Origin: an uncultured Omnitrophica bacterium
GTDB lineage: Bacteria; Omnitrophota; Gorgyraeia; JACQQV01
NCBI GenBank assembly: GCA_947085655.1
Contig: CAMTXH010000005.1
Coordinates: forward strand, 6,110-70,109
Length of the DNA stretch: 64,000 nucleotides
Reading direction: 5' to 3'
The notes under the pieces are model-generated. The model did not search any database. It had not been told where the DNA came from and saw nothing but the letters and a program-made list of their open reading frames with translations. Numbering within the stretch: position 1 is the first letter of the stretch; every line of letters starts with the position of its first letter. This document shows, in pieces, positions 1 to 64,000 of this stretch. The translations under genes and the position numbers were made by a program.

Positions 1-1
1 A

Positions 2-280
2 GAATCTCTTGAGACAGGAGAGACGCAATCAGAAGCCGCAGAGGCAGAGCCCTCCGAAGCCGCGGAATATCTGGACTTAAGGGGAGTCCGCTGCCCGATC
101 AATTACGTGCAGACCAAGATTAAACTTTCAACCATGGCCTCCGGGAAACTGTTGCAGATCGTGATTGATGAGGGGGAGGCGTATGCCAATGTGCCGAACA
201 GCGTCCGGAGTGACGGCCACCAGATCCTGGAGGAGAAGAAACTGGGCAAAGCATACCAGCTGACGATCCGGAAGAAATAA
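2..280 (+). CDS. TusA/SirA-like sulfurtransferase, 5'-truncated by window edge
   Basis: Frame-2 translation contains LDLRGVRCPINYVQTKIKL with the CPxP motif typical of TusA; in-frame stop TAA at 278-280; no start codon upstream of the motif inside the window. Confidence 0.6.
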   Translation, partial: ESLETGETQSEAAEAEPSEAAEYLDLRGVRCPINYVQTKIKLSTMASGKLLQIVIDEGEAYANVPNSVRSDGHQILEEKKLGKAYQLTIRKK

Positions 281-291
281 CTTTGGGTGCC

Positions 292-320
292 CTGCGCCGT
301 ACAAACGGCGCCTTTTTTTG
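292..320 (+). terminator. Rho-independent terminator after the TusA-like gene
   Basis: Perfect hairpin gcgccgt-acaa-acggcgc followed by a run of 7 T. Confidence 0.7.
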
Positions 321-477
321 CCCTATATATACAGATATACTTATATATCAATATATTAATAAAAAGTTGGTTTTACCCTTCCCCTCTTTTCCCCCGGCTT
401 GAAATAACCGCCCGATTTTAGTAAAATAAAACGCTATGTTATAACCCTTTTTTAATAGACATGTTACGGAGGAGCCG

Positions 478-1470
478 ATGCGACAAGAAGAGATTCAAGC
501 GATCAACGAGAAAGTGAGAAAAGAAAGCAGCTTCGTCGGAAAACTGCGCCAGGAAATCGGCAAGGTGATCGTGGGCCAAGAATATATCGTGGAGCGGCTC
601 CTGGTGGGTCTTTTGGCGGACGGCCACATCCTTCTGGAGGGAGTCCCGGGACTTGCCAAGACGTTGAGCGTCTCGACCCTGGCCCAGGCGATCTCTGCCA
701 CGTTTCACCGGATTCAATTCACGCCGGATCTTTTGCCGGCGGATCTGATCGGAACACAGATTTATCATCCGAAAGAGGGAACCTTCACCGTGAAAAAAGG
801 GCCCCTCTTCGCCAATATTATTTTGGCGGATGAAATTAACCGCGCCCCTGCCAAGGTGCAAAGCGCTCTCTTGGAGGCGATGCAGGAGCGGCAGGTGACG
901 ATCGGGGAGGAGAGTTTCAAGTTGGAGGAGCCCTTTCTGGTTTTGGCGACGCAAAACCCCATTGAACAAGAGGGGGTTTATCAACTCCCCGAAGCCCAGG
1001 TGGACCGGTTTATGTTGAAACTCAAGATCACCTACCCGAGCCCTACAGAGGAGCAGGAAATCTTGAAACGGATGGCAAAGGTCGGGAAGAAAATCCAAGT
1101 TTCCCCGGTCGTCTCACCGCGGGAGATCCTCCAGGCGCGGGAGGTCGTGAATGACATTTACTTCGATGAAAAACTCGAAAAATACGTGGTGGATCTTGTG
1201 GTCGCCTCCCGGGATCCGGAGAAATTTAAACTGAACCTGCGCGATTACATCGAATACGGCGCTTCTCCGCGGGCGACCATCTATCTGACTTTGGCCTCCA
1301 AGGCGTACGCTTTTCTGCAGGGGAGGGGTTATGTGACGCCGCAGGATATCAAGCGGATCGGTCATGATGTTCTCCGGCACCGGATCATTGTGACCTATGA
1401 GGCCGAGGCAGATGAGGTGACATCCGAGAAAATCATCGACCAACTCTTCGACGCCGTCGAAGTCCCATAA
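478..1470 (+). CDS. moxR: MoxR-family AAA+ ATPase
   Basis: GQEYIVERLLVGLLADGHILLEGVPGLAKT Walker A context, 330 aa, first gene of a Bat-type operon. Confidence 0.9.
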   Translation: MRQEEIQAINEKVRKESSFVGKLRQEIGKVIVGQEYIVERLLVGLLADGHILLEGVPGLAKTLSVSTLAQAISATFHRIQFTPDLLPADLIGTQIYHPKEGTFTVKKGPLFANIILADEINRAPAKVQSALLEAMQERQVTIGEESFKLEEPFLVLATQNPIEQEGVYQLPEAQVDRFMLKLKITYPSPTEEQEILKRMAKVGKKIQVSPVVSPREILQAREVVNDIYFDEKLEKYVVDLVVASRDPEKFKLNLRDYIEYGASPRATIYLTLASKAYAFLQGRGYVTPQDIKRIGHDVLRHRIIVTYEAEADEVTSEKIIDQLFDAVEVP

Positions 1471-1475
1471 GAAAA

Positions 1476-1593
1476 GTAGACGCTTTACAAAACCATATGT
1501 AGTAAATAGGGTTACAAATAAATAGTTATGTGAGAGGGGTTTAGTATTTATTCGTAATGCGTTGTGATTAAACAAGTCTCGTAAAGCGTCTAC
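1476..1593. repeat. AT-rich 118-bp element bounded by perfect 13-bp inverted repeats (gtagacgctttac / gtaaagcgtctac)
   Basis: Arms at 1476-1488 and 1581-1593 are exact reverse complements; the 92-nt spacer is far more AT-rich than flanking coding DNA; it sits between the normally adjacent moxR and DUF58 genes. Confidence 0.6.
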
Positions 1594-1606
1594 AGTCCCA
1601 GTCCCT

Positions 1607-2482
1607 ATGATTACGAAAGAGTATCTGAAAAACGTCCGGCGGATTCAGATTCACACCACCCGGCTTGTAAACGACCTTTTTGCGGGGGAGTATCACAGCG
1701 TTTTTAAGGGGCGCGGGATCGAATTCGAGCAGGTCCGGGAATACCAGCCGGGGGACGAGGTCCGGTCGATCGACTGGAACGTCACGGCCCGGATCGGGCG
1801 GCCCTTTATCAAGGAATTCGTGGAAGAACGGGAACTGACGGTGATGCTTCTTGTGGATATGTCCTCCTCCGGCGAATTCGGCACGCACCAAAAACTCAAG
1901 CGGGAACTGGCGGCGGAACTCTGTGCGGTTTTGGCCTTTTCCGCGATCCGGAACAATGACAAGGTGGGGCTTGTCCTTTTTACGGACCGCGTGGAAAAAT
2001 TCATCCCGCCTAAAAAAGGGAAACGGCATGTCCTCCGGGTGATCCGGGAACTGTTGTCCTTCCGTCCGGAAAACCGGGGAACCGACATTGCCGAAGCCCT
2101 TTCCTTTTTGGGGACGGTGACCAAGCGGCGGACGGTCAGTTTTCTCATCTCGGATTTTCTGGGAAAAGGGTACGAGCGCTCTCTTCAGGTCGCAAACCGC
2201 CGGCATGATCTCATCGCCCTGTCATTAGAGGATGAGCGGGAGAGGGTATTCCCGCCGGTCGGATTCATCCTTTTGGAGGATGCGGAAACAGGGGAGGTTT
2301 TGACGGTGAATACGCGTCATCGGTCCATCCGGGAATCTTTCCCCCGCGAGGCGGGAAAAGCGATTGCAGCCCGGAACCGATTTTTCGCCTCCATCGACCT
2401 GGATTGCGTTCAGATTCGGACCGACCGGCCGTATCTCGAACCGCTGGTCCGCTTTTTCAAAATGCGGGAAAGAAGAAGGTGA
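1607..2482 (+). CDS. DUF58 domain protein (MoxR partner, vWA-like)
   Basis: DWNVTARIGRPFIKEF and LLVDMSSSG motifs typical of DUF58; operon position after moxR. Confidence 0.85.
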   Translation: MITKEYLKNVRRIQIHTTRLVNDLFAGEYHSVFKGRGIEFEQVREYQPGDEVRSIDWNVTARIGRPFIKEFVEERELTVMLLVDMSSSGEFGTHQKLKRELAAELCAVLAFSAIRNNDKVGLVLFTDRVEKFIPPKKGKRHVLRVIRELLSFRPENRGTDIAEALSFLGTVTKRRTVSFLISDFLGKGYERSLQVANRRHDLIALSLEDERERVFPPVGFILLEDAETGEVLTVNTRHRSIRESFPREAGKAIAARNRFFASIDLDCVQIRTDRPYLEPLVRFFKMRERRR

Positions 2483-3408
2483 AACAGCCAGGGTTCGGTT
2501 TGAGGGGGGCGGTTCTGGCACTCTTTTTTACCGGAGTGGCATTTCTTGCGGAAGCCGCGCCGGAGCCGCGCATCGCCGCTTCTCTGGACAACACCCGGAT
2601 CACCATCGGGGAACGGGTCACGCTGACCTTGCAGCTTGATCTTCCGGAAGGATTCAGCGTCGTGGGCTCGAATCTCCGGGAGGGTCTTGGCGAACTGGTC
2701 GTCAAAGACACGGCACAGTCACCCCCTGAAGCGCTTTCAAACGGCTTGACTCGGCATACGATCCAGGCCCGTCTCACCGCCTATGCGACCGGAACATTTG
2801 TTCTGCCGCCTGTTTCGGTCACGGTCCGGAATGCGGAAGGCCGCACCGAGACGTTAGAAACACTCGAGCATGTGATTGAGGTAAAAAGTGTTGCGCCGGA
2901 GGGCGACAAACTTGAGGATATCCGGGAGATCAAGGGAATTCTTTTTCTGGCAGGAAGCGGAGGGAGCGTCTTGTGGCTCATCGGAGGGGTGGCCTTCCTC
3001 GTGGGTTTGTTCTGGTGGCTTTTCCGACGAGGGAGAGCCGTTCGTGTTTCCGAGGCGCCGAAGGTTTCCCCCGACGTCACGGCTCTCGAGGCCCTTGACC
3101 GGCTTGATGCGTCGGGTCTTGTCCACCGGGATATGAAGGAATACCATTTTCGGGTGTCGGGAATTCTCCGGCACTATCTGGAAGAAAGGTTCGGGCTGAA
3201 AGCCCCGGAACAGACTACCGAGGAATTTCTCGCGTCGGTTTCGGATCATTCCCTTCTCCGCGGGGATCAAAGGGGTCTCTTAAGCCGTTTCCTTGAACAG
3301 TGCGACCTTGTGAAATTTGCAAAACTCACCCCCGAAAAAGAAGAGGCCCTTCGGATTTCTCAAAGCGCGCGTGAGTTCATCCGTCAAACCCGATCGAGCG
3401 GCGTCTGA
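2479..3408 (+). CDS. Bat-operon membrane protein (DUF4381-like): signal peptide, one TM, cytoplasmic tail
   Basis: GTG start overlaps the DUF58 stop (GTGA) with aggagg-like RBS upstream; TM segment VLWLIGGVAFLVGLFWWLF; position between DUF58 and batA as in Bat operons. Confidence 0.6.
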   Translation: MKQPGFGLRGAVLALFFTGVAFLAEAAPEPRIAASLDNTRITIGERVTLTLQLDLPEGFSVVGSNLREGLGELVVKDTAQSPPEALSNGLTRHTIQARLTAYATGTFVLPPVSVTVRNAEGRTETLETLEHVIEVKSVAPEGDKLEDIREIKGILFLAGSGGSVLWLIGGVAFLVGLFWWLFRRGRAVRVSEAPKVSPDVTALEALDRLDASGLVHRDMKEYHFRVSGILRHYLEERFGLKAPEQTTEEFLASVSDHSLLRGDQRGLLSRFLEQCDLVKFAKLTPEKEEALRISQSAREFIRQTRSSGV

Positions 3409-3411
3409 AAG

Positions 3412-4407
3412 ATGTTTCATCATTTTTGGAATATTGTCTGGATTCCAGTTTTGGTCCCCCCGCTTTTGTGGGCTGCTTTCAGAAAAAATCGGCAGGGGCA
3501 TGTCCGGTTTTCGAGTCTTACGCCTCTCAAACAATACCTACCAGGCCATTCTTCCTGGATGAGACACCTATTGCTCTTCTTTCGGATTTTGGCCCTCATC
3601 CTTCTAGTCCTGGCGCTCATGCGCCCCCGGCAGGGACTTGAGGAGACGCGGGTCGAGACGGAAGGGGTGGACATTATTCTGACTCTGGATGTCTCCGGCA
3701 GCATGCAGGCGGAAGATTTTTCCATCGGGGGCGAGCGTCGGAACCGGCTTTTCGTGGTGAAGGAGGTCGTCCGGGATTTCATCCAGAGAAGGCGGAATGA
3801 CCGGATCGGCATCGTGATCTTCGGGGGAAGGGCCTATACCCTTTGTCCGCTCACCCTGGATCAGGGGATCCTCCTTCAGTTTCTGGAGCGGGCGGAGGCC
3901 GGAATGGTGGAGGACGGTACAGCGATCGGAGACGGCGTCACCACTTCTTTAAACCGGCTCCGGAACGTCAAGGCCAAAAGCAAAATCATCATTCTTCTCA
4001 CCGACGGCGTTCATAATGCCGGAAAGGTGAAGCCGGAGACAGCCGCAGAACTTGCCCGGACCCTCGGCATCAAAATCTATACCATCGGCGTCGGGTCCCG
4101 CGGCCCGGTTCCCTTTCCCTCGATGGATCTCTTGGGCCATCGCGTTTACCGGATGGTGCAGATTGACCTGGATGAAGCGCTTCTTCAAAAGATGGCGGAG
4201 CGGACCGGCGGTCAATACTACCGCGCCACGGATACCGAACACCTGAAAGTGATTTACCGAACGATCGATGCGCTTGAGAAGACGACCATCCAATCGAGTG
4301 TTTATGTGCAGTACAGCGAACAGTTCACTCCTTTCGTTCTCGCGGCGATGGCGTTGATTCTTGTGGAAATCGTTCTGGGTCAGACACGGCTCCGGACCCT
4401 GCCATAG
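3412..4407 (+). CDS. batA: BatA-like membrane-anchored von Willebrand factor A protein
   Basis: N-terminal TM helices then a VWA MIDAS motif DVSGSM; C-terminal TM. Confidence 0.85.
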   Translation: MFHHFWNIVWIPVLVPPLLWAAFRKNRQGHVRFSSLTPLKQYLPGHSSWMRHLLLFFRILALILLVLALMRPRQGLEETRVETEGVDIILTLDVSGSMQAEDFSIGGERRNRLFVVKEVVRDFIQRRRNDRIGIVIFGGRAYTLCPLTLDQGILLQFLERAEAGMVEDGTAIGDGVTTSLNRLRNVKAKSKIIILLTDGVHNAGKVKPETAAELARTLGIKIYTIGVGSRGPVPFPSMDLLGHRVYRMVQIDLDEALLQKMAERTGGQYYRATDTEHLKVIYRTIDALEKTTIQSSVYVQYSEQFTPFVLAAMALILVEIVLGQTRLRTLP

Positions 4408-4413
4408 GAGGGA

Positions 4414-5418
4414 ATGATGCAATTTGGGAAACCGGACTATTTCTGGTGGCTTCTTTTCCTTCCGGCACTCCTCCTCTTTTACTGGGTAGCGTTCCGCAAT
4501 AGACGCAAGGCCCTCTTCCGGTTCACCGGCCCTGTCCTTGCGAGCCGCCTTTTGGTTGCGGCGAGCCCTTTCAAACGGGGGCTAAAAGCAACTTTGTTGA
4601 TGCTCGTTTTTCTTTTTTTGATTCTGGCGCTTGCCCAGCCGAAGTGGGGATTTGAAATCCGCGAGGTGAAACGGCAGGGAATCAATCTGATGGTTGCTGT
4701 CGATGTATCCAAAAGCATGCTTGCGGAGGATGTGAAGCCGAGCCGTCTTGCCCGGGCCAAACTCGAGGTAACGAGTCTTCTGGACCGTCTCACCGGCGAC
4801 CGGGCGGGACTTGTGGCCTTTGCCGGAAGTTCCTTCATCCAATGCCCTTTGACCCTGGACTATGCCACCGTGAAACTCTTTCTGGATGATTTGAGTATCC
4901 AATCCATTCCCCGCGGCGGCACCGATATCGGGGGAGCCATCCAAAAAAGCGTGGAGGCGTTTAAAGGGGTGGGAGAAGGGGAGCGGGTCGTGATTCTCCT
5001 GACAGACGGCGAGGACCATAAAGGAGGCCTTGAAGAGGCACTGGCGCTGGCGAAGAAGGAGAAAGTGAGGATTTATCCTGTGGGGGTCGGGCGGAATGAG
5101 GGGGCTCCCATTCCGGTGGAGGAGCCGGGCGGGCAAGAGCGCTATATCCGGAGTCCCGAAGGGGAGGTGGTCCTTTCCAAATTGAATGTTGCGCTTCTTG
5201 AAGAAGTTGCCGCCGCCACCGGCGGAAAGGCGAATCTTCTCGGCACCAGGGATTTTACCCTGGAAGAGCTTTACCTCCGGGAAATCGCCAAATTAGAGAA
5301 AGAAGAACTGGCAAGCCAGCAAAAAAAAGAGTACCATCACCGCTTTCAGTGGCCGCTTGCGGTTGCCATCGCTTTTTTTTGGATCGAGGGACTCTTAAGT
5401 GAACGGCGTGCGGTATAG
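4414..5418 (+). CDS. batB: BatB-like VWA domain protein
   Basis: TM then VAVDVSKSM MIDAS motif; LLTDGEDH. Confidence 0.85.
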   Translation: MMQFGKPDYFWWLLFLPALLLFYWVAFRNRRKALFRFTGPVLASRLLVAASPFKRGLKATLLMLVFLFLILALAQPKWGFEIREVKRQGINLMVAVDVSKSMLAEDVKPSRLARAKLEVTSLLDRLTGDRAGLVAFAGSSFIQCPLTLDYATVKLFLDDLSIQSIPRGGTDIGGAIQKSVEAFKGVGEGERVVILLTDGEDHKGGLEEALALAKKEKVRIYPVGVGRNEGAPIPVEEPGGQERYIRSPEGEVVLSKLNVALLEEVAAATGGKANLLGTRDFTLEELYLREIAKLEKEELASQQKKEYHHRFQWPLAVAIAFFWIEGLLSERRAV

Positions 5419-6133
5419 TTGGATACCGGTCTTGGCGATGTTTGTTTTGCTTTCCGCCTTTCGTTGGCAGTCGGCGCCAAAAAGGGTGGAAGAAGGAAAC
5501 CGCCTTTTTGAAAAAGGGGAGTACGAAAAGGCCCTGAGCCGTTATTATGAAGCCGAGTCCAAACGTCCGGACGCACCCGAGATCCCTTTTAATATCGGAA
5601 ATAGTTTCTACAAGCAAAAGCGTTACCCCGAGGCGATGGATGCCCATCGGCGCTCCGCCGAACTCGGCTCCGATGCCCTGAAAGCAAAGGCATACTATAA
5701 TATTGGAAATTCCCTTTATCGGGAGGGCAATCTGGAGGCATCCCTTGAGGCGTTCAAAAAGGCGGTGGATCTTGATTCGGGGGACATCGATACAAAGTAT
5801 AATATTGAAGTGATCCTCCGTAAGCGCCAGGATGAAAACCGGCCGAAACCCCAGTCCTCTGCTTCTCAATCCAAACCCCAAGAGGAACCCGAGCAGAAGG
5901 ACCAGAAGGAGGATTCCTCTAAAGACGAAAAGGATCAAAAAGAGGAAGAAAAACAAAAGCCGGAACCGAAAGACGATAAAGAGGGATCCTCTGAATCGAA
6001 ACAGAATGATATTTCCCGGCAGGATGCGGAACGTCTCTTAGGAGGGTTACAAGCGGAGGAGCGGCCCCTTTCCGCATCTCAGGAAGGAAAACAAAAACCG
6101 CATCGTGAGCCGCCTGTTGAAAAGGATTGGTAG
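5399..6133 (+). CDS. batC: BatC-like TPR protein with K/E/D-rich C-terminal tail
   Basis: GTG start; TPR-like YYNIGNSLY repeats; C-terminal low-complexity KDQKEEEKQKPEPKDDKE. Confidence 0.7.
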   Translation: MNGVRYSWIPVLAMFVLLSAFRWQSAPKRVEEGNRLFEKGEYEKALSRYYEAESKRPDAPEIPFNIGNSFYKQKRYPEAMDAHRRSAELGSDALKAKAYYNIGNSLYREGNLEASLEAFKKAVDLDSGDIDTKYNIEVILRKRQDENRPKPQSSASQSKPQEEPEQKDQKEDSSKDEKDQKEEEKQKPEPKDDKEGSSESKQNDISRQDAERLLGGLQAEERPLSASQEGKQKPHREPPVEKDW

Positions 6134-6134
6134 G

Positions 6135-8030
6135 ATGAAAGGAACAAGCGCCACTTTTTGTTTAATCATCGGGTTTGTGGCGGTGGCCACTTTTGCCTCA
6201 GCCGAGAGGGCCGAGGTCACGGTGGATATCGACAAGGACCAGATTGTTTTCGGGGATTCGGTCCGGCTTTCGGTGACCGTAAAAGGTATTGTGCCTGACA
6301 CTCCGCCGATACTTCCCGAATTTGACGATTTTGACACCCGTTACATCGGGACCCGGATGTCGTCGTATTCGAGCGTCACGGTGGTCATTCAAGGCAAGAC
6401 CGTCGAACAGAAAAGGACCGAAGCCGGATCAGTCTTTGAATATGCCCTCACCCCCAAGCGGGTCGGACGGCTGGACCTTCCGCGGTTTTCCTTTGAACTG
6501 GCAGGAGAGACCTACCATACCTATGAACCCTATACCATCTTTGTCACCGACATTCCGGAGGCCCAGGAGCACCTTTTATTAAAGGTTTCGGTGGACAAGG
6601 AGAATGTCTATCTTGGGGAATCGGTTCTCTTCACCTTCGAATGGTATTTTGACCGGAATATCGAGGATTATTCCCTGACCATTCCCTGGTACGGCCGACT
6701 GAAGGATTTTTTGATGGAAGATTCCCCGCCGAATCCAAACGCCAGGCAGGTTCAGTTGATTCTGAACGACAAGGAACGGGTGAGCGCCGAGAAGGAAACC
6801 GTCAATTTCCGGGGGAAGCGGTATACCGTGCTTCGGTTCAAAAAAATTCTCACCCCGATCGGTGCCGGGACGTATACCCTCGACCCTGCCTTTGTCCGGG
6901 CGGAGGTGGTGACCGCTTATGAAGAACCGGACCGGACCCGTTTCTTTTTTAAAGACTATTTCGACTTTGCCTTTGAAGACGTTTTCGGAAGGGGGCGCAG
7001 GGCCATTACCGAGTGGATGATGGCCCGTTCGGAGCCGCTTTCTGTTTCAGTCAAGCCGATTCCGGAGACGGGCCGTCCCGGTTCGTTCACGGGTGCCGTC
7101 GGAGAATTCGATTTTCAGGTGTCTGTCTCACCCGGAATCGTCCAGCAGGGGGAGCCGGTGACGGTGACGATGAAAGTCATCGGAACCGGAAACTTCAACG
7201 AGATTCAGCTTCCCGATTTTCCGGAGCCGCCCCATTTCAAGGGGTATGCCCCCGAGATCCGGACCGACACGAGTCTTTCGGGGAATCTGGTGATCGGGGA
7301 AAAGATCTTTGAAAAAATCCTTGTCGGGCGGCAGGAAGGGGCTTTTGAAATTCCCCCGATTGCCTTCAGTTTCTTTGATCCGCAGGAGGGAGAGTATAAG
7401 ACGATTACGCGGGGACCTTTCCCGATTCGGGTGGAGCCGGGAAAAGGATCCGCCCCGCCGGTCCTTTCTGTCTTGCCGCCGGAGGAACGGAAGGGAAAGG
7501 AAATCAAGGTGATGACGCGGGATATCCGGTATATCAAATCTTCCCTGGAACCGATCGTCCAGGAAAAAGCCCCCTTTTATGAGCGGCCTTTTTTCTGGTG
7601 GTTTGGATTTGTTCCTGCCCCGCTTTTGGTGGGAGTCACTTTTCTCATCCAGCGGCGCCGCTTGAAACTCCGAACCGATATCGGATATGCCAGACGGCTG
7701 AAGGCCTTCAAAAAGGCGGAGAAGGAACGGATGGCTACCGAGACGCACCTTCGGAAAGGGAATGCGCCCGATTTCTATGCGGGCCTCTCCAAGACATTGA
7801 CTTATTTTCTGGCGGATAAACTCAACCGGCCGCCGGCCGGCATCACCGCGGATATTGTGGAAGACCTCAAATCAAGATCTCTTGAGCCGACGGTCCTTCA
7901 GGAATTGAAAAGTTGTTTCGAAAGGCTGGATTTGGCCAAGTATTCGCGGGCCGAAAGCGGAACCGAAGAGATGCAGGATCTTTATGAAAAAGTGAAACAG
8001 CTGATTCAGCGCTTGGATAGGGTGCTTTGA
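6135..8030 (+). CDS. batD: BatD-like oxygen-tolerance protein
   Basis: Signal peptide MKGTSATFCLIIGFVAVATFASA from the ATG just after the batC stop; C-terminal TM FWWFGFVPAPLLVGVTFLI; 631 aa. The ORF track extends the frame to 6105. Confidence 0.7.
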   Translation: MKGTSATFCLIIGFVAVATFASAERAEVTVDIDKDQIVFGDSVRLSVTVKGIVPDTPPILPEFDDFDTRYIGTRMSSYSSVTVVIQGKTVEQKRTEAGSVFEYALTPKRVGRLDLPRFSFELAGETYHTYEPYTIFVTDIPEAQEHLLLKVSVDKENVYLGESVLFTFEWYFDRNIEDYSLTIPWYGRLKDFLMEDSPPNPNARQVQLILNDKERVSAEKETVNFRGKRYTVLRFKKILTPIGAGTYTLDPAFVRAEVVTAYEEPDRTRFFFKDYFDFAFEDVFGRGRRAITEWMMARSEPLSVSVKPIPETGRPGSFTGAVGEFDFQVSVSPGIVQQGEPVTVTMKVIGTGNFNEIQLPDFPEPPHFKGYAPEIRTDTSLSGNLVIGEKIFEKILVGRQEGAFEIPPIAFSFFDPQEGEYKTITRGPFPIRVEPGKGSAPPVLSVLPPEERKGKEIKVMTRDIRYIKSSLEPIVQEKAPFYERPFFWWFGFVPAPLLVGVTFLIQRRRLKLRTDIGYARRLKAFKKAEKERMATETHLRKGNAPDFYAGLSKTLTYFLADKLNRPPAGITADIVEDLKSRSLEPTVLQELKSCFERLDLAKYSRAESGTEEMQDLYEKVKQLIQRLDRVL

Positions 8031-8791
8031 TGAAGAAAATACTGATCGGGATCTTGGTCATTGCAGGATGCTGGACCGCATCCGTCTTTGGCGCCGAAGC
8101 CGATTTTGAAACGGCATTTTCGGAAGCGAACGGGCATTATGCAGAAGGGGACTATGAAAAGGCCGCCGCGTTATACGAGGAGCTTTTGGCCTCGGGGCTC
8201 TCAAGCGGGCCCCTTTACTACAACCTCGGCAATACCTATTTCAAACTGAACCGGATCGGGAAAAGCATTTTAAATTATGAAAGGGCAAGGCATCTTTTGC
8301 CCCAGGATGAAGATCTTCTGGCCAATCTTTCCTTTGTTAAAACATTTGTGGAGCAGGAGCAGCCGAAAGAAGAGCGGCGCTGGTATGAATGGCTCTGGGT
8401 GAGCATCCGGGACTACCTCTCCGCGGAGGGATGGGTTCTCTTTTTGCTGCTCACGTACCATCTCTTTTTCGGGTCCCTTTTTTTGGCGCTTTTTGCCGAA
8501 CGGCTCCGGAGGGGCTTTTTATCGTTTGGGTGGTTTTTGTTGGTATTGACCGGGGCGGCGGTTATGTTCGGGTCGGCAAAGATCACCCTGACGGCGAAAA
8601 CCTCGGAGGCGGTTGTGGTGTCGCGCGTTGCCGACGTCCGGTACAGCCCGATGCCGGAGGGGATCGTGGCATTTCAGCTGCGTGAGGGGATTCAGACGGA
8701 GATTCTCCGCCGCGACGGGGAATGGTGTTACCTCCGGCTTACCCGGGATAAGAGCGGGTGGGTGCGGTGCGAGGCGGTTGAGGAGATATAG
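8027..8791 (+). CDS. batE: BatE-like TPR plus SH3b domain protein
   Basis: N-terminal TPR (YYNLGNTYFKLNR), TM helices, C-terminal SH3-like WCYLRLTRDKSGWVRCEAVEEI. Confidence 0.7.
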   Translation: MMKKILIGILVIAGCWTASVFGAEADFETAFSEANGHYAEGDYEKAAALYEELLASGLSSGPLYYNLGNTYFKLNRIGKSILNYERARHLLPQDEDLLANLSFVKTFVEQEQPKEERRWYEWLWVSIRDYLSAEGWVLFLLLTYHLFFGSLFLALFAERLRRGFLSFGWFLLVLTGAAVMFGSAKITLTAKTSEAVVVSRVADVRYSPMPEGIVAFQLREGIQTEILRRDGEWCYLRLTRDKSGWVRCEAVEEI

Positions 8792-8792
8792 C

Positions 8793-8822
8793 CGGCGGAG
8801 GCAAACCCCCGCCGGCTTTTAC
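8793..8822 (+). terminator. Terminator-like hairpin after batE
   Basis: ccggcgg-aggcaaaccc-ccgccgg followed by cttttac. Confidence 0.5.
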
Positions 8823-8836
8823 GAAAGGACTTCCTC

Positions 8837-9331
8837 TTGGCACGGCACTATATATTGGATGGATACAATGTGATGATGCGGCTTCCGGAGTTGGTCCGGA
8901 AGAGCGGACCGGTCCGGTTGGAACCGGGTCGCGAGGGACTGCTTCAATTTCTCATGCAGTACCGGCCTCAAGGCAGCCCCCGGAACCGGGTCACCGTCGT
9001 CTTTGACGGATTTGCCCAAATTCAGGCGAACTGGGCGCGGCTCCGCCAAGAAGGGATCCGCCTCCTTTTTTCAGAAGGGGAGTCTGCCGACGATTTTATT
9101 GTGAAGAAAATCTCCTCCCTGAAGGATGCCCCGGAGACTTGGGTGGTGACGGATGACCGGGAGCTGACCCTTCGTCTCTATCGGACGGTTGAGGTCATGC
9201 CGGCGGCTTCCTTTATCTCGGGGATCCTTACGAAAAAAGAGGAGACATCCGAAGAGAAGAAATCGATTTCGCCAAAAGCGGAACGTGAGATTACGGATGA
9301 GTTAAAAAAAATTTGGTTAAAAAAAACTTGA
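8837..9331 (+). CDS. NYN/YacP-like PIN-fold domain protein
   Basis: TTG start; YILDGYNVMMRLPEL matches the YacP/NYN N-terminal motif. Confidence 0.6.
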   Translation: MARHYILDGYNVMMRLPELVRKSGPVRLEPGREGLLQFLMQYRPQGSPRNRVTVVFDGFAQIQANWARLRQEGIRLLFSEGESADDFIVKKISSLKDAPETWVVTDDRELTLRLYRTVEVMPAASFISGILTKKEETSEEKKSISPKAEREITDELKKIWLKKT

Positions 9332-9355
9332 CATGGAAGGTAGAGCCGCTACAAT
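9328..9355 (+). promoter_or_regulatory. Sigma70-type promoter (TTGACA-16 nt-TACAAT) upstream of the riboswitch
   Basis: ttgaca at 9328-9333, tacaat at 9350-9355. Confidence 0.5.
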
Positions 9356-9384
9356 AAAACACACAATCGAATAGCACGTTGTTG

Positions 9385-9668
9385 CAGAGGTGGCCTTGAG
9401 GCCTTAATCAGGGAAGCCGGTGGAAATCCGGCACGGTCCCGCCGCTGTAACCCCGCCTTTTCCATCATGGAAAAGGAACTCTTTCAGCAAGAAGATACCA
9501 CTGCCCAGCACTAATTTTTCAAGAAAATTAGTGCTGGGTGGGAAGGTGCGCTGGAAGAGCGGGGGAGTCAGAAGACCTGCCTTTGCACAAAAGACCACTG
9601 CCCCGTGGTGAGGGTAAGGGTGGATAAACCGGGAATTCTCCCTGCTTCAGATGAGGCAGGGTTTTTTA
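9385..9668 (+). promoter_or_regulatory. Cobalamin (B12) riboswitch with terminator-type expression platform
   Basis: GGGAAGCCGGTGGAAATCCGGCACGGTCCCGCCGCTGTAA core; CCACTGCCC; B12 box GGAGTCAGAAGACCTGCC at 9564-9581; terminal hairpin ccctgc/gcaggg plus T-run at 9640-9668. Confidence 0.9.
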
Positions 9669-9771
9669 TTGAGGCCACAACTTACGGAGCCATAGGCGAC
9701 GTAAGTTGTACGGCCGAAATAATCCCGCCGCCATGCAGGTGGCGGGATCTTCACCACAGAAAGAAGGAGTC

Positions 9772-11883
9772 ATGCGAAGATGGATTGTGTGGGTTCTGTG
9801 GTTGGCCCCTTTATGGATCGGAGGGGTTTCATTTGCAGAAGAAAAGAAGCGGGAACCGATAGAGGAGTTTATCATGTTCCCTTTTGAGACGGTCATTGAA
9901 TTGAAGCGGCTCTTTATCACCCCTTCGCGTCTTCCGGGCCGTCCGGAGGAGCTTTACCTTTCGCCCTCCCATGTGACGGTGATCACGGAGGAAGAAATCC
10001 GGCGCTCAAAGGCGAGAACGCTGCCGGAGGTGCTGCGCCAGACGGAAGGAATTGTGATGTTCGATGACACCGGGAACAATCAGGATGTCCGGGTGAGTCT
10101 CCGGGGGTTTAATCAGGGAGAGGATGTGGTTGTTCTGGTGGACGGTATCCGGGCAAACGAACCGGATGCGAACAACATGATTTTCCCGCTCATTCCCCTT
10201 GAGGATATCGAGCGGATCGAGATCATCCGCGGAAGCTCTTCGGCCGTCTACGGGGACGGGGTCTTTTCAGGCGTCATCAACATTGTCACCAAAGGCATTC
10301 CGGAGGAGAAAGAGGTCTTTTACGAAGAATCGTATCAACTGGGAAGTTACCAGGCCCAGCGGTTTTTGAGCCGGGCCGGCGGAACGGCCGGGCCGACCCG
10401 GTGGTCTTTGAACTGGATCCGGGACCTGACGGACGGATATCGATCCAACGGCGGTTTCCGCGCCACCTATTTGGACACCCGTTGGGAAATTCAGTCTGAA
10501 GATAAACAATCTTCCGTCCGGATTCTTCTCAAAAATGTGGACGAAAGCATTCAAAATCCGGGATTTTTGACCAAATCGGAGATGGCCCAGAACCGTCGCC
10601 AAAGCCAAAACCCCAGGGACGGCCGCGAGATTTTCAATACGGTGGCCTCCATTGATTTGACCCATGCCTTTGAAGAAGATTTCTCCGTCCGGAGCAATCT
10701 TTTCTACCGGGAAAACAGTCTCGATTTTATCACCACAAGCCGGACCGCCCCGACTTTTGCCGGGACGGACGAGGTGATTACGAATACCCATCAGAAGGGT
10801 TTTGTTTTTGAAGCCGCATACCGTCGGGGTATCGCGATGACCGACCATGAACTGGTAGCCGGCGTGGAGTTTTCCAAATCGGATCAGGCAGACCGCCAGT
10901 TCGATACGGTCGGCGGCGCCCGTTCTACCCAGACGGCGGACCATGTGACCGATAAGGATACCGTCGGGATCTACTCCCAGTACAACTTTGATCTTTATGA
11001 GTGGCTTCGCGTGCATGCGGGCGTCCGGTTTGATGAGGTGGATTTTACCTTCCGGGATGCGGCGACCCCTACGGATAACGCCGACAACAAATTCTCCGAA
11101 TTAAGTCCAAAGGCAGGGTTAGTCATCCGGCCTTTCGAGGATCTTTCCTTTTTCGGGAATGTGTCCCGTTCCTTCAAATCGCCCAATATCACGGACCTTT
11201 TTACGCTGCCGGGGACCGGGAGTCTTATCTCCAACAAACAGTTAGGCCCCGAGAAGGGGGAGAATTTCGAGGGGGGGGTCCGCTTCACCCTGTGGGAACG
11301 GCTCGCCGGCTCCCTTGCCTATTACCGGATCAACCTTTCCGACGAGATTGAATTTGACGTAACCGCGGCCGATGCGTCTGCTCCCTTTGGAAAGTTTACC
11401 AACATCGGAAAAACCCGGCGCCATGGGATCGAGTCCTCCTTGCGGGGAGAAATCATCAAGGGATTGGACGGATATTTGACTTACACACTGACGGATGCCA
11501 CCTTCCGGTCCGGTTCGAACACGGGAAAGCACCTTACGCTTATTCCCGAACATCAAGCGACCGGCGGCGTATCCTTTGCGCCGCATCCGGATATGTCCCT
11601 TCATCTGGATACCCTGTTTGTCGGGGACCAGTATATGCTCGGAGACGAAGCCAATGCGAATCCGAAGCTCGAGCACTACTCCGTCGTAAATGCTTGGGCG
11701 ATTTTTCACCGGGGGAATGTTGAAATTTTCTTCCGGGTGAATAATCTTTTTGACCGACTTTACGACACGCGGGCGGTCCGGATCGGTTTTGCCGAATCCG
11801 GCTCCGGATTTTCCGCCGGAGACACTTTCTTCACCCCGGCCCCGGAACGGAATGTGGCGGCGGGGGCCCGTTTTCGGTTTTGA
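9772..11883 (+). CDS. btuB: TonB-dependent outer-membrane receptor, BtuB-like (cobalamin uptake inferred from the riboswitch)
   Basis: Start at ATG 9772 with agaaggag RBS and signal peptide MRRWIVWVLWLAPLWIGGVSFA; plug and barrel motifs (ETVITEEEI, IRGSSSAVYGDGVFSGVINIVTK); C-terminal ARFRF. Confidence 0.85.
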   Translation: MRRWIVWVLWLAPLWIGGVSFAEEKKREPIEEFIMFPFETVIELKRLFITPSRLPGRPEELYLSPSHVTVITEEEIRRSKARTLPEVLRQTEGIVMFDDTGNNQDVRVSLRGFNQGEDVVVLVDGIRANEPDANNMIFPLIPLEDIERIEIIRGSSSAVYGDGVFSGVINIVTKGIPEEKEVFYEESYQLGSYQAQRFLSRAGGTAGPTRWSLNWIRDLTDGYRSNGGFRATYLDTRWEIQSEDKQSSVRILLKNVDESIQNPGFLTKSEMAQNRRQSQNPRDGREIFNTVASIDLTHAFEEDFSVRSNLFYRENSLDFITTSRTAPTFAGTDEVITNTHQKGFVFEAAYRRGIAMTDHELVAGVEFSKSDQADRQFDTVGGARSTQTADHVTDKDTVGIYSQYNFDLYEWLRVHAGVRFDEVDFTFRDAATPTDNADNKFSELSPKAGLVIRPFEDLSFFGNVSRSFKSPNITDLFTLPGTGSLISNKQLGPEKGENFEGGVRFTLWERLAGSLAYYRINLSDEIEFDVTAADASAPFGKFTNIGKTRRHGIESSLRGEIIKGLDGYLTYTLTDATFRSGSNTGKHLTLIPEHQATGGVSFAPHPDMSLHLDTLFVGDQYMLGDEANANPKLEHYSVVNAWAIFHRGNVEIFFRVNNLFDRLYDTRAVRIGFAESGSGFSAGDTFFTPAPERNVAAGARFRF

Positions 11884-11938
11884 GTCTGCTTGACAAAAAG
11901 AGGTTTCGGAACGTAGGATAAAGAGCAAGGAGGATAAG

Positions 11939-12457
11939 GTGGAGTATCTCTTGATCCTTTTGGCCGCTTTGGCACGGGTGGTGCCGCATCCCTCCAATGT
12001 GACGCCGGTCGCTGCCATGGCGCTTTTCGGCGGGGCATTTCTTTCCCGCCGCTTCGCCCTCCTTTATCCGCTTGCGGTGATGTTGATCTCGGACCTTATC
12101 CTGAATCTGTTTGTATACGACATTCCGATTTTTATTCCGGAGAGTTTCCTGGTTTATGCAAGCTTCCTCATTACAGGGGGTCTTGGCATCTGGTGTCGGA
12201 ACCGCCGGACCCTTGGGGTCCTGGTTGGGGTGTCTTTTGCCAGTTCCGTTCAATTTTTCCTTTTGACCAATTTCGGGACATGGCTTTTCAGCGGGCTCTA
12301 TCCGCAGACCGGAGCCGGCCTTGTTCAATGTTACACATTTGCCCTCCCCTTCTTCCAACAATCGGTGTTGGGGGATCTTTTCTGGCTTTCCTGCCTGTTG
12401 GGGGCGCATCGGATTGCGTCCCGGTGGCTGCCCGCCCGCATACGCGCTTCCTTCTGA
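11939..12457 (+). CDS. Small polytopic membrane protein, BtuM / ECF S-component-like (putative cobalamin transporter)
   Basis: GTG start with aggagg RBS; 172 aa with about 5-6 TM helices; directly downstream of the riboswitch-controlled btuB; function inferred from context only. Confidence 0.45.
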   Translation: MEYLLILLAALARVVPHPSNVTPVAAMALFGGAFLSRRFALLYPLAVMLISDLILNLFVYDIPIFIPESFLVYASFLITGGLGIWCRNRRTLGVLVGVSFASSVQFFLLTNFGTWLFSGLYPQTGAGLVQCYTFALPFFQQSVLGDLFWLSCLLGAHRIASRWLPARIRASF

Positions 12458-13740
12458 TGTCTTTGAGACGCTTCCCGGAGGACTTTCTCTGGGGGTCTGC
12501 CACCTCCGCCCATCAGGTGGAAGGGGGGAATACCCATAACGATTGGTGGGAGTGGGAAGAAAGGGGCCGGGTGTCTGAAAAATCGGGCCGGGCCTCCGGG
12601 CATTATGAGCGGTTTCGGGAGGATTTTGCCATCGCCAAATCGCTTCATCATAACGCCCATCGGTTTTCCCTCGAATGGAGCCGGATGGAGCCGGAAGAGA
12701 ACCGTTGGGATGAGGAAACCATCCGGCATTACCGGGAGGTCTTTCAGGCGTTGCGCGAAAATACCCTTGAGCCGGTTGTGACGCTGCACCATTTTACCAA
12801 TCCTTTGTGGCTTGCCCGGCAGGGAGGATGGGAAAACGGAGAAGTCGTGAACCATTTTACCCGCTATGTCCGCAAGGTCTTGGACTGCTTCGGCTCGGAG
12901 ATCCGGTACTGGGTGACGCTGAATGAGCCGCTGGTGTATGTCTATCAGGGGTATATCGCGGGCGTCTGGCCCCCCGGCGAGAAAAATTTCAAAAAGGCAC
13001 TTCAGGTCATCCGGCATCAGCTTCTGGCCCATGCCCGGGCTTATCAGATGATCCATGAATTCTTCCGGTACCGCAGTCTGCCGAGGCCCTTTGTCGGATT
13101 TGCAAAGAATTACATCGCATTTTATGCCTGCAGTCCCCGCTCGCTCGCGGACCGGCTGAGCCGGTGGGTGCGGCACAGTTTTTTTAACGGCCTTTACCTG
13201 AAGGCACTCACCACCGGCCGGCTCTACTACCCCGGCATTTTTCTGGAGCGGCATCCCGAAATGGAAAGAACCCTCGATTTCATCGGGCTGAATTACTACA
13301 CACGAGATTTCGTCCATTTCGGAGGGTTTTCGCTTCCCGAAATTTTCGGAAATATCTGCAGTTTGGAACATCATGCCTCGGCGGGACCGCGGAATGATTT
13401 GGGGTGGGAGATTTTTCCGGAGGGGCTTTACCACGCGATCCGGGAGATCGGGCGGTTCCGCCTCCCGATTCTGGTTACCGAGAACGGCATCTGCACTCGC
13501 GATGACGAAACACGCTGGGCCTTTATCCGTTCACATCTGGAACAGCTTCACCGGGCCCTTCAGGAAAATATCGAGGTCATCGGTTACCTTCACTGGTCGT
13601 TGATTGATAATTTTGAGTGGGCGGAGGGGTTCGGGCCCCGGTTCGGGTTGGTCGAGGTTGATTACACCACGCAGAAACGGACCATTCGTCCCAGCGCCAG
13701 GCGATACGGAGACGTATGTCGGACCGGAACGCTGGACTGA
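12457..13740 (+). CDS. Glycoside hydrolase family 1 (beta-glucosidase-like)
   Basis: [20 protein letters not shown]-terminus; catalytic TLNEP and ITENG motifs; start ATG overlaps the upstream stop (TGATG). Confidence 0.8.
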
Positions 13741-15917
13741 TGGTTGTCCTTACCTTTTTTCTCTTTTTAACCGGAGGATGTCAGATGGGTCACGGGGAAT
13801 CGCGTGCCCCTAATCGCTTAAGCCGGGAAAAGAGCCCTTATCTTTTGCAGCATGCGGATAATCCGGTTGATTGGTATCCGTGGGGGGAGGAGGCTTTTCA
13901 GAAGGCGAAGAAGGAAAACAAACCGATCTTCCTTTCCATCGGTTATTCCACCTGCCACTGGTGTCATGTGATGGAGGAGGAGTCTTTTGAGAATGCCGAG
14001 GTGGCCAAGATATTGAACGAACATTTTGTCGCCATCAAAGTGGACCGGGAGGAGCGGCCGGATGTGGATAACCTCTATATGTCGTTCGTCATGGCGATGT
14101 CCGGCTCGGGCGGCTGGCCCCTTTCGGTTTTTCTGACACCGGAGCGAAAACCCTTTTTCGGCGGGACCTACTTTCCGCCGGAGGACCGGTGGGGGCGCGC
14201 CGGCTTCAAAACAATCCTTTTGCAGCTCGCCTCGGCTTGGAAAACGCAGGAAGGGGCGATCGTTCAATCCAGCGAAGCGATCACACAGGCCTTGAGAGAA
14301 CATGGGGACCGGTCCGTCGATCAGGTGGTGAAACTGACCGAGGATACCCTGAAACGGGCCACTGAAGGACTCGGTAGCCAATTTGATTCCCACTTCGGCG
14401 GATTCGGTCCCGCTCCCAAATTCCCGAGAAGCCACACCCTTTCTTTTCTCCTCCGTTCCTGGAGGAGATGGAAGGATCCGGAGAGTCTTGCCATGGCGGA
14501 AAAAACCCTGCAGGAGATGGCAAAGGGCGGACTCCATGACCATCTTGGAGGCGGTTTTCACCGCTATTCCACCGACCGCCAGTGGCGGATCTCCCATTTT
14601 GAAAAAATGCTCTACGACCAGGCGATTCTGGCAAAAACTTACTTAGAGGCGTACCAGATCACGAAAAACGCTTTTTACGCCGAGGCGGCCCGTGATATTT
14701 TTGCCTATGTCCTCCGCGAGTTGCGAAGCCCGGAGGGGGCGTTCTATTCAGCGGAGGACGCCGACAGCGCTCCTGATTCGGCCCACCCCGAAGAAAAATC
14801 AGAAGGGGCATTTTACCTCTGGCGTAAGCAGGAAATCCTGGACATTCTGGGTGAAGAAAAGGGGGAACTTTTCAGTTTTCACTATGGGGTTCTTCCAAAC
14901 GGAAACGCCCTCACCGACCCGCATGAAGCATTGAAAGACAAAAACGTTTTATATATCGCCTATTCGGCGGAGGAGACGGCGAAGACGTTTCAAAAAAGAC
15001 CGGAAGAGGTGGAAACCGTTCTTTCAGAGGGGCGGAAACGCCTTTTTGCGGAACAAAAAAAGCGGCTCCGCCCGCATCTGGATGACAAAATCCTTGTGGA
15101 TTGGAATGGACTCTTGATTTCGAGTCTTGCCTTCGGCTCCCGTGTTCTTCGATCACCCGAATATCGGGAGGCGGCCCGTTCGGCAGCCGATTTTATTCTG
15201 GCGCGACTCGTCCGCAAAGACGGACGGCTCCTCCATCGCTACCGGGACGGGGAAGCAGGGATCCTCGGAACCCTTGAAGATTACGCCTTCCTGATCCACG
15301 GGTTGATCGACCTTTATGAGGCGACCTTCGATCTTCGCTATTTGGAGTCGGCCAAGAAACTGGCGGGGGGGATGCTTGAGCTTTTCTGGGAAGAGGCGGA
15401 AGGGGGGTTTTTCCTGACCGGGAAGGATGCGCCGGAACTGGTCCTCCGCCCCAAGGAAATTTACGATGGGGCAATCCCGGCCGGGAGTTCGGTGGCGGCC
15501 TTGGACCTTCTCCGGCTCGGACGGCTGACCATGGATCGCTCCTTTGAGGAGAAAGCGGAAATCCTTTTTGATCGGATCTCTTCCCAGATTGCCCAGGCCC
15601 CTATGCATTATCCCCAGCTTTTGATTGCACTTGATTTTGCAATCGGCCCCTCTCAGGAATTGGTCCTGGCAGGCGAACAGCGGGACCCTGCGCTTCAAGA
15701 GATGCTGCAGATCCTTTATGAGCATTTCCTTCCGAACAAAGTGGTTTTATTTCACCCACCAGGGGAACAGGGAGAACACCTTGAATCGTTGGCCCCCTTT
15801 GCGGCCTCTCAACATCAAGTGGATGGGAAGACGACCGTTTATGTCTGTGAAAATTATGTCTGCCGGTTGCCCACGAATGAACCGGAAGATTTCAAGCGTC
15901 TTTTGGAGCAGTTCTGA
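13716..15917 (+). CDS. Thioredoxin-domain protein, YyaL/DUF255 family (N-terminal thioredoxin fold plus alpha/alpha-barrel)
   Basis: [38 protein letters not shown]; an alternative start at 13740 gives a lipoprotein-like signal [14 protein letters not shown]. Confidence 0.8.
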
Positions 15918-15944
15918 TTTGATGAAATGATATAATAAGAGATC

Positions 15945-16020
15945 GCCGATGTAGCTCAGTAGGCAGAGCAGCGGTTTCGTAAACCGCGGGTCGGAGGTTC
16001 GATTCCTCTCATCGGCTCCA
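15945..16020 (+). tRNA. tRNA-Thr (anticodon CGT)
   Basis: Cloverleaf GCCGATG acceptor, GTTCGATTC T-loop, anticodon loop ttCGTaa, encoded CCA. Confidence 0.85.
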
Positions 16021-16157
16021 CTTCTTTGTGTCGCTACAGCGTCTTGAGGAATCGAAGCCTGACGAGCGCATCCAGTGGATGAAAGCCGCGACCTTATGGG
16101 AGCAGCGTCAGTGAGTCAGGCCGCCTGAAACTTGGGTTGGGTCCCAAGTTGAAGGCG

Positions 16158-16181
16158 ATTCCTCTCATCGGCTCCACTTTT
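16158..16181 (+). repeat. Direct repeat of the tRNA-Thr 3' end (cgattcctctcatcggctccactt), att-site-like remnant
   Basis: 24-nt exact copy of 16001-16024 lying about 135 bp downstream of the tRNA. Confidence 0.7.
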
Positions 16182-17048
16182 ATGTTAACCCAACAATCTC
16201 TCAAAGAACAATTTCCATTTGATCTGGTTGTCGTTGTCTCCCCCCACCCGGATGACAGCTGCATTGCGGTCGGTGGCTTTTTGTACCGCCTCGCCAAGGA
16301 AAAACCTGGCTGTAAAGTCCATGTATTCGTGATGACGAGCGGCTACCGGGGTGTTACGGATCAGTACCTGAGATCGCTTCTGGCAAGTCCAGAGGGGTCT
16401 TCCATTTTTTCAAAAGGGGAGGCGAATCAGGGTCTTTCGCTTCTTCAAAAGAAGGAAGCATCCCCCCCGACGCCGGAAGAGCGTCACATCCTGATCGATA
16501 TGAAGGTCAAGATCCGACGGCATGAGGCGGAGGAAGAGGCAAAGATCCTTTCTTTTATCCCCCATTTTATGAATCTGAAAATATACGACGAGCGGACCCT
16601 CCTCGATGAGGACCGAAAGCGTTTCTTGGAGGAGTTGAAGAAGGTTCATTCAGAGGGGAAGCGTCATCTGATCATCTATCCCAGTATCAACGACGCGCAC
16701 CAGACCCACATCCTCTGCATGCAACTCGCCCTCGATGTCGTGGAATCGAACTATCCCAAGGCGTACGAAAAATGGGCCTATGAGTCTCCATGGGCACGGA
16801 TCCACGGACGCGCGGATATCATTATCCCGCTCTCCGAAGAAACGCTCCGGAAAAAAGTGGAGGCGACGCAGGTCCACCGGTCCCAGGTGAGCCGGACCCC
16901 GTATGGAGACCTGGTCGAGGGGATTGCGATCCGAAACGCCGCGGTGTTATCGGAGTTGCTGGGAACCTTCAGTCCGGAGAAGGCCTATTCGTTAGGCAAG
17001 TACGCAGAAGTCTTAACCAAACGAAGCGATCGCATCATCTATCTCTAA
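16182..17048 (+). CDS. PIG-L/LmbE family N-acetylglucosaminyl deacetylase
   Basis: VVVSPHPDDSCIAVGG (HPDD motif) and DAHQTH; start taken at ATG 16182 just after the tRNA-derived repeat. Confidence 0.7.
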   Translation: MLTQQSLKEQFPFDLVVVVSPHPDDSCIAVGGFLYRLAKEKPGCKVHVFVMTSGYRGVTDQYLRSLLASPEGSSIFSKGEANQGLSLLQKKEASPPTPEERHILIDMKVKIRRHEAEEEAKILSFIPHFMNLKIYDERTLLDEDRKRFLEELKKVHSEGKRHLIIYPSINDAHQTHILCMQLALDVVESNYPKAYEKWAYESPWARIHGRADIIIPLSEETLRKKVEATQVHRSQVSRTPYGDLVEGIAIRNAAVLSELLGTFSPEKAYSLGKYAEVLTKRSDRIIYL

Positions 17049-17092
17049 AGATGAGCTTCACACCAAGGACTTCAGAAAGGGTAAGGAACGAG

Positions 17093-17608
17093 ATGAATGA
17101 CCTGAAACAACTGATTCGGGACGTGCCGGATTTTCCCAAACCAGGAATCCTCTTTCGGGACATTACCCCCCTTCTCCGGGACCCGCGCGCGATTCAGAAA
17201 GTGGTCACGCAGTTTGCGGGCCGGTATACGGGAAAGCGGATTGATGCGGTGGTTGCGGTGGAATCGCGCGGGTTTATTTTAGGCGCAGCCGTTGCCTACC
17301 GGCTCGGGGCGGGGCTTGTGCCGGTTCGGAAGCAGGGAAAACTGCCGTGGAAAACGTATCATAAGGAATGTCTTCTTGAATACGGTAAGGAAGTTCTGGA
17401 AATCCATCAGGATGCTCTTTCACCCGGCGAACAGGTCCTCATTATGGATGATGTGCTGGCCACCGGAGGGACGCTTGCTGCGACAGTTCACCTGGTGGAA
17501 AGAATGAAAGCGCATGTGGTGGAGGTGGCCTGTCTCGCGGAGTTGACTGGTTTGGCCGGCCGGGCGAAACTTTCACCCCATCTCGTTTTTTCGTTGCTTC
17601 AATATTAA
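17093..17608 (+). CDS. apt: Adenine phosphoribosyltransferase
   Basis: MNDLKQLIRDVPDFPKPGILFRDITPLL and the PRPP-binding LIMDDVLATGGT motif. Confidence 0.85.
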   Translation: MNDLKQLIRDVPDFPKPGILFRDITPLLRDPRAIQKVVTQFAGRYTGKRIDAVVAVESRGFILGAAVAYRLGAGLVPVRKQGKLPWKTYHKECLLEYGKEVLEIHQDALSPGEQVLIMDDVLATGGTLAATVHLVERMKAHVVEVACLAELTGLAGRAKLSPHLVFSLLQY

Positions 17609-17610
17609 AC

Positions 17611-18414
17611 ATGATGATGAAAATCGGTCTGATGTGCCCCATGAAGGAAGAAGCGGAGTTCATCGCAAAACAGCTTGAACGACCGCACCGGCTGAAACTT
17701 TTGGGGACGCAAGTGCAAGAAGGGATGTGGCACAACTTCCATTGCATCGTTATGCAATCGGGACTCGGCAAGGTCGCCGCCGCCGCGGGGACACAGGCGC
17801 TGATCGACACCTGTCAGGTTGGAGCCGTTTTCGTGGTGGGGCTTGCCGGGGCTCTGGATCCCGCCCTCCGGATCGGGGATATTGTGATTGCGGATGAACT
17901 CATCCAGCACGATTTGGATGTCCGCCCCTTATTTGACTATACGGTCATTCCCGATCTCGGTCTGAAGTCTATCGAGACAGATAGGTCCCTGCGCCAAGCG
18001 GCCTTTTCGGCGGCGGAGGAATTGGCCAAAAAACGATTTCCAACGCTTTTTAGCGAAGAAGTCAAGACCCGCTTCGGCCTTTTGATACCGCAGGTGAAAG
18101 TCGGTCCGGTGTTGACAGGGGACCAGTTTGTGTCGGGGGATGGAACCGGGCGGCTGCGGCAGCTTTTTCCAAAAGCACTCTGTGTTGAGATGGAAGGAGC
18201 CGCAGCGGCTCAGGTCTGTTTGATGAACAGCGTTCCTTTGGCAGTTCTTCGCGTTATTTCAGACAGGGCGGATCACAAGGCCCAGTTTGATTTTACAGGA
18301 TTCTTGAACGAAGTAGCGGGGAAATACGGCTTTGCCCTGCTCGATCTTCTCCTCAGCCGTCACCTTTCGGAGGATTTTCGTGAAGATTATCGCCCATCGG
18401 GGCGCCAGCGCTGA
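17611..18414 (+). CDS. mtnN: 5'-methylthioadenosine/S-adenosylhomocysteine nucleosidase family (PNP_UDP_1)
   Basis: MKIGLMCPMKEEAEF and GLGKVAAAAGTQAL resemble the MTAN family; 267 aa. Confidence 0.6.
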   Translation: MMMKIGLMCPMKEEAEFIAKQLERPHRLKLLGTQVQEGMWHNFHCIVMQSGLGKVAAAAGTQALIDTCQVGAVFVVGLAGALDPALRIGDIVIADELIQHDLDVRPLFDYTVIPDLGLKSIETDRSLRQAAFSAAEELAKKRFPTLFSEEVKTRFGLLIPQVKVGPVLTGDQFVSGDGTGRLRQLFPKALCVEMEGAAAAQVCLMNSVPLAVLRVISDRADHKAQFDFTGFLNEVAGKYGFALLDLLLSRHLSEDFREDYRPSGRQR

Positions 18415-19057
18415 ATGCCCCGAGAATACGGTGGCGGCATTCGAACGGGCCCTTGAAATCGGCGTGGATGCCGTTGAACTGGACCTCCTCATCACAAAAG
18501 AGGAGCGGCTTGTGGTGCGGCATGACGATCTCATCCGGCAAAAGGGAAGCTGGCATTCCATTCGGGAACTCTCCTTTGACGAATTAAAAGAGGTGGACGT
18601 GGGGAAAGGGGAGAGGATTCCTTCTCTGGAGGAGGTCTTCGACCGTTTTTACGGCCGCTCTCCTCTGATGTTGGATCTGAAAACGTTCGGGCTGGCCGAA
18701 TCCCTTTCGGAATTTCTCATCAGGCGGAAAGCCCTGCAGGGTGTCCACATCACCTCCTTTCTCCATTCCGAAATCGTTGAAATTGCCAAACGGATACCAG
18801 GCATTGAGCGTTCCATTGTCGTGGCCGCGATGCCGATTGACTTTGAGCCCCTTTTCCGGGATTCCGGCACGCAAGAAGTGAGTCTTTTTCGCGGCTACCT
18901 GAATGAGACAATTACCAAGCGACTTCAAGATCACGGCATCCGTGTCCGCGCTTATCCGGTGAATTGGCCGGAGGAAGCCAAACGATTCGCCTCCTGGGGG
19001 GTGGATGCCATTTTTACCGATGATCCTGCCCGGATGCAGTCTTTTCGGAAACTTTAG
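18380..19057 (+). CDS. Glycerophosphodiester phosphodiesterase family protein
   Basis: GTG start with ggagga RBS; IIAHRGASAECPENTVAAFERALEIGVDAVELDL GDPD signature. Confidence 0.75.
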   Translation: MKIIAHRGASAECPENTVAAFERALEIGVDAVELDLLITKEERLVVRHDDLIRQKGSWHSIRELSFDELKEVDVGKGERIPSLEEVFDRFYGRSPLMLDLKTFGLAESLSEFLIRRKALQGVHITSFLHSEIVEIAKRIPGIERSIVVAAMPIDFEPLFRDSGTQEVSLFRGYLNETITKRLQDHGIRVRAYPVNWPEEAKRFASWGVDAIFTDDPARMQSFRKL

Positions 19058-19108
19058 GTTGTCAACCGCGCCACAATCGCCTATAATAAAGTTCTCCGGG
19101 GTGTTCTG

Positions 19109-19963
19109 ATGTGGCTCGGTGCGCATATGTCGATCGCCGGAGGGCTCGAGAAAGCGATCGAACGGGGTGCATCCATCGGGTGTACCGCCATTCAAATTTT
19201 TACCAAAAACAGCAATCAGTGGCGCACCCCTTCTCTTTCGGAAAAAGAAATCCGTGCTTTCAAGACGCAAAGGGATGCTTGGGGAAAAGGTTCCCTATTT
19301 GCACACGATTCCTACCTGATTAATTTGGGGAGCCCGGATGAGGTGCTGTTTCGAAAGTCCCTCAGCGCCTTTCAGGAGGAATACGACCGTTGCGGGCAAC
19401 TGGACCTTGATTTTTTGGTGATGCATCCCGGCGCCCATGTCGGCGCGGGGGAGGAAGGATGCCTGGCCCAGATTGCAAGGGCCGTTCAGACGGTTCTCGG
19501 CCATTCGCCCGGTGTCCGGACCAAAATTCTTTTTGAAGTAACGGCCGGTCAGGGCTCGAATGTCGGCTACCGGTTCGAGCATCTAAAGTTTCTCCTTGAA
19601 AAAAGCGGGCCGGCGGAGCGGCTCGGCATCTGTTTCGATACCTGTCATGTCTTTGCGGCCGGATACGATTTGCGGACCCAGAAGGTCTACGAGGAGACGA
19701 TGGCCGAGTTCGACCGGATTGTGGGAACGAAAAATATCAGGGCGTTCCACCTCAACGACTCCAAAAAGGGACTGAACTGCCGGGTGGACCGGCACGAGCA
19801 TATCGGAAAAGGAGCGATCGGGCTCGAGGGATTCCGGGCGCTGATGAACGACGGGCGGTTTCGGGACGTACCCAAGGTTCTCGAGACCCCGAAGGGGGAG
19901 GATATGGCCGAGGATGTCATGAATTTGAAGACCCTGCGACGTTTGATTTCCAAAAGGACATAA
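19109..19963 (+). CDS. nfo: Endonuclease IV (deoxyribonuclease IV)
   Basis: LGAHMSIAGG N-terminus; H/D/E metal ligands in TCHVFAAGYD and HLNDSK; TTGTCA-17-TATAAT promoter at 19062-19090. Confidence 0.85.
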   Translation: MWLGAHMSIAGGLEKAIERGASIGCTAIQIFTKNSNQWRTPSLSEKEIRAFKTQRDAWGKGSLFAHDSYLINLGSPDEVLFRKSLSAFQEEYDRCGQLDLDFLVMHPGAHVGAGEEGCLAQIARAVQTVLGHSPGVRTKILFEVTAGQGSNVGYRFEHLKFLLEKSGPAERLGICFDTCHVFAAGYDLRTQKVYEETMAEFDRIVGTKNIRAFHLNDSKKGLNCRVDRHEHIGKGAIGLEGFRALMNDGRFRDVPKVLETPKGEDMAEDVMNLKTLRRLISKRT

Positions 19964-19966
19964 CCG

Positions 19967-20632
19967 ATGGTGTACGATATTGCCAAAGAGGAAACCTGGC
20001 GCGTTTTCCGGATTATGGCGGAATTCGTGGATGGTTTTGAGGAGTTGGCCGACCTTGGGCCGGCCATCACCATCTTCGGGTCCAGCCGGGCAAAACCCAA
20101 TAGCCCCCATTACAAGAAAGCGGAAAAATTGGCACGGCTTCTCGTGAAGAAAGGATATGCCGTCGTCACCGGCGCGGGCCCCGGGATTATGGAGGCGGCG
20201 AATAAGGGAGCCGCACAGGCGGGGGGAGAGTCGATCGGTCTCAATATCGAACTTCCCTCCGAGCAGAAGGCGAACCGGTTCGTCAAAAAGCGGCTCGAAT
20301 TCCGGTACTTTTTCTGCCGGCGGGTGATGTTCGTCAAGTATGCCCACGCTTTTGTGATGTTTCCGGGCGGATACGGGACGCTGGATGAATTTTTCGAAAT
20401 TGTGACGTTGATCCAAACAAAAAAAATCCGCCCCGTTCCGGTCATTCTTTTGGGAAAGGAATACTGGAATACCTTTTTGAAATGGGCGAAGGACGTTTTA
20501 TTGCGGGGAGATTATATCCTGCCGGAAGATCTCCGGATCTTTCAGGTCGCCGAGACCCCCGAAGAAACAATCAAGCTGATTCAGCATTATGCCGGCAGAA
20601 AGTTTTCTTCCAAGCCCGTTTCGGAAAAGTAA
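19967..20632 (+). CDS. LOG family protein (TIGR00730, nucleotide 5'-monophosphate nucleosidase-like)
   Basis: ITIFGSSR, VVTGAGPGIMEAANKGA and the PGGYGTLDEFFE motif. Confidence 0.8.
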   Translation: MVYDIAKEETWRVFRIMAEFVDGFEELADLGPAITIFGSSRAKPNSPHYKKAEKLARLLVKKGYAVVTGAGPGIMEAANKGAAQAGGESIGLNIELPSEQKANRFVKKRLEFRYFFCRRVMFVKYAHAFVMFPGGYGTLDEFFEIVTLIQTKKIRPVPVILLGKEYWNTFLKWAKDVLLRGDYILPEDLRIFQVAETPEETIKLIQHYAGRKFSSKPVSEK

Positions 20633-20648
20633 CAAAAAGGAGGGTTGT

Positions 20649-20972
20649 ATGGCTGTATTGGAAGTGACAGACGGCACGTTCCGGAAAGAGGTCCTTGAAT
20701 CCGACAAGCCGGTTGTGGTTGATTTCTGGGCGGCTTGGTGCGGTCCCTGCAAGATGCTTTCGCCGATCGTGGATGAAGTGTCGCAGGGAGAAAAGTCGGT
20801 GAAGTTCTGCAAACTCAACGTGGATGACAATCCGAGCCAGGCGGGAAATTTCCAAATTATGAGCATCCCGACCCTCATCTTCTTTAAAGACGGCAAACCG
20901 GTGGACAAAGTCGTCGGGCTTGTTTCCAAGGACGAATTGGCCAATCGGGTTCAAGGTCTTTTGGCGGAGTGA
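20649..20972 (+). CDS. trxA: Thioredoxin
   Basis: WAAWCGPCK active site; aaaaaggaggg RBS; 107 aa. Confidence 0.9.
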   Translation: MAVLEVTDGTFRKEVLESDKPVVVDFWAAWCGPCKMLSPIVDEVSQGEKSVKFCKLNVDDNPSQAGNFQIMSIPTLIFFKDGKPVDKVVGLVSKDELANRVQGLLAE

Positions 20973-21574
20973 AAAAAATCGCCGTTTTCTGCTCGGGGCA
21001 GGGAACAAACCTTCAAGCCATTATTCGCGCTATCCAGCGCAAACAATTGAAGGCAACACTTGCGCTGGTTGTTTCAGACCGTCCGAAAGCTCCTGCCTTA
21101 AAGCATGCCGCCCAGGCCGGAGTCGAAGCGGTGGTACTCCGACCGCGGGATTATCCTTCCCGAAAGCAGTATGAAGAAACGCTCCTACGACTCCTCCGGA
21201 GCCGGCGGATTGAGGCGGTTGTCCTTGCCGGATTCATGCGAATTTTAAGCCCCCTTTTTGTCCGGGCCTACCGGAACCGGATTCTGAACATCCATCCCGC
21301 TCTTCTCCCCGCTTTTCCCGGGAATCAAGCGGTGCACGAGGCACTGCAGCATGGCGTACGGGTCACGGGGGTGACGGTCCATTTGGTGGATGAAGGGGTG
21401 GACACAGGTCCCATTGTCCTTCAGGAGGTGGTTTTGGTGAAGCCGAATGATACCGAATCAACGTTGCATGAACGGATCCACGAGGTAGAACACCGGCTTT
21501 ACCCGGAGGCCGTTGGATTATTGCTTAAACAGAAGCTCCGGGTCGTGGGACGGAAGGTTGAAATTCTTCGGTAG
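20969..21574 (+). CDS. purN: Phosphoribosylglycinamide formyltransferase
   Basis: GTG start overlapping the trxA stop; KIAVFCSGQGTNLQAII and HPALLPAFPG motifs. Confidence 0.85.
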   Translation: MKKIAVFCSGQGTNLQAIIRAIQRKQLKATLALVVSDRPKAPALKHAAQAGVEAVVLRPRDYPSRKQYEETLLRLLRSRRIEAVVLAGFMRILSPLFVRAYRNRILNIHPALLPAFPGNQAVHEALQHGVRVTGVTVHLVDEGVDTGPIVLQEVVLVKPNDTESTLHERIHEVEHRLYPEAVGLLLKQKLRVVGRKVEILR

Positions 21575-22459
21575 GAGGAGATCGCCGAGGCGGATTTTTT
21601 TCTTCCGGTAGAGTTCCAAAAGTTTCCGGTCTAAAATCAGGGGTTGCCCTAGAAAAGAAGTTTTAATCTCAACGGTGTCGTAGCCCTCGAACTGATACCC
21701 GCGAAGGACCTTCAGGACCACTTCCAGGACTAATGTCAAAATTCTTTCTTCATCCTCCGGCTTCATCTCACCCCAGAGATCCGTACTCCGCTTCTCCATT
21801 TCCAAAGAGAGCATAAACTTTCCGGAGAGGGGCTGTTCTGCTCTGAAAGAAGGGTAAGACATAAACTCCCCTGCGGCAGACCGCAACTCGATTTTCCCGC
21901 GAAGGCGTTCATCCTCACCGACTCCTGACCGAATCCGGTGAGCCATCTGGCGGGCGAGAAAATCTTCCAGGCGGACCTCCTCAAGGAAAAAATCCTCCCC
22001 CTTTTTGTCCCGGAAGATCCCCAGGCCCAGCCCAAGTTCAAAGAGCCCCCGTTTATCAAACTCCGAGCGGGAAATGTCGTAGTAATGAAGCCGGCGGATA
22101 TCCTGGACATACCGGATCAATTTCAGTTCGATTCCGGGAATCCGGGTATCCTGGGCAACGATGACGTAAAAGTCGGGAGGGTCATTGGTGCTGAGCACCA
22201 CGCGGGAGGTGGAGAGGACCACGCTGTTCAACTGGTTGCCGACGACTTCGGGAGAAAGTTGAAGAGTGGAGTCAAAAAGTTTCTCAAGCGGGACATGGAC
22301 GCCAAGGGTGTTGCCGACCCGCTTGACCGTTACGTCCACACCGTACTCTTTACGGCAGAGTTGAACGAGGGAATCCGAGAGCGTATCGCGGGGATAAGTC
22401 GGGCCGCAGCCACTCACCCACAAAGACAATACAAGGATCCAGAGGGGGACAACTTTCAT
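21518..22459 (-). CDS. Lipoprotein of unknown function
   Basis: 313-aa ORF with lipoprotein signal LWILVLSLWVSGC; start overlaps the stop of the upstream FtsH-like gene (ATGA); 3' end overlaps purN by 57 bp. Confidence 0.6.
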   Translation of the reverse strand: MKVVPLWILVLSLWVSGCGPTYPRDTLSDSLVQLCRKEYGVDVTVKRVGNTLGVHVPLEKLFDSTLQLSPEVVGNQLNSVVLSTSRVVLSTNDPPDFYVIVAQDTRIPGIELKLIRYVQDIRRLHYYDISRSEFDKRGLFELGLGLGIFRDKKGEDFFLEEVRLEDFLARQMAHRIRSGVGEDERLRGKIELRSAAGEFMSYPSFRAEQPLSGKFMLSLEMEKRSTDLWGEMKPEDEERILTLVLEVVLKVLRGYQFEGYDTVEIKTSFLGQPLILDRKLLELYRKKKIRLGDLLLPKNFNLPSHDPELLFKQ

Positions 22460-24132
22460 GAAGGGGAGGCAGGAGGATGGATATCGGTCCGTTTTTTCCC
22501 GTACTCGGCAAAGATCGCATCGATTTCGTCGTATTCCAACTCTTCCTTCTTGAGGAGTTCTTCCGCAAACCGGTCGAGGAGTTTTTCCTCCTTTTTCAAC
22601 AGGACCTCAACCTCTTTCAGGCAGCTTTGGAGGATCCGGTTCGTTTCCATGTTGAGTTCGTATTTGAGGCGGTCCGAAAGCATATCGGCCGTAAGTTCCC
22701 GGCCGAGCTTGAATCCGGAGAGGGAAGCGTAGTCGCCGAGGAAACCGTTTTCTCCCATCCCGTATTGCCAGACCATCTGATTCGCCTTCGCGGTTGCGTT
22801 CCGAAAATCGGCCGCCACCCCGTTGGAAGTGGTTTCGAATTTGAGTTTTTCGGCCACGTAGCCGGCGAGAGACGTTTTGATATCGGCCAGAAGCACATTC
22901 CGGTTTTTGGTGTGCCACTCCTCCCGCGGCTGGTGATGCACGACGCCGAGGGCGCCGCCCCTGGCGATAATGGAGGCCTTGAAGACATCGTCCGTCGGAT
23001 GGATGAGGTACAAAACCACCAGATGCCCGCTTTCATGGTAGGCGGTCATCCGCCGCTCTTCCTCCGTCATATGGACCCGGTGTTTCAACCCCATGTCAAT
23101 CCGCTCGAGGGCTTCACTGACATCTTTGTATTCAATGATCTCTTTTCCCTTCCGGGTGGCGATGAGGGCAGATTCCTTCACGACGTTTTCGATGTCCGCC
23201 GGGCTTTTGTAAACCGCTTTTCGGGCTAAACGGGGGATATTGATGGACGAGTCGTGCTTGACCTTCCCGAAATAATATTCGAAAATCTTCTCCCGTTCAT
23301 CGAGATTGGGAAGGGAGATAAAGATTTTCCGGTCAAACCGGCCGGGTCGAAGGAGAGCAGGATCCAGTATCTCTTCTTCGGCGTTTGAAGCGCCGATGAC
23401 AATGACATTGGCGTCTTTTTCATGAAGGCCGTCCATCTCCACCAGGAGCTGGTTCTGGGTGGTGTTGGTCTCTTGGGCCCCTCCCATGAAACTGAAGGTT
23501 CGCGTCCGCCCGATCGCATCCAACTCGTCGATAAAAAGGATACAGGCCCCATAGCCGTAAGCGTAGGTCCGGGCCGTGTCGAAGAGTTTTCGGACCCGGC
23601 TTGCGCCCACGCCGACAAAGATTTCGTTGAATTCACTCGCCGCCATCGAGATAAAGGGGATTTTTGCTTCGGTCGCAATCGCCTTGGCGAGATACGTTTT
23701 CCCGCATCCCGGCGGCCCGATCAAAAGAAGCCCCCGGACAATCTTTCCGCCGATTTTCTTAAGACGCGCCCGGTCCCGGATGAGCTGCACCACTTCCGTC
23801 GCCTCGATTTTGGCTTCCTCCATTCCGATGACATCACTCCACTTGATGTCCATCAAAGCACCCTTGACGGCACTTTTCCCGACACTGGCAAGCCCTCCGC
23901 GGAAGCCGAAAAGGTACATGAAGACAAAAACGGCAGCACTCACGCCGGCCAGCATCACATGAATCGGGAGAGTTGCCAGGGTCATCTGGCGGTAGAAGGA
24001 CTCAAGGGAGCTTAGGCCCCAGACGGCAAGGATTACCAGGATCGCAATGGTCCCGATGACCAGGATCTTCATGCTGTGGAGCAGCCAGAACATCTTTAAC
24101 CGATGTCCTTTGATGACAATATGTTTTGGCAT
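22456..24132 (-). CDS. FtsH-like membrane AAA+ zinc metalloprotease paralog with a very short periplasmic loop
   Basis: Two N-terminal TM helices about 15 aa apart; Walker A GPPGCGKT, Walker B ILFIDELD; M41 HExxH as AYHESGH; 558 aa. Confidence 0.8.
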
Positions 24133-24218
24133 TTTGGCTTCCTTTTAGAGGAATAACTACAAGAAACTTAAGACGTTAAAAAAGTATAGCATAATGGAGG
24201 AAGAAAGTCAATGAAGCC

Positions 24219-24254
24219 CAGACTTACGCCTGCCTGCTGGCAGGCGTAAGTCTG
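24219..24254. repeat. Perfect 16-bp-stem hairpin (cagacttacgcctgcc-tgct-ggcaggcgtaagtctg) in the divergent intergenic region
   Basis: Exact inverted repeat read directly; no flanking T-run; further imperfect hairpins follow at 24270-24370. Confidence 0.7.
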
Positions 24255-24452
24255 TGGCTGAATTGATCCTGAGGGCAAAGCCCGAAGGATCTTCTTGTGA
24301 AGATCCTGCGCTACGCTCAGGATAAATTCGGACGATGACTTAGCTCGCCTGACGGCTCGCTAAGTCATGTCCTCATTGACAAAATGACCATTTCGTGGTA
24401 AAATTAATAATAGCGAAAGTAGTAACGTAAGCCCAAACAAGGAGTTGCGTGC

Positions 24453-24935
24453 ATGAAGGGCTCTCCGGCCGTTGCACAGATGGTTCTCCTTGGAATAGCG
24501 CTTGTTATGGGAGGGACGGTCTTTGCAGAACCGCAGTACTCCCTCGAATCAGCGGGCATTTTTTCTCCGCTTGTGAAAGAACCGCTCAACCCGAAAAACT
24601 CACCCTGTCTTTTTACAGAAAACCCCCCTTGGGCATGGACCTCTTTGCCGAAAGAATGGGAACGGCCTTTTCTGAATGAGGAAGCGGTTTCCGAAGAGGC
24701 ATGGCGGCCCCTTTCGGAAGCGGAAATCCGCCAGCGGGAGAAGGAACTTGCGGAACTGGCGGTCAAAATGAGTGCGGAACTGGCCGATTCGCTTTTTCTT
24801 TCCCGATTTTCCGAGAGCATCCTCTGGACAACCGAACGGTTCAGCGCCACCCAACGCCGTCTCGCCGAGCAGTACCGTCTCCACCTCAACCTTTCGGACG
24901 ATAACGCCACACTCACCTATAACATCACATACTGA
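24453..24935 (+). CDS. Hypothetical secreted protein
   Basis: 160-aa ORF with signal peptide MVLLGIALVMGGTVFA; no recognisable domain. Confidence 0.45.
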   Translation: MKGSPAVAQMVLLGIALVMGGTVFAEPQYSLESAGIFSPLVKEPLNPKNSPCLFTENPPWAWTSLPKEWERPFLNEEAVSEEAWRPLSEAEIRQREKELAELAVKMSAELADSLFLSRFSESILWTTERFSATQRRLAEQYRLHLNLSDDNATLTYNITY

Positions 24936-24939
24936 AGCG

Positions 24940-26358
24940 ATGGCCATCCGATTCGGGACATCCGGCTGGAGAGCCGTCATTGCGGAGGAGTTTACCTTTG
25001 CACGCCTTGCCCTTGTGGTGCAGGCGATTGCCAATACCCTGAAGCAGGACGGGGCGGTTAAACGGGGGGTTGTGGTCGGGTATGACACCCGGTTTCTCTC
25101 GGACGCCTTTGCAAAGGAGGCGGCGGAGGTTCTTGCTTCAAACGGGATCCCGGTTTTGTTATCCAGGCGCGATGTCCCGACGCCCTGCGTTGCGTTCACG
25201 ATTCTCCGCCGGAAAACCCTCGGCGGCATTAACCTGAGTGCCAGTCATAACCCGCCCGAATATGGCGGGATTAAATTCTCTTCATCCTACGGCGGTCCGG
25301 CCGGGATCGAAATCACCCGGCGGATTGAAGAGGAAATTCAGAAACTCCTTCGCAAGAAACACCCATTCAACGGCAGTCAGCATTCAAAACAGATTCATGA
25401 CATTGATCCGGCACCGCCCTACCTGAAACACCTCGCCTTCCTCATCGATTTAAAAACACTCAAGCGCGCGAACCTCCGGCTCATCGTCGACTGCCTCAAC
25501 GGGACAAGCCGTGATTACCTCGACCGATTCCTGAAACCGGTCACCGCCGAGTTGACGGTTTTACGGAATACCCTTGACCCGACCTTTGGCGGCAAGCGAC
25601 CCGATCCGGTCGGAGAAAACCTTTCGGGGCTGATTCGGGAGGTCCGGCGCCGGAGGGCCGATTTGGGATTGGCAACGGATGGCGATGCGGACCGGTTCGG
25701 CATTGTGGATCGAAACGGCCTGTTCATCCCCCCGAACGATGTGATCAGTCTTTTGCTGGAGTATTTGATTGAGACTCGGCCGCGGGCGCCGCTTGTGGCA
25801 CGGACACTTGCCACCACCCACCGGGTCGATGCGATTGCCTCGGCACACGGTCTGGAGGTAGAAGAGACGCCGGTCGGTTTCAAATATATCGGAGAAATTC
25901 TCTCCGGGGGGAAGTGCCTTTTGGGAGCGGAGGAATCGGCCGGACTTTCGATACAACATCATGTTCCGGAAAAAGACGGAATTCTGGCGTGTCTATTGGT
26001 CGCCGAGATGGTCGCCTCCCGGCGGAAGAGTCTCCGGGAAATGATGAGGTCTCTCAACCGGAAGTACGGACCTTTTTATTCGCTCCGCCGCGACCTCGCG
26101 CTTTCACCGGAGTCAAAAAAGCGGTTCCTTTCGCACCTTGCCAAGGAAAAGATCCGGCGTTTCGGACCGTTTCCGGTTTTGCGTCAGGGCCGGATGGACG
26201 GATTCAAATTTTACCTTGAGAAAGAGAACTGGATTCTTCTTCGCCCTTCCGGCACAGAGCCCCTTATCCGTCTTTATATCGAGGGTCGTTCCCAAAAACA
26301 TGTCGCGGAACTCAAGCGGGCCTCGGAGCGCCTCATCCGCCGTCTCTCCTCGTCTTGA
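24940..26358 (+). CDS. Phosphoglucomutase/phosphomannomutase family (alpha-D-phosphohexomutase)
   Basis: MAIRFGTSGWRA start; active-site LSASHNPPEYGG; Mg site LATDGDADRFG. Confidence 0.85.
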   Translation: MAIRFGTSGWRAVIAEEFTFARLALVVQAIANTLKQDGAVKRGVVVGYDTRFLSDAFAKEAAEVLASNGIPVLLSRRDVPTPCVAFTILRRKTLGGINLSASHNPPEYGGIKFSSSYGGPAGIEITRRIEEEIQKLLRKKHPFNGSQHSKQIHDIDPAPPYLKHLAFLIDLKTLKRANLRLIVDCLNGTSRDYLDRFLKPVTAELTVLRNTLDPTFGGKRPDPVGENLSGLIREVRRRRADLGLATDGDADRFGIVDRNGLFIPPNDVISLLLEYLIETRPRAPLVARTLATTHRVDAIASAHGLEVEETPVGFKYIGEILSGGKCLLGAEESAGLSIQHHVPEKDGILACLLVAEMVASRRKSLREMMRSLNRKYGPFYSLRRDLALSPESKKRFLSHLAKEKIRRFGPFPVLRQGRMDGFKFYLEKENWILLRPSGTEPLIRLYIEGRSQKHVAELKRASERLIRRLSSS

Positions 26359-26385
26359 CAAGCTCTGCCAAAGTCGGTATCGTGA

Positions 26386-27938
<1,553 letters not shown>

Positions 27939-27975
27939 GGACGTTTCTACACCTGGCTCTAATCTGTCCCCACTT

Positions 27976-27999
27976 GCCACTTGGATGTGGCTATTTTTT
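27976..27999 (+). terminator. Terminator hairpin shared by convergent ftsB and the SPFH gene
   Basis: gccac-ttggat-gtggc followed by tatttttt. Confidence 0.5.
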
Positions 28000-28743
28000 C
28001 TCGAGGAAAGGTTTGATCAGGTCGATCGGGATCGGGAAAAGGGTCGTTGTGTTTTTCTCGGTCGCCACATCCGCCAGCGTCTGAAGGTAGCGCATCTGAA
28101 GGGCCATCGGATGTTCCCCCATCATCTTGGCCGCCTCCACGAGTTTCGCCGCCGCCTGGAATTCCGCTTCCGCCCCGATGATTTTGGCCCGCTTTTCGCG
28201 TTCCGCCTCCGCTTGTTTGGCCATCGCCCGCCGCATCTCTTCCGGAAGGTCCACATGTTTCACCTCTACCGCAGAGACTTTGATTCCCCACGGATCGGTG
28301 TGCTTGTCGATGATTTCCTGGAGTTGGGCGTTGAGTTTGTCCCGCTCGGTGAGAAGGTCATCCAGTTCCGCCTGGCCCAGGACGCTCCGGAGGGTCGTTT
28401 GGGAGATTTGGGAAGTGGCAAAGAGATAATCTTCCACCTCCACTATCGCCTTGTTCGGATCTATGACCCGGAAATAGACGACGGCGTTCACTTTGAGGGA
28501 AACATTATCTTGAGTAATCACATCCTGGGGCGGCACATCCAGTACCAGCGTCCGGAGACTGATCTTCGCCATCTGCTGGATCGGATGAAAGACAAGCACA
28601 AGACCCGGGCCCTTTGGCTGGGGCGAGAGACGCCCGAGCGTGAAGATGACACCCCGCTCATATTCTCTGAGCACCCGGATGCAGCTGATGCCATACAACA
28701 CCAAAAGTAAAAATACACCGACGGGAGAGAATAAATACGGCAT
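27991..28743 (-). CDS. SPFH/band-7 (stomatin-like) protein
   Basis: N-terminal TM; [17 protein letters not shown]... [19 protein letters not shown]; 250 aa. Confidence 0.85.
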
Positions 28744-28753
28744 GGCGTCCTCC

Positions 28754-30121
28754 TTACTTCTTTGTGAGTTCCACTTTTAACTTCAATCCTTTCACCGAGA
28801 CAACCTTGATCTCGGCGCCCCGTGAAATCGGCTTCTCTGCTTCCGCCTGCCACAGTTCCCCGTGAACAAAGACCTGCCCTTTGTGGGCGGGAGCAAGGTT
28901 TGTCTGCGCGATGCCGACCTCGCCAATCAGCCCTTCCGCGCCGGTCAACACCTGGGTTCGGTGTGCCCGGATGACGAGATTCAACAGAAAAAGAACGATG
29001 ACGGCGGTCGCTGTTACCACCGGAATGATCACCTGAAGCGAAACGCGCATGAATTCATAAGGGGTGTCAAAAAGCATCAGAGAACCGAGGGTCAGGGCCA
29101 CGAGCCCCCCAACGGTCAAAAGACCGAAACTGGTCACCTTCACCTCGAAAATGAGAAGAAGGATCCCGAGGCCGATCAGAAAAAGCGCCGCGTAATTCGT
29201 CGGGAGAACCTGCATGGCATAAAGCGCCAGAACAAGGCAGATCGCCCCTCCGATTCCCGGGAATCCGATTCCCGGGTGGGTGAATTCGAAAAGGAGCCCC
29301 AAAAACCCGAAGAGCATCAAAAGGTACGCCACGTTCGGATGCCCGATGACGGATAAGAGTCTCTGTCTTCCGCTCATCGGGAGCATGACCTGTGCGGCAC
29401 CCGCCGTTTTCAAGGTCTTTGAAGTGCCCGGAAGCTGGACCTTTTTCCCGTCGATCTGCTTCAGAAGCGTGTCGAGGTTTTCCGCAACAAGGTCCACCAC
29501 CTTTTCCTTGATTGCTTCATCCTGGGTGATGGAAACGCTTTCTACCACCGCTTTTTTCGCCCAGGATACATTCCGTCCCCTTGTTTTGGCGATATTCTCG
29601 ACCCAGGCAAGGGTATCGTTCATGATTTTATCGGTGAGGGGATTTTCTTCTTCGATGATTTCTCTTTTTTTCCCCGCCGTCTCCTCCTCAATCCGGCGAA
29701 CGAGTTTGCGAAGACCCCCGCCTTCTCCGAGGACGATCGGATGGGCAGCGCCGATATGGGTGGAGGGAGCCATCGCGGCGATATGACCCGCCAGGGTGAT
29801 AAAAACCCCGGCCGAGCCGGCCCGTGCCCCGGGCGGGGCAACATAGACCACGATTGGGACATCGGCATTCATCATCCGTTTCACAAGCATGTGGGTGGAC
29901 TCCAGAAGTCCGCCGGGCGTGTCGAGCTGGATGATGAGGCATTCCGCCCCTTCCTGTTCCGCCTGTTCGATCGCCCGGTTGAGGTATTCATAGGTGGCGG
30001 AGTGGATAATCTGGTTATCCACCGTGGCGATATAGATTTTGGGAGAGTCGGAAAAAGAGGAAGAAGATAAAAAGAATATCGAAAGGAAAATCGCGCAGTA
30101 GCAGAACCATTTTATACGCAT
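28754..30121 (-). CDS. NfeD-like membrane-bound ClpP-class serine protease (stomatin-operon partner)
   Basis: [20 protein letters not shown] and [36 protein letters not shown]; C-terminal TM and OB-fold domain; directly upstream of the SPFH gene. Confidence 0.85.
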
Positions 30122-30173
30122 GGTGTTATGATATCACAGAATGCGTTTCGGGTGAAGGAGGAAATCTTCCCGT

Positions 30174-30202
30174 TTGACAATGAACGGGATGCTAGGTATA
30201 CT
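30174..30202 (+). promoter_or_regulatory. Consensus sigma70 promoter (TTGACA-17 nt-TATACT) driving the intron-containing tRNA-fMet
   Basis: ttgaca at 30174-30179, 17-nt spacer, tatact at 30197-30202. Confidence 0.65.
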
Positions 30203-30300
30203 AAAAAGACATCGCGGGGTGGAGCCCCTCGCGCCTGCAAGAAGGTCGAGGCGCTCGGGATTCCACCTGGAGTTTGGAGAGATTCAAAGAAGCGATTCGA

Positions 30301-30661
30301 CGCGGGGTGGAGCAGTCTGGTAGCTCGTTGGGCTCAAAGAACACAAGTGGGCTGTTCAGCCGGTAACGGTTGAGCGATTCCTGTCAAATTCGGTGGAGCC
30401 TGTAACAGCCAGTGCTAAGTTGTCAAGGTAATACCGAGCCAAGTCCTGAGCGATGGTGAGAGAGGCCATAAGGCCGAATCGAACCAGAGCCGAAGGAAAG
30501 GTGTAGAGACTAGAGGATAGGCACCCACTACATGGGGTGGGTGAAAGTATAGTCCAGACTACAAACTCTGTTCTCTAAAGGAATAGCGAACGGAGACAGC
30601 GAAAGCTGGAGTAGTACGCATAACCCAAAGGTCCCTGGTTCAAATCCAGGCCCCGCTACCA
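30301..30661 (+). tRNA. Initiator tRNA-fMet (anticodon CAT) split by a group I intron in the anticodon loop; exons 30301-30334 and 30619-30661
   Basis: 5' exon CGCGGGGTGGAGCAGTCTGGTAGCTCGTTGGGCT and 3' exon CATAACCCAAAGGTCCCTGGTTCAAATCCAGGCCCCGCTACCA join to a canonical tRNA-fMet with GGG/CCC in the anticodon stem, unpaired C1/T72 and encoded CCA. Confidence 0.8.
30335..30618 (+). ncRNA. Group I intron, IC3-like (similar to Azoarcus tRNA-Ile and cyanobacterial tRNA introns), about 284 nt, no ORF
   Basis: Exon ends in U and intron ends in G; conserved core blocks GTCAAATTCGG (P3), CCGAGCCAAG (P4/P6), GGTGTAGAGACTAGAGGA (P7 5' and P3 3'), hairpin cacccac/gtgggtg (P8), TAGTC (P7 3'). Confidence 0.7.
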
Positions 30662-30668
30662 GTTTCAA

Positions 30669-30699
30669 AAGGCCACGGTGACCCCGTGGCCTTCTTTTT
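30669..30699 (+). terminator. Rho-independent terminator after tRNA-fMet
   Basis: aggccacgg-tgac-cccgtggcct followed by tcttttt. Confidence 0.75.
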
Positions 30700-30707
30700 C
30701 CTGAGCC

Positions 30708-30959
30708 ATGATCCAAAAATTCATCTGTCCAAAATGCGGGAATGTCTCGGAGGTGCCGGTCGAGGGATTTGACGTCGGTACCACAGAACTCGATTGCTCT
30801 TGCGGCGCCTCGATGGTCCCTTCCGGCGGCCTTGAACATGAAGCCGAACTCCCCCCGGGGCGCGACCGGCTTCTTCAAAAAAAGCGCCGCCTGGAGGGCA
30901 TCTGGAAATGGATTGCGCTTCTTCTTTTTTTCGCCAGCGTCATTTATCTTCTCTATTAA
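30708..30959 (+). CDS. Small zinc-ribbon protein with C-terminal TM anchor
   Basis: CPKCG...CSCG Cys pairs, basic KKRRLEG, then hydrophobic WIALLLFFASVIYLLY; 83 aa. Confidence 0.45.
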   Translation: MIQKFICPKCGNVSEVPVEGFDVGTTELDCSCGASMVPSGGLEHEAELPPGRDRLLQKKRRLEGIWKWIALLLFFASVIYLLY

Positions 30960-32052
30960 TTAGCAAAGTTTCCCGTAACGTCTCTTCCAGTGTCTCTGCA
31001 ATAGCGCCGTGTCCGGCAGAAGTCCAGTGTCCGTCATCTCTTTCAAAATAAAGCCGTTCCTTCCTGTTTGACATTTGCAACCTTTCAAAGGGGTCCGTCA
31101 CGGCGTATCCCCATTCTTCAAGAAGTTCGCTCAGTTCCAGGTAAAGAGGAGACCGGGCACCGGAGGAGACTTCTCCGGAAAGAGGGACCGTCAAAAAGAG
31201 GAGCTCCGCTTCAAGTTCCTTGCAGTTTTTCTGAAAGGCCTCAAAGAGGAGGCGGATAAAACGCTCTTCTCCTTTCGGATCATGGGTCCCCCATTGAAAA
31301 ATGTTTTTTAATTTCGGATAGAGAAGGGTCTGTTTTTCGAGGAAGGCGAGAAACGGATTCGTTTCGGGATAAGGTGTCATGCCGACGCGGGTGCGCGGAG
31401 GAAGACGGATGGCTTTTCGCTCTTCTCCAGAGGAGGGACGTCTCGGAACCGGAACGCCTTGGAGGTGAAGCACCCCTTTCTTCACAATAAAATAGGGCTT
31501 GGGGTAGGTGTGGTTGACCCGGAGGAAAAGGTCGAATAAATCCGCATAGTTCAGCGCCACAATCACCATGTCCGGGCGGTACCGTTTCCCTTCCGTGTCG
31601 AAGAAGAGAAACATCTGGTCCGGTCCGTATCCGGGGACACCCGCATTGATGACTTCGATTTCGCCGTTCAAGCGCGCCTCGAGCCGCTCCGTAAACCGGT
31701 CTTTTTCCTGAACACCATAACCCCAGACAAAGGAGTCCCCCAACACCAAAACCCTCGGCTTTTCGGAACGTTCATAGGGATACTCCTTGCCCCGGAGCCC
31801 CTTGGCATTGATCGCCACCCAGGTGGTCGCCTCATGGGTCTGGAAAGTGCCCTGGGCATGAGGGCGGTTTTTCCATCCGAGGAGTGGGTCGTATTCAAAG
31901 AAGGTGAAGACATCCTGAGGGGCTCTTTGCTGAACTTGGGCAACGCGGTAATCTCTCCGGATCTCTTTCAATTGGAGGAACCCTTCCAAAAGAAAAAAGG
32001 GGGTTATGAGGGCAACCCCAAAGAGAAGAAGGCGCTTCAAAAACCACATCAT
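30940..32052 (-). CDS. SGNH/GDSL-like hydrolase family protein (AlgX/AlgJ-like), N-terminal TM
   Basis: VLVLGDSFVWGYG block and NAGVPGYGPDQ; 370 aa. Confidence 0.6.
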   Translation of the reverse strand: MMWFLKRLLLFGVALITPFFLLEGFLQLKEIRRDYRVAQVQQRAPQDVFTFFEYDPLLGWKNRPHAQGTFQTHEATTWVAINAKGLRGKEYPYERSEKPRVLVLGDSFVWGYGVQEKDRFTERLEARLNGEIEVINAGVPGYGPDQMFLFFDTEGKRYRPDMVIVALNYADLFDLFLRVNHTYPKPYFIVKKGVLHLQGVPVPRRPSSGEERKAIRLPPRTRVGMTPYPETNPFLAFLEKQTLLYPKLKNIFQWGTHDPKGEERFIRLLFEAFQKNCKELEAELLFLTVPLSGEVSSGARSPLYLELSELLEEWGYAVTDPFERLQMSNRKERLYFERDDGHWTSAGHGAIAETLEETLRETLLINREDK

Positions 32053-32151
32053 GGCCCATATTTTATCACGATTTTTAACTGCGATTTAACATATTGTTAA
32101 TCTTTTTGAAACGTGCGGAGTTAAAAATACATCCAAAAAAGGGGGAATACC

Positions 32152-33441
32152 ATGAAACGGTTGAAGAAACTTTTTGCCTGTTACCTTGTTTTTATGTTTC
32201 TCTGGCTGAATATCGCCTGGGCGGATGAGGGGATGGACCGGGAAGGCGAATCCCAGATGCTCCGTCAGGAGATCCAACTGCTCAAACAGCGACTCACGGA
32301 GTTGGAGCGCCGGCTGGAAAGGGCGGAGACAAGGGTCCAGCTCAGCGAAGGGCCGCCCCTCCCCGCGGAGCGTTATAAGGTCCCCGACTATCTTCATGAT
32401 CTGACCATCAGCGGCATTGCGGCGGCTTCCGGGACGTATAACTTCAACGAACCGAATGACCGCTTGAACCGCTTCCATCAGTTTGACAATGCCGCCAACA
32501 ATTTCCAGGTGGATACGGTGGAGCTGATTTTCCACAAGCACCCGGAAGAGGGGGTCGGATTTCGGACCGATCTTGTCTTTGCGGAGATCGCCGATCAGAT
32601 CGCTTCAACGAACACCTCTTCCTCAGACAACATGGATGTCCAGCAGGCCTATGTGAACTATCGTGTTTCAGTCGATGATCGCCCCCTTGATCTCTGGCTT
32701 GGGAAATATGTGACGCTGGCAGGGGCGGAGGTGATCGAGGATCCTTCCAACTATAACTGGAACATTACCCATTCATTTATGTTTTATTATGCGATTCCCT
32801 TTGCCCAGACCGGGGCGCGGGCTACCTATGCGCCCGTCGACTGGGCCACTGTCATCGCCGGTGTTAACAACGGTTGGGATGTGGTCCACGACAACAACCA
32901 TTCCAAGACCCTTGAGACAGGCCTCGGACTCACACCGTATGACTGGCTCAGCTGGTTCACCTCCTTTTATCACGGGGCGGAACAGGCGGCCGACCAGGGA
33001 AATCAAAGATCTATGGTCAGCAGTGTCCTGACCCTCAAACCGATGGAGAATCTCACTGCAATGGTTGACACCGTTTACGGTTTTGAAGAAGATGCTGTTT
33101 CGACCACGCAGGATGCGGAATGGTGGGGGATTGCAGGGTACCTTCGCTACATGCTCACCGAAAAATGGGGGCTTTCGGGCCGCTTGGAGTTTTTCGACGA
33201 TAACGATGGTATTCGCACTCTCGGAACCTCTGGAGGTGGATCCGCAAACGGCGGACCGGGCAGCCGCACCCCGCAAGAGTTGTGGGAAGCGACCGTGACG
33301 ACAGACTACACCCTCTATCCGGGACTGGTCTGCCGTCTCGAATACCGTCACGACGAGTCAGACCAGAATCTCTTCCAGGATAAAGGGACTTCCGACGACT
33401 CACAGGATCTTGTCACCTTCCAGGCCCTCTATTTCTTTTAA
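32152..33441 (+). CDS. Putative outer-membrane beta-barrel porin with N-terminal coiled coil
   Basis: Signal peptide; coiled coil QEIQLLKQRLTELERRLERAE; alternating amphipathic strands; C-terminal QALYFF. Confidence 0.55.
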   Translation: MKRLKKLFACYLVFMFLWLNIAWADEGMDREGESQMLRQEIQLLKQRLTELERRLERAETRVQLSEGPPLPAERYKVPDYLHDLTISGIAAASGTYNFNEPNDRLNRFHQFDNAANNFQVDTVELIFHKHPEEGVGFRTDLVFAEIADQIASTNTSSSDNMDVQQAYVNYRVSVDDRPLDLWLGKYVTLAGAEVIEDPSNYNWNITHSFMFYYAIPFAQTGARATYAPVDWATVIAGVNNGWDVVHDNNHSKTLETGLGLTPYDWLSWFTSFYHGAEQAADQGNQRSMVSSVLTLKPMENLTAMVDTVYGFEEDAVSTTQDAEWWGIAGYLRYMLTEKWGLSGRLEFFDDNDGIRTLGTSGGGSANGGPGSRTPQELWEATVTTDYTLYPGLVCRLEYRHDESDQNLFQDKGTSDDSQDLVTFQALYFF

Positions 33442-33461
33442 TCCTTCCTAAGCCCTCCTTT

Positions 33462-33506
33462 GGGGCGCCCGTTATTTTTGAGCGAACGGGCGCCCCATTT
33501 TATTTT
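33462..33506 (+). terminator. Strong Rho-independent terminator after the porin gene
   Basis: 12-bp stem ggggcgcccgtt / aacgggcgcccc followed by attttatttt. Confidence 0.75.
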
Positions 33507-33569
33507 GGATGCCTTGACCCCTCGTTTTTTCTATAGTAGGATAAATGCATTACGGAAGAGGAGGAGACG

Positions 33570-33788
33570 ATGGGCCTCATGTGGGAAGACAAGGATTTAA
33601 TTGCGGAGAAACTTTACGAAAAATTTCCGGATACGGATCCGCTCTCCATCCGATTCACGGACCTTCACAAGTGGATTACGGAGCTCGAAGATTTCACGGA
33701 TGACCCGAAGCGCTCAAGCGAAGGGATGCTCGAGGGGATCCAGATGGCTTGGGTTGAGCTGGTTCAGGACCAGGAGGACATACCGTGA
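33570..33788 (+). CDS. iscX: IscX (YfhJ)-like Fe-S assembly accessory protein
   Basis: MGLMWEDKDLIAEKLYEKFPDTDPLSIRFTDLHKWITELEDFTDDP aligns almost residue-by-residue with E. coli IscX. Confidence 0.85.
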   Translation: MGLMWEDKDLIAEKLYEKFPDTDPLSIRFTDLHKWITELEDFTDDPKRSSEGMLEGIQMAWVELVQDQEDIP

Positions 33789-34714
33789 CCCGTCGTCGGG
33801 TCATCATCATCGGTTCCGGCTCTGCGGGTTTGACCGCCGCGATTTATGCCTCCCGGGCGAATCTGACCCCCCTTCTTTTTGAAGGGCCGCTTATCGGCGG
33901 CCAACTTTCCCTCACGACGATGGTGGAGAATTATCCCGGTTTTCCGGACGGTGTCATGGGTCCTGATTTGATGGAACAGACCAAAAGACAGGCGGTCCGT
34001 TTCGGGACGGAGATCATCTCAAAATTGGTCAACCGCGTTGATTTTTCCAAGCGGCCGTTCCGGATTTGGGCCGACAAGGAAATCTATGAGGCGGAAAGTG
34101 TCATTATTTCAACCGGCGCTTCTTCCCGGATGCTGGGGCTTGACTCGGAAAAGAAACTTTTGGGACACGGGGTTTCCACCTGCGCGACCTGCGACGGATT
34201 TTTCTTCAAGGGGAAGGAAATCGTCGTGGTGGGTGGGGGCGACTCGGCGATGGAGGAGTCCACGTTTCTCACGAAATTTGCCAGCAAGGTGAATGTGGTT
34301 CATCGCCGGGACAAACTCCGCGCTTCAAAGATTATGCAGGAACGGGCCCAGAAAAATCCAAAAATCGAATTCATTTGGGACACGGTCGTGGAAGACATTT
34401 TGGATCCGTCCCAGAAAAAGGTTACCGCTTTGAAGTTGAAAAACGTCAAGACCGGAAAAGTCGCCGAGAAAAAGTGCGAGGGGGTATTTCTGGCAATCGG
34501 TCATGAACCCAATACCAAAATCTTTCGGGGACAGATTGCTCTTGACAAGAAAGGGTATATCACGACCCAAGAAAACACCCAAACTTCTGTCAAGGGAGTC
34601 TTTGCCGCGGGAGACTGCGTGGACCATGTCTACCGGCAGGCGGTGACTGCCGCAGGCATGGGGTGCATGGCCGCGATGGACGCAGAACGATATCTAGAGG
34701 CAAATCCCATCTAG
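33785..34714 (+). CDS. trxB: Thioredoxin-disulfide reductase
   Basis: GTG start overlapping the iscX stop; IIIGSGSAGLTAAIY; redox CATCDG; GGGDSAMEE. Confidence 0.9.
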   Translation: MTRRRVIIIGSGSAGLTAAIYASRANLTPLLFEGPLIGGQLSLTTMVENYPGFPDGVMGPDLMEQTKRQAVRFGTEIISKLVNRVDFSKRPFRIWADKEIYEAESVIISTGASSRMLGLDSEKKLLGHGVSTCATCDGFFFKGKEIVVVGGGDSAMEESTFLTKFASKVNVVHRRDKLRASKIMQERAQKNPKIEFIWDTVVEDILDPSQKKVTALKLKNVKTGKVAEKKCEGVFLAIGHEPNTKIFRGQIALDKKGYITTQENTQTSVKGVFAAGDCVDHVYRQAVTAAGMGCMAAMDAERYLEANPI

Positions 34715-34795
34715 ATATTGTGTTTTTCCTTCCAAGCAATTCTTTAACTCATTGAGAAAATTAGGGTTACGTAACATCCCCACTACACGTTACCC

Positions 34796-34824
34796 TTGAC
34801 GTTTATCCTGCCCTTTAGTAAAAT
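34796..34824 (+). promoter_or_regulatory. Sigma70-type promoter (TTGACG-17 nt-TAAAAT) for the pur operon
   Basis: ttgacg at 34796-34801, taaaat at 34819-34824, 24 bp upstream of the purB ATG. Confidence 0.55.
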
Positions 34825-34847
34825 AGTTTATTTGGGATTCCTTATAG

Positions 34848-36140
<1,293 letters not shown>

Positions 36141-36157
36141 TACAAAAGGAGCTTGTG

Positions 36158-36862
36158 ATGAAAAAAGGGAAACTCTTCTATGAAGGAAAAGCAAAAAAAC
36201 TTTATGCGACGGATGACCCGGATCTTGTGATCCAGGAGTTTAAGGACGATGCCACCGCCTTTAACGCGCAAAAGCGGGGGACCATTCAGGAAAAGGGGAT
36301 CATGAACAATGCCATCTCCGCAAAAATTTTTTCGCTTTTGGAGTCGAAAAAAATTCCGACCCATTTCGTGAAACAACTGAACGACCGGGACATGCTCGTC
36401 AAACGCCTTGAAATCATCCCCATCGAGGTGACGATCCGGAACATCACCGCCGGCGGGATGGCAAAACTTCTGGGGATCGAAGAGGGAGGGCGGTTGGCAT
36501 TTCCCGTTCTGGAATACCATTACAAGCGGGACGATCTGGGGGATCCCCTCTTTAATGAATACCATATTTTCACGTTGAAACTTGCCACACGGGAGGAACT
36601 GCAAAAAATCAACGAGTATTCCTTCGCGATCAATCAGATTCTGATCGATTTCTTCAAGGCGAAGAATATCGACCTGGTCGATTTCAAGCTCGAGTTCGGC
36701 CGGCATAAGGGAGCGATTCTTTTGGGCGATGAATTTTCGCCGGATACTTCCCGTCTTTGGGAGAGGGGAACCGGCGAAAAACTGGACAAGGATCGTTTCC
36801 GCCGCGACCTTGGGAAGGTCGAGGAAGCGTATCAGGAAGTCTACCGCCGCGTGGTGCAATGA
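36158..36862 (+). CDS. purC: Phosphoribosylaminoimidazole-succinocarboxamide synthase
   Basis: Start at ATG 36158 preceded by aaggag; LFYEGKAKKLYATDDPDLVIQEFKDDATAFN. Confidence 0.9.
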   Translation: MKKGKLFYEGKAKKLYATDDPDLVIQEFKDDATAFNAQKRGTIQEKGIMNNAISAKIFSLLESKKIPTHFVKQLNDRDMLVKRLEIIPIEVTIRNITAGGMAKLLGIEEGGRLAFPVLEYHYKRDDLGDPLFNEYHIFTLKLATREELQKINEYSFAINQILIDFFKAKNIDLVDFKLEFGRHKGAILLGDEFSPDTSRLWERGTGEKLDKDRFRRDLGKVEEAYQEVYRRVVQ

Positions 36863-37119
36863 AACTGAATACACTCTTGGTCAAGATGCACGTTCGTCTC
36901 AAACCGGGCGTCCTCGACCCGCAGGGAATCGCCACACGGCAGGCCCTTGAGGCGATGGGATACCGGGGCGTTGAGGATGTCCGGGTCGGGAAGCTGATCG
37001 AACTCCGCTTTCACGGTAAAAGCAGGCAGGCGGTGGAAAAAGAGGTGGCGGAGATGGGAAAGCGGATTCTTTCCAATCCGGTCATCGAGACCTTTGACTA
37101 CGAAATCGAGGATGCATGA
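36859..37119 (+). CDS. purS: FGAM synthase PurS subunit
   Basis: ATG overlaps the purC stop (ATGA); 86 aa; VRLKPGVLDPQG PurS motif. Confidence 0.85.
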   Translation: MKLNTLLVKMHVRLKPGVLDPQGIATRQALEAMGYRGVEDVRVGKLIELRFHGKSRQAVEKEVAEMGKRILSNPVIETFDYEIEDA

Positions 37120-37895
37120 GGGGGAAAAGATTCCTTTCCGAACTTTGGAGGGCTTTGAGTTCCGTCTCCTTCTACCAGGAACTTCCCAAGCGTTCGCTGC
37201 CGGAGGCGCTGAAGTACTTTTCGTTTTTAATTCTTTTGGCGGCTTTTCTTCTTTCCGTCCGGTTCTCGATCGACAGCTTCAGGATGCTGTCTCTTTTCGA
37301 ACTCTGGAGCCGGGAACGTCTCCCGGAAATTGTGATCGAAAAGGGGAAGGTCTCCGCGGATGTGCCGCAGCCCTGGGTGGAGGAGGGGGATCATTTTGTC
37401 ATGGTGATTGATACAACCGGAAAGGTCCGCCGGATTGATCATGCGGTTTCACAAGGCATCCTTTTGACGGAAGACCGTCTTTATCTGAAACGGGGTCCGT
37501 TTGAGACGCGGGAATACGATCTTTCCCGCATCGAACACTTTCTTTTGAATGCCGAGACGGTGGGGCGCTTGCGGCGGATCGGTCACTGGACACTCCCTCC
37601 CCTTCTTCTTGTCTTTTTGTTCGTCTATTTCTGGATCGGGAAGTTGACACAGGTCCTCTTTTTCAGTCTGGTGAGTCTTTTGGCGAATTGGGCGGCGAGG
37701 CGCCGGCTTTCCTACCAAGCACTCTTGGCGATCGGGTTTTATGCGCTGACGCCGCCGCTTGCATTCTTCTGTCTCGTATCGCTTTTGGGGATGCATCTTC
37801 CGTTCTTCAGCATTATCTATCTTTCCGCCTATGCGGCCCTTTTGGTTGCCGTCGTGCTGCAGGTCAATCCGCCGAGACCGGAGGTCGAACCATGA
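37116..37895 (+). CDS. Polytopic membrane protein, DUF1189-like, embedded between purS and purQ
   Basis: 259 aa; one early TM and three or more C-terminal TMs; start overlaps the purS stop and its stop overlaps the purQ start (ATGA). Confidence 0.55.
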
Positions 37896-38575
37896 GATTC
37901 GGCGTGGTGGTCTTTCCCGGCTCAAACTGCGATGAGGACTGCCGTCATGTGCTGACCGACGTGATGAGGCAGAAGGTCCGGATGGTCTGGCACAAGGAAC
38001 GGGATCTTTCAGGATTGGACTGTGTGGTTCTCCCGGGAGGATTCAGTTACGGCGATTATCTCCGAAGCGGGGCGATTGCGCGGTTCAGCCCGGTGATGAA
38101 GGAAGTCATTGCTTATGCCAAGAAGGGAAAACCGGTCATCGGGATCTGCAACGGATTTCAGATTCTCCTTGAAGCGGGACTTCTGCCGGGGGCGATGCTC
38201 CGGAATCGAACGCTCCATTTTATCTGCCGGCCGGTGCATCTGAAGGCGGAGACAGACCAAACGCCGTTTACGAACCGAATTAGGAAGGGAACGGTACTGA
38301 CGCTTCCGATCGCCCATAACGAAGGGAATTATTTTGCCGATCCGAAGACATTGGAGGAACTGGAGGAAGGGGAACAGGTGGTCTTCCGCTATTGCGATCC
38401 GAAGGGTCATGTGACGGACGAGGCGAACCCGAACGGCTCCCTTCGCAACATCGCCGGGATTTGCAACCCAAAACGGAATATCCTCGGACTCATGCCGCAT
38501 CCGGAGCGGGCTTCGGAGACGGCTCTCGGTTCGGAGGACGGCCGTAAAATTTTTGAGTCTTTAATGAGTGCATGA
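37892..38575 (+). CDS. purQ: FGAM synthase glutaminase subunit PurQ
   Basis: [16 protein letters not shown]; catalytic GICNGFQ; MPHPER. Confidence 0.9.
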
Positions 38576-38674
38576 GTGATGGAACGAAGTGACATAACTC
38601 ATTTGCGCGAATTAAATCCGCCGAAGCTGAATGCGAAAGCAATTCAGCGAAGGCGGAGCACAAAAGCCGTTACC

Positions 38675-40894
38675 ATGACCACCGCAACTCCCGAAAGGGA
38701 AATCAAGGAGATCGCCCGCCACCACGGCGTGACGGACGAAGAATACCAAAAGATCGTTTCCCGTCTGGGGCGGGTCCCCACCGTGACGGAGATAGGGATG
38801 TACGGCGTGATGTATTCGGAGCACTGCTCCTATAAGTCGTCCAAGCCGGTTCTCCGGCTTTTCCCGATGGAGGGAGCGCGCGTTCTGGTCAAGGCGGGGG
38901 AGGAAAATGCGGGGGTGGTGGATATCGGGGACGGGCTTGCGGTGGTGTTTAAAATTGAGTCCCACAACCATCCCTCCGCCGTGGAACCGTTTCAGGGGGC
39001 GGCCACAGGAGTCGGAGGCATTCTCCGGGATATCTTCACCATGGGGGCAAGACCCGTGGCTCTTTTAAATTCCCTCCGGTTCGGGGATCTTTCCAAACCG
39101 CGCGTGAAACAACTTTTAAAAGGGGTTGTCTCCGGCATTGCCCATTACGGGAATTGCATCGGGGTCCCCACCGTCGGCGGAGAGATTGCATTTGATGAAA
39201 GTTACGAAGGAAACCCTCTTGTGAATGTGGTCTGTGTCGGCGTTGTGAAGAAAAAAGATCTGGTAAAAGCGCGTGCCAAAGGGGCCGGAAACCCGGTCTT
39301 TTATGTGGGGGCCGCAACCGGCCGGGACGGACTCGGGGGGGCGAGTTTTGCTTCGCGGGAGTTGACCGAAACTTCCGAGGAAGACCGGCCTGCGGTTCAG
39401 GTCGCGGATCCGTTTCTGGAGAAACTCCTTCTGGAGGCCTGTCTTGAGTTAATCCAATCCGGCGCGGTCGTCGGGATTCAGGATATGGGTGCAGCCGGGC
39501 TCACCTGCTCCACCTGCGAAACCGCTTCCCGCGGCGGCACCGGCATTGAAATCGATATCGCCAAGGTTCCCCGGCGGGAAGAGGGAATGACGCCGTATGA
39601 AGTGATGCTTTCGGAATCACAGGAGCGGATGCTTATTATTGTCCAAAAGGGGAGGGAACAGGTGGCGGAGCGAATTTTCCGGAAATGGGACCTTCATGCG
39701 GCACGGATCGGACAGGTGACCCGTTCCACGCTTTTGCGGGTTACCGAAAACGGAGGTCTTGCGGCTGAAATTCCGGCCACTTCTTTGACGGACGAGGCAC
39801 CGGTCTATCAGCGCCCGGCAAAAAAACCGGCCGCCTCCAAAGAAAAAATCCGTCTTGATGAAATTCCCCAGACGGATCTTACAGAGAGCTTCCGGACGCT
39901 TCTTGCCTCGCCGACGATTGCAAGCAAAGCATGGGTCTATGAACAGTACGATCACATGGTTCAGACCAACACCGTCGTTCTTCCGGGGCGGGGGACCTCC
40001 GCGATCCGCTTGAAAGGGACGAAGAAGTTTTTGGCGATGACAACCGACGGAAACGGGACGCATGTTGCGCTGGACCCGTACCGCGGCGGGATGATGGCGG
40101 TGTGCGAGGCGGCACGGAATCTTGTCGTGGCGGGAGCTACCCCGATCGGCCTTTCGGATTGCCTCAACTTCGGAAGCCCGGAGGACCCTGAAATCTTCTG
40201 GCAGTTTAAGGAGTGTGTCCGCGGGATGGCGGAGGCCTGTCGCATCCTTTCCATTCCGGTGACTGGCGGGAATGTGAGTTTCTACAATGAAAGCCCGAAG
40301 GGGGCGATTGACCCGACGCCGATTGTGGCGATGGTCGGGTTGATCGAAGGATTCCAGCCGGTGACGGGGGATTTCAAAGAGGAAGGGGACGCGGTCATTC
40401 TTTTGGGAAAGACCCAGGAGGCGCTTGGGGGGAGCGAATATTTGAAGGTGGCTCACCGTCATAAAATCGGTTCCCTTCCGGAAATAGATCTCATGCAGGA
40501 AAAAGCACTGCAGCGCTTTTTGCTTTCGGAAATCAAGGAAGGGCGCGTGAAATCGGCCCATGACCTTTCGGAGGGGGGACTTGCGGTGGCGGCGGCCGAG
40601 TGCACCTTTATGAATCCGGAAAGGCGAATCGGCGTCCTTTTTGAAGAAGAAGCGTTTCCAAAGATGCGGACGGATTGCTTTTTATTCGGGGAGAGCCCTT
40701 CCCGGATTCTTGTCAGCGTGGCTGAAAAAGCGGCCGATTCTTTTTGTCAGCGGGCGGTCCGAGCCGGAGTTTTTGCCGTCCGTCTCGGACGGGTCGGCGG
40801 TGACCGGATTCAATTCGGAAAAAAAATTCAGTTGCCGGTAGAGGAGGCAGAACAGATTTGGAAGGGAAGTTTCCATGAACTCTTGGGAAGATAA
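38675..40894 (+). CDS. purL: FGAM synthase large subunit PurL
   Basis: TVTEIGMYGVMYSEHCSYKSS and ESHNHPSAVEPFQGAATGVGG; start placed at ATG 38675 (739 aa); the ORF track's 38576 start would add 33 aa without an RBS. Confidence 0.85.
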   Translation: MTTATPEREIKEIARHHGVTDEEYQKIVSRLGRVPTVTEIGMYGVMYSEHCSYKSSKPVLRLFPMEGARVLVKAGEENAGVVDIGDGLAVVFKIESHNHPSAVEPFQGAATGVGGILRDIFTMGARPVALLNSLRFGDLSKPRVKQLLKGVVSGIAHYGNCIGVPTVGGEIAFDESYEGNPLVNVVCVGVVKKKDLVKARAKGAGNPVFYVGAATGRDGLGGASFASRELTETSEEDRPAVQVADPFLEKLLLEACLELIQSGAVVGIQDMGAAGLTCSTCETASRGGTGIEIDIAKVPRREEGMTPYEVMLSESQERMLIIVQKGREQVAERIFRKWDLHAARIGQVTRSTLLRVTENGGLAAEIPATSLTDEAPVYQRPAKKPAASKEKIRLDEIPQTDLTESFRTLLASPTIASKAWVYEQYDHMVQTNTVVLPGRGTSAIRLKGTKKFLAMTTDGNGTHVALDPYRGGMMAVCEAARNLVVAGATPIGLSDCLNFGSPEDPEIFWQFKECVRGMAEACRILSIPVTGGNVSFYNESPKGAIDPTPIVAMVGLIEGFQPVTGDFKEEGDAVILLGKTQEALGGSEYLKVAHRHKIGSLPEIDLMQEKALQRFLLSEIKEGRVKSAHDLSEGGLAVAAAECTFMNPERRIGVLFEEEAFPKMRTDCFLFGESPSRILVSVAEKAADSFCQRAVRAGVFAVRLGRVGGDRIQFGKKIQLPVEEAEQIWKGSFHELLGR

Positions 40895-42293
40895 ACCGGA
40901 AGAGTCTTGCGGCGTTTTTGGGGTGTACGGGCATCCGGATGCGGTGCACCTGGCGTATCTGGGTCTTTATGCGCTTCAGCATCGGGGGGAGGAATCGGCC
41001 GGAATCGTCTCTTCCGACGGAAACCAGACGTATGTCCATCGGGGTCTTGGATTGGTGGGGGAAGTCTTTGATGAAGAGGCCCTTGCCCGGTTAAAGGGGC
41101 ACCTGGCCATCGGGCACACCCGGTATTCCACGACCGGGTCCACCCTCCTCAAGAATGCGCAACCGATTCTGGTCGATTATTCCCGGGGAACGATCGCCAT
41201 CGGCCATAACGGAAATCTGGTCAATGCGGATGTTCTCCGGGCGGAGTTGGAGGCGCACGGGTCCATCTTTCAGACAACGGTGGACAGCGAAATCATTCTC
41301 CATCTGATGGCCAATCCCCGCTACAGCCGGCGGGAGGAGGCGTTGGTAGACAGTCTCAAGAAATTAAAGGGGGCCTTCACCCTGGTTTTTCTGACGGAGG
41401 ATGAAATCATCGGAGCGCGAGACCCGAACGGATTCCGTCCGCTCTGGCTCGGGAAACTGGGGGATGCCCATATCCTCGCTTCGGAGGACTGTGCGCTCGA
41501 TCTGATCGGGGCAAAACGGATCCGGGAGATTGAAGCGGGGGAAGTGGTATTTATCAACAAAAACGGCGTCCGCTCCATCAAGCCGTTCGGAACGCCGACG
41601 CCGAGTTATTGCATTTTCGAACATGTTTATTTTGCCCGGCCCGACTCCACGATTTTTGACGAAAACGTCCATCAGGTCCGCCAAAAACTTGGGAGACAAC
41701 TTGCCCGCGAGCATCCCGCCGACGCGGACATCGTCATCCCGGTGCCCGATTCCGGCAATTCCGCCGCCCTCGGATTCAGTCTCGAGTCCGGAATTCCGTT
41801 CGAATTCGGCATGACCCGGAATCACTACATCGGAAGAACCTTTATCCAGCCGACCCAGAACATCCGAGATTTCAAGGTGAAAGTGAAGTTTAACCCGATC
41901 CGGGAGGTGCTGCAGGGAAAGCGGGTTGTTGTGGTGGACGATTCCATTATCCGGGGGACCACCTCCAAGGCGCGCGTCAAAAGTCTTTTTGACATGGGGG
42001 CGAAGGAGGTTCATCTCCGGGTGAGTTGTCCGCCGTCCCGGTATCCCTGTTTTTACGGCATTGATTTCCCGACCCAGAAAGAGCTGATTGCGGTGAACCA
42101 CAGTATCGAAGAGATCCGGAAATTTTTGGGGGTGACGAGTCTCGGATACCTTTCCATCGAAGGACTCCTTGCCGCCGTCAAAGGGGACAAATCCCATTAC
42201 TGCACCGCCTGTTTCAGCGGCAAATATCCGGTGGACTTCGGCGGAGAGGGGGACAAATTCAGCTTGGAGCGGAGGACCAATTGCCGGACCTGA
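40875..42293 (+). CDS. purF: Amidophosphoribosyltransferase with N-terminal propeptide
   Basis: MNSWEDKPEES-CGVFGVYG (catalytic Cys after an 11-aa propeptide); PRTase motif VVVVDDSIIRGTT; C-terminal Cys cluster. Confidence 0.9.
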   Translation: MNSWEDKPEESCGVFGVYGHPDAVHLAYLGLYALQHRGEESAGIVSSDGNQTYVHRGLGLVGEVFDEEALARLKGHLAIGHTRYSTTGSTLLKNAQPILVDYSRGTIAIGHNGNLVNADVLRAELEAHGSIFQTTVDSEIILHLMANPRYSRREEALVDSLKKLKGAFTLVFLTEDEIIGARDPNGFRPLWLGKLGDAHILASEDCALDLIGAKRIREIEAGEVVFINKNGVRSIKPFGTPTPSYCIFEHVYFARPDSTIFDENVHQVRQKLGRQLAREHPADADIVIPVPDSGNSAALGFSLESGIPFEFGMTRNHYIGRTFIQPTQNIRDFKVKVKFNPIREVLQGKRVVVVDDSIIRGTTSKARVKSLFDMGAKEVHLRVSCPPSRYPCFYGIDFPTQKELIAVNHSIEEIRKFLGVTSLGYLSIEGLLAAVKGDKSHYCTACFSGKYPVDFGGEGDKFSLERRTNCRT

Positions 42294-42300
42294 ACCGACG

Positions 42301-43269
42301 ATGAGAAAAAACGCACCCGCTTACGCAAAATCAGGAGTCAGTTTTGAGCGTGTAGATCGCTTTATTCAAAAGGCGTTTCCTTATATACGCTCGACCCGGC
42401 GTCCGGGCGTTGTGAAGAGTACAGGGCGCTTTGCGGGTGTTTTTAAACACAGGGGGGAATGCTGGGTTTCGAGCACCGACGGTGTCGGCACAAAGCTTGA
42501 GTATGCGTTTGCGGCAGACCGTCATGAAGAGGTCGGCATTGATTGCGTGGCCATGAACGTCAATGACATCGTCACAAAGGGAGCCGAGCCGCGCTTTTTC
42601 TTGAATTATATTGCGACGGGCAGGGTCAGAGAAAAATCACTCCTTCCTCTTTTGCGGGGAATCAGCCGGGGCTGCCGCGAGGCGGGATGCGCTTTAATCA
42701 GCGGAGAGACGGCGGAGATGCCCGGCTTTTTCCCGGATGGCAAATATGACGTGGCCGGTTTTGCGGTCGGGGTCACCAAAGAAAAAGAGTTTATCGGGGA
42801 TAGAAAGATTTCAAAAGGAGATCTGATCATCGGGCTTGCTTCAAGCGGTCTTCATTCGAATGGATTCTCCCTTGTGAGAAAAGTTTTCCCGGAAAACAGA
42901 ACATCCCGGGCCATGATGAAACGTCTGCTCCGTCCGACGCGCATTTATGTGAAGCCGGTCCTTGCTTTGAAAAAACGTTTTTTCCTGAAGTCCGTGATCC
43001 ACATTACCGGTGGGGGGCTTTACAACCGCCTTTTCGAGAACATCCCAAAGAGCCGTCACGCGGTCTTGTATCAGAAAAGCTGGCCCATTCCTTCTATCTT
43101 CCTTGAAATTGAAAAACGGGGAAGAATTCCCCGAAAGGAGATGCTGTCCACCTTTAATATGGGAATCGGCATGGCGGTGGTCTGCCGCGCAAAAGACATT
43201 TCCGGAATCCGGCGGGTCTTGAAACGGTTCCGGATTCCCTCGTGGGTCATTGGGGAAGTGGTGGCATGA
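42301..43269 (+). CDS. purM: Phosphoribosylformylglycinamidine cyclo-ligase (AIR synthetase)
   Basis: VSSTDGVGTKLEYA and GIDCVAMNVNDIVTKGAEP. Confidence 0.85.
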   Translation: MRKNAPAYAKSGVSFERVDRFIQKAFPYIRSTRRPGVVKSTGRFAGVFKHRGECWVSSTDGVGTKLEYAFAADRHEEVGIDCVAMNVNDIVTKGAEPRFFLNYIATGRVREKSLLPLLRGISRGCREAGCALISGETAEMPGFFPDGKYDVAGFAVGVTKEKEFIGDRKISKGDLIIGLASSGLHSNGFSLVRKVFPENRTSRAMMKRLLRPTRIYVKPVLALKKRFFLKSVIHITGGGLYNRLFENIPKSRHAVLYQKSWPIPSIFLEIEKRGRIPRKEMLSTFNMGIGMAVVCRAKDISGIRRVLKRFRIPSWVIGEVVA

Positions 43270-44558
43270 GGATCCTGGTCATCGGTTCCGGGGGAAGGGA
43301 GCATGCGCTCGTCTGGAAACTGGCCCAGAGCCGGTCGGTCAAGAAACTCTTTGCCGCTCCGGGGAATGCCGGGATCAGCGAGCAGGCCGCCTGTGTCTCG
43401 ATCGGCGCGGGGAACATCCCGGCCCTTGTCGATTTCGCAAAGAAGGAAAAGATTGACCTGACCGTGGTCGGACCGGAGGCGCCCCTCTGCGCGGGGATTG
43501 CGGATGCGTTTGCGGAAAGCGGCTTGACGATTTTCGGGCCGAGCCGGAAGGCCTCCCGGCTTGAAGGAAGTAAAATTTTTGCCAAGGAACTGATGACCCG
43601 GCATCAGGTTCCAACCGCCCCGTTTGAGGTCTTCCGCTCGCTGGCCACAGCGAGTGCCGGCCTTCTCAAATGGAAGGGCCCTTGTGTGGTCAAAGCGGAC
43701 GGCCTTTGTCAGGGAAAAGGTGTTTTGGTGGCACAGGATACGGAGGAGGCTGCTGCCGCCGTCCGGATCTTGATGGAGAAAAAGGCCTTCGGGAGCGCCG
43801 GTGAGCAAATTATAATAGAGGAACGTCTTGAAGGAGAAGAGGCCTCAATGCTTGCTTTGACGGACGGCAAGGAGATTTGTCTTCTCCCCTCCAGTCAGGA
43901 CCATAAGCGGGTTTATGAGCAGGACCGCGGACCGAACACAGGAGGAATGGGGGCCTATTCCCCAGCGCCGGTGGTGACAGCGGCTGTCGAGAAAGAGATT
44001 CGCCGCCGGATTCTGGCGCCGGCTCTTCGCGGGATGGCCCAAGAGGATTCGCCCTATCGGGGCGTTTTGTATGCAGGACTCATGCTGACCCGAAGCGGGC
44101 CGATGGTGTTGGAGTTTAACGTCCGGTTCGGGGATCCGGAGACGCAGGCGATCCTTCCCCGCTTAAAAGGGGATTTTGCCCATCTTCTTTTTGAACTGGC
44201 CCAAGGCCGGTTTCCGAAGGGAATGTTGGAGATTGACGAACGTCCGTGCGTTTCGGTCGTCCTTGCCTCAGGGGGATATCCCGGCGAGTACGAAAAAGGG
44301 AAGGTGATTGAAGGACTTGAAACGGCGGCGAGACAAAAGGATGTGGTGGTATTCCATGCAGGGACCGAAAAGAAAGACGGAACGTTCCTCACAAGCGGCG
44401 GCCGGGTGCTTGCCGTCAGTGCGTTGGGCGAGACGCTTGAAGAAGCGGTGAAACAGGCGTATGAAACTGTTTCCCAAATCCACTTTGAGGGCATGTATTA
44501 TCGAAAAGACATCGCCTATCGTGCGTTAACCAAGACTCAGGGAGTCAAGTCCACATGA
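43266..44558 (+). CDS. purD: Phosphoribosylamine-glycine ligase
   Basis: [22 protein letters not shown]; ATG overlaps the purM stop. Confidence 0.9.
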
Positions 44559-45058
44559 GAAAACCTCTTGTCAGTATTGTGATGGGGAGCGATTCGGATC
44601 TCCCGACGATGAAAGAGACGAGTGATATTTTGAAAGAATTCAACATTCCGCATGAGGTGCGGATTCTCTCCGCCCACCGGAGCCCCAAGACAACCGCCCG
44701 GTACGCGGAGGAAGCCCAGAAGCGGGGCATCCGCGTGATCGTTGCGGCCGCGGGGGGAGCGGCCCATCTGGCCGGCGTGATTGCCGCCCACACGGTGTTG
44801 CCGGTCATCGGCGTCCCGATTGAAACCAAAAGTCTCAAAGGGGTCGATTCCCTTTTTTCAACGGTTCAGATGCCGCCCGGCGTCCCGGTGGGGACGATGG
44901 CGATCGGAAAAAGCGGCGCCAAAAATGCGGGCCTGTTTGCCGCAGAGCTTCTTGCGACCGATCACACCCCTCTTCGACAGAGACTCTTTGCCTATAAAAA
45001 GAAGATGGCCCGCGGGGTACGTCTCAAAGACCAAACCAAGGGATTCCGCTTTCCGTGA
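44555..45058 (+). CDS. purE: N5-carboxyaminoimidazole ribonucleotide mutase
   Basis: [14 protein letters not shown] and [24 protein letters not shown]. Confidence 0.9.
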
Positions 45059-45669
45059 AGACAGCTACAACGGTGATAACCGTCAGGAACGATAATCTTG
45101 AAGAAGCAGCGCGGCAGGCGGGAAAATTTCTCCGAGAGGGAAAACTGGTTGCGTTTCCGACGGAAACGGTTTACGGACTGGGCGTTGATCTTGAAAATTC
45201 CGAGGCGGTGAAACGTCTTTATGAAGTGAAAGGGAGGCCTTCGGAAAAATCCCTGACGCTGGCCATCGCCGGCCCGGACGATTTAAAGACCCGCGGCGTT
45301 TTGCTTTCCCCTGTGGCGAAGCGGCTGGCGGACCGTTTTTGGCCGGGACCTCTTACTTTAATTTTGCAGCTTCAAAACGGAGAGACGTTGGGTGTCCGGA
45401 TGCCGGATCATCCGGTTGCCCGGAAGGTGATTGCTTCATCCGGCGTGCCGATCGGCCTTCCGAGCGCCAATCCTTCCGGAAAAACACCTCCCCGGAGCGC
45501 CGAAGAGGTGGTTGCATATTTTGACGGAGCAATCGATTTAATTGTGGACGGCGGGAAAACCGTCTTTGGGGTCTCCTCCACCGTCGTCAGGGTGGAGGGG
45601 ACTTCCTGGTCCGTCGAAAGGGAGGGAGCGATTCCGAAACAGGAGATTGAGCGGATATGCCGCGGGTGA
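45055..45669 (+). CDS. tsaC: L-threonylcarbamoyladenylate synthase (YrdC/TsaC type)
   Basis: GTG start overlapping the purE stop; [34 protein letters not shown]. Confidence 0.8.
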
Positions 45670-46121
45670 AGCGAGTCCTCTTCGTCTGTACCGGCAACAG
45701 CTGCCGCAGCGTCATGGCGAAGGGACTTCTTAAAAAGATGCTTCAGGGCCGGAATGATGTGATGGTACTTTCGGCCGGGATTGCCGCCATGCCGGGCCTT
45801 CGCGCAACCCAGGAAACAATCAATGTGATGGCCAAAAACGGCATCGATGTCGCCTCGCATCTCACCCAGCGGTTGACGAACGAAATGGTGGAAGAAGCGG
45901 ATCTGGTCTTGGTGATGGAACGGTTTCACAAGCAGGAAATTTTGAGTCGCGTTCCCGGCGCGTCGAAGAAGGTGCATCTTTTGCGGGAATTTGGAGGGAC
46001 CCATTCGCCGGATGCGGCCGAGATCGATATTGTGGACCCGATTGCCAAGCCGACGGAAGTTTATGAATCCTGTTTTCAGACGATCCGGGAGGCCGTGGAA
46101 AAGGCGGTCCAAAAAATATGA
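45657..46121 (+). CDS. Low-molecular-weight protein tyrosine/arginine phosphatase
   Basis: RVLFVCTGNSCRSVMAKG CX5R P-loop; 154 aa. Confidence 0.85.
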   Translation: MPRVKRVLFVCTGNSCRSVMAKGLLKKMLQGRNDVMVLSAGIAAMPGLRATQETINVMAKNGIDVASHLTQRLTNEMVEEADLVLVMERFHKQEILSRVPGASKKVHLLREFGGTHSPDAAEIDIVDPIAKPTEVYESCFQTIREAVEKAVQKI

Positions 46122-46570
46122 GAATCGCCATCGGTTCGGACCATCGCGGGTTTTCCCTGAAGGCGAAACTGATCCGGTTTCTTAAGGGAAACGGTTTTGA
46201 GGTGGCGGATCTCGGCACCCATTCCGAAAAGCCGCCCTCCGACTACCCGGATGTCGCTTCGAAGCTGGCCCGGCGGGTGGCGGGTGGCGCTTTTGAACGG
46301 GGACTTTTGATTTGCGGAACCGGCATCGGGATGTCGATCGCCGCCAACAAAATCAAAGGCATCCGCGCGGCCCGGTGTCTGACGAAACGGGACGCTCTCC
46401 TTTCGCGGGAACACAACGATTCAAATGTCCTTGCTCTCGACGGAACCACGACCGTGCAGACGGCAAAAGAAATTGTTCAAACCTGGCTCAAGACCGAAGC
46501 CAAGGGAGGCCGGCACCGCCGGCGCGTCCTGAAGATTGAACGGCTCGAAAAACAATTCGGAAAGGGATAA
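46118..46570 (+). CDS. rpiB: Ribose-5-phosphate isomerase B
   Basis: MRIAIGSDHRGFSLKAKLIRFLKGNGFEV and LICGTGIGMSIAANK. Confidence 0.85.
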   Translation: MRIAIGSDHRGFSLKAKLIRFLKGNGFEVADLGTHSEKPPSDYPDVASKLARRVAGGAFERGLLICGTGIGMSIAANKIKGIRAARCLTKRDALLSREHNDSNVLALDGTTTVQTAKEIVQTWLKTEAKGGRHRRRVLKIERLEKQFGKG

Positions 46571-46576
46571 GTTCGT

Positions 46577-47836
46577 ATGCGCTCTCTGAAAGAAACCGAC
46601 CCGGAAATCTACCAAGCCATCCTGAATGAGACCGAAAGGGAAAACCAAAACCTTGAACTGATTGCGAGCGAGAATTTCGCAAGCGAAGCCGTTTTGGAGG
46701 CGCAGGGTTCCTGTCTCACCAATAAATATGCGGAAGGGTATCCCGCCGCCCGCTGGTACGGCGGATGCGAGCATGTGGATACGGCGGAAAATCTGGCACG
46801 GGAGCGGGCACTGAAACTTTTTAAGGCCGAACATGTCAATGTCCAGCCGCATTCAGGCACCCAGGCGAATATGGCGGTCTGTTTCGCCGTGCTCAAGCCG
46901 GGCGAGAAACTCATGGCGATGGATCTGGCGCATGGGGGGCACCTTTCGCATGGCCATCCCCTCAATTTTTCGGGTAAACTTTACCAGATCATTCCCTACG
47001 GCGTGCGGAAAGACACGGAGCAGGTTGACTTTGACCAGGTGGAAACACTTGCCAAAGAGCACAAACCGAAGATGATCCTGATCGGCGCATCCGCCTATCC
47101 GCGCATCTTCGACTTTCCCCGCTTCCGGAAAATTGCAGACAAAGTCGGCGCCTATCTTTTTGTCGACATGGCGCATTTTGCGGGGCTGGTGGCGGCCGGG
47201 ATTCACCCAACCCCCATCCCTCATGCGGAGTTTGTCACCACCACCACCCATAAGACGCTGCGCGGTCCGCGCGGCGGCATGATTTTCTGCAAACAAGAAT
47301 TCGCCAAGGCGATTGACAAGGAAGTGTTTCCGGGCGTCCAGGGAGGACCCCTCATGCATGTGATTGCCGCCAAAGCGGTAGCACTCAAGGAGGCGTTGAC
47401 GGAGGAGTTCAGGATTTACCAGAAACAGATTGTAAAAAACTGCCAGACCCTTGCTTCGGAATTCAAGCGCCTCGGCTACCGGATTGTCTCCGGCGGAACG
47501 GACACCCATCTCCTTCTCATGGATGTCACCTCCAAGGGCTTGACCGGTAAGGAGGCGCAAGTGGCGCTCGACCGGGCCCGGATCACCGTGAATAAAAATT
47601 TAATTCCTTTTGATACCAAAAGCCCCTTCCATGCCAGCGGTATCCGGATCGGGACGCCCGCCGTCACCACCCGAGGGATGAAGGAAAATGAAATGAAGCA
47701 AATCGCCTCCTCCATCGACCGGGTGCTGTCGAGTCCCCAGGATGAATCGGTAGCGGCTTCTGTGCGGGAGGCGGTGGAAGAACTGACAAAGCGGTTTCCC
47801 CTCTATGAGGAGGCGGTCCGCCAGATGCGAACATGA
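46577..47836 (+). CDS. glyA: Serine hydroxymethyltransferase
   Basis: [29 protein letters not shown] and [14 protein letters not shown] (PLP lysine). Confidence 0.95.
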
Positions 47837-48312
47837 GATGCCCTTTCTGTGGACACTCGGAAGACCGGGTGGTTGATTCGCGCGAAAGCGAAGAGGATGT
47901 CTATATCCGGCGGCGCCGGGAGTGCCTGAAGTGCGAACGGCGTTTTACGACCTATGAGCGGATTGAGAGTATTCCGCTTATGGTGGTAAAGAAGGATGGA
48001 CGGCGGGAACCGTTTGACCGGCGCAAGGTCCTTGGAGGCATCACCAAGGCATGCGAGAAGCGGTCGATTTCGATGGAACAACTCGAGGAGATTACCGACG
48101 CCATCGAACGGGCCCTTCAGAATAAATTTGAAAAAGAAGTTCAGAGCAAGGCGGTCGGGGAAGAGGTCATGAAACAGCTCCAACCGTTGGACGACGTCGC
48201 CTACGTCCGGTTCGCCTCGGTCTACCATCAATTCAAAGACCTGAATGAATTTGCGGAAGAAGTGAACGACCTGATTTTGAACCGGAAGGGGAAACCCCAG
48301 AAAAAACGCTAA
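47833..48312 (+). CDS. nrdR: Transcriptional repressor NrdR
   Basis: [45 protein letters not shown] zinc ribbon plus ATP-cone. Confidence 0.9.
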
Positions 48313-49781
48313 GGGGACTCGGAGGGTTCAGGTTCGGGGAGTTCGACGTTGGAGACCAGCGCGGCCTTTTCCCGCAGCGTGCGGTACCACTCTATAAAAT
48401 GGTCGGCCTGTCTTTCCGCAAGGATCCTTTCGCGAAAGGTCTCTTTTTCTTCCTGAAAGGCCTCTTCCGTAACCGGCTTCTCCTCCTCCACCCTTAGAAT
48501 CACAAAGCCATCCGGAATCGGAATCACCCCACTCACCTCTTTTAGAGGAAAATGAAAAGCCGCCTCGCTGAATGTTGGGGCGAATCCTATCGTTTCGATA
48601 AATCCTTGCCGGCCGAAAAAATCGGTCTGGTTTAAGTTCAAACCGACCGCCTGGACCGCCTCCTCCCACGGCATTGCGGAAAGTTTTTCCTGAAGGGCTG
48701 CCTTGGCCTCTTCCGCTTTCTTTCGGGCGAGTGCCATCGCCTGGTCGGTTCGGTAACGCTTTTCCACTTCTTTGTGTGCCTCTTCAAACGAAAGGGTCTG
48801 AGGGGGATGAATCTCGAGAACTTTCATAATGACAATCTTACCTCCCGTTTCAATCGGTTCGGTCGTCTCGCCGGCGTTTAACTGGAAAAGTTTCTGCATC
48901 CAATCATAGGAAAACCCCGCTACAGGCAGAGGATCTCCGAGGGAGAAAAAGTCTGTCTCCCGGGCAACAAGCCCTTCTTGCTTCGCCGCCTCTTCCAAAG
49001 TTTTTCCTTCCAGGGTTGCATCAAAGACCCGGTCCATCCGGTTTCGGATTTCTATTTTCGAGGCCTCTGAATCTGTGGCAAAGTCAGTCATGACGTATGC
49101 CGCACGCCGTCCCTCCCCACGATTGAATATCGCCGCGTGTGTATCGTAATAGGCCTTGAGAGCTTCCTCCGTGACCGGGACATCCTTCTCGAAATCCGAA
49201 CTTTTCCACGAAAGGTACGAGACGCGCCGCTGTTCATGGAGTTTTTCGTATTCTTCACGGAGGGTCTCTTCATCCATCGAGAACTCCTTGCCAATTTCCT
49301 CGCGCAGTTTGGATATGACGAGGGTCTTCCGGACATCTTCCTCGAAAGTGCGGGGATCCATCCGGAAGGCGCTCTGGAGAATGGTTTCGTAGCGCTCCCG
49401 GTCGAATTGGCCGGGGTTCTCCGGCTTCCAGAAGACCGGCATATTCCGGACATATTCCACAATCTCGTCATTTGAAACCGTGACACCCCGTTTTTTCGCT
49501 TCGTGAAGCAGAATGAGCCGGTCCCAGGTCAGGTCTATCGGATTCAGATTCTGGGCATAGACTTGAAGATTGGAAAGGGAAAGGAGGATCTGCACCGAAC
49601 GGTAGGCCTGGTCAAAGGCATCCCAGGTGACTCTTTTCCCGAAGATCTTTCCCGCTTCGGAGGCCCGCTGGCGGTTCTGGATACCAGTTCCGACCCCCCA
49701 GAGGATGAAAGTCGGGATAATCACGACTGCAATTCCCCAGAGGAAGATCTTGGTATATTTACGGAAGAGTTTGATGATCAT
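48309..49781 (-). CDS. Periplasmic chaperone, PpiD/SurA-N-like, N-terminal TM anchor
   Basis: TM IFLWGIAVVIIPTFILWGV then a SurA-N-like region (AFDQAYRSV, LILLHEAKKRGVTVSNDEI); no clear parvulin motif seen. Confidence 0.55.
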   Translation of the reverse strand: MIIKLFRKYTKIFLWGIAVVIIPTFILWGVGTGIQNRQRASEAGKIFGKRVTWDAFDQAYRSVQILLSLSNLQVYAQNLNPIDLTWDRLILLHEAKKRGVTVSNDEIVEYVRNMPVFWKPENPGQFDRERYETILQSAFRMDPRTFEEDVRKTLVISKLREEIGKEFSMDEETLREEYEKLHEQRRVSYLSWKSSDFEKDVPVTEEALKAYYDTHAAIFNRGEGRRAAYVMTDFATDSEASKIEIRNRMDRVFDATLEGKTLEEAAKQEGLVARETDFFSLGDPLPVAGFSYDWMQKLFQLNAGETTEPIETGGKIVIMKVLEIHPPQTLSFEEAHKEVEKRYRTDQAMALARKKAEEAKAALQEKLSAMPWEEAVQAVGLNLNQTDFFGRQGFIETIGFAPTFSEAAFHFPLKEVSGVIPIPDGFVILRVEEEKPVTEEAFQEEKETFRERILAERQADHFIEWYRTLREKAALVSNVELPEPEPSESP

Positions 49782-49896
49782 AGGGATAACTCGGTTACCT
49801 ATTATACGTTAGCTCGGCTTTGAATCAAGTAATTTCTCCGGCTTCCTCGATTGACTTTTAACAGGGTTTATGTTACTCTTTGAGAGGAGTAACCTT

Positions 49897-50787
49897 ATGG
49901 CAAAGACGCAATCCAAAAAATTGAAGCTTGGACTTCCGAAGGGGAGTCTTCAGGAATCGACCGTCGCGATGTTCAAAAGGGCCGGGTTCAAGATTCTGGT
50001 GAATGCCCGCTCCTATTATCCGATGATCGATGACGAGGAGATTCAGCCGATTTTGCTGCGGGCGCAGGAGATGTCCCGGTATGTCGAGGGGGGGGTCTTG
50101 GACTGCGGGCTCACCGGGAACGACTGGATTTTGGAGAACGGTTCGGATGTGGTCCGGGTGGCAGAGCTGGTCTATGCCAAGCAGGGGCTTCGGCCGGTCC
50201 GGTGGGTGTTGGCGGTTCCGGAAGATTCGCCGATCCGGAGTGCCAAGGATTTGAACGGAAAACGGGTCGCGACGGAACTGGTCCGCGTCACGGAAGATTA
50301 TTTTAAAAAGAAAAAGGTCAATGCCAAGGTGGAGTTCAGTTGGGGCGCGACCGAAGCAAAAGTCGGGACAAAAGTGGTGCATGCCATTGTCGAACTGACC
50401 GAAACCGGTGCGAGTCTCCAGGCGAATCATCTCCGCATCATCGATACCCTGTGCGAATCGACGACACAGCTCATCGCAAACAAAAAATCGTGGGAGGACC
50501 GCTGGATGCGGGAGAAGATCGAGAATATCGCCCTTCTTTTGAAAAGCGCGTTGGTGGCCGAGGAGAAAGTCGGATTGAAGATGAATGTGGCGAAGAAAGA
50601 TCTCTCAAAAGTCCTTAAGATCCTCCCCGCCATGAAAAAACCGACGATTTCAAATCTCTCCGATGCGGGATGGGTGGCGCTGGATACCATTGTGGATGAA
50701 AAGACGGTCCGCGTGCTGATTCCAAAACTGAAACAGGCAGGCGCAACCGGCATCATCGAGTATCCTTTAAATAAGGTCATTGATTAA
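49897..50787 (+). CDS. hisG: ATP phosphoribosyltransferase, long form
   Basis: Start at ATG 49897 with gagaggag RBS; [25 protein letters not shown]; C-terminal regulatory domain; 296 aa. Confidence 0.8.
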
Positions 50788-50960
50788 AGGGACGTGTTCA
50801 TAAAGTGTCCCTCGCGTGATCTTCATTCAAGGGACACTTTTGAACATGTCCCATAGAGGGACGATACAAGGGACACCCGGCCTGTCGGCCAGGACAGGCT
50901 TTCGAAAACGTCCCATGGAAGGATTAGGAAGGAAAAGAAGAAGGAGGGAGGTGACCCCAA

Positions 50961-51056
50961 GTGCCCAGTGGCAAAAAACGGAAACGGCGCAAGATGGCCA
51001 AGCATAAAAGAAAGAAAAAACTGCGCAAGAACCGCCACAAGAAAAGACAGCGCTGA
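50961..51056 (+). CDS. 31-aa highly basic protein resembling ribosomal protein bS22 (absent from the ORF track, below its 60-aa cutoff)
   Basis: GTG-start ORF MPSGKKRKRRKMAKHKRKKKLRKNRHKKRQR with aaggagggagg RBS about 10 nt upstream; pattern KKRKRRKMAKHKRKKKLRKNRH matches the bS22 family; stop TGA at 51054-51056. Confidence 0.6.
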   Translation: MPSGKKRKRRKMAKHKRKKKLRKNRHKKRQR

Positions 51057-51062
51057 TTCAGC

Positions 51063-52622
51063 ATGATCTTTCAATTTTTCGTGATGCTTCTCATCGGATC
51101 AGTTTTTTCCGGCTGCCAGACGACCCAACAGGCAACCGTGAAAAAAGTGATCATCGTGGGGACCCCTTCTCCTCAGAAAGCCCCCCCGCTGGACGTCCAT
51201 TTCGAAAGGCGAGACCGGAAAAAGCGCTCGCAAAAAGCGCTGATGAAGGCCTATGCCCACTATGCGCTCGGAACGCTCCACGAAAACAAGGACCGGATCG
51301 AGGAGGCGGTTCAGGAATACGAGCGGGCGCTCAAGTATGACGAAACCTCAAGCGCCATTCATACACGTCTCGGCGCCGGCTATATCAAACTGCACCAATT
51401 TGACAAAGCGATCGAGGAACTGAATCAAGCCAAGGCTGTCGATCCAAAAGATGACCGGCCGCGAACCCTCCTCGCCCTTCTCTATATCAGTCTTCGAAGA
51501 ATACCGGAGGCGATTCAGGAATATGAAGAAGCGCTCAAGCAAAACCCCGAAAGTCCCCAGCTTCTTTTTGCGCTGACGGATCTTCATGTGGTCCAGGGCA
51601 ATCTCGATAAGGCGGCCGAGATGTACAAAACGCTGATTGCCCGGGAAGAAAACGGCATCTTTCATTTTAATCTCGGTATCATCTATACCCGGCTTTTGAA
51701 CTGGAAGGAGGCGGAAGATCACTTTCAACGGGCGACGGAACTGGAACCGCAATTTATCGATGCGTATCTGGCGCTCGGTATCCTTTACGAACTCGAGAAA
51801 AAATACGACAAGGCGATCGAGCAGTATGAACATGCGCTTCTCGCCGATCCTTTGAATCCCAAAATCTATCTCCGGCTCGGACAGCTCTATAACGACGAGG
51901 GGAAGGCGAAAGAGGCGATCCGGCAATTTCAGGCCCTTCTCAAAATGGATCCGGATTCACTCGAGGGATCGCTGGAGCTGGCGTATCTGTATCTTAAGGA
52001 GGATCGGGCCAAGGAAGCGGTTTCGATTTTGGAAAGTCTCGTGAAGCGGGGACGCCAGCACCATGATCTTTATTTTCTGTTGGGACTGGCCTACCGGTCC
52101 CTGGACCAATACGACCGGTCCCTCCAGGCCTATCTCAAAAGTCTCGAACTCAAACCGCATCAGGCGAGGACGCACTTCTACCTCGGTTCCCTCTATGATA
52201 GAATGGGCCGAAGGGAAGAAGCGATCCATTCTTTCAAGCAGGCCATCGTCCTCGATCCGGAAAATTCCAACGTTTACAACTATCTCGGCTATTTGTACGC
52301 GGAAGAGGGGATTCATCTGAAGGAAGCGGTGAAATTGATTCATAAAGCGATTACCCTCGACCCGGACAACGGCGCGTATATCGATTCCCTCGGCTGGGCC
52401 TACTATCAGCTTGGCCGGCTGGAAGATGCGGAGCGTGAAATCAAACGTGCCAGCGAGATGATTGAGGACCCGGTGGTGTACGATCATTTGGGGGACGTCT
52501 ATTTCAAACAGGGAAAGTTCGAGGCCTCCAAAGAAGCGTGGCAGAAATCCTATGAACTGGATCCGACAAACGAAGCGGTCAAGAATAAATTGGAACAGTT
52601 GAAGCAGGTCAGCCCACGATGA
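51063..52622 (+). CDS. TPR-repeat lipoprotein
   Basis: Lipoprotein signal LLIGSVFSGC; about 12 TPR units (AxxxYxxAL, GxxYxxxG patterns). Confidence 0.8.
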   Translation: MIFQFFVMLLIGSVFSGCQTTQQATVKKVIIVGTPSPQKAPPLDVHFERRDRKKRSQKALMKAYAHYALGTLHENKDRIEEAVQEYERALKYDETSSAIHTRLGAGYIKLHQFDKAIEELNQAKAVDPKDDRPRTLLALLYISLRRIPEAIQEYEEALKQNPESPQLLFALTDLHVVQGNLDKAAEMYKTLIAREENGIFHFNLGIIYTRLLNWKEAEDHFQRATELEPQFIDAYLALGILYELEKKYDKAIEQYEHALLADPLNPKIYLRLGQLYNDEGKAKEAIRQFQALLKMDPDSLEGSLELAYLYLKEDRAKEAVSILESLVKRGRQHHDLYFLLGLAYRSLDQYDRSLQAYLKSLELKPHQARTHFYLGSLYDRMGRREEAIHSFKQAIVLDPENSNVYNYLGYLYAEEGIHLKEAVKLIHKAITLDPDNGAYIDSLGWAYYQLGRLEDAEREIKRASEMIEDPVVYDHLGDVYFKQGKFEASKEAWQKSYELDPTNEAVKNKLEQLKQVSPR

Positions 52623-53458
52623 GCCCCAAAGCGGACATTCAAGCTCTTAAAAAGAAAGCCAAGGAAATCCGGCGGGATGATCTCACGATGATTGCCAAGG
52701 CCGGTTCCGGACACCCGGGAGGGTCGCTTTCGATGGTGGAAATCCTGACCACTCTTTTTTACGGCGGTGTTCTCCGGCACGACCCAAAAAACCCGGAGTG
52801 GGACAAGCGCGACCGGCTGGTCCTCTCAAAGGGCCACGGCTGCCCGGCCCTTTATGTGGTATTGGCTCACCGGGGATATTTTCCGAGGGATCTTCTCTGG
52901 ACCCTCCGAAAACTTGGATCCCCTCTTCAGGGACATCCCCAGCGCGGCCTTCTTCCCGGCATTGAAATTTCTTCCGGATCGCTCGGCCAGGGACTTTCCA
53001 TCGCCGGCGGGATGGCCCTGGCGGCAAAACTGGATAAGCAAACACACCGGATTTACTGCATCATCGGCGACGGAGAAAGCGATGAGGGCCAGATTTGGGA
53101 AGCGGCGATGACCGCGGCCAAGTATGCGCTGGATAATTTCTGCGCGATCCTGGATGCCAACGGCGTCCAGCAAAACGGGCCGGTCAGCGAAATCAAAAAC
53201 CTTGAACCGCTCCCCGAAAAATGGCGGAGTTTCGGATGGCATCCGATTGAACTGAACGGCCACCGGTTTGAAGAACTCCTTGCGGCCTTTGAAAAGGCAA
53301 AGTCCGTCAAGGGGAAACCGGCCATTCTCATTGCCCGGACGGTCAAAGGGAAGGGGGTCTCTTTTATGGAAGGGCAAAGCAGCTGGCACGGCAAGGCGCC
53401 GAAACCGGAGGAACTGGAGCGGGCCCTTCAGGAAATCGAAGCGGGAAATATCGGATAA
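52619..53458 (+). CDS. Transketolase, N-terminal subunit (split form)
   Basis: GSGHPGGSLSMVEILTTLFY and TPP-binding GDGESDEGQIWEA; ATG overlaps the upstream stop. Confidence 0.9.
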   Translation: MSPKADIQALKKKAKEIRRDDLTMIAKAGSGHPGGSLSMVEILTTLFYGGVLRHDPKNPEWDKRDRLVLSKGHGCPALYVVLAHRGYFPRDLLWTLRKLGSPLQGHPQRGLLPGIEISSGSLGQGLSIAGGMALAAKLDKQTHRIYCIIGDGESDEGQIWEAAMTAAKYALDNFCAILDANGVQQNGPVSEIKNLEPLPEKWRSFGWHPIELNGHRFEELLAAFEKAKSVKGKPAILIARTVKGKGVSFMEGQSSWHGKAPKPEELERALQEIEAGNIG

Positions 53459-53532
53459 CAGGGACTGTCCCTAAGCGTGCTAAGTATCATCTCATCGTTC
53501 GTTGTTCGGTTCGATGAAGGTAAGGAAACGAG

Positions 53533-54498
53533 ATGGGGAGCGCGACAAAGGCACAATCAGAGCAAAAAGCGACACGGGACGGGTTCGGGGAGGGGCTTCT
53601 CGAGCTCGGCAGGACCCGCCCGGACGTCGTCGTGTTGACCGGCGACCTGGGGGATTCGACGCGGGCCAACTGGTTTCAGAAGGAATTTCCGGAACGGTTT
53701 TTTGAAATGGGGATTGCCGAACAGGACATGATGGGTGCGGCGGCAGGTCTTGCCCTTTCCGGAAAAATCCCCTTTGTCTGTTCCTTCGGCGTTTTTGCCA
53801 CCGGCCGGGCCTGGGAACAGATCCGGACCTCCATCTGCAATATGAATTTGAACGTCAAGATCGGCGGGACGCACTGCGGCATCTCCGTCGGTGCCGATGG
53901 AACAACCAACGAGGCGCTGGAAGATATCAGCACCATGCGGGCCCAGGTGAACATGACGGTTTTGGTTCCGTGCGATTCGATCGAGGCGAAAAAGGCGACG
54001 TTGGCGGCGGCCGAGACCCCGGGACCGGTCTATCTGCGGTTGGGACGAAGTCCCTCATCGATCCTCACGAAGGGAAAAGACCCCTTTGTTGTCGGAAAAG
54101 CAAATCTCCTCCGCGAAGGAAAAGATGTGGCTCTTTTTGCCTGCGGGCTCATGGTGGACCGGTCCTTGCGCGCTGCGGCCCTTTTGGAAAAAGAGGGGAT
54201 TCGCGCCCGGGTGGTCAATATGCACACCGTCAAACCGGTGGACCGGGAAGCGATTGTTGCGGCCTGCCGCGACACCGGCGCGATTGTCACCGCCGAAGAG
54301 CACACTATCGTCGGCGGATTCGGAAGCGCCGTTGCCGAGGTGGTGGTTGAAGAGCATCCGGTGCCGATGGCGCGAATCGGCATCCTTGACCGGATCGGGG
54401 AATCCGGCGAGCCGGAAGAACTGTTCAAGGCCTTCCGCCTGACCGCCGAGGATATTGCCCAGGCCGCTCGCCATGTCATCAAGAAAAAAAGAAAATAA
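53533..54498 (+). CDS. Transketolase, C-terminal subunit (split form)
   Basis: FEMGIAEQDMMGAAAGLALSGKIPFVCSFGVFATGRAWEQIR. Confidence 0.9.
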   Translation: MGSATKAQSEQKATRDGFGEGLLELGRTRPDVVVLTGDLGDSTRANWFQKEFPERFFEMGIAEQDMMGAAAGLALSGKIPFVCSFGVFATGRAWEQIRTSICNMNLNVKIGGTHCGISVGADGTTNEALEDISTMRAQVNMTVLVPCDSIEAKKATLAAAETPGPVYLRLGRSPSSILTKGKDPFVVGKANLLREGKDVALFACGLMVDRSLRAAALLEKEGIRARVVNMHTVKPVDREAIVAACRDTGAIVTAEEHTIVGGFGSAVAEVVVEEHPVPMARIGILDRIGESGEPEELFKAFRLTAEDIAQAARHVIKKKRK

Positions 54499-55351
54499 AA
54501 CCCTCACCCTCAAAAGTCCCGCCAAACTGAATCTCTACCTGGATGTTCTCCGGAGGCGTCCCGATGGGTATCATGACATTATCACCTGCTTTGAGCGGAT
54601 TGACCTTGCCGACCGAATTACCCTGACTCCCGCCTCCTTCGGTATCCGCTTGACCGCCAATACCCGGGAGATCCCCTGGGATGAAACGAACCTCGCTTTT
54701 CGCGCGGCGGAGGCGATTCTTCGAAAAACCGGCACGCGGCGGGGAGTCCGGATCCATCTGCATAAGCAGATTCCGGTGGCGGCCGGTCTCGGCGGCGGAA
54801 GTTCCAATGCCGCCACAGTTCTCCTTGGTCTCAACCGGCTTTTTCGTCTGGGCCTGTCCCGAAAGGCCCTCTTGATCCTCGGGAGGCACTTGGGGGCAGA
54901 TGTTCCCTTTTTTCTCCTCGAAACCCCCTTTGCCATGGGGCAAAAAAGGGGGGATCAGGTGAGGCCGATTCAGAGCCCTCTGAAGATCTCACATCTTATT
55001 GTAAATAATAGAGTTAAGTTATCAACCCAGGGGGTTTATCAACAGGGAAATTTTACCTTGACAAGGAAGCGACCAGATGTTAAAATTCTTCAGCGTTTTC
55101 TCGAAAGGGGCAACTTAAGGGGGCTTGTGGAAAGATGTTACAATGCACTGGAGCCGCCCGCAGCAAAAAGTTGCCCTGAAATTTTAGAGATGAAAAAGGC
55201 CCTTCAGACGATGGGGCTCGAAGGGGTCGGTCTTTCGGGAAGCGGTCCGACCGTTTTCGGCTTTGCCAAGAATCTCCATCATGCAAAAAGAATGCGCCGA
55301 ACCATTCTCTCGAAGCACGATTGGGACGTCTTCATCTGTCAAACATATTGA
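54473..55351 (+). CDS. ispE: 4-diphosphocytidyl-2-C-methyl-D-erythritol kinase
   Basis: LKSPAKLNLYLDVLRRRPDGYH and GHMP-kinase PVAAGLGGGSSNAA; start placed at ATG 54473 inside the tkt tail. Confidence 0.85.
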   Translation: MSSRKKENKTLTLKSPAKLNLYLDVLRRRPDGYHDIITCFERIDLADRITLTPASFGIRLTANTREIPWDETNLAFRAAEAILRKTGTRRGVRIHLHKQIPVAAGLGGGSSNAATVLLGLNRLFRLGLSRKALLILGRHLGADVPFFLLETPFAMGQKRGDQVRPIQSPLKISHLIVNNRVKLSTQGVYQQGNFTLTRKRPDVKILQRFLERGNLRGLVERCYNALEPPAAKSCPEILEMKKALQTMGLEGVGLSGSGPTVFGFAKNLHHAKRMRRTILSKHDWDVFICQTY

Positions 55352-55382
55352 GGCATCCGGGGGGAGTTGAGGAGAGAGAGAA

Positions 55383-55823
55383 TTGGAAATCACGGAAGTC
55401 CGAATTTTCCTGAAAGAGGGCCAGGATAAGAAACTCAAGGCCTACGCCACGCTGACCTTCGACAATCAATTTGTCGTCCGGAATGTCAAAGTGATCGAAG
55501 GAGCGAAGGGTCTTTTTGTAGCAATGCCTTCTCGGAAAATGAAGGAAAGCTGCCCGAAATGCGGCTACAAGAACGTGGTTCGAAGCCGCTTCTGCAACCA
55601 GTGCGGCGGGAAGCTCGAGGAACTTCAGCACCCCTCCCCTCATGTGGGTGGAAAAGCCGGACCGGGCGATGAGGAACGACAGTCGGAACACAAAGACATC
55701 GCCCATCCCATCACCCTCGAATTTCGGGAATATGTCCAGAAGAAGGTGTTAGAAGCGTACGAGGCGGAGAAAAAAGCAGGACCTCGGGCCTCTTCCAGCA
55801 CCATAGACAACCCACCGGAGTAA
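55383..55823 (+). CDS. spoVG: SpoVG family protein with a zinc-ribbon insertion and charged C-terminal tail
   Basis: MEITEVRIFLKEG...ATLTFDNQFVVRNVKVIEGAKGLFVAMPSRK and DIAHPIT match SpoVG; CPKCG...CNQCGG lies between these conserved blocks. Confidence 0.8.
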   Translation: MEITEVRIFLKEGQDKKLKAYATLTFDNQFVVRNVKVIEGAKGLFVAMPSRKMKESCPKCGYKNVVRSRFCNQCGGKLEELQHPSPHVGGKAGPGDEERQSEHKDIAHPITLEFREYVQKKVLEAYEAEKKAGPRASSSTIDNPPE

Positions 55824-55864
55824 GACGCGAAACGATTCCGGCATTCGCGTTTCATCCGAACAGT

Positions 55865-55938
55865 TGGGAGATGGTGTAGCGGTAACACACCGGCCTTTGG
55901 AGCCGTGATCGGAGGTTCGAATCCTCCTCTCCCAGCCA
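55865..55938 (+). tRNA. tRNA-Gln (anticodon TTG)
   Basis: Acceptor TGGGAGA/TCTCCCA with a U1:A72 pair, discriminator G, anticodon loop cTTTGGa, T-loop GGTTCGAATCC, encoded CCA. Confidence 0.75.
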
Positions 55939-56021
55939 TCCGTAATGATAGAGGGAGATGGCTGGTGCTTGAGGATTCGAAGGGAAATTTTTTTTCTTTT
56001 CTTGAGGAAAATGAGGAAAAA

Positions 56022-57266
56022 ATGTTAGAGCGTTGTTCGTTTTGCGGAAAAACCAAGGACAAAGTTCAAAAACTTTTCAGCGGACAGGGGGTTTATATCT
56101 GCGACCTCTGCATCAAACTCTGTCATGATGTCATGGTCGAGGACGGCCATCTCCGTTCCCGGAGCCGTCAGGCCTCCCTCGTCCGGGAGGTGCCGAAGCC
56201 GGCCGAAATCAAGCGACAATTGGATGCGTACCTCATCGGTCAGGAAAGACCCAAACGCCAGTTGGCGGTGACGGTGCACAACCATTACAAGCGGGTCCTG
56301 GCCGGCGTGAATGTCGACGATGTGGAATTGGAAAAATCGAACATCCTTTTAATCGGTCCGACCGGATCCGGCAAGACCCTGATGGCAAGGACCCTGGCTC
56401 GGACTCTGGATTTGCCATTTGCGATTTGCGATGCCACCACGCTCACCGAGGCGGGTTATGTCGGGGAAGACGTGGAAAATGTGGTCCTTCGGCTTCTTCA
56501 GGCGGCCAATTTCGACATCAAGCGGGCGGAGTACGGGATTGTCTACATTGACGAGATCGACAAAATCGGAAAAACCCACGAAAACGTTTCCATCACGCGG
56601 GACGTCTCGGGAGAAGGCGTCCAGCAGGCCCTTTTGAAGATTCTGGAAGGGACGATTGCGAATGTCCCGCCGCAGGGTGGACGAAAGCACCCTCATCAGG
56701 AATTCATTCAGGTTGACACCACGAACATCCTCTTCATCGCCGGGGGGACCTTCACCGGCCTTGAGCGGATCATCGAACGGCGAATGGGGCACAAAATCGT
56801 CGGTTTCGGCAAGGGCGCGGAAGGAACCGAAAAGGAACTGGGAAAACTCCTTTCCCGCGTGGAACCGGACGACCTTCTCAAATTCGGCATGATTCCGGAA
56901 TTCATCGGACGGTTTCCGGTGGTCGGGACGCTGGATCCGTTGAGCAAAGCGGATTTGATGGAGATCCTTGTCAAACCCAAAAACGCCCTGATCCGCCAGT
57001 ATACAAAATTTTTTGAATTGGAGAGTGTCAAACTGACATTTACCGATGCGGCCCTTGAGGCGATTGCGGAGGAGGCCCAGCGTCTGAAAACCGGGGCGCG
57101 GGGACTCCGTTCGGTCCTGGAGGATGTGATGCTGGAGGTGATGTACGAAATTCCCTCCCGCAAGGAAGTGGTCGAATGCATCGTCACCCCCGCCTGCATC
57201 CGGCAAGGAATTCCTCCCGAATACATTCTCAAAAGCGGCGTCCGGGCTCAACAGAAAATTGCATAA
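56022..57266 (+). CDS. clpX: ATP-dependent Clp protease ATP-binding subunit ClpX
   Basis: Zinc-binding N-terminus CSFCGK...CDLC; Walker [11 protein letters not shown]; GYVGEDVE and IVYIDEIDK. Confidence 0.95.
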
Positions 57267-57272
57267 CCCGAA

Positions 57273-58043
57273 ATGAGAGACATCGTCTGTGTGATTTTAG
57301 CGGCGGGACAGGGAAAACGGATACAGCAGGGAGAAAAGACCCGTCAGAAAGTTCTTTTGAAACTTCGGCAAAAGCCGATGCTGGGACACGTTCTTGAGAC
57401 GGTCGCCTCCGTCGGAATTGAACGGGTGATCGTGGTAACCGGTCATCAGAGTGAAGAAGTTAAACAATACCTGAGACAGTGGCGGAAGCGTCTCCACATT
57501 GAAACCGTTCGGCAAAAACTGCCCCGCGGAACGGCCGATGCGGTCCGGCAGGCGGAATCGCTTTTGGCTCGACACCGGGGGGATGTTCTGGTTCTCTACG
57601 GCGACACCCCGCTTTTAACGGAACGGACGTTGCGAATGCTCTTGGAGCGGCATCGGGCCCAAAAGAACACGTGTACGCTCTTGACAACGATGTTGGAAGA
57701 TCCGACAGGATATGGTCGGATTGTCCGGAACGGACAGAGTGAAGCGGTCTCCAGGATTGTCGAGGAGGCGGACGCCGGTGCGGATGAGAAAGCGGTGAAG
57801 GAAATCAATGTCGGCGTCTATTGTTTTCAATCGCGGCCCCTTTTTGATGCCATCAAAGAGGTAAAACCGGATAACCGGAAGAACGAATATTACCTGACGG
57901 ATACCATCACGATCCTTGCCGGGAAACGGAAGATGGTTCGTTCGGTGGTAAGCCGTGACCGCTATGAGGTTTTGGGAGTGAATTCGCCTTCGGACCTGAC
58001 CAAGGTCCGTCGGGCTTTTTCCAAGACATCTTCCCATTCATGA
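57273..58043 (+). CDS. Sugar-1-phosphate nucleotidyltransferase, GlmU N-terminal-domain-like, lacking the acetyltransferase LbH domain
   Basis: VILAAGQGKRIQ and LYGDTPLL motifs; 256 aa ending immediately before prs (the expected glmU position). Confidence 0.65.
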   Translation: MRDIVCVILAAGQGKRIQQGEKTRQKVLLKLRQKPMLGHVLETVASVGIERVIVVTGHQSEEVKQYLRQWRKRLHIETVRQKLPRGTADAVRQAESLLARHRGDVLVLYGDTPLLTERTLRMLLERHRAQKNTCTLLTTMLEDPTGYGRIVRNGQSEAVSRIVEEADAGADEKAVKEINVGVYCFQSRPLFDAIKEVKPDNRKNEYYLTDTITILAGKRKMVRSVVSRDRYEVLGVNSPSDLTKVRRAFSKTSSHS

Positions 58044-58993
58044 AGGAAAAACTGGTTGTTTTTTCTGGCAACGCCAATCGGCGACTCGCGGAAGAGATTT
58101 GCCGTTTTTTGAAAATTCCGATCGGAAGTGTCCTGGTGTCCCGGTTCAGCGAAGGGGAGATCCGGGTCAAAATCAACCAGGATGTCCGGGGGCGTGATGT
58201 CTTTGTGGTCCAGTCGACCTGTTCCCCGGTCAACGAGAATCTGATGGAGCTTTTGATTCTCCTCGATGCGCTCCGGCGCGCCTCTGCCCGGCGGATCACG
58301 GCGGTCATCCCCTATTATGGGTATGCCCGTCAGGACCGGAAGGACCAGCCGCGCGTCCCGATCACCGCCAAGTTGGTGGCGAATCTGTTGACCGTATCGG
58401 GAGCCAATCGGGTTCTGACAATGGATTTGCACGCGGGTCAGATCCAGGGCTTTTTTGACATTCCGCTGGACCATCTGTATGCCGTCAATACCTTTGTGGA
58501 CTATATCGGCACGAAAAAAGTCAAGGAGATGGTGGTGGTTTCGCCGGATGTGGGCGGCATCAAGATGGCGCGTGCCTACGCCAAGCGGCTTCGGGCGGAA
58601 CTTGCGATTGTTGATAAAAGGCGGCTGAACGATCGGGATACGGAGGCGATGAACATCCTGGGAGAAGTGAAGGGAAAGAACGTTCTCTTGGTGGATGATT
58701 TGGTCGCGACCGCCGGTTCGCTGACCGAGGCGATCAAGGCGTTGAAAGCACACGGCGCAAGAGAGATTCGGGCCGCTATTACCCACGCCGTTCTCTCGGG
58801 GCCGGCGATAGAGCGGATCGAAAAATCGGCGTTGAAGGAACTGGTCGTGACCGACACGATTCCGATTCCTCCGGAGAAACGGAACAAAAAAATTAAAGTA
58901 TTGTCCGTTGCGCCTGTTTTAGGAGAAGCGATCCGGCGCATCCATAATGAAGAATCGGTCAGTTCTTTGTTTGAACCGACGGTGGAGATGTAA
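58040..58993 (+). CDS. prs: Ribose-phosphate pyrophosphokinase
   Basis: KLVVFSGNANRRLAEEIC and PRPP-binding NVLLVDDLVATAGS. Confidence 0.95.
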   Translation: MKEKLVVFSGNANRRLAEEICRFLKIPIGSVLVSRFSEGEIRVKINQDVRGRDVFVVQSTCSPVNENLMELLILLDALRRASARRITAVIPYYGYARQDRKDQPRVPITAKLVANLLTVSGANRVLTMDLHAGQIQGFFDIPLDHLYAVNTFVDYIGTKKVKEMVVVSPDVGGIKMARAYAKRLRAELAIVDKRRLNDRDTEAMNILGEVKGKNVLLVDDLVATAGSLTEAIKALKAHGAREIRAAITHAVLSGPAIERIEKSALKELVVTDTIPIPPEKRNKKIKVLSVAPVLGEAIRRIHNEESVSSLFEPTVEM

Positions 58994-58995
58994 GA

Positions 58996-59757
58996 ATGGA
59001 GCAGATTGAATTAAAAGCGGAGATCCGCACGGAAATCGGTAAACAAAAAAACAAACATTTGAGGGAAAAAGGATTGATTCCCGCCGTCGTCTACCGACAA
59101 GGCAAGGAAACAGTTCCCTTGAAAATTCCCGCAGGAGAGGTGAACCGGGTCCTTCATACCGAACACGGAGAGAATGTCGTGATTGCTCTGACGGTGACGG
59201 GGGATGCAAAGCAGAAGAAAGAGCGCCTAGTTATGATCAAGGAAGTGCAGAGCGAACCGATTTACGGCGGGATTCTCCATGTGGATTTTCACGAAATCTC
59301 CCTGAGCGAGAAACTGAAAGTTCATGTTCCGGTAGAACCGAAGGGAGAGCCGGTCGGTGTCAAGCAGGACGTTGGCGTGTTGGAGCATACGCTTCGGGAG
59401 GTTGAAGTGGAATGTCTGGTTACCCAAATCCCGAACCATCTGGAAGTGGATGTCTCGCAACTCCAGATCGGGGATTCCCTTCATGTGAGGGATTTGATTG
59501 CACCGGAGGGGGTTCAGATTCTCACCGATCCGGAATTAACCATTTTTACCGTCAAACCTCCCGAGAAAGTGGAAGAGGTAGCACCCGTGGAAGCAGAAGT
59601 GGCGGAACCCGAAGTCATCACCGAAAGAAAGGCGGAAGCCGAGGGCGAGGAAAAAGAGGGGAAGGAGAAAGGAAAAGCGGAAGAGGGCAAAAAGCCCGCA
59701 GCCGAAAAGAAACCGGCCGAAGAAGGGAAGAAAAAAGGCGAGGCAAAGGAAGGGTGA
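58996..59757 (+). CDS. rplY: Ribosomal protein L25/Ctc with long K/E-rich C-terminal extension
   Basis: LKAEIRTEIGKQKNKHLREKGLIPAVVYRQGKE; tail EKEGKEKGKAEEGKKPAAEKKPAEEGKKKGEAKEG. Confidence 0.85.
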   Translation: MEQIELKAEIRTEIGKQKNKHLREKGLIPAVVYRQGKETVPLKIPAGEVNRVLHTEHGENVVIALTVTGDAKQKKERLVMIKEVQSEPIYGGILHVDFHEISLSEKLKVHVPVEPKGEPVGVKQDVGVLEHTLREVEVECLVTQIPNHLEVDVSQLQIGDSLHVRDLIAPEGVQILTDPELTIFTVKPPEKVEEVAPVEAEVAEPEVITERKAEAEGEEKEGKEKGKAEEGKKPAAEKKPAEEGKKKGEAKEG

Positions 59758-60329
59758 AAGTTCTCGTCGGGCTTGGAAACCCCGGCCGCCGGTACGCCAA
59801 CACACGTCACAATATCGGGTTTCGGGTGATCAGTCATTTTGCGAAGGAAGAAGGCATCCGTTTTTCCAAGTCGGACACACTCGGGGCCGTTTGGGGAAAG
59901 GGAGTCTGCGGAGGGGAGGAAGTGCGGGTGGTCCTACCGCAGCGCTTCATGAACCGCTCCGGTGAGGTGGTTCGACGCTTGGTTTCAAAGTGGCATTTTC
60001 CTCTGGAAAAGATGCTGGTGGTGGTGGACGACCTGGCACTTCCGTTGGGTCAGCTCCGGATCCGGTCCCGCGGCTCGGACGGAGGACAAAAAGGACTTCT
60101 TTCCATCATTGAAGCGCTCGGGACGGAAGATTTCTCGAGACTGCGGGTCGGCATCGGTTCTGGAGTCACGGACAAAAACTGGGAGACCTATGTGTTGAAA
60201 CCTTTTGCCAAAAAGGAGGCCTCTCGGGTCGAGTCCACTGTGGAAAGGGCGTCGGAAGGGTGTCGCCTTTGGATTGAAGAAGCAATGGATGTTTGTATGA
60301 ATCGGTTGAACAAGAGAGAACAAACATGA
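59754..60329 (+). CDS. pth: Peptidyl-tRNA hydrolase
   Basis: GTG start overlapping the ctc stop; VKVLVGLGNPGRRYANTRHNIGFRV. Confidence 0.85.
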   Translation: MKVLVGLGNPGRRYANTRHNIGFRVISHFAKEEGIRFSKSDTLGAVWGKGVCGGEEVRVVLPQRFMNRSGEVVRRLVSKWHFPLEKMLVVVDDLALPLGQLRIRSRGSDGGQKGLLSIIEALGTEDFSRLRVGIGSGVTDKNWETYVLKPFAKKEASRVESTVERASEGCRLWIEEAMDVCMNRLNKREQT

Positions 60330-60610
60330 GTCTGTACGAGGGACTTTTTATTGTCCAGCCCGGTTTACCGCCGGAAGAGCAGAAAACAGTCTTTTCCAAA
60401 ATCGAGGAGCCGATTACCAAGCAGGGCGGCACCATTGAAACCGCCCAGGAGTGGGGAAGGCGTCCCCTCGCCTATCCGATCCGAAAGCAGCGGGAGGGGG
60501 TTTATTACCTTATCCGGTTTCAACTGGCTCCCAAGGCCGTTCAGCTGCTTTGGAAAAGTTACGCGATGAATGAATCCATTCTCGGCTCTCTGATTACCCG
60601 GCAGACATAA
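60326..60610 (+). CDS. rpsF: 30S ribosomal protein S6
   Basis: ATG overlapping the pth stop; MSLYEGLFIVQPGLPPEE ... EWGRRPLAYPIRK. Confidence 0.85.
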   Translation: MSLYEGLFIVQPGLPPEEQKTVFSKIEEPITKQGGTIETAQEWGRRPLAYPIRKQREGVYYLIRFQLAPKAVQLLWKSYAMNESILGSLITRQT

Positions 60611-60611
60611 G

Positions 60612-61040
60612 ATGGCAGGCCTTAACCGAGTTTTCTTGATGGGCAACCTGACACGCGATCCGGAACTCCGGTATATTCCGAGCGGGGCGGCGGTGGCAAG
60701 CTTCGGACTCGCCGTGAACCGGACCTACACCTCCCAGTCCGGAGAGAAAAAGGAGGAGGTCTGTTTTGTCAATGTGGTTGTCTGGGGCAAGCAGGCCGAA
60801 AGTTGCAATCAATATCTGAATAAGGGAAGTCTGGTCCTGGTCGAGGGGCGTCTCACCTACCGGGCCTGGGAGCAGGAGGGCCAGAAGCGGAGCACCCTGG
60901 AAGTTCGTGCGGACCGGGTTCAATTCCTGGGCAAGCCGAAGGGAGGCGCTCTGCCACAAGAGGCATTGAAAGTTGAAGAGACCCCTTCCGAACCTTCCAT
61001 GGATGAAGAGGGGATGAGCACTGAAGAAGTGCCGTTTTGA
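60612..61040 (+). CDS. ssb: Single-stranded DNA-binding protein
   Basis: NRVFLMGNLTRDPELRYIPSGAAVASFGLAVNR OB fold; acidic C-terminal tip EEVPF. Confidence 0.95.
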   Translation: MAGLNRVFLMGNLTRDPELRYIPSGAAVASFGLAVNRTYTSQSGEKKEEVCFVNVVVWGKQAESCNQYLNKGSLVLVEGRLTYRAWEQEGQKRSTLEVRADRVQFLGKPKGGALPQEALKVEETPSEPSMDEEGMSTEEVPF

Positions 61041-61067
61041 GCCTCTTTATATTATAAGGAATAACAC

Positions 61068-61379
61068 ATGAGGAATGAAACCGCATACCCAGCACAGCGC
61101 GGGGGCCGTTACGACACCCGATCCGGCAGGCGACAGGATGCCCGGGAGCGTCGGGGGGAAAAGTCCTTTTTTTTCCGGAAGAAAATCTGTAAGTTCTGTG
61201 CCGACAAAGCCAGCGGGATTGATTATAAGGATGTCCTTCGACTTCAGAAATTTATTACGGAAAAGGGGAAGATTCTTCCGAGCCGGATCTCCGGGAACTG
61301 TGCGCCGCATCAACGGAGTCTTGCCCGGGCCATCAAGTTTGCGAGGGCAATCGCCCTTTTGCCGTATACCGCGGAGTAA
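61068..61379 (+). CDS. rpsR: 30S ribosomal protein S18
   Basis: [52 protein letters not shown]. Confidence 0.9.
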
Positions 61380-61384
61380 TTCAG

Positions 61385-61828
61385 ATGGATGTCATTCTGG
61401 TCAAAGATGTTGAAAAACTCGGGAAGCAGGGGCAGTTAGTGGCCGTGAAGGACGGTTACGCCAGAAACTATCTGCTTCCAGCAGGGCTCGCCCGGCCAAA
61501 TACCCCCGGCAACCTCAAGCTGGTTGAACGGCTTAAACTCCAGCAGGAAGCCCAGAAGAAAAAGGAGTTGGAGCAGGCCAAGGCGGTTGCCGGACGGCTT
61601 GCTTCAATCTCCTGCACCTTGAGGGTCAAAACGGGGGAGGAGGATAAACTTTACGGCGCGGTCACACCCCAGGATATCGCAGCAGCCCTCCAGGAAGAAG
61701 GCGTGACGATTGACCGGAAGCGGATTGAATTGGAACAGCCGATTCGGACACTCGGGGTGTATCAGATTCCAGTTCGGCTTCATCCGGAAGTGACGGCCCA
61801 TTTGAAACTTTGGGTTGTCAAGGAATAG
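61385..61828 (+). CDS. rplI: 50S ribosomal protein L9
   Basis: MDVILVKDVEKLGKQGQLVAVKDGYARNYLLP. Confidence 0.9.
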   Translation: MDVILVKDVEKLGKQGQLVAVKDGYARNYLLPAGLARPNTPGNLKLVERLKLQQEAQKKKELEQAKAVAGRLASISCTLRVKTGEEDKLYGAVTPQDIAAALQEEGVTIDRKRIELEQPIRTLGVYQIPVRLHPEVTAHLKLWVVKE

Positions 61829-61832
61829 ACAG

Positions 61833-63194
61833 ATGCCCACACAAAGCGTACCCGAACTTTTGCTGGATCGGGTCCCTCCCCAGAATATCGAAGCCGAAAT
61901 GGCCCTCCTGGGGTCGATGCTTTTGGAGGAAGATGCCATCGGCCAGGTCATCGAACTCATCACCGAAAACGCCTTTTACAAGGAAGCCCACAAAAAGATT
62001 TACGCAGCCATGGCGCGTCTCTATGAGGAGGGGCGTTCCGTGGACCTGATCACCCTCACCGATCTTTTGAGAAAAGAAGGCATTCTGGAGGATGTCGGAA
62101 ACGCCTCCTATCTCACCACCCTGACCAACGTTATCCCGACCGCTGCCAATGTGGAACATTACGCTCGGATCGTCCGGGAAAAGAGCATTCTCCGAAACCT
62201 CATTCAGACCTCAACCCAGATCGCCACTGCCTGTTACGAGGGCTCCGAAGATGCGAACCTCCTCCTCGACAAGGCGGAAAGCATGATTTTCGACATTGCC
62301 CTGCACGGCGCCTCCAAGACATTCGTGCCGATCAAGGAACTGGTACGGGACAGCTTCGAAACCATCGAAAATCTCTATCAACGGAAGGTGCATGTGACAG
62401 GACTTTCGACCGGCTTTCCCGACTTGGATGCCCGGACGGCGGGATTGCAGCCCTCCGAATTAATTGTTTTGGCGGGGAGACCCTCCATGGGGAAAAGCTC
62501 TCTTGCGATGAATATTGCGGAGCATATCGCTTTACAAGAGAAAAAGGGCGTAGCCCTTTTCAGTTTGGAGATGTCCAAGGAGCATCTGGTGCTCCGGATG
62601 CTCTGTTCCCACGCCAGAGTGGAGATTCAAAAGGTCCGGACCGGATTTGTCCCGGAGAAGGCCTGGCCGGATCTTTCCACGGCGGCTGGCAAACTGGCAG
62701 AGGCCCTGATTTTTATCGATGATTCGCCGGACATTTCGGCTTTGGAGCTCCGTGCCCGTTGCCGCCGGCTCAAGGCCCGCTACGATATTCATCTGGTGGT
62801 GGTCGACTATCTTCAGTTGATGCGCGCCCACGCCTCCTCGGATAACCGGCAGCAGGAAATTTCACAGATCTCGCGGTCACTCAAAGCCCTGGCGCGCGAA
62901 TTGAACGTTCCGGTCCTGGCGGTCAGCCAGCTTTCCCGGGCACCGGAACGGCGGGAAGATTTCCGGCCCCGGCTTTCAGACCTTAGGGAATCGGGCGCAA
63001 TCGAGCAGGACGCGGATCTAGTGCTCCTTCTTTTCCGGGAGGATTATTACAAACAGTTGCCTGTGGATGATCCCAATCGTGGGACGGCGGAGTTGAATAT
63101 TGCCAAACAGAGAAACGGCCCAACGGACACGGTCCGTCTGGCATTCCTGAAGGAATTTTCACGCTTTGAAAGTTTGAGCCGGCGGCCAGAGTGA
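61833..63194 (+). CDS. dnaB: Replicative DNA helicase DnaB
   Basis: VPPQNIEAEMALLGSMLLE N-terminus; Walker A GRPSMGKSSLAMNIA; start ATG 61833 after aagga RBS. Confidence 0.9.
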   Translation: MPTQSVPELLLDRVPPQNIEAEMALLGSMLLEEDAIGQVIELITENAFYKEAHKKIYAAMARLYEEGRSVDLITLTDLLRKEGILEDVGNASYLTTLTNVIPTAANVEHYARIVREKSILRNLIQTSTQIATACYEGSEDANLLLDKAESMIFDIALHGASKTFVPIKELVRDSFETIENLYQRKVHVTGLSTGFPDLDARTAGLQPSELIVLAGRPSMGKSSLAMNIAEHIALQEKKGVALFSLEMSKEHLVLRMLCSHARVEIQKVRTGFVPEKAWPDLSTAAGKLAEALIFIDDSPDISALELRARCRRLKARYDIHLVVVDYLQLMRAHASSDNRQQEISQISRSLKALARELNVPVLAVSQLSRAPERREDFRPRLSDLRESGAIEQDADLVLLLFREDYYKQLPVDDPNRGTAELNIAKQRNGPTDTVRLAFLKEFSRFESLSRRPE

Positions 63195-64000
63195 AAAAGC
63201 GATTTCTCATCCTTTGGATATGCTTCCTCGTGACCCCTCTTTTTCCCCGTTGGGTGGCAGCGCAGGAATCTTCTTCCCGAGTTGTCCGGGCGATTGAAAT
63301 CCGGGGGAATCGGATTGTCAGCGCGGATTCGGCCCTTGCCAAAATGAAAACCAGAACGGGGAGTTTCTTTTCCCAGGAGGTTCTGGATGAGGACCTGAAG
63401 CGTCTTTACCGGACCGGATTCTTCACCGACATCCAGATGGATGTGGAGGACGTTCCGGACGGTGTGAAAGTAGTCGTGAAGGTCTCGGAGCAGCCGGTGA
63501 TTGCCGAAATCAAGTTCTCCGGAAACCGGGCCCTGCGGGACAAGGCCCTGTTGAAAATGATCCAGGTCAAACTCAAGGAATTTCTGGATCACGCACGGCT
63601 CCGGAAAGATGCGGCCGCTCTCACGCAGGCGTACTTGGACAAAGGATTTTCGCGGGCCGATGTTTCGTACGATATCGCGCTTCGGGAGGGGAACGAGGCG
63701 GCGGTGACATTTCAAATCGAGGAAGGCGAGCGCGTCCGGATCAAGAAAATTGTCATCGAGGGGAACAAGGCCTTTCCGAAAAAGCGGATTCGTAAACTCA
63801 TCAAAACCAAAGAGGATTCACTCTTTTCATCCGGCCTTTTAAAAGAACAGGTCGCGGAGGAGGATCTGGAGCGGATCTCCGCTTTTTATCGGGGGCAGGG
63901 GTATCTGGATGTCATCGTGAACCGTCATATCGAATACGATACGGCCGGCAAACGCATTTTTCTTCGGTTTACCATTGACGAGGGGAAACAATATCTGGTC
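63191..64000 (+). CDS. bamA: Outer membrane protein assembly factor BamA, 3'-truncated by window edge
   Basis: GTG start overlapping the dnaB stop; signal peptide; POTRA repeats (IEIRGNRIVS..., IKFSGNRALRD..., IVIEGNKAFPKK...). Confidence 0.75.
   Translation, partial: MKKRFLILWICFLVTPLFPRWVAAQESSSRVVRAIEIRGNRIVSADSALAKMKTRTGSFFSQEVLDEDLKRLYRTGFFTDIQMDVEDVPDGVKVVVKVSEQPVIAEIKFSGNRALRDKALLKMIQVKLKEFLDHARLRKDAAALTQAYLDKGFSRADVSYDIALREGNEAAVTFQIEEGERVRIKKIVIEGNKAFPKKRIRKLIKTKEDSLFSSGLLKEQVAEEDLERISAFYRGQGYLDVIVNRHIEYDTAGKRIFLRFTIDEGKQYLV

Follow-up and report, generated by a model that had tools for sequence, protein, structure and literature searches.

We analysed a 64,000-nt stretch of DNA (the window) from a Candidatus Omnitrophota genome. 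On its minus strand, a gene for an FtsH-type protease is followed directly by a gene for a predicted lipoprotein, which converges with purN. The local gene order (eno-ftsB, ftsH-lipoprotein, purN-trx) is common to distant Omnitrophota, as judged by locus comparison. The features are:

20969..21574, plus strand: purN (Formyl_trans_N, E = 2e-58)
21518..21574: convergent overlap between the 3' ends of the lipoprotein gene and purN, 57 bp by ORF coordinates
21518..22459, minus strand: lipoprotein gene, 313 aa (25 close homologues; 768 representative clusters; AlphaFold2 model)
21605..21970, minus strand: predicted lipoprotein domain 2, residues 164-285, with the same helix/strand order as domain 1 in the model
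22085..22390, minus strand: predicted lipoprotein domain 1, residues 24-125 (helix-strand-strand-helix-strand-strand in the model; invariant columns)
22406..22459, minus strand: signal peptide with its lipobox, LWVSG-C18 (no variation at Cys18 in alignments A1 and A2)
22456..22459, minus strand: ATGA overlap between the FtsH stop and the lipoprotein start, from the sequence
22456..24132, minus strand: gene for an FtsH-type AAA+/M41 zinc metalloprotease (Pfam AAA, AAA_lid_3 and Peptidase_M41; TIGR01241)
23023..23037, minus strand: HESGH zinc-binding motif of the M41 domain, residues 366-370
23329..23718, minus strand: AAA+ catalytic motifs of FtsH (motif scan and residue-level alignment to solved FtsH), namely the next four lines
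23329-23388, minus strand: second region of homology, residues 249-268
23518-23535, minus strand: Walker B FIDELD, residues 200-205
23605-23619, minus strand: pore loop FVGVG, residues 172-176
23695-23718, minus strand: Walker A GPPGCGKT, residues 139-146
23902..23964, minus strand: transmembrane helix 2, residues 57-77 (hydropathy scan; 57 aligned orthologue N-termini)
23965..24012, minus strand: periplasmic loop of 16 residues, 41-56 (conservation over 57 distinct orthologues)
24013..24072, minus strand: transmembrane helix 1, residues 21-40 (same evidence as helix 2)

Counted from the first ATG, the FtsH ORF encodes 558 aa. (NCBI annotates the gene as P0026 and takes Met14, at 24091-24093, as its start, which gives 545 aa.) Pfam places AAA at residues 135-273 (E = 2e-39), AAA_lid_3 at 297-339, and Peptidase_M41 at 355-540 (E = 7e-41). 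The four AAA+ motifs and HESGH were located by motif position and by alignment to solved FtsH, and Asp442 aligns with the region of the third zinc ligand. The solved structures closest to the protein are FtsH chains (E = 3e-99, with the best at 336 bits). Judged by its intact motifs, this FtsH is predicted to be catalytically complete.

The N-terminal part is reduced. The match to TIGR01241 scores 473.5 bits, which is below the equivalog cut-off of 600, unlike canonical FtsH. It also begins at profile position 110 and ends at 598, which leaves out the part of the profile for the first transmembrane helix and the periplasmic domain. A Pfam search gave no match to FtsH_ext (PF06480), and PF06480 is found in none of the 120 closest homologues. 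(All but two of those with a named source are labelled Omnitrophota or Omnitrophica, and a search of genome contigs with the FtsH protein returned two Omnitrophota loci.) In place of the usual periplasmic domain of about 70 residues there is the 16-residue loop, whose consensus, SLESYYRNITLAQ-M/L-P, is almost invariant. Across 57 distinct orthologues, mean column conservation is 0.88 for the loop and 0.86 for the initial stretch of the AAA domain, versus 0.60 and 0.61 for helices 1 and 2. The short loop is under strong constraint, like the ATPase core and far above the adjoining helices. A sequence-only reading of this DNA had described a 558-aa protein with full AAA+ and M41 (HESGH) modules, two transmembrane helices about 15 residues apart, and no periplasmic domain; our domain and motif positions, the spacing of 16 residues, and the PF06480 and TIGR01241 results agree with it.

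We considered whether the 313-aa lipoprotein ORF could be a chance reading frame between ftsH and purN instead of a real gene. It has no database domain: the window protein has no match in Pfam, NCBIfam, PADLOC or the sequences in PDB, 66 diverse family members have no match in Pfam, and a sequence profile gives only chance-level matches to known structures. In addition, purN covers its last 19 codons. Against this, a profile search at E ≤ 1e-3 gives 768 representative clusters (195 of them at E ≤ 1e-30), and because of these clusters we consider the ORF to be a real gene. Hundreds of homologues share its conserved motifs, keep the lipobox cysteine unchanged and vary in length without loss of the reading frame, and the structure prediction for the 313-aa protein is confident. 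The homologues, the invariant columns and the 768 clusters refute the chance-ORF explanation, to which we give almost no credence. The lipoprotein is a member of a large family that has no Pfam or NCBIfam model.

Of the 153 family members with 250 aa or more, 142 have a hydrophobic stretch and then [GAS]C. The lipobox is thus nearly universal, and Cys18 is the predicted site of lipidation. The tether is very short (Cys-x-P-T-Y-P) and leads directly into the first helix. The AlphaFold2 model (pLDDT 84.6, pTM 0.82) is a confident prediction of two alpha/beta domains. Domain 1 is the most conserved part of the protein and includes E38, Y39, T51, R86, S90, D104, D120 and R123. In long-form relatives, Foldseek indicates an NTF2-like domain inserted between the two domains; the window protein has no such insert. 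The sequence-only reading had pointed out a VSGC signal, the lack of a recognisable domain, and the 57-bp overlap with purN, all of which we also find; the overlap recurs in two related loci (L001 and L002). The structural check that it had proposed for the lipoprotein is the AlphaFold2 model just described.

The two genes are paired in every locus that we examined. In metagenome loci with upstream DNA, which were found with a 22-sequence alignment, the FtsH gene lies directly upstream of the lipoprotein gene on the same strand in 75 of 75 cases. The distance between the genes ranges from -17 to +187 bp, and the most frequent values are +4 and -4. The genes are also adjacent in L001-L008, L010 and L093. 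With start codons predicted by a custom script, the -4 overlap appears in 10 related loci besides the window, and 18 more have a gap of +3 to +5 bp. The pairing holds down to about 25% identity of the lipoproteins, with differing flanking genes: purN-trx in 9 loci, hrcA-grpE in 40, and others elsewhere. Even where the AAA module is present twice, the FtsH variant lies in the same slot, has a related short loop, and is accompanied by a lipoprotein that belongs to the family but is divergent (the A2 profile matches such lipoproteins at E = 3e-13 and 5e-16). This adjacency is strict and ancient, well beyond chance. It bears out the earlier proposal of a dedicated, translationally coupled protease/lipoprotein pair whose stop and start codons overlap, which was to be abandoned if genome neighborhoods did not conserve the pairing. 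Because the pairing is kept in every related locus examined, FtsH and the lipoprotein very probably work together.

We also considered HrcA as a regulator of the pair. In relatives, the stretch that separates the lipoprotein gene from hrcA contains CIRCE operators, and we found none upstream of ftsH in relatives and none in the window. As CIRCE comes after the lipoprotein gene and not before ftsH, there is no visible sign that HrcA controls the pair, and we rejected this idea. An Rfam scan of 20500-25000 gave no credible match. Finally, PADLOC reports only generic AAA similarity for the protease (IetA, TRIP13) and no match for the lipoprotein; no defence-system model fits both components, so we rejected a known anti-phage defence system.

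How does the pair compare with known systems? Canonical FtsH (E. coli HflB; TIGR01241) shares the AAA+ and M41 domains, the two N-terminal helices, and the cytoplasmic catalytic chamber; it differs in having the periplasmic domain instead of a short loop. One source treats the FtsH periplasmic domain jointly with HflK/C in substrate handling (PMC13097134). HflK/HflC are likewise separately encoded envelope-side proteins that are genetically tied to the protease. However, HflK/HflC are SPFH proteins, whereas the Omnitrophota partner is a lipoprotein with no SPFH/Band_7 match in Pfam, and its gene, unlike those of HflK/HflC, is joined to the ftsH operon by a start/stop overlap. (The window does encode an SPFH protein, at 27991-28743, which is paired with NfeD and not with ftsH.)

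The mitochondrial i-AAA protease Yme1 belongs to the FtsH family, lacks the inter-helix domain of m-AAA/FtsH proteases, and relies on separate membrane proteins to handle substrates. The absence of the inter-helix domain and the separate membrane partners resemble what we see here, with a lipoprotein as the predicted partner. But Yme1 has a single membrane helix, the opposite orientation, and unrelated adaptors. NlpI-Prc and LbcA-CtpA each combine a single protease with a lipoprotein of its own, as we propose here. Prc and CtpA are soluble serine proteases of the periplasm with TPR adaptors, while the proteolytic chamber of the window protease is cytoplasmic.

In its N-terminal lipobox, its short tether and its predicted tandem domains (helix-strand-strand-helix-strand), the lipoprotein itself resembles the ring-forming lipoproteins YscJ/PrgK/EscJ and the ring-building motifs of FliF. 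Foldseek ranks FliF first (E = 4e-4, probability 0.84, TM only about 0.2), and PrgK is also listed. Single FliF domains have TMt of 0.42-0.48 to the lipoprotein, and these are weak matches. Neither the window protein nor the 66 family members match the YscJ/FliF family (PF01514) in Pfam. There are no secretion or flagellar genes near the pair; the neighbors are ftsH, purN, trx and eno, or hrcA-grpE.

On balance, we favor the view that the two genes form a membrane proteolysis unit typical of Omnitrophota: a complete FtsH with a short loop and a docked lipoprotein partner, acting as the main FtsH. The protease would be a hexameric AAA+/zinc protease with a two-helix anchor that has lost the periplasmic domain and kept the 16-residue loop. 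The lipoprotein would sit on the inner membrane, anchored to its outer leaflet, and would dock onto the conserved loop. We infer that the two proteins interact on the periplasmic face. There, the lipoprotein may supply in trans the role of the periplasmic domain and its partners, by stabilising the hexamer, by controlling the access of membrane substrates, or both. A caveat about inner-membrane anchoring is that the residue after the lipidated cysteine is variable.

We also asked whether the lipoprotein is the periplasmic domain of FtsH, now encoded by a gene of its own. But hhalign gives a probability of just 1.4% for a match to the E. coli FtsH N-terminus, and there are no FtsH chains among the top 50 Foldseek matches to the lipoprotein model. 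We rejected this idea.

It is also conceivable, although we think it quite unlikely, that the proteins are linked in function and do not form a complex. The lipoprotein would then be an envelope factor, an FtsH substrate or a regulatory target that is co-transcribed with ftsH and does not bind it in the periplasm. Conserved adjacency is also expected for linked proteins that make no contact, and conservation of the operon does not by itself prove contact. Furthermore, the predicted domains of the lipoprotein and the NTF2-like insert look like generic membrane-proximal scaffold folds. This explanation would, however, leave unaccounted for a short loop whose constraint matches that of the ATPase core, and a pairing that has survived every rearrangement, including duplication of the AAA module. 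Docking of the lipoprotein on the loop would be consistent with both.

The favored view also holds that this is the main, and possibly the sole, FtsH of small Omnitrophota genomes. The sequence-only reading had instead suggested that the pair could be a specialised module for membrane quality control or against stress, and had presumed that a canonical ftsH lies elsewhere in the genome. If so, the short FtsH would be a paralogue for stress or quality control, working with the lipoprotein. Its catalytic core is divergent (by the TIGR01241 score and the 336 bits to the best solved FtsH), which would suit a paralogue, and the pair adjoins the heat-shock genes hrcA-grpE in many relatives. Accessory FtsH paralogues are known elsewhere, as in Pseudomonas aeruginosa clone C, whose FtsH2 is also a divergent FtsH; its activity is reported to be determined by the N-terminal and linker region (PMC10850787). 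FtsH2 is, however, an additional copy gained by horizontal transfer (PMC10850787); its N-terminal architecture is ordinary, and it is not known to have a dedicated lipoprotein gene. For the Omnitrophota protein, the gene is present in very many lineages, no second FtsH gene was found within the 64-kb window, and the placement of CIRCE does not indicate heat-shock control by HrcA. Because distant Omnitrophota share the same housekeeping slot, because the two-AAA variants occupy it as well, and because PF06480 is absent from the 120 nearest homologues, the window FtsH looks more like the lineage's own, positionally conserved FtsH than like an accessory paralogue. An accessory module as originally stated is not supported, and we consider it unlikely.

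A stronger form of the main-FtsH view is possible, and we offer it tentatively. FtsH would be "split": the cell would have no other FtsH, and the protease would require the lipoprotein as its periplasmic subunit. Perhaps the lipoproteins form a ring, built from domains like ring-building motifs, on the invariant 16-residue loops of the hexamer; there they would gate substrates from the membrane and the periplasm or recruit them. The periplasmic domain and control of the HflK/C type would then both have given way to a separately encoded, non-homologous module.

We found no paper that substantively links Omnitrophota with FtsH and none that describes an FtsH-lipoprotein operon. A standing question about FtsH is how its periplasmic side helps to stabilise the hexamer and to extract membrane substrates. 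With one short loop and a separate lipoprotein, the Omnitrophota pair offers a simple and genetically separable system for probing the role of the periplasmic module. Our analysis also defines a large lipoprotein family, with hundreds of clusters and no database model, and gives it a first functional context. Lastly, NCBI names the orthologues of the window FtsH only "AAA family ATPase," and we draw attention to this annotation of Omnitrophota FtsH.

Two minus-strand ORFs occupy positions 21518-24132 of the window. The sequence-only reading had described them as an FtsH with full AAA+ and M41 modules whose periplasmic domain is lost, its stop overlapping the start of a lipoprotein of 313 amino acids (signal VSGC) that has no recognisable domain. 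Our searches bear out every part of this description. The features are:

22456-24132, minus strand: FtsH-type protease gene (ORF A), 558 aa from the first ATG; in Pfam, AAA at residues 135-273, AAA_lid_3 at 297-339 and Peptidase_M41 at 355-540
21518-22459, minus strand: lipoprotein gene (ORF B), 313 aa
20969-21574, convergent to ORF B: purN (Formyl_trans_N, E 2e-58)

In ORF A (545 aa in the public gene call P0026, which begins at Met14), the catalytic motifs are complete: Walker A GPPGCGKT, pore loop FVGVG, Walker B FIDELD, and HESGH. The arginine-rich second region of homology is also present, and in the alignment to solved FtsH an aspartate falls in the region of the third zinc ligand. The closest solved structures are FtsH chains (E 3e-99). 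The hydrophobic helices (residues 21-40 and 57-77) are separated by just 16 residues, close to the 15 or so estimated previously, and the FtsH_ext domain was not found with Pfam or NCBIfam. The match to the NCBIfam FtsH equivalog covers the profile from position 110 through to its end and scores 473 bits, below the cut-off of 600 bits. Since ORF A has neither the ectodomain nor the equivalog score, both of them defining features of the curated family, we describe it as an FtsH-type protease in a subfamily of its own. Short homologues (62-80% identical, 526-576 aa) form more than 100 clusters at 90% identity; none of these well over a hundred clusters carries PF06480. Where a source is named, it is nearly always a metagenome-assembled genome of Candidatus Omnitrophota/Omnitrophica. 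(Two homologues bear other source labels and are probably mis-binned.)

We then aligned the N-termini of 57 distinct FtsH orthologues. The loop between the helices (residues 41-56, facing the periplasm) has the consensus SLESYYRNITLAQ(M/L)P and is strongly constrained.

Mean column conservation by region, 57 distinct FtsH orthologues
N-terminal tail: 0.49
TM1: 0.60
Periplasmic loop: 0.88
TM2: 0.61
Cytoplasmic linker: 0.64
Start of AAA module: 0.86

Conservation on a par with the ATPase core over these 16 residues implies that the loop has a specific role at the inner membrane's outer face.

The lipoprotein gene is coupled to the FtsH gene: its start sits within ORF A's stop codon (ATGA, 22456-22459). 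The N-terminus of ORF B is a typical signal peptide with a lipobox (LWVSG-C18); the protein has no match in Pfam, NCBIfam, PADLOC or PDB sequences. As the sequence-only reading also had it, the final 57 bp (21518-21574) overlap the 3' end of purN, so that 19 codons are read on both strands. The overlap has the same length in the close relatives L001 (6162-6218) and L002 (6862-6918) and is 9 bp in L007 and L008, two large contigs. A word-based search picked up just 25 lipoprotein relatives. When 1.84 billion representative proteins were searched with a profile, 768 clusters matched at E<=1e-3, 195 of them at E<=1e-30. Among the listed family members of at least 250 aa, 142 of 153 start with a hydrophobic leader closed by [GAS]C; the other 11 mostly resemble truncated gene calls. 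Short forms like ORF B account for 92 of the 153, and long forms of 380-525 aa for 61. A Pfam scan of 66 diverse members gave four isolated matches, all at chance level. The family lies outside all Pfam families, and we assign the lipoprotein to no described family. A literature search for an FtsH or lipoprotein component in Omnitrophota found no paper.

Is the pairing conserved? In the close relatives L001, L002/L003 and L093 (contexts fetched via individual proteins), the lipoprotein gene directly follows FtsH. The order is kept in L004, a 27%-identical relative with wholly different flanks, and long-form relatives directly follow FtsH in L005 and L006. In L007 and L008, FtsH is followed by a 413-aa partner that the word search missed and that is clearly homologous. 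Scanning metagenome contigs with a 22-sequence lipoprotein alignment gave 77 loci. In all 75 with upstream DNA (the other two start inside the lipoprotein gene), an FtsH gene with 55-81% identity lies immediately upstream on the same strand (tblastn). Using start codons that our own script predicted, we obtained intergenic distances of -17 to +187 bp, most commonly +4 or -4 (the ATGA overlap). Downstream of the pair, purN-trx is convergent in 9 loci and hrcA-grpE lies on the same strand in 40; the remaining loci have neither neighbour. Amid these changing flanks the pair is an invariant unit, strictly co-inherited and without exception in all related loci examined, which is not random. The sequence-only reading had proposed a dedicated pair and suggested neighbourhood profiling, and on this point the proposal stands.

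Some Omnitrophota FtsH proteins are larger, at 826-945 aa, and place two or three AAA modules ahead of the M41 domain. Two of these, P0121 (L091 5001-7580) and P0070 (L092 5001-7484), occupy the same slot, with eno-ftsB upstream and purN downstream. Their short loops are related to the window's (SLESFSRK..AQM and QMEGYYKK..AQM), and the gene after each encodes a lipobox protein (352 and 339 aa) with a match to the family profile (E 3e-13 and 5e-16). The partnership has therefore outlived duplication within the protease. (P0069 and P0033 are further multi-AAA variants; the P0033 gene call reads AAA-M41-AAA-M41, without membrane helices.)

The same 22-sequence alignment was used to model ORF B with AlphaFold2, the structural check that had been suggested (pLDDT 84.6, pTM 0.82). 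The model has two alpha/beta domains (residues 24-125 and 164-285), each built in the order helix, two strands, long helix, two strands. Only about five residues separate the lipidated cysteine from the first helix. Most of the invariant or nearly invariant residues are in domain 1 (E38, Y39, T51, R86, S90, D104, D120, R123); R137 in the interdomain segment and Q171, R175 and Y255 in domain 2 are also conserved. Against the PDB, Foldseek gave a weak match to the FliF MS-ring (E 4e-4, probability 0.84, TM about 0.2; TMt 0.42-0.48 for single-domain FliF fragments) and other weak matches to CamS-type sex-pheromone lipoproteins, PrgK and OsmY. From these matches we place the modelled domains in the helix-strand-strand-helix-strand class, as a likeness of fold that assigns no family membership. 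This class is common and is used by ring-building motifs and BON domains. Long-form members of the family (380-525 aa), such as P0022 (L005 6001-7374; pLDDT 89.1), carry a further domain inserted between these two. This insertion, missing from ORF B, is NTF2-like (Foldseek probability about 1.0 to the PBP5/PBP2a N-terminal domain; TMt 0.55-0.62 to G3BP NTF2-like domains). Nothing suggests that the lipoprotein is the periplasmic domain of FtsH moved to a separate gene: hhalign gave a probability of 1.4% against the E. coli N-terminus, and the top 50 Foldseek matches include no FtsH chains.

How might the pair work? One paper (PMC13097134) treats the FtsH periplasmic domain alongside HflK/C in substrate handling. 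In Omnitrophota, the short tether would hold the lipoprotein near the membrane, where it could bind the loop of the FtsH hexamer and supply a periplasmic module in trans. Such a module might stabilise the assembly, decide which membrane proteins reach the protease, or both. We lean slightly towards this explanation. It resembles E. coli FtsH-HflK/C in giving FtsH a periplasm-side partner, proposed here from the genes. Unlike that system, the Omnitrophota FtsH has no periplasmic domain, its partner has no SPFH domain, and the two genes are fused in one operon.

The sequence-only reading presumed a canonical ftsH elsewhere, which would make this gene an accessory copy. The neighbourhood makes that less favoured: the housekeeping slot, often beside hrcA-grpE, favours the lineage's own FtsH. 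The window contains no second FtsH, and its only other AAA match, which explains the other tblastn match of the FtsH query, is:

55905-57266, plus strand: ClpX (zinc finger plus AAA_2)

The finding would gain in interest if the lipoprotein turned out to be an obligatory periplasmic subunit, and this FtsH the only one in the cell.

The hrcA operon's own CIRCE operator (TTAGCACTC-N9-GAGTGCTAA, 0-4 mismatches) stands between the lipoprotein gene and hrcA in 30 loci (L018, L020, L028, L031, L034, L038 and about 24 more). None was found upstream of ftsH, or anywhere in the window.

Other features lie upstream of the FtsH gene:

24207-24380: intergenic, about 174 nt; a nested palindrome whose outer arms (24207-24226, 24361-24380) have three hairpins between them (24219-24254, 24283-24310 and 24335-24368)
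24453-24935, plus strand: divergent ORF of 160 aa, hydrophobic and signal-like at its N-terminus, without a Pfam match
27991-28743, minus strand: SPFH/stomatin gene, preceded in L093 by an NfeD1b membrane protease gene

The region 24190-24400 is predicted to fold at about -115 kcal/mol on either strand. The palindrome has no second copy in the window and no Rfam match, and among related loci only L014 has any of it, a stretch of 40 nt. Possible identities are a structured leader, a cluster of terminators and a small mobile element. L002 has an unannotated 188-aa ORF at the position of the 160-aa ORF. The NfeD1b and SPFH/stomatin genes (205-1572 and 1583-2335 in L093, whose gene table gave the NfeD position) make up another pair concerned with membrane proteostasis, some 4 kb from ftsH and beside ftsB-eno.

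Follow-up and report, generated by a model that had tools for sequence, protein, structure and literature searches.

The stretch of Omnitrophota DNA analyzed here (64,000 nt, referred to below as the window) raises the question of how an initiator tRNA could be made from a gene whose anticodon loop is interrupted by 284 nt, and what kind of element interrupts it. A preliminary description had proposed that an IC3-like group I intron divides a tRNA-fMet gene at U33/C34. The structure and its covariation, the synteny and the homology with published IC3 fMet introns are all in agreement with that proposal. We therefore consider it highly likely that this is an Omnitrophota initiator tRNA gene carrying an ORF-less, presumably self-splicing IC3 intron of 284 nt at U33/C34, which probably descends from a mobile intron whose endonuclease gene was deleted.

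Initiator tRNA gene and splice boundary

When joined as previously suggested, the two exons (Table 1) give a 77-nt initiator tRNA with a CAU anticodon and an encoded CCA end. In the acceptor stem, G2-G7 pair with C66-C71 and C1 lies opposite U72, leaving the 1:72 position without a Watson-Crick pair; the D stem contains A11:U24, G29-G31 of the anticodon stem pair with C39-C41, and the spliced anticodon loop reads CUCAUAA. The C1xU72 mismatch, A11:U24 and the G29-31:C39-41 pairs are hallmarks of bacterial initiator tRNAs. The spliced sequence thus has four of the four initiator features scored (CAU, an unpaired 1:72, three G:C pairs at 29-31:39-41 and A11:U24), and the marks, loop and CCA end that had been read from the sequence before were all recovered. 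Among relatives, position 72 is U, C or A and pairs with C1 in none.

Exon 1 is the same in six intron-bearing alleles (the window and the related loci L018, L036, L038, L022 and L031), and the differences between exon 2 of the window and that of relatives are confined to paired T-stem changes and position 72. Four T-stem variants occur among the intron-bearing alleles (CCUGG/CCAGG, AGAGG/CCUCU, GCAAG/CUUGC and CUUGG/CCAAG), each of them fully complementary. With the T-stem variants all compensatory, the exons look to be under tRNA-type selection. Since the exons of the split gene are still evolving as a tRNA, we infer that they must still give one.

The insert occupies positions 30335-30618, and its junctions read GGGCU/CAAAG and UACG/CAUAA. 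Because CA is present at both junctions, the splice position is ambiguous by sequence. The sole boundary that restores the CUCAUAA loop and fits the group I rule invoked in the preliminary description, in which the exon ends in U (U(-1)) and the intron in G (omega-G), is U33/C34. Specifically, U33 (30334) forms a G-U wobble with G30350, a U-G pair that is found in nine of the nine aligned homologues, and G30618 at the intron end is invariant in the alignment. The CAU of the 3′ exon can pair with the guide bases that also pair with the first two intron bases (P10), and this shared pairing explains the CA ambiguity.

Run over the window with default settings, ARAGORN did not detect the gene. With the insert removed it reported a 77-nt tRNA(CAU), and its intron mode, the kind of intron-aware scan suggested at the outset, returned a tRNA interrupted by an intron of 284 nt. 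The latter run drew the boundary at 37/38 and called tRNA-Leu(CAA), a placement and a miscall that arise from the CA ambiguity. We rejected both: the 37/38 boundary puts an A before the 5′ splice site and ends the intron in U, breaking the U(-1)/omega-G rule, and the CAA anticodon is at odds with the initiator tRNA body.

The promoter and terminator noted previously flank the gene (Table 1). The same TTGACA-17-TATACT promoter lies upstream of the orthologous tRNA-fMet in L018, L036, L038, L039 and L031, and the tRNA-fMet genes of relatives likewise end in hairpin terminators. Judged by these signals, the tRNA-fMet gene is a predicted stand-alone transcription unit that is conserved. In the window, the tRNA sequence copied in the leader makes a 13-nt direct repeat with a spacing of 88 nt. 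L022/L023 retain the long leader, with a single compensatory change; in relatives that lack it, the leader measures 15-34 nt.

Table 1. Coordinates of the tRNA-fMet gene, its flanking signals and the helices of the intron in the window
Feature	Coordinates	Strand	Description or basis
Sigma-70-type promoter, TTGACA-17-TATACT	30174-30202	+	11/12 positions match
Unusually long 5′ leader	30203-30300	+	Exact copy of tRNA nt 1-13 at 30213-30225, at the base of a long hairpin
tRNA-fMet exon 1, nt 1-33, U33 last	30301-30334	+	Sequence; ARAGORN
P1	30331-30353	+	5′ strand GGCU/CA 30331-30336; 11-nt L1 30337-30347; internal guide UGGGCU 30348-30353
P2	30354-30375	+	9-bp hairpin with GUAA (GNRA) tetraloop; 7/9 pairs changed on both sides; in MFE fold
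P3 5′ strand, CCUGUC	30380-30385	+	Partner 30516-30521; 100% of cells paired; 2 compensatory pairs
P4	30389-30394 / 30433-30438	+	UUCGGU/ACCGAG; 100% paired; U-A to G-C compensation in last pair
P5	30398-30401 / 30426-30429	+	Enclosed by P4
P5a	30405-30409 / 30419-30423	+	Enclosed by P4; MAFFT alignment poor (43% paired); in MFE fold
P6	30444-30446 / 30495-30497 (30444-30497)	+	Extension of ~48 nt, common to L031
P7 5′ strand, GACUA	30508-30512	+	Pairs with 30550-30554; 4/5 pairs invariant; 97.8% of cells paired
P3 3′ strand, GAUAGG	30516-30521	+	Alignment
P8 hairpin, 7 bp	30522-30543	+	Compensatory change in 6/7 pairs
J8/7 AAAGUA and P7 3′ strand UAGUC	30544-30554	+	Alignment
P9 three-way junction	30558-30618	+	P9 30558-30562 / 30611-30615; P9a 30566-30595, variable; P9b 30597-30608, GAAA tetraloop
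tRNA-fMet exon 2, C34 to A76, CCA encoded	30619-30661	+	Sequence; ARAGORN
Intrinsic terminator	30669-30699	+	10-bp stem 30669-30693, 7 G-C pairs, then T-run

Group I anatomy and covariation of the insert

A P1-P9 structure was drawn by hand on the sequence; each of its 65 modeled pairs is canonical in the window, and the P3/P7 pseudoknot is present, with P7 (GACUA/UAGUC) crossing P3 (CCUGUC/GAUAGG). The sequence blocks quoted in the preliminary description lie where it had placed them: GTCAAATTCGG at 30383-30393, CCGAGCCAAG at 30434-30443 and GGTGTAGAGACTAGAGGA at 30500-30517, together with the P8 hairpin at 30522-30543 and TAGTC at 30550-30554. In P1 the U33-G wobble marks the 5′ splice site, and the wobble and its two neighbors on each side are invariant in nine of nine homologues. 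P7 would be the expected guanosine-binding helix, and P9 is followed by ACG, which ends in the omega-G. An unconstrained minimum free energy (MFE) fold recovered P2, P3, P4, P5, P5a, P6, P8, P9, P9a and P9b, with a z of -5.6 relative to shuffles.

The insert had been described as free of ORFs, and within 30335-30618 we likewise found none longer than 37 aa. Two longer ORFs overlap it, at 30128-30373 (+) and 30528-30878 (-); neither had a Pfam match, and both were set aside as coding candidates.

For analysis of covariation, nine sequences including the window were aligned after the endonuclease ORF had been cut out of L018 and L036. On the hand-drawn structure, 89.9% of the alignment cells pair. 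Changes on both sides were found at 26 of the 65 pairs. The 500 shuffles gave 11.8 ± 2.2 such pairs and never as many as 26, and controls in which the partners were slid by 1-3 columns gave 2-9 compensatory pairs. The P3-P8 core and its P3/P7 pseudoknot were well supported, P3 being paired in 100% and P7 in 97.8% of cells and the covariation of the structure as a whole lying above that of the shuffles, and the P9 domain contributed compensatory pairs in P9 (n = 2), P9a (n = 4) and P9b (n = 1). P1 and P7 are nearly invariant, so covariation is uninformative there either way.

At gathering thresholds, an Rfam search of the window reported a cobalamin riboswitch and two ordinary tRNAs only, with no RF00028 among the matches. 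When 611 nt (30150-30760) were searched by E-value, RF00028 matched 30325-30576 over model positions 1-253, end to end, with 39.4 bits and E = 1.5e-8. The preliminary description had named a search with RF00028 as a check on the intron, with the lack of a hit counting against it; taken strictly, at the gathering threshold of 50 bits, there is indeed no hit, whereas the E-value search bears the intron out. Six homologues tested against the same model scored 53.9-65.6 bits, all above the gathering score; thus, the family is a bona fide Rfam group I family of which the window copy is the lowest scorer. As stated in a preprint on bacterial tRNA introns, none of the 12 RF00028 seed sequences is bacterial (Williams 2020, bioRxiv 10.1101/2020.01.27.920355).

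We also built a covariance model, R1, of the P3-P7 core from 11 relatives, four of them published IC3 fMet 33/34 introns, with the window excluded. R1 found a single match in the 64-kb window, which covers 30378-30559 and reaches 123.3 bits (E = 5e-28). By this homology to published IC3 fMet introns, the intron is assigned to subgroup IC3.

These features suggest how the tRNA would be made. Transcription would run from the gene's own sigma-70-type promoter to its own terminator, and the intron would fold into P1-P9, with the guide UGGGCU pairing with the exon GGCU and the first two intron bases and placing U33 in the G-U wobble. Free guanosine bound in P7 would attack after U33, whereupon the omega-G would occupy the same site, the CAU of the 3′ exon would pair with the guide as P10, and ligation would restore the CUCAUAA loop. 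RNase P and 3′ trimming would then complete the tRNA.

States of the locus and endonuclease genes in relatives

A metagenome scan with the pattern GGGCT..GTCAAATTCGG..CCGAGCCAAG returned 21 loci. Among these, tRNA-fMet is split at the same site by introns of 253 nt (L022/L023), 220 nt (L025/L030), 311 nt (L031/L034), 223 nt (L016) and 695 nt (L018). Exact-protein look-ups of enolase homologues added L036 (667 nt), L038 (235 nt, GCA_016206785.1) and L039, which has no intron. The named top homologues of the window's own enolase are all from Candidatus Omnitrophica/Omnitrophota, the best named one being 77% identical, in keeping with the earlier remark that the gene content did not look cyanobacterial.

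The conserved neighborhood consists of the genes for PGM, enolase, DivIC, in some cases Band7 and NfeD, tRNA-fMet, a BBP2 porin, thioredoxin reductase and adenylosuccinate lyase. In four relatives, with or without the intron, tRNA-fMet lies between the enolase-DivIC and BBP2 porin genes behind the same promoter, and the syntenic gene looks like the clade's orthologous initiator gene. Three states of the locus were found. The intron is absent from L039, where the intron-less site reads GCTCGTTGGGCTCATAACCCAAAGG. An intron with a PF11645 ORF is present in L018/L040-42 and in L036, the ORF starting 2-4 nt past the 5′ splice site, in the P1 loop. An ORF-less intron is present in the window and L038, and also in L022, which adjoins enolase-DivIC. 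L031 has an ORF-less intron too, and its neighborhood lies outside the synteny comparison.

The ORFs of L018 and L036 match PF11645 at about 1e-41, and that of L018 matches PDB 2OST, deposited as "Putative endonuclease", with E = 1.7e-45. We take 2OST to be I-Ssp6803I. The two Omnitrophota ORFs are 79% identical to each other, a divergence similar to that of their hosts' enolases. According to the literature, the tRNA-fMet intron of Synechocystis has I-Ssp6803I as its homing endonuclease (PMC1995217, PMC3384342), and PF11645 is the family reported for the endonucleases of cyanobacterial tRNA-fMet introns (PMC13011429). These endonuclease-bearing introns sit in related loci, outside the window: the window intron has no intact PD-(D/E)XK (PF11645) ORF, whereas its syntenic counterparts in L018/L040-42 and L036 do have the ORF.

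The P1 loop points to how the window intron may have come to lack this gene. Its L1 is aligned to both ends of the endonuclease-gene insertion in L018, L036 and L031, namely to the beginning, ATGGACAC, and to the final bases. Specifically, the 11 nt read CAAAGAACAC..AAG and align with the ORF start CAATGGACAC and the AAG that precedes the guide; in the same alignment L036 reads CAATGGACAC...TTGTCCAAG and the ORF-less L031 reads CAATGGACACAAAGGGGTGTCCGAA. The P1 loop of the window therefore resembles a scar left when an endonuclease gene was deleted, and the intron probably derives from an I-Ssp6803I-type mobile intron. Its ancestor would have carried a PD-(D/E)XK gene of that type in the P1 loop, and loss of the gene would have left the 11-nt scar.

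Among the complete genomes surveyed in PMC13011429, PF11645 genes in tRNA-fMet introns occurred only in Cyanobacteriota, and close homologues of I-Ssp6803I are generally cyanobacterial (PMC3384342). Because PF11645 had been reported in tRNA-fMet introns only from that phylum, the endonuclease-bearing introns of Omnitrophota represent a modest extension of its host range.

Activity, gene copies and comparison with known introns

How far the cell would depend on splicing turns on whether this is its only initiator gene. With somewhat less than even confidence, we tentatively propose that it is the sole initiator-tRNA gene and that initiation depends on self-splicing, in a clade that holds three stages of the homing cycle and extends the endonuclease family in tRNA-fMet introns to a second phylum. 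The intron may instead splice while an uninterrupted tRNA-fMet copy elsewhere supplies most of the tRNA-fMet, so that splicing is dispensable, a reading that we regard as possible but rather unlikely. Our view of the genome spans 64 kb, and the Logan short-read contigs of this organism break off at 30325 or 30336 and resume at 30632, position 30336 being the last base common to the interrupted (CAA) and uninterrupted (CAT) forms. Breaks of this kind arise in a de Bruijn graph if the exon sequence is found in a second context as well; those in both exons thus indicate that another tRNA-fMet with identical exon stretches was present in the samples, in this organism or in others. As proof of a second copy the breaks were rejected, since other community members with identical exon stretches would explain them equally well. 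Near-identical tRNA-fMet genes do occur in other phyla; a scan of genome contigs with a 32-nt word from exon 2 gave eight loci, seven of them uninterrupted tRNA-fMet genes in other organisms and the eighth a 3′ half-gene (L014), with none of the eight matching the source of the window. Also weighing against a dispensable intron are the syntenic tRNA-fMet with the same promoter in four relatives, the apparent orthologous initiator gene of the clade, and the outcome of ARAGORN and a repeat search, which found no second initiator tRNA copy within the window.

A decaying, splicing-dead group I intron in what has become a pseudogene is very improbable, and we largely reject it on the count of private substitutions and the covariation of the exons. 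The window copy does have the family's lowest RF00028 score and has lost its endonuclease gene, and it carries a private substitution in J8/7: at 30546, the third base of this junction, the window has A and eight of eight relatives have G. This change, in the catalytic junction, is the one real caveat on activity. However, among the columns that do not vary in the other eight sequences, only three carry a private substitution in the window, and several relatives have more, up to 13. The private G-to-A change at 30517 in P3 retains a U-A pair, and the private C-to-U change at 30567, at the base of P9a, likewise retains pairing. The modeled pairs are canonical throughout, and U(-1), the omega-G, P7 and the GNRA loops are all intact, as are the promoter and terminator; exon 1 is identical to that of five intron-bearing relatives, and exon 2 departs only in the paired T-stem changes and position 72. 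Most bacterial tRNA introns are likewise without an endonuclease gene (PMC13011429).

Readings that place the insert outside group I, whether as a mobile element or genomic-island junction, as an intron at 37/38 removed by proteins or as the gap between two tRNA half-genes, are scarcely conceivable and effectively refuted by the covariation behind the group I helices overall (26 pairs against 11.8 in shuffles) and the R1 match: the ARAGORN intron-mode call and the existence of half-tRNA remnants elsewhere, such as L014, speak for them, but the insert matches RF00028 and R1 over their full lengths, a 37/38 junction is incompatible with both the initiator tRNA body and the U(-1)/omega-G rule, and there is no transposase, no integrase and no terminal repeat.

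The preferred reading, a self-splicing IC3 intron in an initiator tRNA gene, leaves the known working of such introns unchanged. Its main weight lies in the possible ribozyme dependence of translation initiation and in the three-state series of loci in relatives. If the gene is the sole copy, every round of translation initiation would depend on a ribozyme. The related loci form a compact natural series, from empty site through endonuclease-bearing intron to ORF-less intron, that is useful for the study of intron gain, endonuclease-gene loss and possible cross-phylum transfer. In addition, as default ARAGORN and the Rfam gathering thresholds both miss the gene, such genomes would be counted as having no initiator tRNA, with distorted estimates of MAG completeness as a result.

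The insertion site itself is well characterized. The fMet.2Ug type is one of four classical bacterial tRNA intron types, all of them IC3, in the scheme of the Williams preprint (2020, bioRxiv 10.1101/2020.01.27.920355), and 33/34 in tRNA-fMet is treated as a well-characterized site in a 2026 mSystems survey (PMC13011429). Intron-containing tRNA-fMet genes had been said in the preliminary description to be known mainly from cyanobacteria; this no longer holds, as Table S5 of the survey has entries for IC3 introns at fMet 33/34 from Omnitrophota (GCF_004102945.1, 252 nt), two Nitrospirota, one Desulfobacterota and one Bacteroidota (PMC13011429). By its sequence, the window intron is thus classed as a further member of the fMet 33/34 (fMet.2Ug) IC3 class, which is already catalogued, including in Omnitrophota.

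The intron of GCF_004102945.1, one of the source sequences of R1, resembles that of the window in phylum, gene, site and lack of an ORF, and aligns with it end to end with all core blocks conserved. Identity is ~63% over aligned columns; the P2, P6, P8 and P9a sequences differ, and the anticodon stem is CAAGG/CCUUG in GCF_004102945.1 and UUGGG/CCCAA in the window. The tRNA-fMet intron of Synechocystis sp. PCC 6803, which is 655 nt long and encodes the 150-aa PD-(D/E)XK enzyme I-Ssp6803I (GenBank U10482 as cited in PMC1995217), has the same host gene and insertion class (33/34 or fMet.2Ug). In size and endonuclease family it is matched by the window's closest relatives, L018 (695 nt) and L036 (667 nt), whereas the window intron, with the intron RNAs compared by description, differs in its 284-nt length, its lack of an endonuclease gene and its Omnitrophota host.

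The structurally solved IC3 intron of the Azoarcus sp. BH72 pre-tRNA-Ile has the same subgroup and overall architecture as the window intron. It lies after U36 (36/37) of tRNA-Ile(CAU), where its guide pairs with CAU rather than with GGCU as in the window, and it is shorter, without the P6 and P9a extensions. The two introns presumably have in common the blocks GUCAAAUUCGG, CCGAGCCAAG, GGUGUAGAGACUAGA and AUAGUCC, as well as GNRA loops on P2 and P9.

Leader and P6 extension of the window gene

The tRNA-fMet gene of the window carries a 5′ leader of ∼90 nt, whereas that of most relatives is 15 to 34 nt long. This leader opens with an exact repeat of tRNA nucleotides 1 to 13 (30213 to 30225), located 10 nt past the −10 box, and a long hairpin (GGUGGAGCCCCUCGCGCC / GGCGCUCGGGAUUCCACC) has this repeat as its base. 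In L022/L023, relatives' loci split at the same site, the element also precedes the tRNA-fMet gene and differs by one compensatory change, from C-G to U-A. The window leader element had no match in Rfam; it may have originated by partial duplication or by insertion with a 13-bp target repeat.

Within the intron, the window and the relative L031 have in common an extension of core helix P6 of ∼48 nt (UGAGCGAUGGUGAGAG...GAAUCGAACC.GAG.CGA; window 30444 to 30497). The extension is shorter in the relative L036 and absent from the other relatives.

Further exon copies and contig ends within the exons

Logan contigs with 100% identity to the window end within exon 1 and resume within exon 2. Position 30336 is the final base shared between the interrupted and uninterrupted forms, and the samples behind these contigs must contain further tRNA-fMet sequences in which stretches of the exons are identical. 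In L022, exon 1 occurs a second time as a broken copy, which consists, in order, of nucleotides 1 to 19, an 81-nt hairpin-rich insert, nucleotides 20 to 28, a 95-nt insert and nucleotides 27 to 33. It is followed by a GIY-YIG ORF (PF01541, E = 1.6e-15) that runs into the real exon 1, possibly a free-standing gene for a homing endonuclease next to an ORF-less intron.

Partial tRNA copies were also observed at two other loci. In L018, a relative's locus, a 115-nt unit is repeated 2.1 times with 99% identity immediately 3′ of the tRNA (3387 to 3631), every copy opening with the final 16 nt of the tRNA (CCTCTCCCCGCCACCA). L014, from an uncultured Acidobacteriaceae MAG (CAWDLQ010000010.1), holds only the 3′ part of a tRNA-fMet (C34 to A76; ∼4416, minus strand), with unrelated AT-rich sequence on its 5′ side. 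The locus may mark the junction of an element that has integrated into the tRNA gene.

Coordinates of features in the window and in other contigs
Feature	Location	Strand	Remarks
tRNA-fMet 5′ leader	window 30203-30300
Ends of Logan contigs L001, L002, L003-L006	window 30325, 30336 and 30632
Cobalamin riboswitch	window 9371-9598	plus	RF00174, 87.6 bits
Second, broken exon 1 copy and GIY-YIG ORF	L022 730-1333		5′ of the real split tRNA-fMet
Intron in non-initiator tRNA(CAU)	L021 310-678	minus

The intron family in other tRNA genes and in viruses

Non-initiator tRNA(CAU) genes in several AT-rich metagenome contigs host the same intron family (L021 and, similarly arranged, L020, L028, L035 and L027). 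In L021 and similar contigs an antisense ORF lies immediately 5′ of the internal guide sequence, and that of L021 displays an HNH-like CxxC...HH...CxxCH pattern.

The core word pair GTCAAATTCGG...CCGAGCCAAG was found at 36 sites in 35 IMG/VR viral contigs (L043 to L077). ARAGORN placed 33 of these sites inside split tRNA genes (Met, Leu, Arg, Gln, Asp and Thr), none of which, in these viral contigs, has initiator-type exons. Introns of this family are numerous in phages.

Follow-up and report, generated by a model that had tools for sequence, protein, structure and literature searches.

The short reading frame that lies between hisG and a gene for a TPR-repeat putative lipoprotein in the window (the whole stretch of 64,000 nucleotides analysed here) is very likely, with a probability of about 0.92 judged from its sequence, a real ortholog of ribosomal protein bS22 in an Omnitrophota-like bacterium. 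It is an ordinary bS22 gene, the expected ortholog without a new mechanism, and it places a known family in a further phylum, with a rare GTG start, a phylum-wide linkage to hisG, and a lineage-specific hairpin upstream. The biological surprise is low, and the value of the gene lies mainly in the gap in annotation and HMM coverage that it exposes and in the wider distribution of bS22 to which it points. The coordinates of the features discussed below are collected in Table 1.

Table 1. Features of the hisG-bS22 region, one riboswitch of the window, and one distant ortholog (positions refer to the window unless another locus is named)
Feature	Position	Strand	Details
hisG (ATP phosphoribosyltransferase, long form)	49870..50787	+	TIGR00070 173 bits; TIGR03455 (HisG C-terminal domain) 108 bits
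Long near-perfect hairpin	50789..50852	+	Inverted repeats and RNA fold
Second small hairpin	~50879-50900		hisG-bS22 spacer
Shine-Dalgarno GGAGGTGA	50947-50954	+	6 nt before GTG; inside purine-rich run 50941-50954
Probable bS22 coding sequence	50961..51056	+	GTG start, 31 codons, TGA stop at 51054-51056; read from sequence
TPR-repeat putative lipoprotein gene	51063..52622	+	TPR family matches; starts 6 nt past the bS22 stop
Split transketolase, N- and C-terminal ORFs	52619-53458 and 53533-54498	+	
Cobalamin riboswitch RF00174	9371-9598	+	87.6 bits; upstream of large ORF 9706-11883
Lentisphaerota ortholog MGSVKKKRRKKMAKHKRRKKLRASRHKNK	L023 5952-6041		MAG JBPOJF010000006.1

The reading frame and its match to bS22 of solved ribosomes

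The ORF encodes MPSGKKRKRRKMAKHKRKKKLRKNRHKKRQR, a peptide of 31 aa in which 20 residues are Lys or Arg (65%), and its GTG is the first start codon past the in-frame stop. When compared to the 533 small ORFs of 20-60 aa found in the six frames of the window, it ranked first in basic residues, with a K+R fraction of 0.65 against 0.47 for the runner-up. The purine stretch aaggagggagg was present upstream, and the best anti-Shine-Dalgarno match within it is GGAGGTGA, which would be complementary to the 3' tail of 16S rRNA; the 16S and 23S genes are absent from the 64-kb window. This 8-mer occurs seven times in the window against 2.5 copies expected, a number that none of 100 shuffles reached. A crude count of Shine-Dalgarno motifs ahead of long ORFs (16/73, with a background of 0.17) was discarded because the starts were mechanical and many of the ORFs spurious. 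The original prediction of a GTG-started ORF of 31 codons, preceded by a strong Shine-Dalgarno sequence and encoding an ultra-basic peptide, was borne out in all of these points when the sequence was read. The start codon itself counts against the bS22 reading, being unique to the window among approximately 140 orthologs, the rest of which start with ATG, and corresponds to a single A-to-G change in the window lineage.

The peptide was searched with phmmer against all PDB chain sequences, and three distinct sequences were returned, every one of them a bS22 built into cryo-EM ribosome maps. These were 9I5V chain 10 (E 3.6e-7, 23/29 identical), whose organism is Porphyromonas gingivalis (PMC12123416), 7JIL chain 5 from Flavobacterium johnsoniae (E 1.2e-6, 22/29 identical), and 8FMW chain V from Borrelia burgdorferi (E 3.4e-5, 20/28 identical). 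All three alignments are gap-free and extend from Met1 to residue 28 or 29. Since K/R-rich peptides can match one another trivially, a shuffle control was run with 200,000 composition-preserving shuffles of the peptide in which Met1 was kept fixed; not a single shuffle (0/200000) matched any of the three chains at as many residues as the peptide itself, and the mean was about 7 identical residues. The landmarks other than Lys and Arg, namely P2, G4, M12, A13, H15, N24, and H26, are shared with the solved chains, and L21 is shared with P. gingivalis. Taken together with the shuffles, these coinciding landmarks show that composition is not the explanation of the match. A profile built from 18 orthologs gave E values of 6.5e-11 to 1e-9 for the bS22 chains of the PDB, and its only further matches, to mS38 and to actinobacterial bS22, were colinear and not significant. 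Across the peptide and profile searches, the PDB chains at E <= 10 belonged only to bS22, mS38, and DUF1713, and none at that threshold showed similarity to bTHX, bL37, bL38, bL36, or bL34.

Within the 18 orthologs, the residues H15-K16-R17...R25-H26-K27 are invariant, as are the HKRKK/RHKK motifs, and the gap-free alignment pairs the invariant K16 with K16 of the actinobacterial 9E16 chain x. In Mycobacterium smegmatis, Lys16 of bS22 contacts the h44 backbone (PMC10081302). Regarding structure, AlphaFold2 run on the single sequence predicted a helix over residues 4-30 with a mean pLDDT of 95.9 and did not reproduce the bend of ribosome-bound bS22; this helix is weak evidence and not discriminating, since such a prediction may be obtained for any K/R-rich peptide. 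A Foldseek search with the AlphaFold2 model gave no PDB matches, a result that is uninformative for a 31-residue single helix. The likeness to bS22 that had been proposed from the K/R pattern and a length of about 33 aa holds as far as the family is concerned, on the strength of the solved-chain matches, the shuffles, the conserved frame, and the synteny, while the closest type turned out to be that of Bacteroidota and Spirochaetota, with 28-30 aa, and not the 33-aa actinobacterial one.

Conservation among relatives and coverage by family models

With hisG as the query against a set with a single genome for each GTDB species, 80 loci were collected, and the closest neighbourhoods (hisG 64-84% identical) came mostly from Candidatus Omnitrophota MAGs. 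An ORF of the bS22 type, 28-32 aa in length, is situated just 3' of hisG on the same strand in 20 genome loci, namely L001-L017, L019, L023 (Lentisphaerota), and L024, so that the synteny suggested as a check on the original prediction is present in relatives. All 20 of these orthologs start with ATG and carry, at the same distance, a Shine-Dalgarno motif of the GGAGG/GGGGGTGA type. Pooled Nei-Gojobori estimates for 21 sequences gave a saturated pS of 0.86, a pN of 0.18, and a pN/pS of 0.21; in the same set, the third codon positions were variable at 27 of 27 sites, and the remaining two forward frames were interrupted by stops in most orthologs. Saturated synonymous sites alongside a conserved protein mean that the protein is conserved and not the nucleotides, which decides the question, raised with the prediction, of whether relatives keep the ORF or the nucleotides alone. 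The ORF is a real protein-coding gene under purifying selection.

A scan with the 18-ortholog profile of the window and the 80 loci, each translated in six frames, gave 21 matches at E <= 1e-10, one per locus and at the position behind hisG, and the next best match had an E value of 1.4. Metagenome contigs were searched for MP[SC]G[KR]KRKRxKMAKHK with a degenerate DNA pattern in which a GTG start was permitted, and at least 120 contigs matched. Among the matches listed, an intact ORF of 28-34 aa was found in 117 and an ATG start in 120 of 120, and a Shine-Dalgarno-like motif was located within 20 nt in essentially all listed metagenome orthologs with enough upstream sequence. As a side observation on the genome records, several MAGs with the Omnitrophota-type hisG-bS22 locus bear the label 'uncultured Planctomycetia' (L004, L008, L012, L014-L016, L018, L022), and further hisG loci are labelled Woesearchaeota or Methanosarcinales. 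All these labels are probably taxonomy or binning errors in public records.

According to the curated family models, the window peptide has no match to NCBIfam NF047430 (ribo_bS22, cutoff 34 bits) and only 13.2 bits (E 0.084) on Pfam PF08213 COX24_C, the mS38/bS22 domain, where the cutoff is 23; taken at face value, both results count against the bS22 reading. The three structurally placed bS22 proteins, taken as positive controls, were missed as well: those of F. johnsoniae and B. burgdorferi matched neither NF047430 nor PF08213, and that of P. gingivalis reached only 11.7 bits on PF08213. Since proteins solved as bS22 fail the same models, the low score of the window peptide is no evidence against its membership. 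The search with a bS22 HMM that had been proposed as a check came back empty for NF047430, yet this outcome is misleading, a false negative of the kind that the solved proteins share. What the two models describe is the actinobacterial and mitochondrial type; the MPxG...HKRKK...RHKK type falls outside them. COX24_C was nevertheless the sole Pfam family matched by all 18 orthologs. The Lentisphaerota ortholog MGSVKKKRRKKMAKHKRRKKLRASRHKNK is the only one to pass the PF08213 cutoff, with 28.3 bits, and to match NF047430, with 26.3 bits (E 5.7e-6). It joins an MGSV N-terminus of the actinobacterial type to an HK..RHK core of the Bacteroidota type and, judged by these features, bridges the two bS22 subtypes.

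The exact look-up of the window peptide among approximately 15 billion predicted proteins found it absent, which is informative only as a missing gene call, and the same look-up found 9 of 10 ortholog peptides absent, the Lentisphaerota one being present. The expectation that standard gene callers would miss this bS22 gene is thereby supported indirectly. A phmmer search against 1.84 billion cluster representatives gave 34 matches at E <= 0.001, and each of the 12 inspected among them proved to be a Bacteroidota-type sequence lengthened by artefact. The artefacts comprised stop read-through to 40-89 aa, an adaptor-like fusion (CLLYTSDAADE), and tandem duplications of the N-terminus from assembly error. 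Such matches indicate that the motif is widespread and say nothing on taxonomy. Some proteins of this kind are labelled in RefSeq as 'AURKAIP1/COX24 domain-containing protein', the name also borne by the 9I5V chain.

Gene neighbourhood, upstream hairpin, and alternative readings

The placement between hisG and a TPR lipoprotein gene, as originally described, agrees with the TIGR00070 and TPR family matches, the lipoprotein nature being read from the N-terminus of the TPR protein. The last residues of this N-terminus, MIFQFFVMLLIGSVFSGC, are ...SVFSGC and resemble the lipobox of a lipoprotein. No obvious Shine-Dalgarno sequence was seen ahead of the TPR gene. In the listed metagenome loci, hisG is situated immediately 5' of the bS22 ORF in 93 of the 96 with enough upstream sequence, with a median gap of about 32 nt, and a TPR gene is located 3' of it in 67 of 82. 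Among the genome loci, the bS22 ORF is followed on the same strand by a TPR homolog in L001-L003, L005-L008, L010, L011, L013, and L015-L017, while the sub-clade formed by L004, L009, L012, and L014 has no TPR gene downstream and keeps the bS22 ORF. The window and the closest genomes have in common the gene order of a ppiD-like gene on the minus strand followed by hisG, bS22, TPR, tktN, and tktC. The split of the transketolase into two ORFs is itself kept in related Omnitrophota loci. For a ribosomal protein gene, this position next to hisG, kept in nearly every Omnitrophota-type locus, is unusual and very stable.

The gap between hisG and bS22 measures 15-40 nt in most relatives against 173 nt in the window, and the short gap makes co-transcription with hisG very likely in those relatives. 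In the window, the spacer holds the inverted repeats I1 and I2 and folds strongly: the segment 50780-50970 has an MFE of -72.8 kcal/mol (z -4.3), and none of 200 shuffles was as stable. The spacer at 50789-50914 is also rich in GGGAC/GTCCC pentamers, with seven in 146 nt against 0.42 expected and a maximum of 4 elsewhere in the window. No U-run follows the long hairpin in the sequence. The alignment of the spacer, including the hairpin, to L001 and L002, the two closest loci, showed no conservation, and the hairpin is lineage-specific. Rfam searches of 50700-51100 revealed no known ribosomal-protein leader or riboswitch, and at a permissive E-value they returned only generic miRNA-type hairpin chance matches far below the gathering scores. 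The GGGAC hairpin could have come in as a palindromic element by insertion, or it could serve to stabilise the RNA or as an operator array.

The stable hairpin between hisG and bS22 leaves the transcription unit of the window uncertain and in this respect counts against the bS22 reading, as does the scan of 50500-51500, in which no sigma-70-like promoter was found. No terminator-like site was present on the plus strand of the same segment, and the one site on the minus strand is within chance expectation. The window bS22 probably shares a transcript with hisG and the TPR gene, and the 6-nt spacing between bS22 and the TPR gene is compatible with translational coupling. It could also be imagined that the phylum-wide linkage to hisG reflects a coupling of bS22 dosage to the ATP- and PRPP-consuming entry of the histidine pathway and that, in the window lineage, a newly acquired hairpin and the GTG partly uncouple or down-tune it, which would make bS22 a regulated, sub-stoichiometric ribosomal component and not a constitutive one; we consider such an arrangement unlikely.

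Three other readings of the ORF were weighed against an ordinary bS22 gene. Short ORFs are plentiful in the window, with 533 of 20-60 aa, and the antisense frames over the region are open too, as might be anticipated if the ORF were a chance, untranslated one in a purine-rich (AAR/AGR/CGN) intergenic stretch. Open antisense frames are, however, expected here because the reverse complements of Lys and Arg codons cannot make stop codons, and chance would not keep the frame, the length, the start codon, and the Shine-Dalgarno motif in approximately 140 orthologous loci, saturate the synonymous sites while conserving the protein, or produce a match to solved bS22 that is significant and robust to shuffling. 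The chance reading is effectively refuted. A small ORF with a regulatory role, whose translation, as a leader peptide or by translational coupling, controls the TPR gene or reports histidine supply and whose peptide is unimportant, would fit the stop located 6 nt before the TPR start, the lack of an obvious Shine-Dalgarno sequence for the TPR gene, and the his gene that adjoins the ORF; his operons classically use leader peptides. We regard it as extremely unlikely, since strong purifying selection acts on the amino-acid sequence itself and not just on the existence of an ORF, only 2 of the 31 residues are His and these form no run, the ORF is positioned downstream of hisG and not upstream, and the sub-clade L004, L009, L012, and L014 keeps it though no TPR gene is downstream. 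Coupling to the TPR gene may exist as a side effect. A his-type attenuator leader in particular was tried and rejected on the position downstream of hisG, the 2/31 His codons, and the missing plus-strand terminator-like site in 50500-51500.

The remaining alternative accepts the homology and moves the peptide off the ribosome, where it might, for example, bind nucleic acids as a basic peptide or act on membranes, expressed together with hisG and the TPR lipoprotein. Very basic ribosomal proteins are capable of moonlighting activities, and the gene sits in no ribosomal-protein operon, being accompanied by hisG in 93/96 and by the TPR gene in 67/82 of the listed metagenome loci; both points were counted in favour of recruitment. 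On the other hand, the peptide shares 70-80% identity with the ribosome-bound bS22 of two further phyla, Lys16 and the HKRKK/RHKK motifs are invariant, and this level of cross-phylum conservation fits an rRNA pocket as the constraint. In addition, the profile scan, which covered the window and the 80 loci, found no second bS22-like ORF that could occupy the ribosome in its place. Off-ribosome recruitment is therefore very unlikely, and an ordinary bS22 gene remains the preferred reading.

Predicted place on the ribosome and relation to known bS22, mS38, and eL41

As an ordinary bS22, the peptide would be translated from the GTG by means of the strong Shine-Dalgarno sequence, and the product, 31 residues long, basic, and mostly helical, would insert into the 30S subunit beside the decoding centre, in the pocket that 16S h2, h27, h44, and h45 form. 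The C-terminal portion of the product would touch 23S rRNA at H68/H70 and add an intersubunit bridge, with the likely functional effect of stabilising h44 and shaping the aminoglycoside pocket. We infer incorporation of the window peptide into the ribosome by analogy, and a placement as in Bacteroidota bS22 appears to be the most economical reading at 70-80% identity and with H15-K16-R17...R25-H26-K27 invariant. In the ribosomes of Flavobacterium, Porphyromonas, Borrelia, and Mycobacterium, the h2/h27/h44/h45 pocket is occupied by bS22 as a bent helix, which contacts H68/H70 (PMC7797042, PMC12123416, PMC10618245). Deletion of bS22 is tolerated in M. smegmatis, where it increases aminoglycoside sensitivity via the conformation of h44 (PMC10081302), and the Borrelia bS22 gene is a candidate essential gene with an abundant transcript (PMC10618245).

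The searchable literature yielded no mention of bS22 in Omnitrophota or other PVC phyla. To our knowledge, Actinomycetota, Bacteroidota, and Spirochaetota are the only phyla in which ribosome structures have revealed bS22. Those who solved the Borrelia structure foresee more cases hidden by short length and non-ATG starts (PMC10618245), and the window gene would be such a hidden bS22, in the uncultured, PVC-related phylum Omnitrophota and with a syntenic ortholog in Lentisphaerota. Because the subtype common to Bacteroidota, Spirochaetota, and Omnitrophota escapes both family models, and because nine of the ten ortholog peptides looked up were absent from the predicted proteins, the ribosomal-protein inventories of candidate phyla likely list too few bS22 genes. 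An HMM made for the MPxG...HKRKK...RHKK subfamily would fill this gap and allow bS22 to be mapped across bacteria, and such a map bears on whether bS22, mS38, and eL41 share one ancestral protein.

When compared to known systems, the window peptide is closest to the Bacteroidota bS22 of F. johnsoniae (Fjoh_1533, 7JIL) and P. gingivalis (9I5V/9I5X), which has 30 aa against 31 aa in the window. Both share the MPxGKKRKR...KxAxHKRKK...NRHKK pattern, with 22-23 of 29 residues identical, and both are very basic and helical; the Bacteroidota protein sits between h44 and h45 and contacts H70 (PMC7797042, PMC12123416). The window gene differs in its host, which is Omnitrophota-like judging by the hisG neighbours, its GTG start, and a two-residue difference at the C-terminus (RQR tail). 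Another difference concerns initiation, for the window bS22 has a strong Shine-Dalgarno sequence whereas Bacteroidia are largely without them (PMC7797042). The window gene is a further SD-bearing case, following that of the mycobacteria, and speaks against an association of bS22 with SD-independent initiation.

The bS22 of B. burgdorferi (bb0822, 8FMW), a spirochaete, is colinear with the window peptide, with 20 of 28 residues identical and a length of 28 aa. As a precedent for the window gene, it also starts with GUG and was unannotated; it was found only by a translated search, once density had appeared in the map (PMC10618245). The actinobacterial bS22 (MSMEG_0945/Rv0550B; NF047430; 9E16 chain x) is colinear as well and matches the window peptide at M12, K14, K16, L21, R22, and R25. 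It has 33 aa, begins with MGSVIKK, and does not show the HKRKK...RHKK signature of the window peptide, and the similarity between the two is not significant by itself (profile E 5.1; no NCBIfam match). Its fold class and pocket are the same as those of the Bacteroidota type (PMC7797042). Beyond bacteria, the C-terminal ~30 residues of mitochondrial mS38 (AURKAIP1/yeast Cox24; PF08213) carry the KKM.KHK core of the window peptide, and plant mS38 (6XYW_BB) aligns to peptide positions 3-20. Compared to the 31 aa of the window peptide, mS38 is far longer, with an N-terminal extension, and cytosolic eL41 is a straight helix of 25 aa; both occupy the same ribosomal pocket as bS22 (PMC10618245, PMC10081302).
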